Position numbers and translations under genes: made by a program. The notes under the pieces are model-generated. The model did no database searches and was not told the origin of the DNA. It saw only the letters and a program-made list of their open reading frames with translations. A stretch of DNA of 64,000 nucleotides from Pecten maximus. Taxonomy: Eukaryota. Positions within the stretch are counted from its first letter, which is position 1. The number at the start of each line of letters is the position of its first letter. The stretch is taken from assembly GCF_902652985.1 (NCBI RefSeq), contig NC_047023.1, positions 7,750,001 through 7,814,000 on the forward strand, in the 5' to 3' direction. Shown in pieces: positions 1-64,000 of this stretch.

Positions 1-2097
1 CGAATGTAACTGGTACTTCTCTGTGTCTGTCTTATAAGCTTTCGCGCGGAGTTTCAGTTTGGTCAAATTGATAACCCCTTCAAGTTTGAGGAGTGCAGAA
101 GAATGTTGAACACGTTTTGTCCTCAATGAATTCGCGATTGGTTTTCCACCAAACAAGGACGAATCGATCTGTAGAAGAGCCCATGTTTTGTCGCAGTCAT
201 AGAAAATCATGAACTCGACAAGTCGTCGAACACAGATCGGAAGTCGCATGTTGTCCTTGTTACCACGACCTATCATCCCAAACTGATAGTCACTTTCACG
301 TTGATATTTGATAAGTATCATTATCCACATTTCCAGAAAGTAAAACGATAGCTTGTTTGGATTTTTTGTTGGCTCTATACGGTACTTAGGATATCGCTTC
401 CAATACGCTTGTATATACGCGAGGGCATACTCGTGATGAAGAAAGGCACTTCTATCTAACAAATACATGCAGTCATTCACGACTGGTGTCCCTGCATTGT
501 CTGGTTGACAATAACCGTGCATGAGACAAGCTGCAATATTTGCCAGTTCTGTACAAATTCTCCAAATCATTTCCATGTGGGAGTCCTTTCTCTGAAAGTA
601 CTGAAGTATGTTTTCGAGCAGGCTGCATGCGGAATGAAGGCCTGCCCGTGAAAGAGACCAGCCCTCCTTCTTAAACATGCTCTGGTCCTGACCTAGTGGA
701 TGGTCAGTTGTCTCATATTTCACAGCTGGGTCGATCTGGTCTATTTTTGATGAACTAGTCAAATGTCTGAGTATATCTTCAGCCAAGTACAGATAGTTTA
801 CATGCGTTTTGTTTTCTATCTGGGATAAAATTGTGTGAACTATGCTTGCAAAACAAAAGTTAACACACAGGTATTCTAATAACTCGTCCGAACGGCCTGA
901 TGTTATCATTTCTATTGGGGGTTTCTGGAACTCCATAGGCATAACGGCCACGTGTTGCAAAAATTGGGCAAGTCTTGGTATTAAGGTATTTCTCAACTCA
1001 ACAAGGCCCTCGATGGCCCGCGCAAACGTCTCGTCTTCAAAGTGATCGACAAGATTGTTTTCTGCAATGAAATAGTTAGGAACAGTTTTGGTGGTCAGGA
1101 ATTGAAGTAATTTTTCCAAAAGGCTTCGGATATTCTCCAGATTGGATGATTCCGTCCATGTGCTAATTTGACGTTCTTCACAAAGCCAGAAAAAAGTCGT
1201 TTTAACATAGTACGACGAAATACATTTTGTTTTCTCGTTCGATTTGATCAGCGACTTTGCGATCTGATATGCAAGGCGTTGGTTTTCAGATAAAGACAAT
1301 GCTAACATTTTTTCAGCCTTTGTTGAAGATAACCTCCATTCATAGGGTCGTAAACAGCTACTATGTGACCCAATTGCAACCAGGTGACATCCTTGTTCCC
1401 GGATATCTCTAACTAGGGTGGTGCCTGGCCACTCGCGATTCATTACCCGTGTGAAGAAGTTGTCCAAACGCTTTGGCCAAGAGAAACATTTGACACCGAA
1501 GACACAGTCAATTGAAACCATAACACCACTGTTTGCACGAGACTGAAATGTAACAGAGGGACCGTTGAAAGTCGGTGTTTCCATGAATATGAGATTGATT
1601 TGACCTTTCTTGCTTTGCGTTATTGACTTTTCCAGTTGCATCTTTAATGTTTCGCTTGATAATCCAGTATTCTGTATTAGAGACATTTTGAGGGTCCCGG
1701 TGTCCGCGAGTGAAACAACTGTGGGGGGTAGCATATAGTAATACCCCGGATGACTGGCTTCTACTAATTGATAGAGATTCATGTCTGGTTGTGTTTCTTG
1801 AACTGAGTTCTGGACGTCTGAAACAATATTATAGTTATCAAATACAAACATCATGTCAATGTCTGTACTAACGTCAGTCGCCCATTGCGAATCAGCTTCC
1901 GGTCTACTGAAATACGGGAGATATAGCCGCTCAGCATGGCTGCCACATTTCACCACATCCACGTTCAGGCGGTTACCGTAGGCAACAGCCTCCTCTGCGA
2001 TTGGCCGGTAAATACTATCTACAGAGTAGCTCTTGACATTGGCAAAGTCTATGGCGTGTGTGAGTAGTTCACCTATCGAATCCGCGGTTGTATTCAT
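1..2097 (-). CDS. Mab-21/cGAS-like receptor (cGLR) nucleotidyltransferase with a long C-terminal extension; >=699 aa, 3' end beyond the window
   Basis: ATG at 2097 with an in-frame stop upstream at 2131-2133; frame open to base 1. Manual translation: MNTTADSIGELL...KCGSHAERL...STDIDMMFVF...HPGYYYM...NGPSVT...SIDCVFGVKCFSWP...WPGTTLVRDIREQGCHLVAIG...EWRLSSTKAEKML...ISSYYVKTTFFWLCE...PNYFIAENNL. These are the ordered Mab-21/cGLR motifs (GSxxE, DxD, third Asp, WRLS, SSYxxKT, xYFxxxxNL). Confidence 0.9.
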   Translation of the reverse strand, partial: MNTTADSIGELLTHAIDFANVKSYSVDSIYRPIAEEAVAYGNRLNVDVVKCGSHAERLYLPYFSRPEADSQWATDVSTDIDMMFVFDNYNIVSDVQNSVQETQPDMNLYQLVEASHPGYYYMLPPTVVSLADTGTLKMSLIQNTGLSSETLKMQLEKSITQSKKGQINLIFMETPTFNGPSVTFQSRANSGVMVSIDCVFGVKCFSWPKRLDNFFTRVMNREWPGTTLVRDIREQGCHLVAIGSHSSCLRPYEWRLSSTKAEKMLALSLSENQRLAYQIAKSLIKSNEKTKCISSYYVKTTFFWLCEERQISTWTESSNLENIRSLLEKLLQFLTTKTVPNYFIAENNLVDHFEDETFARAIEGLVELRNTLIPRLAQFLQHVAVMPMEFQKPPIEMITSGRSDELLEYLCVNFCFASIVHTILSQIENKTHVNYLYLAEDILRHLTSSSKIDQIDPAVKYETTDHPLGQDQSMFKKEGWSLSRAGLHSACSLLENILQYFQRKDSHMEMIWRICTELANIAACLMHGYCQPDNAGTPVVNDCMYLLDRSAFLHHEYALAYIQAYWKRYPKYRIEPTKNPNKLSFYFLEMWIMILIKYQRESDYQFGMIGRGNKDNMRLPICVRRLVEFMIFYDCDKTWALLQIDSSLFGGKPIANSLRTKRVQHSSALLKLEGVINLTKLKLRAKAYKTDTEKYQLHS

Positions 2098-2279
2098 TCT
2101 CAAGCTTAGTTGATAAATATTTCTCCCTCCCTATCCATTCAATTAGTTCCAAGCAGGCGTTGATCGGTTGATTCTTCTTTTAAGTAGATTGTCCTGAAGA
2201 TATAAAGCATATGTATCAAATTGCTGACTAAAATAAGGTATATTTCCGATGTACGGCTCGTTTGAATTTTAAATTTCTT

Positions 2280-2720
2280 AATAACCTCTCGAGACAACAT
2301 TATAACAGAAGCACGCTGTGATGTACTTTTCTGGTATAGCATTTTCCCTGGTATATCATTCCCGATAACCTCGTGATACAACCTCATCAGAGAAGCACAC
2401 TGTCAGATACTTTTCTGGTATAGCATTTTCCCTGGTATATTATTCCTGATAACCTTGTGATACAACCTTATCACAGAAGCACATTAGCAGACACGTTTCC
2501 TGGAATAACAACCTTAATCACCTCCCGAGACAATCTCATCACAGAAGCACAACGTCAGAGACTTTTCTGGCATACCATTTCGGGACCAACCCATCACAGA
2601 AACACGATGTAAGATATTTTCCTTGTATAGCGTTCTTCATAGTAAAACATTCTTGATAACCTATCGAGACAATCTCCTCTCCGAAACACATTGTCAGATA
2701 TGTTTCCCTTGTAGAACATA
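2280..2720. repeat. Degenerate ~84-bp tandem repeat upstream of the cGLR gene
   Basis: CTGGTATAGCATTTTCCCTGGTATA recurs at 2331 and 2415 (84-bp spacing); ACAGAAGCAC and GACAATCTC variants continue with decay to ~2720. Confidence 0.6.
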
Positions 2721-4206
2721 GTTACCATTTGGAAAGCACCCTTGCAGAGCATATCGCCAAACAAGAATATTCGAATTAGGTTCTTCCTGTATAAAGTGAC
2801 CTTTTGAGACAGCCCTGACTGAGGCATATCGACAGCCATATTGCCAGTATAGTACAGTAACCATTTGTGACGCCCTACTTTAATTTTATTACACAAAGAA
2901 CCTCTGACTTCCTCTTTATAAAGCACCTCGCATATATACGACGTCAATGCAAACCATATCATTTACAAAAAAATTCAAGACTACATAAAAAGCGTCAATT
3001 CTGTTCATAGGCATCAACATGTTTGTACATAGTAGCTTGAAACAATCTTACTTCAATCATACATAACACTAGATATCAATGTTTTCATAATCGTATGGTT
3101 AATTGACTTATACATACATTTGTGTATTCGATAAACTGGCTTTTTGTGATAAGGTACATGTATATAAGTAAGAGATCGACCTTACCTCTAATTGTACGGG
3201 GTGGTCTGCATGACAGCTGGACCCTGCAGCAGCAGCAGCAGCAGCAGCTTCATTGTACATGTTATCATGGCTGATAGCACGCCATTACACTGCACAACTA
3301 CACATAAAAATAGATTACGCAGAACTGGTTTTGTTCAATAACAGACAGCATATGTGCTCGCGTGTTCACTGTTCTGCATCGCCAGGTTAATTCAAAGGAG
3401 TATTTAATACGCATTTACGGCGGAGTTCACGTTTATATATATATATATATAATGCATTGTGTCTACACATACGGGACCAGTTCTGGCTTTTTTGTAGTAT
3501 CGTCAACTTCACTGTTTCTTCGAAAGAAATTTGACTTGATATTATTAACACCGTCAGATTTTAGGTTTTACTTTCAAATGCTGCCTGTGACGTTGCATGA
3601 TTTCAATACCACACTCTGTTGAGAAATCCTTTAAGTGAGTTGTGGAAATATATATTACATGTAAAACACCAATTTAGTACTGTTGTACGTAGCCACATTT
3701 CTACCAGGCAAGAATGTCCTAAAACTTTAATATCCAATATGTATTCGGACATGAATTTCTAGCGGATAGATCTTATTTTCTGAATTTGTCTACTTTCATT
3801 TTTTTTTTTTTTTTTTTTTTTGTTCAAACAATTTTATCGAATATCAGACTAACGCCTGTAATCTATTCAAACAAATAAAAATGATATCAGATATACATAT
3901 AAACTATGATGAAAATGAATATAGATATAATTATGTCTATAGTTCATATATAACCTTTTTTTATACCTATCCGCCAGCCATGGTTAACATCCATTCTAAT
4001 ATCTTATGTTTTTTGTTTTCATATTTTCTATGGCATGTTTAAAATTATTTATTCACTTGATTAAGTTTCGAATACTTCAGCATGATAATTAAACGGATTC
4101 CGAAAAGATTCATTACAAAATCTAACAACCGACTTGAAGGTGAGCATGCTAGTTTTAATGGTGTTCCCGTATGATTAAATAATCGTATGACAATCGCTGT
4201 TCAATC

Positions 4207-5715
4207 CTGTTGTTTGGACGAGTGTCAGTCTGTCAGTGCTATGTCGAGGGAGAGCCAAGGATGCCAACAGCGACTAGACATTCCCCACCCGCCCTCCATC
4301 AATACCCCATTCCATTTAGTGTTTAATTGGCCTACGCGAGACTCGTTATTGCCTTTCTCGTACCCCAAACTCTTTGCCACACAACTGATCACCTAATAGT
4401 CCCTTCCCTAAGAGAATTACTCTACCATACTCAGTATAGATATTGAACTCAAAATGTTACTGACAAAAGTTCGAAATAGAACTATGGTAAAAAATATTCA
4501 GCGATCAATGAAGATAGGACAAATCTTCTATGAAAATAATTGTGCTAATAGCATTTCAAACATAAAACATAAAACTGTGACCAGACGCTTGATGTTGTTT
4601 GTTGGTGTCTGTCCGGTCAAGGGAATTATTACTCAAGTCATATTTCCAGTTCCAGCTTGTATTGGTCTTCTCTTAATATGGGACACGTATGACAATCTAC
4701 TGATGTTATCCTTTCTAGCTCTCGCTTCACTCTCTCAATCTTGGACCAGCATGACAACCTACTCCTGATGTTATCCCTTCTGACTCTTGCCTCTGTCTCT
4801 CCTGCTACTCCTACTGTCTTGCTACTCTGCTACTGTTTCTCTCTACTGTTCGTACTGTCTCCTCTCTGACTCTCCTTTAGTTTTACTTAAGTTAGGATTT
4901 ACTTCAGATGCAAATTATTTGACTGATGTTTCTATTGGTCAACTACATGATATGGGTGGGCTTATCTTCCTGAGATGGACAGCTATTAGGTGGTCCATTG
5001 TCCACTACTCTGTCCAGAGTTTCCCAGGCTAACCCATACCTTTTAATTATGCTTAATGATGCCAATCCCCCTTCTTCTTTCATCCAGCTTCCTGCCTTCC
5101 TTTTACATCATACATTATCTCACAATAGCACCCTGTTCTTAACATTCTGTCTTCCATTCTCTCTCTTTTATCTGACATCAATCCATTTATTCCTTTCTTT
5201 AAATATCTCTGATTATACAACATACCGTCCTCACATTTTCCCATTCCATACTGTCATAAAACATAAAAAAGCGTTTTTGTCATTCCGAGATAAAAATTTA
5301 ATCATTTATGTAAAAAGCACGTAAGAATGCTACTTATTAGTCAGATAAAGTAGTATTTAATTGACAAAATTATCATGTTTCGGAACATATTATAAACACA
5401 CAAAAACGTCGCAAAATGTCTTACTTGAAAGAATGAGTTTTGTTAGTGGTGTACCAGTTTCTTTCAGCTTTAAGTTTGAAAGTGGTAGCCAGGAATAATT
5501 GCACAATCTGGCGAACATGTAGGCAAGGGACAATCAGGCAATCTGCACCTGTTCTAGAGTTCAATGTTGAGAATCAGTTGGTCTTCCCCTTATTTAGGAT
5601 TCATTTGTGTGTCCTATCCAACAATATACAGCCCAGACCTTCTCAAGATCAGTTTTCAATCCACTCAAAAGGCATCCACACCATTCCTTAGAAATATCAC
5701 CATTGTTTTCATGTG
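4207..5715 (-). pseudogene. Decayed KY/Hillarin-like paralog (pseudogene D): remnants of two transglutaminase-fold exons
   Basis: ~5715-5499 reads CLLSGLKTDLEKVWAVYCWIGH...PTDSQH*TLEQVQIA*LSLAYMFARLC (gene A: LLSGLKTDLEKVRAVFCWIGH...PTDCPNSILRQVQESNMSFAYLFARLC). 4407-4207 reads ...VAKSLGYEKGNNESRVGQLNTKWNGVLMEGGW...RHSTDRLTLVQTT (gene A: VAKSAGYEVGDVETRVEALENRWNGVFVDGEW...HSTGKFTLVETK). Stops, frameshifts and a GA instead of GT donor at 4206-4205. Confidence 0.8.
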
Positions 5716-5789
5716 TCTCTCACATATAATGATTTATCTCTAATAGTTGTACTATGTTTCCTTACTGATCTTACTTATCATCAAGTATT

Positions 5790-5852
5790 CATACTGCAAT
5801 AGTATCAGGATCTTTAAAGTCAAATGACCGTTAAGGCCCATGGGCCTCTTGT
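5790..5852 (+). mobile_element. 3' end of a Helentron/HINE-type element (second copy at ~9678-9740)
   Basis: CAAATGACCGTTAAGGCCCATGGGCCTCTTGTT: subterminal motif plus GGCCCATGGGCC palindrome followed by CTTGTT, the same end structure as the element at 18956. Confidence 0.5.
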
Positions 5853-6640
5853 TGGTTTTAATGAGAATTAGTGTCGGAATAATAAATGTCTTATCTGTCA
5901 CTGACAACGCCTTCCTAAGGAAAATAAAAAAGAACCAATTATAATTTCGCATTTAATGATTCAGTTTACAAATGGGTTACAAAGTAATAGATATATACAT
6001 GTATATACTTATTGACAGTGCTGAATCGTACATGGTCAATACACTAAGATACAATGGTCAAAGACACCTTACACTACATTTACACTCATTTTCAAATCAT
6101 TTCATTTGTAGCACCATATATTTGTTGACATCTGCGATCAATACTAATACCTAAGATATTACACTAAAGACTAAAATCATTGTTTCGAGTAAATATAATG
6201 TTCATAATACATGTCTTTACTCATTTATTAATATTGGCACGTAGATTAAACAATTGAGAATTGGTATGACTACATGTAACAGGTATGAAGTAAGGCAAGA
6301 GCTAAAATAAACTTGGCTGTATGGCAGGAACATACATGTATGTACGTCCCTTCGTATGGTAAACATCCATTAGAGTATATGATCCGGGTATTTCGCTACA
6401 TGATGTACGACTGCCTACATATAATTTCTAAATATGTAATATATATGCATTTTCATGAAATATACATGTACATTTCTGTATATAAGAAAAATACATTCTA
6501 TTGTGAGCACATTGATATCAAACGTACCCTTAGGGGAATATAATCCGTGAATCATACAGTCTTAATCAGACACAACAGAACAATACTACGAATCTAGTTA
6601 CTTTCCTCCTCCCCCTTTCAGTACATCACATTTCCAAGCT

Positions 6641-6672
<32 letters not shown>

Positions 6673-7559
6673 GCCCTCTTCAGTACATCACATTTTCTTA
6701 TTGAGATATATGTATATAAAAACATATAAATCTATACCAATGCACGTGTCCGTATTCTTCGTCAATGATCTGTCACGTGTCCACATGTTGGACACATGTA
6801 CATGTTTTATGCGTGTGATAGTGTAGCGACAATCTGTAACGTGTCCTGCAGAATATCTTACCATGATCTTAGCATTATATGACATCGCTCATCAAACAGT
6901 ATTTAAAGACATTAGATTCAAAAAGAGAGTAAAGAAAAGCTCATTAAAAAAACAACTATTCTTCCTTTTTATGACGCCATAATACCTGACATATACCTCT
7001 ACTCTATAACTTGGAATACCCCAAAATATTTCACAAATCAAAGTAAAGGGATTCCAGTCATCAACTACATGTTAGCGTTTCAAATGGACAATTTGTCTAC
7101 CAATATTTGTTTTTTACATGGGTCATGGGTACATTTATTATGTAACAATGTCGGAATATACATTAGCTAAGATACAAGATACTTGTTTAAATAGATTATC
7201 ACAGGGCATTACAGGCCAGTGAGCCGGTGGTTGGGAAAGCCCCACCCAAGCAAGCTCTCTGACTCTAGTACATGTAAAATTATTCAGGTAAAACAGATAG
7301 TTATCACTTATAATATAACAATGACATAAAGGTAAGTATAGATTAATAATTAGCAACATTACAATTTATTGCAAAGGATAAAAATATAAAAGCGAGATAT
7401 GGGGATTTAATATTGTCATAATTATTTGCAGATATTGCATGGACAGACAGACCATCCCAGGAATGGACCAGCCAGTTTTCAACTCTTCAAATGTCATTTA
7501 GGAGACGATTTGGAATAAGTCTGACAAGTCAATTATTTCAAAATAAAAATAAAATTGCA

Positions 7560-7975
7560 AAGTTAATATGAATTTACATATAAAGATACAGTGTATATCG
7601 TTTACAAATCATTTAAAAGCAGTAGGCCAAGTATAGATCCCTGAGAAACAACTTCAGCTCTTCCAGTCAGTCTCAATCTTAACCTGCTGTGTCATGCTGC
7701 TCAAGTAGTCGGAGACCAAGCTAACAGAGCTTCCACTCCAACCACAGGCCCTTAGATTCCTGATCTGTCCATCAGTATAGCGGCGACATACTCATAATTA
7801 TCATGAGCTATATATACGTCAGTTCTCAACAAGCTGTAGCAGGATATACATCCAAATTCTTGCTTAAAACGCTTCAGGGAAAGGATGGAAAATATTGGTA
7901 AAAAATGACAATTGAGAGCACAAACATATGACAGGGGAAATTTGCATCACAGTCAATAACTGACATTTTGTAGAA
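7560..7975 (-). mobile_element. Degenerate non-LTR retrotransposon (CR1/L2-like) reverse transcriptase fragment
   Basis: Frameshifted translation IFHPF...EFGC...NYEYVAAILMD(R)S...VSQGSILGLLL.../FVNDI matches the LINE RT motifs 'aillDlSKAFD' and 'GVPQGSILGPLLFNIFINDI'. Confidence 0.7.
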
Positions 7976-8704
7976 AATTGATCACGTGTCCACGCCTAGA
8001 AATGGCATTGCTCTTCTTTTAATGCTACAAAACTAATCACATATCTATTAAAACGTGTTTAATTCACGGTACAATACAGGTTTGTATAGTTGTAAATAAA
8101 TGGCCGTAAATAACTCATTTCATTATATAGAAAAGTTAATATAAAAATGGGATGTTTTATACACGTGCGGTACAAAATGCATAATTACAGTACAAATAAA
8201 ATAAAAATATTTAGATATCACAGTTAAGTACAGCTAGGTGTACAGTTACCAAAAATACGTTACGTTGGAAATACCACATTCGTGCAACGGATATGTATAT
8301 CCGCTTTGTCAGTTAGTTTTGCCTGTTATGATGCAGTATTCAAAATAGAAAATAATTAAATGTCAAGCCTAGAATGACATTAATATTAGACTAAAACACA
8401 ATGAAACTATTTGGTTGTATAGTTTCACACACAATTTATAAACATCATGTCGTCAACGTATACGAAGATTATACCTCAAACCTGGATATTTATTAAAAGC
8501 ATATTTGGAATACGAACATGTACATGGTAATTTCAATTAGAACGTGTAGGTGGCAAAGTAATCCAAAAGAAAACAGAATATGTCCGGTATGTTTAGAGTA
8601 TTTTGGAGATGAGATCATGATCTGCGCTTACAAAGAAAGTAAATTCTTAATTCGTTTACTGTTAACATAGTCACACTACTGATGTTATTTGAAATACAGC
8701 TAAA

Positions 8705-9075
8705 TCATTATTGGTTCCTCGTGCTCTTCTTGTTTGTTTCTCGTGCTAATTGTTGGATCCTCGTGCTGATATTATTGGTTCCTCGTGCTGTTATTGTTAG
8801 TTTCTCGTGCTGTTATTGTTAGTTTCTCGTGCTAATTGTTGGATCCTCGTGCTGTTATTGTTGGGTCCTCGGACTGTTATTGTTGGGTCCTCGGACTGTT
8901 ATTGTTGGGTCCTCGGACTGTTATTGTTGATTCCTCGTGCTGTTATTGTTAGTTACTCGTGCTGTTATTGTTGGGTCCTCGGACTGTTATTGTTGATTCC
9001 TCGTGCTGTTATTGTTTGGTCCTCGGACTGTTATTGTTGATTCCTCGTGCTGTTATTGTTGGTTCCTCGTGCTGG
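8705..9075. repeat. 22-bp minisatellite (CTCGTGCTGTTATTGTTGGTTC variants)
   Basis: Direct tandem units, about 17 copies. Confidence 0.95.
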
Positions 9076-9387
9076 TATCTCAATCAGTTATTCCTTTCTT
9101 TAATATCTCTGATTATACAACATACCCGTCCTCACATTTTTCCATTCCATACTGTCATAAAACATAAAAAAGCGTTTTTGTCATTCCGAATAAAAATTTA
9201 ATCATTTATGTCAAAAGCCACGTAATAATGCGACTTATTAGTCAGATAAAGTCGGATTATTGACCAAATTAGCATGTTCGGCTATTATCACACCAAAAAC
9301 GCGCAAAATGTCTTACTTGAAGAATGAGTTTTGTTATGGTGTACCATTTCTTTTCAGCTTTAATTTTGAAAGTGGTAGCCAGGAATA

Positions 9388-9600
9388 CTTGCACAATCTG
9401 GCGAACATGTAGCAAGGGACAATCAGGCAATCTGCAACCTGTTCGAGAGTTCATGTTGGAATCGTTGGTCTTTCCCTTATTTAGGATGTCATTTGTGTGT
9501 CCTATCCAACAATATACAGCCCAGACCTTCTCAAGATCAGTTTTCAATCCACTCAAAAGGCATCCACACCATTCCTTAGAAATATCACCATTGTTTTCAT
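9388..9600 (-). pseudogene. Second copy of the pseudogene D exon (SGLKTDLEKVWAVYCWIGH) carried by the 3.89-kb duplication
   Basis: ORF 9269..9556 starts SGLKTDLEKVWAVYCWIGH; homology continues in a shifted frame (YMFARLC). Confidence 0.75.
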
Positions 9601-10527
9601 GTGTCTCTCACATATAATGATTTATCTCTAATAGTTGTACTATGTTTCCTTACTGATCTTACTTATCATCAAGTATTCATACTGCAATAGTATCAGGATC
9701 TTTAAAGTCAAATGACCGTTAAGGCCCATGGGCCTCTTGTTGGTTTTAATGAGAATTAGTGTCGGAATAATAAATGTCTTATCTGTCACTGACAACGCCT
9801 TCCTAAGGAAAATAAAAAAGAACCAATTATAATTTCGCATTTAATGATTCAGTTTACAAATGGGTTACAAAGTAATAGATATATACATGTATATACTTAT
9901 TGACAGTGCTGAATCGTACATGGTCAATACACTAAGATACAATGGTCAAAGACACCTTACACTACATTTACACTCATTTTCAAATCATTTCATTTGTAGC
10001 ACCATATATTTGTTGACATCTGCGATCAATACTAATACCTAAGATATTACACTAAAGACTAAAATCATTGTTTCGAGTAAATATAATGTTCATAATACAT
10101 GTCTTTACTCATTTATTAATATTGGCACGTAGATTAAACAATTGAGAATTGGTATGACTACATGTAACAGGTATGAAGTAAGGCAAGAGCTAAAATAAAC
10201 TTGGCTGTATGGCAGGACATACATGTATGTACGTCCCTTCGTATGGTAAACATCCATTAGAGTATATGATCCGGGTATTTCGCTACATGATGTACGACTG
10301 CCTACATATAATTTCTAAATATGTAATATATATGCATTTTCATGAAATATACATGTACATTTCTGTATATAAGTAAAATACATTCTATTGTGAGCACATT
10401 GATATCAAACGTACCCTTAGGGGAATATAATCCGTGAATCATACAGTCTTAATCAGACACAACAGAACAATACTACGAATCTAGTTACTTTCCTCCTCCC
10501 CCTTTCAGTACATCACATTTCCAAGCT

Positions 10528-10560
<33 letters not shown>

Positions 10561-11446
10561 GCCCTCTTCAGTACATCACATTTTCTTATTGAGATATATG
10601 TATATAAAAACATATAAATCTATACCAATGCACGTGTCCGTATTCTTCGTCAATGATCTGTCACGTGTCCACATGTTGGACACATGTACATGTTTTATGC
10701 GTGTGATAGTGTAGCGACAATCTGTAACGTGTCCTGCAGAATATCTTACCATGATCTTAGCATTATATGACATCGCTCATCAAACAGTATTTAAAGACAT
10801 TAGATTCAAAAAGAGAGTAAAGAAAAGCTCATTAAAAAACAACTATTCTTCCTTTTTATGACGCCATAATACCTGACATATACCTCTACTCTATAACTTG
10901 GAATACCCCAAAATATTTCACAAATCAAAGTAAAGGGATTCCAGTCATCAACTACATGTTAGCGTTTCAAATGGACAATTTGTCTACCAATATTTGTTTT
11001 TTACATGGGTCATGGGTACATTTATTATGTAACAATGTCGGAATATACATTAGCTAAGATACAAGATACTTGTTTAAATAGATTATCACAGGGCATTACA
11101 GGCCAGTGAGCCGGTGGTTGGGAAAGCCCCACCCAAGCAAGCTCTCTGACTCTAGTACATGTAAAATTATTCAGGTAAAACAGATAGTTATCACTTATAA
11201 TATAACAATGACATAAAGGTAAGTATAGATTAATAATTAGCAACATTACAATTTATTGCAAAGGATAAAAATATAAAAGCGAGATATGGGGATTTAATAT
11301 TGTCATAATTATTTGCAGATATTGCATGGACAGACAGACCATCCCAGGAATGGACCAGCCAGTTTTCAACTCTTCAAATGTCATTTAGGAGACGATTTGG
11401 AATAAGTCTGACAAGTCAATTATTTCAAAATAAAAATAAAATTGCA

Positions 11447-11862
11447 AAGTTAATATGAATTTACATATAAAGATACAGTGTATATCGTTTACAAATCATT
11501 TAAAAGCAGTAGGCCAAGTATAGATCCCTGAGAAACAACTTCAGCTCTTCCAGTCAGTCTCAATCTTAACCTGCTGTGTCATGCTGCTCAAGTAGTCGGA
11601 GACCAAGCTAACAGAGCTTCCACTCCAACCACAGGCCCTTAGATTCCTGATCTGTCCATCAGTATAGCGGCGACATACTCATAATTATCATGAGCTATAT
11701 ATACGTCAGTTCTCAACAAGCTGTAGCAGGATATACATCCAAATTCTTGCTTAAACGCTTCAGGGAAAGGATGGAAAATATTGGTAAAAAATGACAATTG
11801 AGAGCACAAACATATGACAGGGGAAATTTGCATCACAGTCAATAACTGACATTTTGTAGAAA
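11447..11862 (-). mobile_element. Duplicate of the degenerate LINE RT fragment
   Basis: ORF 11639..11842 contains IFHPFPEAFKQEFGC...NYEYVAAILMDRS; same sequence as 7560-7975. Confidence 0.7.
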
Positions 11863-12591
11863 ATTGATCACGTGTCCACGCCTAGAAATGGCATTGCTCT
11901 TCTTTTAATGCTACAAAACTAATCACATATCTATTAAAACGTGTTTAATTCACGGTACAATACAGGTTTGTATAGTTGTAAATAAATGGCCGTAAATAAC
12001 TCATTTCATTATATAGAAAAGTTAATATAAAAATGGGATGTTTTATACACGTGCGGTACAAAATGCATAATTACAGTACAAATAAAATAAAAATATTTAG
12101 ATATCACAGTTAAGTACAGCTAGGTGTACAGTTACCAAAAATACGTTACGTTGGAAATACCACATTCGTGCAACGGATATGTATATCCGCTTTGTCAGTT
12201 AGTTTTGCCTGTTATGATGCAGTATTCAAAATAGAAAATAATTAAATGTCAAGCCTAGAATGACATTAATATTAGACTAAAACACAATGAAACTATTTGG
12301 TTGTATAGTTTCACACACAATTTATAAACATCATGTCGTCAACGTATACGAAGATTATACCTCAAACCTGGATATTTATTAAAAGCATATTTGGAATACG
12401 AACATGTACATGGTAATTTCAATTTAGAACGTGTAGGTGGCAAAGTAATCCAAAAGAAAACAGAATATGTCCGGTATGTTTAGAGTATTTTGGAGATGAG
12501 ATCATGATCTGCGCTTACAAAGAAAGTAAATTCTTAATTCGTTTACTGTTAACATAGTCACACTACTGATGTTATTTGAAATACAGCTAAA

Positions 12592-13960
12592 TCATTATTG
12601 GTTCCTCGTGCTCTTCTTGTTTGTTTCTCGTGCTAATTGTTGGATCCTCGTGCTGATATTATTGGTTCCTCGTGCTGTTATTGTTAGTTTCTCGTGCTGT
12701 TATTGTTAGTTTCTCGTGCTAATTGTTGGATCCTCGTGCTGTTATTGTTGGGTCCTCGGACTGTTATTGTTGGGTCCTCGGACTGTTATTGTTGGGTCCT
12801 CGGACTGTTATTGTTGATTCCTCGTGCTGTTATTGTTAGTTACTCGTGCTGTTATTGTTGGGTCCTCGGACTGTTATTGTTGATTCCTCGTGCTGTTATT
12901 GTTTGGTCCTCGGACTGTTATTGTTGATTCCTCGTGCTGTTATTGTTGGTTCCTCGTGCTGGTATTGTTGGGTCCTCGGACTGTTATTGTTGATTCCTCG
13001 TGCTGTTATTGTTGGTTCCTCGTGCTGGTATTGTTGGGTCCTCGGACTGTTATTGTTAGTTACTCGTGCTGTTATTGTTGGGTCCTCGGACTGTTGTTGT
13101 TAGTTCCTCGTGCTGTTATTGTTGGTTCCTCGAACTGTTATTGTTAGTTCCTCGTGCTGGTATTGTTGGTTCCTCGGACTGTTATTGTTAGTTCCTCGTG
13201 CTGTTATTGTTAGTTACTCGTGCTGTTATTGTTGGTTCCACATGCTGTTATTTTGATTCCTCGTGCTGTTATTGTTGGGTCCTCGGACTGTTATTGTTGG
13301 GTCCTCGGACTGTTATTGTTAGTTACTCGTGCTGTTATTGTTAGTTCCTCGTGCTGTTATTGTTGGGTCCTCGTGCTGTTATTGTTGGGTCCTCGGACTG
13401 TTATTGTTGGTTCCTCGTGCTGTTATTGTTGGGTCCTCGTGCTGTTATTGTTAGTTCCTCGTGCTGTTATTGTTAGTTACTCGTGCTGTTATTGTTGGTT
13501 ACTCGTGCTGTTATTGTTAGTTCCTCGTGCTGTTATTGTTGGGTCCTCGTGCTGTTATTGTTGGGTCCTCGTGCTGTTATTGTTGGTTACTCGTGCTGTT
13601 ATTGTTAGTTCCTCGTGCTGTTATTGTTGGGTCCTCGTGCTGTTATTGTTGGGTCCTCGTGCTGTTATTGTTGGTTCCTCGTGCTGTTATTGTTAGTTAC
13701 TCGTGCTGTTATTGTTAGTTACTCGTGCTGTTATGTTTGGTTCCACATGCTGTTATTGTTGGTTCCTCGTGCTGGTATTGTTGGTTCCTCGTGCTGTTAT
13801 TGTTGGTTCCTCGTGCTGTTATTGTTGGTTCCTCGTGCTGTTATTGTTAGTTCCTCGTGCTGTTATTGTTGGGTCCTCGTGCTGTTATTGTTGGTTCCTC
13901 GTGCTGTTATTGTTAGTTCCTCGTGCTGTTATTGTTGGGTCCTCGGACTGTTATTGTCGA
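12592..13960. repeat. 22-bp minisatellite, long array (about 60 units)
   Basis: Tandem CTCGTGCTGTTATTGTT(G/A)G(T/G)T(C/A) units; source of the spurious LLLL/CCYC ORFs. Confidence 0.95.
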
Positions 13961-14166
13961 TTACACGGGCTGTACTTGTTTGTTCCTCTTATATATCTTT
14001 ACATGTGCTCCTCGTTTAACAATAGGGATGATTTATTTTTGACGATTCACATTTGATGCCGATGTCTTTACAAAATACCCCTTATCTGACGTCCATGGAA
14101 ATGTCTTTGTGCTTCGACAGGACTAATGTATACTTTGATAAAACATCATGTAACTGTCCTCCGTGT

Positions 14167-17100
14167 CTATGATCCTGTGTTCTGTGTATTACCATTATCG
14201 AGAATGTTCGTCACAACGTTGTTCGCCTGCAATAAATGTTTTCTTGCATTAAAGTATTACCAGTCATATATCAAAATATTTCTATTAGATAAAATGATTC
14301 ATATCATCACAGCTTATATTTGCAGCTTAAATCACCACAGCTTATATTACGATCACTATTGATCACTAGTTTTGATGTTACATTGAGAATATGGAACTTT
14401 GCTACATCCGGCATTCATTGCGATTTTAATCAATTACACAATTTGCCAATGATTTTGGCAGACCATTCAAAATGACGCTGTCCTGTTTTGACGTACAATG
14501 TATATACATTTTTATTGAAATCAACAGAAAAGATCGAACGGTTTCTAAAATATATCACATATATCTCACTCCAATCACAAAATATACCAATATTCTTTAC
14601 ATTGTCTAGTTGTATATTGTCACAACTACACGACACAAGACTCCAACACAACTACACGACACAGCAAGTGGAAGTCTACAGACTCCACCACGACTACACA
14701 ACACAAGACTCCAACACAACTACAAGACACAGCAAGTGGTAAGTCTACAGACTCCAACACAACTACACGCAACAAGACTCCAACACAACTACACGACAAA
14801 GCAAGTGGAAAGTCTTCGGACTCCAACACAACTACTCGAAACAACAAGTGGAAAGTCTACAGACTCCGACACAACTACTCGACACAAGACTCCAAAAAAA
14901 CTACACGACACAGCAAGTGGAAAGTCTATAGACTCCAACACAACTACCCGACACTAAAAGTGGAAAGTCTACAGACTCCAACACAACTACTCGACACTAA
15001 AAGTGGAAAGTCTACAGACTCCAAAAAAACTACTCCACACTAAAAGTGGAAGTCTACAGACTCCAACACAACTACACTACACAGCAAGTGGAAGTCTACG
15101 AACTCCAACACAACTACTCGACACAACAAGTGGAAGTCTACAGACTCCAACACAACTACTCGACACAACAAGTGGAAAGTCTACAGACTCCAACACAACT
15201 ACTCGACACTAAAAGTGGAAGGTCTACAGACTCCAACACAACTACACGACACAGCAACTGAAAGTCTACAGACTCCAACACAACTACACGACACAACAAC
15301 TGAAAGTCTACGAACTCCAACACAACTATACAACACAGCAACTTAAAAGCCCAGTCTACGGACATCCACATAAGTATACTTCCAAGATTGCGGGACGGTA
15401 AACTGTACTCAAATTTACAATTATGGAATATTTCCCGTTAACAAAAATGGTTGCTGGATCTCTATTTCTATATGTCCAGATATATAAACCTTTCTTGTTT
15501 TAAGTAACTTCCTTCCTTATTTATCCACTCCATTTTCTCCCGACAATCTTACCCATACGTAGAAGGTTCCAGCGGCTGGACTACATAGCCGAACAGTATC
15601 TTCGTCATGCTTTTGGATCATGGCCTGAACCGTTGACGCGGTACTTTGCGTCACATGCTGCGCTTGCTTTTCAGGGAATTCCTTGACACGACGAATTACG
15701 GATTTGCGTCCAAGGTTCCTTAGTAGAGCCTGTATGTCCTGCCAGTCCTGCGAACGTTGAATGAACGAAACATACAAATATAGGCAGGTAAGCAAAAGTG
15801 TTTAAAGTGTGAAAACGATGACAAAAGAAAATTACACGGAGGTCTTTGTCCCTACTGACAACTTCCTCCATGACTATAAAATACCCGAACATGTTTCATA
15901 TATACTTTTAACAGCGTCCAACAAGATCATTCGTGAACAGAATGATAATACCATGGTGAGAAAAGCATAAGACAGATTAACTCAAAATTGTTGACGTGAT
16001 AAAAAAACAATAAATAGAAAATATATATCGTTTACTCTTATGCAAATGTGTGTGTAAAATGTCTTTTAGTTTTCCGATGGCCGCATTTAAAGTATACATA
16101 GACAATCTATATATCGACTTTCCTGACATATTTTAAATTTACATGATCATCGGAGGTCAAGGTTTTCCCACATATTGTATTGTTTCATTTTGTTTAAATT
16201 GTTGTTACCTGTAGGTGATCCTTTGGTTCACCAAGAAGTGTGAATGTGGCTACCATCACGTCCATTATGGGAGGCTGAGGTATGTGGTAGCTGTGGAGTT
16301 CGGACACAGTCGGCTGCTTCATGGCCAGTATGTCATGTGCGAAGCGGTTCAGTTTGATCAGCTCGTTCCTAACCTGATCTGCCTGGTCAATCTTTGGTGC
16401 TAGCTCGGTTTTAAAATCCGAGTTCTCTGCATTCTCGATAGCAGTGTCTAAAACTTCAAGATGACGTCTGTTGATGGCATCGTTCAGACCTGTCAAACAA
16501 CCACAGAAAAGGAAACATTAAAGAATATCATAATAGCAAGGGGTTAATGTTATTAGCAATTATAGCAAATCCACAAACACAGACACAACTAAGTATATGG
16601 TTTAACTATATAATGGTTTATCAGCTATATAAAATCAATGCGTACCTTTCTGCAAGCTTAGAAAGTTTTTTCTTGTGAGAGCGACATGCAGGTCACCCTT
16701 ATCAGCTAGATTCATTTTCTCGAACTTAGCAATTGACATTGTTAACTTTTCCAAATCCTTTCCAGTGGCTGTTGTTTTCAGATCATCTCTTGTCTTCCTT
16801 TCCGTCACATTCTGTAAACGATAACAAAACCTAATACATACCGTGTATGATACACCTGTACTATCAACATTAACATTGGGTATATCCAGGTCGTGGTAAT
16901 GTGTAAGAACGCCTGCTACGAGTATGTTAATGACACAGCATCGTGGTAGTCATGATCATTACCAAGACATCACATGTACATGTGTGGTATGGTAGTTCAT
17001 CTCTTTACTTGTACAGTCAGGAATACAGGGATTATAGAATTATAGAATAGAATTACGTCATAACCCTTTTAGAACACTAGTTACTGTAAACGTGGTAATT

Positions 17101-20100
17101 TTCGCGGGACGGGCGGGGGTGGTGTTAATTTCGTGATTTCAATGTGTAAATTATACGCTTGGAGGTAATTTTCGCGATCGAATATAGTTTTGAACAGAAA
17201 TCAGTAAGAGTTGCTTCCCATCGATAAGCTAAAATGACCAAGTGTTTGTGACCCGGGAGCTTAGCTATTACCTGTGTATCTGACAAAATGTGAATGCATA
17301 TCATGGGTTTTGTTATTTTTGCGTATGTCGATATGATATGTATATATCAGTCTATTGTCAATACAATTTAGTTTAGCGTACAGTCCTGTATACAACTTTT
17401 ACGTACGTGATTTCAGACGATATCCACATTTTGAATTATATTTTTATAATAATGCTTATCAATATAAACTGACGAATCTAAAGTATTCAGTTGTTTGTAT
17501 CATAATTTGACTTCTGCGGACTTTGTAAATGCTGCCGATATAAACATTAATATAGCCTTTTTACTGTTCATTTAACGTTTTAGAATTAATTTCACGAGCA
17601 GCGCAAATGCACATGCTACAGTTGTAATATATTTAAGTGTCACCAACTGTAACGAAATGTTTGAAAGTATAGATAAACATATATGTCACATACTGTTTTT
17701 ATTTCGAGATTACTAATTGATATCAAAATAATACGCGTGGGGAAATTAACGCAACCAAAATGATTTAACATTTCCCCCTCGCGTAAATTTCCACGTTTGT
17801 AGTAGCTGAGACATGAAGTAAAATATATAATATATATATATATCCTAATGATACCCATATCAACACAGTAAATTTATCTAGGTACAAATGTGTATCCTAC
17901 CTCACGTCTGTTCCTCTTTTTCTTTTGTTCTGGTGTAGGATCGGTCGATATCAAATAATTACACGCGTTACGTTCTGTGTTTGTGTTCTTGTCCTTGGCA
18001 TGAATCTGTAGAGCATACTCTCCTTCGTCAGGAACGCACACTGCCACATTCAATTTTTTGGTCTTTTTGTTAAATTTTTGAGATACATATGACTCGAGTT
18101 CCTCAGTTGAGGTTTCGTTGTGTACAAGAACTGTCCTTACTGAAACAGTTTTCGAACATGTGAAACTGAAGTTAACTTCCTTTCTGGCTGAAGCCATGAC
18201 GATGCCTGTCTTTTGCGATGGTGATGTTAGTCCTGCATTCACCATTTCGTTACTAGGACCCCAACCAATATGACCGACATTCAAGGGAAGAGCTTTCGTG
18301 CCGCCCTCCGTCACTTCATTGCAGAACAGTTTGAAAGCACAAATCCATACACTATATCCTGAATGCTTCTGGGAATGAATTTCCAGCTTATACACGCCAG
18401 TCACAGGACATCTAACGATGAACTTCCATTGTTCAAAATTCCTCTCATTGACCACATACCTATCGAGTTGCATTTCTGATGGCAAGACCGACATGGATTC
18501 TTCATCGTTAAAGAATAATTCGTACGTTAAAAATCCATCCCATTTCTCATCTAATGCCTTGAATCCAATCGCCACTTCGCCGTTTTTAGAATGTAAACGC
18601 GAGTTGTACCCTGACGTAATCTCTACGTCACGTGAGAAGTAGCTCGTGCGTAGTAAAGGAATACTACAGAATTTCTCAAGTGTAAACGGCTTGTCGATGA
18701 ATTGCCATTCTTGATCCAAAGCCATAGCTATATGAACAAAATCTTCAGGGTCGGGCAGGAAGTAGTATTCATTAAGTTGAACAATATCCACACCTGTCGA
18801 TTTCTTTTCTTTCTCCCGAGCTGCATTTCCTGAAACAACACAATTGTCTTAATGTCAATATCAGTGTATTAATTGTAATGTAGTTACTACTAAATTTCGT
18901 ATTGTAGAATTGAAGATCAGCCTTCTATCTTTAAGAAAACCAGAAATAGAAATATAACACAAGGGCCCAATGGGCCCAAATCGCTCACTTGCAATGCAGT
19001 GATCTTTTCATATATGGATCCTGCAGTTATTTGAAAGCATGTACAGGACCAATGTAATGTCTCTCTGCACTTTGGCTTTTCACTAAAAGTCATTTAAAGA
19101 TTTAAGCATACTTGATCGACGTGACCTTGAATGTGAGTCAAGGTCATTCATTTGAACAAACTTGGTAGCCCTTTACCGCAGCATGCTACAGACCCAATAT
19201 CAACTCCCTGGGACTCTTGGTTATTGAGAAGAAGTCGTTTAAAGATTTTAGCCTTTTGACCCCTGTGACCTTGAATGAAAGTCAAGGTAATTCATTTGCA
19301 CAAACTTGGTAGCCCTTCACCCCAGCATGCTACAGGCCAAATATTAGGTCTCTGGGACTGTTGGTTATCGAGAAGAAGTCGTTTAAAGATTTTAGCCTTT
19401 TTGGCCCCTGTGACCTTGAATGAAGGTCAAGGCCATTCATTTGAACAAACTAGGTAGCCCTTTACCCCAGCATGCTACAGACCCAATATCAACTCCCTGG
19501 GACTCTTGGGTATTGAGAAGAAGTCGTTTAAAGATTTTAGCCTTTTTGACCCCCGTGACCTTGAATGAAGGTCAAGGTCATTCATTTGAACAAACTTGGT
19601 AGCCCTTTACCCCAGCATGCTACAGACCCAATATCAACTCCCTGGGACTCTTGTTATTGAGAAGAAGTCGTTTAAAGATTTTAGCCTTTTTGACTCCTGT
19701 GACCTTGAATGAAAGTCAAGGTCATTCATTTGAACAAACTTGGTAGCTCTTTACCCCAGCATGCTACAGGCCAAATATTAGGTCTCTGGGACTCTTGGTT
19801 ATTGAGAAGAAGTCGTTTAAAGATTTTAGCCTTTTTGACTCCTGTGACCTTGAATGAAGGTCAAGGTCATTCATTTGAACAAACTTGGTAGCCCTTTACC
19901 CCAGCATGCTACAGCCCCAATATCAACTCCCTGGGACTCTTGGTTATTGAGAAGAAGTCGTTTAAATATTTTAGCCTTTTTGACTCCTGTGACCTTGAAT
20001 GAAAGTCAAGGTCATTCATTTGAACAAACTTGGTAGCCCTTTACCCCAGCATGCTACAGCCCCAATATCAACTCCCTGGGACTCTTGGTTATTGAGAAGA

Positions 20101-23100
20101 AGTCGTTTAAAGATTTTAGCCTTTTTGACCCCTGTGACCTTGAATGAAAGTCAAGGTCATTCATTTGAACAAACTAGGTAGCCCTTCACCCCAGCATGCT
20201 ACAGACCCAATATCAACTCCCTGGGACTCTTGGTTATTGAGAAGAAGTCGTTTAAAGATTTTAGCCTTTTTGACCCCCTGTGACCTTGAATGAAGGTCAA
20301 GGTCATTCATTTGAACAAACTTGGTAGCCCTTTACCCCAGCATGCTACAGACCCAATATCAACTCCCTGGGACTCTTGGTTATTGAGAAGAAGTCGTTTA
20401 AAGATTTTAGCCTTTTTGACTCCTGTGACCTTGAATGAAGGTCAAGGTCATTCATTTGAACAAACTTGGTAGCTCTTTACTCCAGCATGCTACAGGCCAA
20501 ATATTAGGTCTCTGGGACTCTTGGTTATTGAGAAGAAGTCGTTTAAAGATTTTAGCCTTTTTGACTCCTGTGACCTTGAATGAAGGTCAAGGTCATTCAT
20601 TTGAACAAACTTGGTAGCCCTTTACCCCAGCATGCTACAGACCCAATATCAACTCCCTGGGACTCTTGGTTATTGAGAAGAAGTCGTTTAAAGATTTTAG
20701 CCTTTTTGACTCCTGTGACCTTGAATGAAAGTCAAGGTCATTCATTTGAACAAACTTGGTAGCCCTTTACCCCAGCATGCTACAGACCCAATATCAACTC
20801 CCTGGGACTCTTGGTTATTGAGAAGAAGTCGTTTAAAGATTTTAGCCTTTTTGACTCCTGTGACCTTGAATGAAAGTCAAGGTCATTCATTTGAACAAAC
20901 TAGGTAGCCCTTCACCCCAGCATGCTACAGACCCAATATCAACTCCCTGGGACTCTTGGTTATTGAGAAGAAGTTGTTTAAAGATTTTAGCCTTTTTGAC
21001 CCCTGTGACCTTGAATGAAGGTCAACATTATTCATTTGAACAAACTTGGTAGCCCTTCACCCCAGCATGCTACAGGCCCAATATTAGGTCTCTGGGCCTT
21101 TTGGTTATTGAGAAGAAGTTGCTTGAATGGAAAGTTGACGCCGGACGGACGACCGGACGACGGACGCCGCGCCACGGCATAAGCTCACTTGCCCTTCGGG
21201 CAGGTGAGCTAACAAGTCTGTATGCCTTCATATCGCTTGCAGCATTTAACGATCTACCAGATAGGTTTGTGGTTGTGTCACAGATCTGGTATGTCCCACA
21301 TAAATCGTGATCTTCATTCATTATCACATTTCCTGTTGTTAAAAGGGACGTGGCCTACGTGATAACTAGGGAGCCCTCCCGACGGATTATCCAGGCTTTC
21401 AAAAATAGAAATACTCCCTAATAGTTACACAGTATGGCTGTTTTTAAACACTGACTAATGCTAAGGGTGAATATCGATCTCGCTCATATTTGACATCTGA
21501 ACTTCATCAGAAGGTTAATAATCAACTATTTGTTGGTGGTTCAAGAGTTTGCTCAATACAGCATTGATCAAAATTTCTAAATACGATTTTGACTTTAGTT
21601 AGGATTGCAGATTTTTGGGCTGATTTTTATTACAACTTCAGTAAAATAAATCGAGAAATATAACTTACAACATAGAGGTTCGAGAGATGCAAGTTGTTGA
21701 CGAGCATGGTATTTATTTCAACCAAGTGTAAAAGTCAAACTTTAACTAAACTTGGTGCATACATCTTAAAACATTCTTTATTTATAAATAATCGTCCAGA
21801 ATGTATAGTTCAGTGATTCTTGAAATGAGTGGTACTGGGAAACTGGACTTTAAAATTTTACGTTTAGTTCAATTTCTCAAATAAGTATCAGTATTATATA
21901 TAAGTCCGACCAAACCTAAAATATACACTAGATGTATTTTGTACGGACATCTCAGCTGAACCTGAACAAAGTATGCATGAATTTAAATGTCAATTTGCTA
22001 TTTGTCAATACAGCAATATTCACATAAGTCTTTAACGTAAATATCGCTATACATAAATCAATTAATCAACTTGTGTCTGTTTGGGTTCATGTTGAGCCCT
22101 ATTTCAACAGTATAGCTCCTTCCTACGTAAGTTTCCATTGACATTTACACGTTAAAAGGCAGTATTTAGCTTAATTTATCCATAGGAAACACTATACAAG
22201 AATTATTGAATATTTTACATTTTTATTCCTTTGTGTTTATTAAGGAATATTTACCATTGTATGGCACTGCCACTATATAACCCTACCAATTCAGTTGCGA
22301 GTTCACCAGCTTATGAACTGCCAACTAAAAAAATCGCACGACAAATTAAAAATCGCAGATGGTAAATATAAGCATTGAACGGCTTTCAGTTGGCATTCAT
22401 AGTCAATATGAATGCCAACTGAAAGCCGTTTAATGCTTAAATATGCCCCGTGTTATAATTATGTCACTGTCCATTTATTTCATGGGAGTTATGTTCCTTG
22501 ACATTAGATAAAGGGGCCCCCTGATTGGTCAATTGTCCTAAGGGAGGGTGGCCTTATTCATTCAATACAGTTGTGTAAATTAAATATAGTTTCCTAGTAA
22601 TATATTTGCAAGGTAAAAAGTTTACCATATCTTAGTAAACAACACATTATTATATATTACACCCTAATCAAAGGTTATTCTGTTGAAGTTTTGTTTCTAT
22701 CAAATGCAAAGTTCACAGATAAAAAATGGTATATACCTTTTGTTTCGACGAGTGTAAATTTGCCGGTACTATGTCCAGCAATGGCGGAGAATGCCCACAT
22801 TGGAAAGACAATCCTCCACTCCCCGTCCACGAATACTCCATTCCACCTGTTTTCTAATGCTTCAACTCTTGTCTCAACATCGCCTACCTCGTACCCCGCG
22901 CTCTTTGCCACACCCCTAATTATCACACAGGGGATGTTTCCTTCCCTAGAAATTTAAATCTGACATAGATTATTCAATAATACCTAAGAGATATATTGCA
23001 GAAATATGTCAAAACGGATTAATTTTAATAATGAAATATAAAATTCCAAGATATTTCTATACCGGAAATGAATTTCTCAAATACCTGCATAATCTAGCGA

Positions 23101-23876
23101 ACAGGTAGGCAAAAGACATGTTGCTTTCCTGTACTTGTCGTAGAATTGAATTCGGACAATCGGTTGGTCCTCCCTGGCTTTTTGTTTTATTTTTGTGTCC
23201 AATCCAGCAGAATACAGCCCTGACCTTCTCAAGGTCAGTCTTTAATCCACTGAGGAGATACTCGTAGAACTCCTTAAAACTCTCGCCGGCAGAGTCAGGT
23301 GCCTTAATCATTTAGAAAGGTAAAGCTTTAATTTACGTTTAACACACTTGATATATATATAACTGTCAATAAATTTAATAAGGAATGTTTATTTCAATGA
23401 GATCTGTCTTAAAAATTTGTTTGCGTATATTTTCATCTACATTTGCGGCATTTCTGTAACTCATATAAATAAATAAATAAAGTACATGTTTCTTACCTCA
23501 ACAAGAAAATAAACGGTCTGACAGGTCAACCTGTATTGTGTATTCATTGTCTTAATCTCCCGTACTCGATCTAATTGTTTTCTAGGTATATATATTAATT
23601 CATTGTATAATGTATGTATGTCTGTCTGTCTGGATGTCTGGATGTCTGTCTGGATGTCTGGATGTCTGTCTGGATGTCTGGATGTCTGTCTGTCTGTCTG
23701 GATGGATGTTAGATAATCGGGGAAAAGGAAGTAGCAAAATCCCATTTAATATATATACTTACTTGCATCGCTCTTTCCTCGATACTGGCATACTCGGACT
23801 TGTTAAAAATAGTAACTTTTTTTGTTCGAGGTGGTTTTGGTAGGGGATACCCATCAGGAATAAAGGGGAAATCAGC
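14167..23876 (-). CDS. Gene A: KY/Hillarin/LTD-1-like transglutaminase-fold protein (catalytically dead) with a C-terminal dynein-MTBD-like domain; first coding exon not found
   Basis: GT-AG exons join in frame: 23876-23763 (ADFPFIPDGYPLPKPP), 23302-23085 (TDLEKVRAVFCWI...SFAYLFARLC), 22945-22737 (IPCVIIRGVAKSAGYEVG...WNGVFVDGEWRIV), 18829-17901 (NEYYFLPDP...GVYKLEI...GEYALQIHA...NYLI), 16811-16646, 16489-16209, 15747-15553, 14226-14167 (ANNVVTNILDNGNTQNTGS*). Confidence 0.85.
14620..15345. repeat. ~42-43-bp minisatellite (AGACTCCAACACAACTACACGACACAGCAAGTGGAAAGTCTAC) in the last intron of gene A
   Basis: Direct tandem units with internal ~23-bp sub-repeats. Confidence 0.9.
17084..17802. mobile_element. 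MITE / non-autonomous DNA transposon with TA target-site duplication
   Basis: TA|CTGTAAACGTGGTAATTTTCGCG ... CGCGTAAATTTCCACGTTTGTAG|TA; imperfect ~23-bp TIRs plus internal TTTCGCG sub-repeats. Confidence 0.75.
18956..21212 (-). mobile_element. Non-autonomous Helentron-associated element (HINE / pearl-like) with ~14 tandem 145-bp core repeats
   Basis: - strand 5' end TTAGCTCACCTGCCCGAAGGGCAAGTGAGCT (inverted repeat), then a CGTC microsatellite, a 145-bp array (~19092-21120; ORF spacing 145), and a 3' end CAAGTGAGCG...GGGCCCATTGGGCCC-TTGTGTT palindrome. Confidence 0.85.
22369..22439. repeat. Near-perfect intronic hairpin (~32-bp arms, 5-nt loop)
   Basis: AAGCATTGAACGGCTTTCAGTTGGCATTCATA-GTCAA-TATGAATGCCAACTGAAAGCCGTTTAATGCTT. 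Confidence 0.85.
23610..23708. repeat. Compound TCTG/GATG microsatellite
   Basis: (TGTC)n and GGATGTCT units. Confidence 0.85.
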
Positions 23877-24714
23877 CTGAAACATTGGACCGACACATGA
23901 ACATCAATTGGAAAATGTATAATGTTTAACTTTATCAAGGGAACTAGGGATTCCGCCGACAGGATAGAGACAAGAACGAAAGAAAAAGAAAAGAAAAGTG
24001 AGCTTAGTTGCAACCAATTGTGTATATATACATAGGCCTACAAACTAAAATATAGATAGCTAATTGCTCTATATCCTTTATATGAGATATTCTAAAATAA
24101 TAATTGTCGCGTTATATTTCGACAGATTATTTAAATGTACACTTTTCGTCCTAAAATGATCGAAATAGAGTGTTTATTCGGATAACCCTCCCATGTTTGA
24201 TTTCAGTGTAAAATACCAAGGTACGTGGGGTAGTCCATACGGTGTATATACCAATCATAAAGCTACCAGCTTTACTCAAGAATTTCAACTCCTATCGGGG
24301 ATAAAAACAAATCGCTATTCAAATCGATGATTCATATGTGTTGAGCGATAAATATATTAGCTTTGTTGTTTAAATAATGTGTTGCTGCATGCAATAAATT
24401 TCAGCAAAATCATGACAGATCAACATTTAAAAAACTACAGGTTTATTGCAAATGAATGCCATAAAACGTTGTTTATATATTCGTGTGTGGATTGCCTCAT
24501 ATATGTTTATGAGGTAACGAAAAACTCGTAAATCATGATTTCGTGGTACACGTACTTAGTACTACTGTCAAAATGAACATTTATTATCGTGATCTTATTG
24601 AATGTCTGAACAAGTATCGGTTGTAGATTGGGAACTGATCTGAATGAAATTATATTTTGCATAAAAATAAAGTTCAGTGTTATTATGCATCTACCGCCTA
24701 GATATGTCAATACA

Positions 24715-24925
24715 GGGTGGTTGGGTGTGACAATGGTAACACTCTTGCCTTTCATCTAGACAGCCGGGGTTCGATTCCCAATCAGATGTGGTAAGACATT
24801 GTGTTTCACCTGCTCGAACGCGTGGGCTTTTTCTCATGTGTCCGATTCCCTCCCACACTAACCATCCCCGTGCGCATCCCCCGGGCCAACACGTGTGATA
24901 TATATAAGTTCGCAGTTGGTGTATT
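24715..24925 (+). mobile_element. tRNA-derived SINE, V-domain-like
   Basis: A-box-like GTGTGACAATGG, B box GGTTCGATTCC, then GTGGGCTTTTTCTC...TCCGATTCCCTCCCACAC resembling the V-SINE core (recalled consensus GGGTTTTCTCCGGGTACTCCGGTTTCCTCCCAC). Confidence 0.6.
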
Positions 24926-38919: not shown

Positions 38920-41900
38920 CTATACACAAATCACACTAAGGCATGTGGACACCGAATCGGTCCTCACAGTCATGGGTATTTCCTCCATTTTCTGATTTTT
39001 GTCAAGTTGTGTGTCACGTGGTGTGTCACGTGGTATATCACGTGGTGTATCATATGGTGTATCATATGGCGTACCACGCTGTCTGTCATTTAGCGCGCCA
39101 TGTGGTGTTCCACTTTGGATGCCAGGTGATATGTGAGGACTTCCAACTGGAGTAGATGAATTATCTGTCAATGTTGTTGATTCTACGGATATGATATCCC
39201 GGGCTATCCCACTAGCCTACAAATACCGAAAATAAAGCCGAGCTGATAAACTGTTACACCATATCGTTATCAAAAGTCCTCAAGTTACGACAGACTAGAT
39301 CAATACTAATGCATTTGCTCCAAAACCATGAAAGTATACCGTTGCATTGACACAAATTCAGCAGATTTTCTTGTTGGATTTTTTTTTTTTTTTTTTTTTT
39401 TTCATTCTTCTCTTGCAAATTGTGTTATTTGATTGATTCGGCTTATTGAGATATTAAGAAATATTGTTTGTTCATATATTGAAATTTTAATAAACAACAA
39501 ATAGCCAGTAGCATCAACTCTGATAACCCTTACCCAAAGATAGAAAGTACCGGCTCCAGCACTGGCTCCCACTGCTGTATCTCTGTCATACTTTTGGAGA
39601 ATCCTGAGTACTTTCTTGGCCAGTGGGATCTTTACTTTTGTAACATCAAACAGTCGAACTCTAACACTCAGGCTGTCACGACCTGTCTTCCTCATTATCG
39701 TCTGAATCTCTTCCCACTCCTAGATATAGAAATAAAACGTTTGATTTCTATCTATCAATATATACAAACGTAAGATAAAGAGTACATTATGAAATATAAT
39801 TATCATATTGATGCTAGAGGAGCATGAAAGGCTTGACTTAAAGTAAACAAATTCTTTTACAATGCAAAGATATGTTCATGTAACACATTTGCGATCTAAC
39901 GTTTTATCAGCCTGTACATACGCTATAATCAAAAAATGATACAATGGAAAATGATTTATAACCAAGAGAGTTATTTATATTTTAATGTATTTCAACAATT
40001 TATTTTTTTTAAATGATTGCAAATCCTTTATTCCAATCTATCTAAGAAAATTACTACAAATTAAAATATCATGAAAACAAAAATCTGTTTTTATATCCTG
40101 TCTTCCGATTGTTGGGGATACTGACTTCTAATGTAGATTCCTCGTCGCCCAACAATAGGATAGGTGGCACGCATTATGTCTACCATGACAGGTACTGGGT
40201 CTTTATACCGATGTAATTCTGATATCGTTCGGGAACTTAATGCCAGCACATCGTGTGAATGTTTCTTCAGAGTTCTCAGGTTCTTTACCATCTTAGTCGA
40301 CTGACGAAATAAAGGTTTCATCTCGTCAGACTTTGGTAGGGTTTTGGAGTTTTCCAAAGCTTTTTCTAATATAGGTAAGCTTCGTCGGCTGAGGCCTTCT
40401 TTAAAGTCTGAAAAAGATTGTACAAAAGATATTAATCAAGCAGCATAAAGAGCTACATCATACAGCTGTTTGGTCATTCTAGGACTCGTCAGTGATGTTA
40501 GGAATATCATACAGCTGTTATGTGCTTCAAGGACTCTTTAGTGATGTTAGTGACATCATACAACCGTTGGTCCTTCTAGGACTAGTCAGTGATGTTAGGG
40601 ATATCATACAGCTTTTGTGTGCTTCTAGGACTCGTCAGTGATGTTAGTGGGATCAGACGGCTGTTTGGTCCTTCTAGGACTTTTCAGTGATATTAGTGAC
40701 ATCACAAAGCCGTTTTGTCCTTCTAGAACACGTCAGTAATCAAAATAATCAGAATGTAATTAACGTATTTTCGTATACTGTTTAAATGTAACGGTTAGTT
40801 TCTAACAGTCATAGATATTAAAAGAAAAGAAAAAGTAACAATCGTATTGTTAATACGTACCTCTCATTAATTTCAGGTAACAATCCTATTGTTCATACCT
40901 ACCTCTCATTGTTTCCAGGTAACAATCCTATTGTTCATACCTACCTCTCATTGTTTTCAGGTAACAATCCTATTGTTCATACCTACCTCTCATTGTTTTC
41001 AGGTAACACACTTGTGTTTTAGCCTTGTCTACCTCTCCGTCGTCAGGCAGATTCAGCACGTTGAATTTGTCTATTGCTTCTTGAAGTTCATCGGGGTTAT
41101 CGCCCTTTATCAATGCAGCGAATAATCGTGTACGTGCGTTCTTCTCCTCAGCATTCTTAAACAGAAATGTTTTTATTTAAAATTAGTACGATATGAAAGT
41201 AAATACTCTGAATTATACATGTATAGACCGAAATATTAGTTAATGATTAGATATTTTATAGGATTTTTTCAAATAAAGCGATAATTTTTCATTAATTTTT
41301 TTTTCAGGAGCATTGATAAAACTATGTTAAGTGAAATGAATTTCATTTTATACTGTATGAGTCCTGTCGATGAAATGTAATCAATATCCTCAAGAAATTG
41401 TTTCTCATATCGTGTCATGGTAACATAATAATACAAATATAATACCTTATAATTACCGATAGTATCAATAATATGCTTTTACATCATTGATTATTATGTT
41501 AATGACTATTCTCACCAACAGAAAGACCCTGTGGCTGCTAGAGATGGGATAAACCGATTACACACGGGGTAGGGAGGGATAGCTGGCTCGCGCTATGACG
41601 CCACTAACAATAACGTAACATCATCATTTTATGTGGCATACCCACGGCGCAAATTGATAACGTAATCAATTTCAACGCACATTTCCATGGGACATTGATG
41701 ATGGTGTGATGAAGTACAGCATAATCAAACATTGGCTTGTACCTTTGACAGAGATATTTCAACCCTGTTGTAAGAATTTGGCTGGTTAGCGCTGGGCAAG
41801 CCTCGTGCTGGCCAGCCAAAGTCTTACACAAGTGTTGGGATATCCTGTCCATGAACGATTAAATTATTCTATAATGTACACAAGACAATGTATGACAATA

Positions 41901-44900
41901 TGACCAGGCGATCTAAACAAATTGCACGTGCAATACATATCTATACAGCTCACCTCGTATGTTCTTGGCTTTTTCTTCGAGTTGAACTCGTCCGAAGTGA
42001 GAAGGTAGTTACAGACCACCTTGTATTTGTCCGAAGTATTCTTTCCCTTAGTGAGAAGTTTCAGACAGAAGTCTCCTCTGTGAGGGGTCGTTACTTTGAT
42101 CGTAAGACTTTCGAACTGTACCCTCTGGGTCACCCCTCCCTTGATAGACTTGTCCGGTGACGTAGCACTACTTAAAACAGCCTTCACAGTAACATTCTGA
42201 GGGACTGAGAACATCATCTCAATTTCCTTCTTTTCTATTACTTTAACCACGCCATCTTTATGAGATTCGGCTACAACTTTTGCGTCAAGTGTCGCCCGAC
42301 AGGGCCCAAACCCTATAGAAGAAACTTCCGGGAAGGGCTCGCAAAGCTGCTTGGCAGATTTACATATGATCTTGAAAGAACATAACCATTCGTACTTCTC
42401 GTCAAGAATTTGAAGTTTGTACACACCTTTGAATGGGAAAGCGCATGCTAAAACGCACTTTATCTCCTTCATTGATGATAACACAGTATCTGGGTAATTG
42501 AACACCAGGAGGCAGTTTCTGTTTAGACTGGCGTTCGTTATAGAGAAGGTCATGAACCAGCGTTATGGGACCGGTACCATACTTTAACACAACATCGCTC
42601 ACACCATTTTCCGTTGTTAGCACACCTTCGGGGGCACTCGACAACTGCATGTTCAGTTCAAAGAATTTCGGACGACAGTAAGGAATTTTTATAAACTTTG
42701 CCTTTGTGAATTTCTTAGAAGACATCTGCCATTTTTCCTCATCTGGTAGACATCTGTAGATGAATTCCTCGGGACTGGTGAGGAAATAGTACTCCTTCAC
42801 GGTCGATATTATCCTCTCCTTCAGTATCTTCTCCTGTTGTTTGTAATCTTCACCTGCATGGAAATATAATAACTTAATATATGCTTTCTTATATTTTGAA
42901 ATAATTGTTCATGTGTAAATCTGTCATAATGACATAGATAGATATGAAACAATACCGGTTACAATAAAGACAATTGAAATAGATTGGTTTCTCGTTAATT
43001 AAAACTAAAACCACTCGGCCACTAAGTAAAGAGAAGCATGATCAAAGTGTAGCATATTGCCTGGTATTAAGCTTGATTTAGAGAGGACACTATAGTATAC
43101 ATGTACAATAGTCAGCCACTAGATAATTTACATATTAGAACGATCACTCCTCAATTTTGTTTGACATTTTACTTTTTATACCGATGTTTTACTCCTTGCT
43201 TTTCTTTGGAATATACTTTGTCGAGAGTATATGATATGGAAAGTGGACTTTTTGAAATATGAAAACCTATTTGACATACAGAAAATAAATATGAGAAAAA
43301 ATATTTAAGTGGTTTAGAACCGCTAGTAAGATGGGTATTCATACTTGTTGGATCAGCTAGAGGAGCTATGCCGGTACTCTTGCCGGCAATGGACCGGAAC
43401 GCCCACAATAAGAACACTATCCTCCAGCCGCCCGCCACATACACTGCATTCCACACATTCCTTAACTTGTCTACGTTATCGTCGCCGACTTCATACGCAG
43501 AGGACTTGGCTACCCCGGGTATCATCACACACGGTACCTTGGCCAGTCTAATAGGAATACAAACGGGATAGAATTAGAACAGGAGGCTACCCGGGATATC
43601 ACCACACACGGTACCTTGGCCAGTCTAATAGGAATACAAACGGGATAGAATTAGAACAGAGGGCTACCCCGGGTAACATCACACACGGTACCTTGGCCAG
43701 TCTAATAGGAATACAAACGGGATAGAATTAGAACAGGAGGCTACCCCGGGTATCATCACACACGGTACCTTGGCCAGTCTAATAGGAATACAAACGGGAT
43801 ACAATTAGAAGAACAGACATCTCTCTTTAAGGTAACTAGATTTACACAAGAAATAAAAAAGGAGGATGAATATGAAAGAGGAATGAAAATGGACAAAGCT
43901 TGTGTGGCTAATTTTTTTTTAAAGAAGAAATATACATGGTAACGTTATGCACGAATAGGATGTTAAATTTCACTGACTATCTACCTATCTGTTCGATAGT
44001 TTTTCACATTCACAAGAAGATATATAAGGGAGGTCTAACAGTGTCTTAATTCAGTAATACCAAATATTTATTTCACAAGTGGCGCTAATATTTTGATACT
44101 TTGTAAGTGAACTTACTATAGGTATTATTATCAGTAGGCAGACTGTTCAACTCTTTCCGTAAAAATCGAGCACCGTAGCATACTAGAAAAACTACTTTCA
44201 ATACAATATTATGACTTTTTATATTCCTTTTACGAAACAATTTCTCAACGATGAATTACATACCGACACATTACGGTGAATATCTCGGCGTAGGACATTT
44301 TGCCAAGGGCCATTCGCCGGAGGTAACCCGTTGGTGATTCTGGGTCGGCGTCATCCGGGTACTGCTGGACGGTGAAGGGTTGAGTGCCCACCCACATAAA
44401 TATGGCCCTAACCTTTAGGATATCCATATTAAAATTACCGGTCAATTCGTCCACCAGCTCCTCCATGGTACTACATGAGTCTGCTGTAACCTACCACGGG
44501 GGAAACAGTTCGTCTAATAGATCAGTCATGTGAGAGTTTAGCTTATCGGTTCATATTTATGCCTTTTGTTTATGTTTAATCACAAAATCGTCATGGCTCG
44601 CAATTACAAACATCACTAAGTCAGGTTTCATAAATCTATATGAAATGAAAATTTACTTAATACACTAAATATCAGATGAATTCGATTTTTTGTTTATTTC
44701 TAAGTGTATCTGAAACATATTTGAAGGTTTCACAAAATATGTTTCTTTCTACTTTTCACTTTCTGGACATAAGAAACAACGCTTGGCCAATTTATGGTTT
44801 ATGATGTAGTTTGAGAACGTTATACATGTATTTTTATCTAATGGCTGAACTAAATCTCCATTAGAACCTAATCATTTAGTTAACGGCGACGATATCAACT

Positions 44901-45486
44901 TCTTTTACATACATTTAAACACAAACCTCCTAAATGACCTGTAATACAGTTGCAGTATGTGTTACCTCTTTGGCGATTAAGTTTGGAACTGTGAAGTCCG
45001 TAATACCGAGGATACCGGGAAGATTATTGGGAGGTGGTACTGGGGTGGGATAGCCAGGCTCCAGTGTGTACAGCGAACGTTTCTAAATCCAAGATGAATC
45101 ACAACATTGAAGCTGTTATTATGAATCATGCTTTTTAGCAATGAAGAACTATTAATTCGTGTGATTAATATATATTGTTCATGAATAATTTAATTATCAT
45201 TATATAAAAAAAAATCCCAAGTAAATTCCAATGATAATGCTGTGAAATTCTGCCTAACAATACAACATTGTATTGATGATAGCATTACCCTAAGGTGGAC
45301 AGTGATATACTCCACTGTTTGAAGTGACACACATACCTTATTTTTGACATTGCGAGGAGGAAGTGCTGCCGTTTCCTTTGTGCCCTGGGTCTCTGAGGAA
45401 GGCTCCTGGTTTTTCTCAGGAGTCCTCGTAGTTACCCATCCTCCTGGCTGTGTTTTATATGTACTCTTTGAAGGACTACCTCCCAT
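38920..45486 (-). CDS. Gene B: KY/Hillarin/LTD-1-like pseudo-transglutaminase with a dynein-MTBD-like domain; two apparent +1 frameshifts (recent pseudogene or consensus errors)
   Basis: Exons 45486-45337 (MGGSPSK...), 45082-44966 (EPGYPTPVPP), 44490-44264 (DILKVRAIFMWV...SYAEIFTVMC), 43547-43345 (VPCVMIPGVAKSSAYEVG...WNAVYVAGGWRIV), 42853-41954 (KEYYFLTSP; frameshift ~42435), 41155-40987, 40407-40126 (frameshift ~40160), 39719-39534, 39216-38920. Confidence 0.8.
40455..40738. repeat. ~49-bp intronic tandem repeat (about 6 units)
   Basis: ATCATACAGCTGTTTGGTC...CTAGGACTCGTCAGTGATGTTAG recurs at 40457, 40506, 40555 and onward. Confidence 0.85.
40858..41008. repeat. 42-bp tandem repeat spanning the 5' splice site of gene B exon 6
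   Basis: - strand unit GTTACCTGAAAACAATGAGAG|GTAGGTATGAACAATAGGATT, about 3.5 copies. Confidence 0.9.
43508..43810. repeat. 77-bp tandem repeat (x4) spanning the 3' splice site of gene B exon 4
   Basis: GGCTACC starts at 43508, 43585, 43662 and 43739; - strand unit ...TTTGTATTCCTATTAG|ACTGGCCAAGGTACCGTGTGTGATGATACCCGGGGTAGCC. Confidence 0.9.
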
Positions 45487-48400
45487 TGTATCGGCATATA
45501 CTCATAATCTGTTGGCGATTAATGAAGTTTGTAAAGGATCACACACAAGGTATCTTTGTTTTCCATTATTACTTTAAAATGTGGTTACAATCCTAAACGC
45601 TACCACTTAAAGCAATTCTTCTTCTTTTTCATTTAAGTGACATTTTTGTTTACTTGTTTATTCATTTATTTATGTTGGAGGATGATGAGTTTTGTCAAGG
45701 ATTACACTTGGAAAGGTATCATTTATTTCATTATTACTTTACAAGGTGGGTAAAATCATAAACGCTACTACTGAAAGCATCATTTCCTTTTTTTCTGTAA
45801 ATAACAAAATTGCTTATTTATTTATTTATTTATTTATTTGTTTATTTATCTATTTATCTATTCATGTTATTATTATTGATATTCAGGTACAGCAACTTGA
45901 ACATCATAATTAAAAAAGAAATCGTGATTCAAACACAAAATCGATTAAACGAGAGCAAAATTTAAACAAAGTTTGGATTTGCAAGAGGAGACCGAGGACA
46001 TACGCCATGAAAAAAAACGGGTCAAAACCGTATCAATTCACAATCTCAAATGGGCGTTAAAGTGGCGACAACAGAACCACAAGGCATATCAACACGTATC
46101 GAACACGCCTACCACATACCATCGACTATACAACTTTCCATGTTCTTTATCAACCTGCGCATTACAATACATGGGAAAGTTAGTTAAATTGAATCTGTAT
46201 TTTAAAACTGCATTCCTTGTACTCCGTACATTCTAAATGTATACACGATTTTTATAATAAAGAATAGTAGTAGGTTAATCACTGTTTAAATGATAACAAG
46301 ACAAATTTGAAAATATAATCGATTTGTTGTTATTCTTAAAGTGTAAGAGTGTTTCATATTATAATCATTATGGTTAATTTGTTCAGAGCACGTATATAAC
46401 ATAATCTTACCTTGTCTGGATTAGCTGGTAGATACTTCCCCATGTTTATAACCAATTAAAGCGGCAAATCTATCATTACCAAATAAAACAATCTTCTTTG
46501 ATCAGTTCTGTACTCGTACATATCCTCTCAAATTACACATGTTGACGACACAGGAGCTATTTAAATCTCATACTTCAAACAAAATGCCCGTACAACATGC
46601 CGGCCACGCTATCACAAAGTCAGGCCAATACTAGGACGGTCAGTCAATACTAAGATTGACCGTTAATTTATTGAGAGGTTAGGACATATACCACTTACCG
46701 AATATACATTTTTAATAAATACATTTTATGTTTTGAGTATCATTTAATATATTTGATTAATTATTTTATTTCATTTAATGGATCCAGTATGTTCTACATC
46801 ATGTCTATTTAAACTGTGGTTTTAGAGTTTAATTTAATCTGAATTATTTTTGTCACGCTTGGTGCTAATTTCTATGTAGAACGAGACCCTAAGATTAACT
46901 TAACAGCTACTTTACCTTTACGGTAGGCATTAATATAATCACTTGTCACGGATAATCTGCATTGACCTATTTACGATCAGTTCATGTTTTAATGTATATT
47001 CCAATAAGGTAAGTCTTCTCATTATAAACCTTATTAACTTGTCGAGAAACAGATCCAACAATTGATGCCGTAGTTTATTGTCATTTGATTTTTCTCTTTC
47101 TATTAAAGTTATATATTTGATATTTCTTAGTTGTCCTGTATATCAATGACTGTATAAAATATGAATTGTGTTGGACGAGCGTAAATATTGTTTTTAAAAT
47201 CTTGTATTTGTGTACTTCGTAATATGTGTATAATGTAAGCTTTTATCCATCTGATTACCCTTTCTGCTTTTAAGCCGACAATGTATGTAAGTAAGATTTA
47301 ATGTCAATTCTGATAGAAGTCAATCTTAGAAAAACATTCGAAAAATTATACACGTGCTTTTTCTCTAAATAAAATCCGTCTTTGTTAATATGTACCTGCA
47401 TACTCACCTTTCTTGTGTTAGATAATTAAACATCCGCATTACTGTTCTACGTCGTATACATTACATTATAGATCATATCATTAGTAGATGACGCTTGCTC
47501 TATTGACCACCTGGTCTTCTAAATCTAGATTTCCGTAAAAAACTTTTTGTTTTTAGCTTGGCTTCGTTTTGTTCATTTTGAATTAGAATTACGTAAGATA
47601 CCATTCGATTAAACAAAAAAGACGAATGTTGGTAAATATCCATATATAAAGACTGGCGATGAAACCTGACTTTACGCCGTCTTTGTTCCGCTAATAGAAC
47701 TTGATTAAGCTCATTGAATATTAAAGAACGAATCTAACGTCCCAAACAATTAATCACTAATAAAAGGTGAGCTAGTTACTATCTTAAAGAAACTTGATTT
47801 TCATTATTTTTCACCTGTAAATGAAACTTATCGTTTGTAATAAAATCCAAAACGACTTCTTTTTCTTTGTATATCTAACCTTTATTAAACCTTATTAAAA
47901 CAATGAATGACATAAAATATATCATAACAAAACTAGAAGATTGAAAAACACATCATAACTTTTTCTAAAATCAAGGACATATTTTTTACATTATTATTTG
48001 TTATTAATTTGCAGTCCATGGGAATTATACAAACATTACAATATTTTGATTGAATGACAACCCCACTTGATAACAACGTTAAAAGGTCAGTAGGTATTTA
48101 TATAAGAAAACGATAGGTAACTTACTCAAGTTATCATTGTGATAAACTAAATTGTGATAAGGTTGAATGATTTTGTATTCCTTTAGGTCTATATATTGAC
48201 CTAGCATACACAGTAACATAATTATAATTTGTTTCCAAAAAGATTTTGACCGTCTATAATATGATATCATCAAAATATAGCGATGCATACGCCTATAACC
48301 GACAGCTATAAACAGTAATCGATTAATAAAAATAGGTATTGTCATCAGAAACAGCAATAAAGTATAACTCCATTCTTTTCCTTATCAAGTATTTTTAATA

Positions 48401-49249
48401 CTTATTCAACAGTTTTAATTACATAAAACAGGTTTTTATACAATGCATATATCAGTGTAATAAGGAGACATCATTGCTAAAAACTAAATTCATTGAACTG
48501 GGGCGTGTTCAATGAATTCGTAAAAGGGAAATAAACCAAGTCTAGTTTTTCCTCCTTTTTCCTTATTTGTATGTACATATGTAAATTCTTAGAACTGCAT
48601 CAATCTCATAGAGTACTACACCAATTCAGAGATGTGAAAGGCTGATCAACAAAATACAACTTCGTTTTGAACAAATTAATAAAGGAAAAAACTAAATGAA
48701 CCTCAAAAACCGAACATTATTTTCCATGTTTGTACAGGGTGCAATACAGATGTTGCTACTTAAAACACATTTTGCACAACGTTTATACATAAACACTGTA
48801 AAATATGAAGACTTAGTGTTAATGTGGTAAAGGTCCGGAGATTCATGGACTAATTTGACACATAGCAATGACACATACATCTAAATTACACGTTTTCCCA
48901 TTCAAAAACTGAATTAAAAAAAAGTGAAAATATTATAGTCTGTTCACATTTTCTTTACATATTTACATCAACATCAACTTATGATTTATCTTTTTATTAT
49001 GACTGACATCACGATGGTAAGCATTGCATAGGAATTGAATTGTAATGTTTTCTTTTTTTTAATGATAACATGTAGGTCCGAAACAAGCGAAGAATAGTAT
49101 AACTATTGACATTGAAAGTTTGTCCTTTTCAGATAAACTATATACAAGTATTTGAAACATTGGAAACTTGTGAGTTCGTCTCTAGATCATTATACATTAA
49201 ATTACTTTTATTCTTTTACATATTTATATGTTTGGTAAGGTTTTCTTTG

Positions 49250-50156
49250 TTTGCTTTTGTATTGTTTAATATCCTGTCAGCAGCTATGCTTATTTAACGA
49301 CTGCTTCCAATGTGTGAGAGATGCAGGCATGTAGTTTATGTTTCTGTTTTGGGAGGCTATGGCATAAATGTGTTTTGGGAGGCTATGACATAGTTGTGTT
49401 TTGGGAGGCTATGACATAGTTGTGTTTTGGGAGGCTATGACATAGTTGTGTTTTGGAAGGCTATGACATAATTGTGTTTTGGGAGGCTATGGCATAGTTG
49501 TGTTTTGGGAGGCTATGACATAGTCGTGTTTTGGGAGGCTATGACATAGTTGTGTTTTGGGAGGCTATGACATAGTTGTGTTTTGGGAGGCTATGACAAA
49601 GTTGTGTTTTGGGAGGCTATGACATAGATGTGTTTTGGGAGGCTATGACATAGTTGTGTTTTGGGAGGCTATGGCATAGTTGTGTTTTGGGAGGCTATGA
49701 CATAGTTGTGTTTTGGGAGGCTATGACATAGTTGTGTTTTGGGAGGCTATGACATAGTTGTGTTTTCGGAGGCTAAGACATAGTTGTGATTTGGGAGGCT
49801 ATGGCATAGTTGTGTTTTGGGAGGCTGTGGCATTGTCGTGTTTTGGGAGACTATGTCATAGTTGTGTTTTTGGAGGCTATGTCATAATTGTGTTTTGGGA
49901 GACTATGACATAGTTGTGTTTTGGGAGGCTATGTCATGGTTGTGTTTTGGGAGGCTGTGGCATTGTCGTGTTTTGGGAGGCTATGTCATAGTTGTGTTTT
50001 GGGAGGTTATGGTATAGTTGTGTTTTGAGAGGCTATGTCATAGTTGTGTTTTTCTCCTTGTGATAGCGCAAAACATATGTCGAATATCGTGCTACCTCAT
50101 TGTCGACTTTCAGCAGGACACCTCACCCGGTCACATTATACGGACAACGGACAAAC
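49250..50156 (-). mobile_element. Bivalve SINE-like element whose interior has expanded into a 26-bp minisatellite
   Basis: Flanks TTGTATTGTTTAATATCCTGTCAGCAGCTA... and TCTCCTTGTGATAG...GTGCTACCTCA...CAGCAGGACACCTCACCCGGTCACATTATACGGACAACGG resemble a widespread bivalve SINE (from memory, not searched). Confidence 0.5.
49345..50052. repeat. 26-bp minisatellite GGGAGGCTATGACATAGTTGTGTTTT (about 27 units)
   Basis: Period 26 (49351, 49377 and onward). Confidence 0.95.
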
Positions 50157-50310
50157 AGAGAATGAAATGAACATACATAGATGGTGAAATAACATATTAC
50201 TGTGTATGATTCCATTACGTACTCGTAGAAACTTTCATATTTCCTTTAATTTCAAGAGTTCAACCTACTGAAGTATGTTTCGAAACTTCTAAAGGAATGA
50301 TGATGTTAAG

Positions 50311-64000: not shown

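Follow-up and report, generated by a model that had tools for sequence, protein, structure and literature searches.

The protein encoded by gene A of the scallop Pecten maximus ends in ~150 residues that are homologous, in sequence and in predicted fold, to the microtubule-binding domain (MTBD) and distal stalk of dynein heavy chains. Its Pfam domains and predicted fold place gene A in the KY/hillarin/LTD-1 family. It lies in a 64,000-nucleotide stretch of contig NC_047023.1 (positions 7,750,001 to 7,814,000), referred to here as the window, together with two related genes, B and C (Table 1). The initial annotation of this DNA had read gene A as a dynein MTBD-like module fused to a KY/hillarin pseudo-transglutaminase, and this interpretation is largely supported.

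A dynein heavy chain consists of a ring of six AAA+ modules, a linker and a tail. The stalk, an antiparallel coiled coil of about 100 residues per strand, connects the MTBD to AAA4/AAA5. We take the dynein MTBD to correspond to Pfam family PF12777 ('MT'), to residues 3260-3427 of mouse DYNC1H1 (PDB 3ERR, 5AYH and 6RZB) and, in yeast, to PDB 6KIO. To our knowledge, this domain is treated as peculiar to dynein heavy chains, its affinity being set remotely by the ATPase ring via the stalk. Lacey et al. 2019 (PMC6629372) define the MTBD and locate the site where it binds, the tubulin intradimer interface.

Table 1. Coding features of genes A, B and C in the window, with their content and supporting evidence.
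Feature	Position	Strand	Content and evidence
Gene A, last coding exon	14167..14226	(-)	19 residues, ANNVVTNILDNGNTQNTGS, then TAG stop; RNA joint in three runs
Gene A, exon Z	15553..15747	(-)	Phase 0, DWQD... to ...FYVW; MTBD H3-H6
Gene A, exon Y	16209..16489	(-)	CC1-like helix and MTBD H1-H2; sequence, splice sites, RNA joints
Gene A, helical spacer exon	16646..16811	(-)	Between Ig-like domains and MTBD module; RNA joints, model helices 456-531
Gene A, large exon	17901..18831	(-)	Two KY-type Ig-like domains; PF23265 E=4e-35; RNA contigs
Gene A, transglutaminase-like core exons	23308-23084 and 22953 to ~22739, intron between	(-)	tblastn of P0004
Gene A, further upstream coding exon	23766..23873	(-)	Missing from the 687-aa public model
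Gene B, MTBD-like module	39534..40407 (exon Y 40407-40126, exon Z 39719-39534)	(-)	Sequence
Gene C, MTBD-like module	50311..53775 (exons 53775-53504, 51817-51632, 50352-50311)	(-)	Sequence; 88% identical to P0049

The three exons that encode the gene A module (Y, Z and the last coding exon) are joined by in-frame GT-AG splicing. Exon Y has an AG acceptor in phase 1, includes the residues TVSELHSY, PQPP and DVMVATFTLLGE, and ends in LLGEPKDHLQ ahead of a GT donor. Exon Z carries, in order, DW..IQALL, F and SPAAGTFYVW. The gene A peptides quoted in the initial annotation recur exactly in these exons. RNA contigs from runs X1-X3 (study P1) have joints at 14225/15552, 15746/16208, 16487/16644 and 16811/17901; run X5 (study P2), whose RNA status is a guess, has the same joints except 14225/15552. 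Each of these joints has GT-AG ends on the minus strand. All four are crossed by single RNA contigs, 1.1-2.2 kb long, that reach from the Ig-like exon into the 3' UTR, and the loose contig end past 18831 encodes ..STGKFTLVETK, which is transglutaminase-core exon sequence. In RNA, splicing joins the MTBD-like module to the KY exons, and the proposed check on splicing came out in favor of the fusion.

The spliced product was analyzed via the public protein P0004 (XP_033751020.1, "hillarin-like", 687 aa, Pecten maximus), which is identical to the gene A exons and has the same last 19 residues. This public model is N-terminally incomplete, lacking the exon that starts with MG. The further upstream coding exon shows 65-67% identity to residues 32-67 of the 756-aa orthologues P0153 and P0154, and a search up to 31 kb for an exon 1 with an MG.. 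start yielded nothing credible. The gene A orthologues of other scallops are 70-79% identical.

Profile searches tie the module to dynein. A profile of exon Y, made from 14 paralogous exons, was compared with the PDB, and its top 47 matches were all dynein heavy chains. The best was DNAH6 (E=4e-7), where the alignment covers the end of CC1 together with H1-H2. The exon-Z profile alone reached no significance against the PDB (E about 1); exon Z aligns to residues 56-118 of 6kio_M, directly after the part matched by exon Y. With the full-length family profile, the dynein MTBD 6kio_M was matched at E=5.9e-11 over residues 17-123 of 130, a result that was repeated. Dynein heavy chains made up 32 of the 34 significant PDB matches to this profile, and the other two belonged to the transglutaminase part. 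The landmarks E-x-R/H-S, PP, LLG, W, F-D and S-x-A-G..W follow in the same order in the module and in dynein. The residues that the family shares with dynein are mostly core positions, namely E in H1, PP, LLG, W and S.A..W.

PF12777 itself has no match in the gene A exons (per-exon Pfam scans) or in P0004. Across the whole genome, it finds dynein genes on other contigs only and none at the gene A locus. It matches 7 of 30 relatives at E<=0.1 (best E 1.6e-5), the Saccostrea relative P0156 has a precomputed match, and the nearest ESM Atlas clusters carry the domain. The profile comparison suggested in the initial annotation was thus positive for the dynein MTBDs of the PDB and negative for PF12777 on the gene A protein, with only some relatives matched.

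The AlphaFold model of P0004 has a pLDDT of 89.7 (86-94 across the module). Helices of the module span residues 540-564, 568-575, 582-594, 605-613, 620-630, 637-647 and 652-678, and in the model a six-helix bundle, H1-H6, lies between the CC1 and CC2 helices. The last exon is modeled as H6 continued into a short CC2 stub, with residues 660-678 helical and residues 681-687 a disordered tail. An unbiased structure search of 48,161 chains returned dynein structures as the top matches for the MTBD part of P0004 (Z 13-16). These include 5ayh (Z 16.0), 3err_B (Z 15.7, covering residues 532-687), 8i3j (Z 14.1, 2.3 Å over 118 residues) and 6l4p_B (Z 13.0). A module-only relative, P0048, was modeled with a pLDDT of 94.8 and matched mouse dynein 3280-3406 at Z 17.4 and 1.7 Å over 123 residues. 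Its 10 best rows were all dynein, and the best clearly unrelated rows had Z <=7.6. Foldseek with the whole 687-aa model gave no dynein match, as Ig domains swamped the list; the fold of the module-only relative and the unbiased structure search overcame this. With a profile match of E=6e-11 over the whole MTBD and fold matches of Z 13-17, the assignment of a dynein MTBD-like domain holds.

One part of the initial annotation fell. The helical exons upstream of the module had been proposed as a stalk, and in the model they form separate hairpins, which match just non-specific helical repeats (Z 5-8). No long antiparallel stalk is present in P0004. The chain ends 19 ordered residues past H6 and therefore leaves just a short CC1/CC2 stub. 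The module is a CC1-like helix, the H1-H6 bundle and a CC2 helix cut to ~19 residues.

A likeness to the dynein MTBD is the set of six short helices between CC1 and CC2. The protein as a whole is not a dynein, because its 687 aa comprise transglutaminase-like, Ig-like and helical domains only, and it lacks the AAA+ ring, linker and tail. With CC2 ending ~19 residues on, it also lacks the long stalk of dynein and any nucleotide-controlled registry route. Unlike the MTBD of axonemal dyneins, the gene A module has no 'flap' insertion. The module is carried C-terminally by an unrelated scaffold, and its similarity to dynein falls under the Pfam threshold.

The predicted order of the gene A protein is a transglutaminase-like core, two KY-type Ig-like domains, ~80 residues of helical hairpins and the MTBD module. 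P0004 matches Ig-like_KY (PF23265) in two stretches (E=6e-34). Its score for Transglut_core (PF01841) is 18.1 bits, under the 23-bit cut-off, and 24 of 30 relatives match that family at E<=0.1. Together with the RNA contigs, these strong Ig-like_KY and weak Transglut_core matches confirm the fusion to a KY/hillarin scaffold. Residues 339-445 match filamin-type Ig structures, and the transglutaminase-like core is recognized by its fold matches to FAP246 (Z 17.1, residues 1-450) and S. pyogenes TglA (Z 11.6). In active transglutaminases and papain-like enzymes, catalysis relies on a Cys-His-Asp triad. In the family alignment, with motif positions placed by eye on the basis of the known transglutaminase-core consensus, the catalytic Cys is never found at position three before the F/Y-A motif, and the catalytic His is never found two residues before the conserved W-N-A-V. 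Because both are absent across the family, 'pseudo-transglutaminase' is a fair description.

FAP246 of Chlamydomonas (PDB 7N6G and 7SQC), a subunit of the ciliary central-pair C1b projection, is the closest solved relative of the N-terminal two thirds of gene A; its sequence-profile match to the family has an E of 4e-15. It has been described with LRR and EF-hand domains (bioRxiv 10.1101/2021.06.16.448709), whereas the scallop protein has the C-terminal dynein-type MTBD instead. Gene A resembles KY, hillarin and LTD-1 by Pfam and through FAP246, and differs from them in adding this C-terminal MTBD and in lacking the catalytic Cys and His.

The last three exons of genes A, B and C had been said to encode one conserved helical domain. 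This is so for A and for C, the latter at the coordinates of Table 1. For gene B, the two large exons were confirmed, the last exon was looked for and not found, and exon Y has a 1-nt frame shift near 40155-40160, just ahead of the LLG motif. At the point where the window sequence leaves frame, P0059, a close relative of gene B, has ATYLLLGE.

Beyond the window, the Pecten maximus genome holds at least 15 exon-Y and at least 13 exon-Z paralogues. Invariant core positions are shared by at least 15 paralogues, which we count as a sign of selection. A library of 1.84 billion proteins gave 1058 matches at E<=1e-3, and the family spans molluscs, a brachiopod, amphioxus and a tunicate. The KY-MTBD architecture is shared by dozens of relatives in several phyla. 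The fusion expected among lophotrochozoans is therefore found there and, given amphioxus and the tunicate, is not confined to them. Full-text literature searches found no published KY-MTBD fusion or non-dynein MTBD, in keeping with the claim of an undescribed architecture; some relatives have already been tagged by automatic pipelines. Exon shuffling from dynein finds no support in intron positions when seven scallop dynein genes are compared with the module. Their common intron lies after H3 and not ahead of the DW motif, and just one of the seven has an intron <=2 codons from that motif.

A short stand-alone form of the module also exists, as in Lottia XP_009044124.1 (P0013) and Elysia KAK3772631.1 (P0016). 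These uncharacterized relatives have the same helical hairpins and MTBD-like module (40-44% identity to the gene A C-terminus) and the same N-terminal MGCG.. acylation motif as KY-fused members, but no KY scaffold. Two other uncharacterized proteins are multi-module: P0071, with a CFAP97 domain and then four PF12777-positive modules (E=1.6e-25), and P0151. Most relatives, including genes B and C of the window and the short stand-alone form, start with an N-myristoylation motif, often with a palmitoylation motif as well; MG..[STAGCN] is matched by 22/35 KY-fused and 7/15 short relatives. Among relatives, the module carries a net charge between -8 and +10, with a value of 0 in gene A and acidic values for most of the short stand-alone forms. 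The position ahead of H1 that is basic in dynein, mapped by eye, is K in many KY-fused members and D/E in stand-alone ones.

We think it probable that gene A is a KY/hillarin member whose dynein-type MTBD acts as a static microtubule anchor, in a family that possibly tethers membranes. From the predicted fold, we infer that the module binds microtubules. On its short stub, the MTBD would not undergo ATP switching, since the protein lacks both an AAA+ ring and a long stalk that could shift helix registry; without such switching, a constitutive static anchor would be its most likely role, placing the KY scaffold on microtubules. Members of the family may link microtubules to membranes or to the cell cortex, because most relatives start with an acylation motif, an idea that rests on the relatives, as the MG exon is missing from the gene A model and from the window. 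The position of FAP246 on central-pair microtubules suggests that the association of a KY scaffold with microtubules may be old. We counted the spread of module charge, the variable basic position at H1 and the PF12777 misses against the anchor reading, and fold homology by itself is no proof of microtubule binding.

An alternative is that dynein descent and fold were kept while microtubule binding was lost and the partner changed, to another filament or to an LRR light-chain-like protein, or that the module now self-associates where the helical spacer ends. The variable and often acidic charge, the loss of the basic H1 position in the stand-alone subfamily and the core location of most residues common to the family and dynein would all fit. 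So would the known binding of the outer-arm gamma heavy-chain MTBD to light chain 1 (PDB 6l4p, matched at Z 13-14.5). We nonetheless regard a change of partner as less likely than the anchor reading. The six-helix bundle and stalk stub are kept with high predicted confidence from molluscs to amphioxus, the nearest solved relative of the scaffold is on ciliary microtubules, and no result points to another partner.

Chance or convergent likeness between short helical bundles, with no homology, is strongly disfavored and very improbable. Middling Z-scores are common for helical proteins, exon Z alone reaches only E about 1 and PF12777 misses the protein, but the family profile covers the whole domain, the module matches exclusively dynein, and exons Y and Z align to adjoining parts of one dynein MTBD. 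Structural matches of Z 14-17 at 1.7-2.3 Å also stand far from the unrelated rows. We give next to no credence to the idea that the MTBD-like exons are a separate downstream gene, fused to the scaffold by gene prediction. The out-of-frame exon Y of gene B and the incomplete N-terminus of the gene A model could be read in this way, but single RNA contigs run through all four joints and on into the transglutaminase core, and the architecture recurs in dozens of relatives.

Returning to the anchor reading, its extension to the whole family is more tentative. A previously undescribed non-motor family may have captured the dynein MTBD and carry it on a stub as a constitutive microtubule anchor. With N-terminal acylation, its members would be membrane-microtubule tethers, and the KY form would bring a pseudo-transglutaminase scaffold to microtubules. 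If this is true, the module would be the first stand-alone MTBD from nature and would serve as a natural experiment on the way in which stalk registry determines affinity. A natural family with the MTBD on a short stub and no motor would offer a 'fixed-registry' MTBD for the study of microtubule affinity. It would also give several invertebrate phyla a new class of candidate microtubule-associated proteins, and the poorly understood KY/hillarin scaffold family would gain a concrete, testable attachment to the cytoskeleton.

The window, which is eukaryotic, lies on contig 9 (7.75–7.81 Mb) of the 918-Mb assembly. Its spliced product was examined through the public protein P0004 (XP_033751020.1, "hillarin-like [Pecten maximus]", 687 aa), which is identical to the gene A exons under study. 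The three terminal coding exons, which encode a module resembling the dynein microtubule-binding domain (MTBD), translate exactly as quoted in the initial annotation, and their coordinates, phases, and splice sites were confirmed. The phases (1, 0, and 0) are compatible with one another and with the exon upstream.

Features of the gene A–C array (window coordinates)
Feature	Coordinates	Strand	Description
Gene A, exon directly upstream of exon Y	16811-16646	minus	phase compatible with exon Y
Gene A, exon Y	16489-16209	minus	AG acceptor, GT donor, phase 1
Gene A, exon Z	15747-15553	minus	AG acceptor, GT donor, phase 0
Gene A, last coding exon	14226-14167	minus	AG acceptor, phase 0
Gene B, exon Y	40126-40407	minus	1-base frame break near 40155-40160, just before LLG motif
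Gene C, first six coding exons, two copies	61068-57737; 57412-54090	minus	nearly identical, period ~3.65 kb
KY-like 5' exon fragments	9589-9461; 5701-5483; 4392-4264	minus	
Identical ORFs	7138-7359; 11025-11246		~3.9-kb segmental duplication at window left end
22-bp satellite	12594-13988		~64 copies, just 3' of gene A
42/43-bp minisatellite	14621-15341		~10 or more copies, within gene A last intron

P. maximus RNA contigs from three runs of one study and one run of a second, the latter labelled RNA by guess only, were aligned to 14000–18900. They join 15746/16208, 16487/16644, and 16811/17901, and in three runs 14225/15552, all with GT-AG ends. Individual contigs of 1.1–2.2 kb each cover all of these joints. 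Past 18831 they go on to encode ..STGKFTLVETK, with which the transglutaminase-core exon closes at ~22739. Because the contigs continue into that exon, the MTBD-like exons are spliced to the transglutaminase exons, as had been proposed. These contigs show that the MTBD-like module and the KY scaffold (a transglutaminase-like core with KY-type Ig-like domains) are expressed as one spliced RNA, and we give almost no weight to the fusion being a gene-model artefact. The first exon of gene A was searched for and not found. A low-GC stretch (26–30%) at ~26000–34700, with inflated homopolymer runs adjoining an N run at ~34.4 kb, is more likely a poorly polished part of the assembly than a biological feature and may hide this exon. 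Two tandem repeats also adjoin or interrupt the gene (see table).

Genes A, B, and C form a tandem array of KY/hillarin-like genes on the minus strand of the window, where the 5' part of C is also present in duplicate. The initial annotation placed the module in all three genes. Gene C does carry the same three exons as gene A, where that annotation had put them. Gene B retains both large module exons, but exon Y is frame-broken relative to its close relative P0059, which reads ATYLLLGE at this site, and the last exon was looked for and not found. Either gene B is a pseudogene or the assembly has an indel here. The tandem copies of the gene C 5' exons, with one set of MTBD-like exons downstream, reflect either a genuine duplication within the gene or an error of assembly. 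The left-end KY-like fragments are probably another paralogue running off the window.

An exon-Y profile was searched against all PDB chain sequences. The top 47 matches are all dynein heavy chains, the best being DNAH6 (E = 4e-7), and the alignment runs from the end of CC1 in the stalk through H1 and H2 of the MTBD. The exon-Z profile alone had no significant PDB match; its best dynein alignment, to 6kio_M residues 56–118, begins just past the part aligned with exon Y (15–53). With a full-length profile of 30 relatives, E = 5.9e-11 was reached for the isolated MTBD of yeast dynein (6kio_M), the match covering residues 17–123 of 130. Dynein accounted for 32 of 34 PDB matches at E ≤ 0.01 in this search, and the result was repeated. 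The two remaining matches, to FAP246 and to a transglutaminase-like protein from a bacterium, both fall in the N-terminal part. The suggested check against PF12777, the Pfam dynein stalk/MTBD model, failed for the gene A exons, the gene A protein, and, genome-wide, this locus, but succeeded for 7 of 30 relatives (best 1.6e-5). A PF12777 annotation already exists for a relative from Saccostrea, and mollusc clusters with this domain are the nearest neighbours in the ESM Atlas. The MTBD call on this family is thus not wholly unseen, as automatic pipelines already put PF12777 on some relatives. In full-text searches we found no paper on a KY–MTBD fusion or on any non-dynein MTBD.

An AlphaFold2 model of P0004, built with 30 relatives, has a mean pLDDT of 89.7 (86–94 over residues 460–680). 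Its C-terminal helices (540–564, 568–575, 582–594, 605–613, 620–630, 637–647, and 652–678) give one long, six short, and one terminal helix, the published MTBD layout of H1–H6 between CC1 and CC2 (PMC6629372). Foldseek results for the whole model were swamped by Ig domains. A structural aligner run without prefilter against 48,161 representative chains ranked FAP246 first (Z 17.1, residues 1–450) and dynein structures next: 5ayh (Z 16.0), 3err_B (Z 15.7, model residues 532–687), 8i3j (Z 14.1, 2.3 Å over 118 residues), and 6l4p_B (Z 13.0). For P0048, a 212-aa relative that is the module alone (predicted model pLDDT 94.8), Foldseek placed dynein in nearly all listed rows, with a radial-spoke chain at rank 13. 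P0048 matches mouse dynein 3280–3406 at Z 17.4 (1.7 Å over 123 residues), while clearly unrelated structures reach Z 7.6 or less. Since sequence profile and predicted fold agree independently, homology of the module to the dynein MTBD, as first suggested, is supported. Chance similarity is highly improbable.

Genome-wide, exon Y occurs in P. maximus in at least 15 paralogous copies and exon Z in at least 13; a stretch of ~76 kb around the window contains 6 of these module-exon copies. Searched against 1.84 billion representative proteins, the profile built from 14 copies of exon Y returned 1058 at E ≤ 1e-3. The survey for the same fusion, also suggested earlier, found named relatives in many bivalves, gastropods, the brachiopod Lingula, three Branchiostoma species, and the tunicate Styela. 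Alongside the C-terminal module, Ig-like_KY occurs in 27 and Transglut_core in 24 of 30 full-length relatives. Short proteins of 300–480 aa (P0013, P0015, P0016, P0018, and P0051) have no KY scaffold; they run from an MGCG.. acylation motif through a disordered stretch, helical hairpins, and the module to a basic tail. The scallop's own short-form loci (L004/L019) lie on contig 9 at 37.32 Mb. Four or five modules in tandem occur in P0071/P0151 (ENA, 1.36-Mb contig) and P0044, none of which is a dynein. P0071, an unrelated protein of 937 aa with four modules, additionally has a CFAP97 domain and a PF12777 score of 90 bits.

Unlike dynein, the gene A protein has no AAA+ ring. Its chain stops ~19 ordered residues past H6, which leaves CC2 able to pair only with the final turns of the CC1-like helix. 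The proposal that upstream exons form a stalk holds for this short CC1/CC2 stub, but the ~80 helical residues before it (456–531) fold as separate hairpins in the P0004 model, with helical-repeat matches only, which are non-specific. All 30 aligned relatives lack the Cys and His that transglutaminase-like enzymes use in catalysis (motif positions by eye), and the label "pseudo-transglutaminase" is fair. The gene A protein is a KY/hillarin family member with an extra domain, to be likened in its presumed function to an isolated dynein MTBD, not to a dynein. Exon shuffling from dynein was considered; module introns lie at other positions than those of seven scallop dynein genes, and so give no evidence on the route of domain capture.

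With no motor and no long stalk, MTBD affinity would not be switchable. The module would therefore be a fixed anchor, placing the KY scaffold on microtubules. FAP246, the nearest solved relative of this scaffold, is one of the subunits that make up the C1b projection of the central pair in cilia, and its loss slows and disorders swimming; this kinship fits a microtubule setting. An N-myristoylation consensus, often MGCGSS, begins 22 of the 35 KY-fused relatives and 7 of the 15 short ones; gene B starts MGGSPSK (45486) and gene C MGSASSS (57412 and 61068). Present at the start of most complete family members, the motifs suggest that membrane or cortex may be tethered to microtubules. MGCGSS also points to palmitoylation.

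Alternatively, the MTBD fold may have been re-used with its microtubule binding lost. Module net charge varies across relatives from −8 to +10, short stand-alone forms are mostly acidic, and these have D or E before H1 where many KY-fused forms have K. Because of these cautions, together with that over the first exon of gene A, we regard loss of binding as a serious rival, if a rather unlikely one.

Three non-dynein chains from solved microtubule assemblies match the module at Z 9–12: 7jtk_C (radial spoke 1, Z 12), 9ya2_L (Toxoplasma intraconoidal microtubule, Z 10.3), and 9fqr_Xl (bovine sperm doublet, Z 10). The paper behind one of them is silent on the resemblance. If these are true MTBD folds, the domain would be used outside dynein more widely than recognised.
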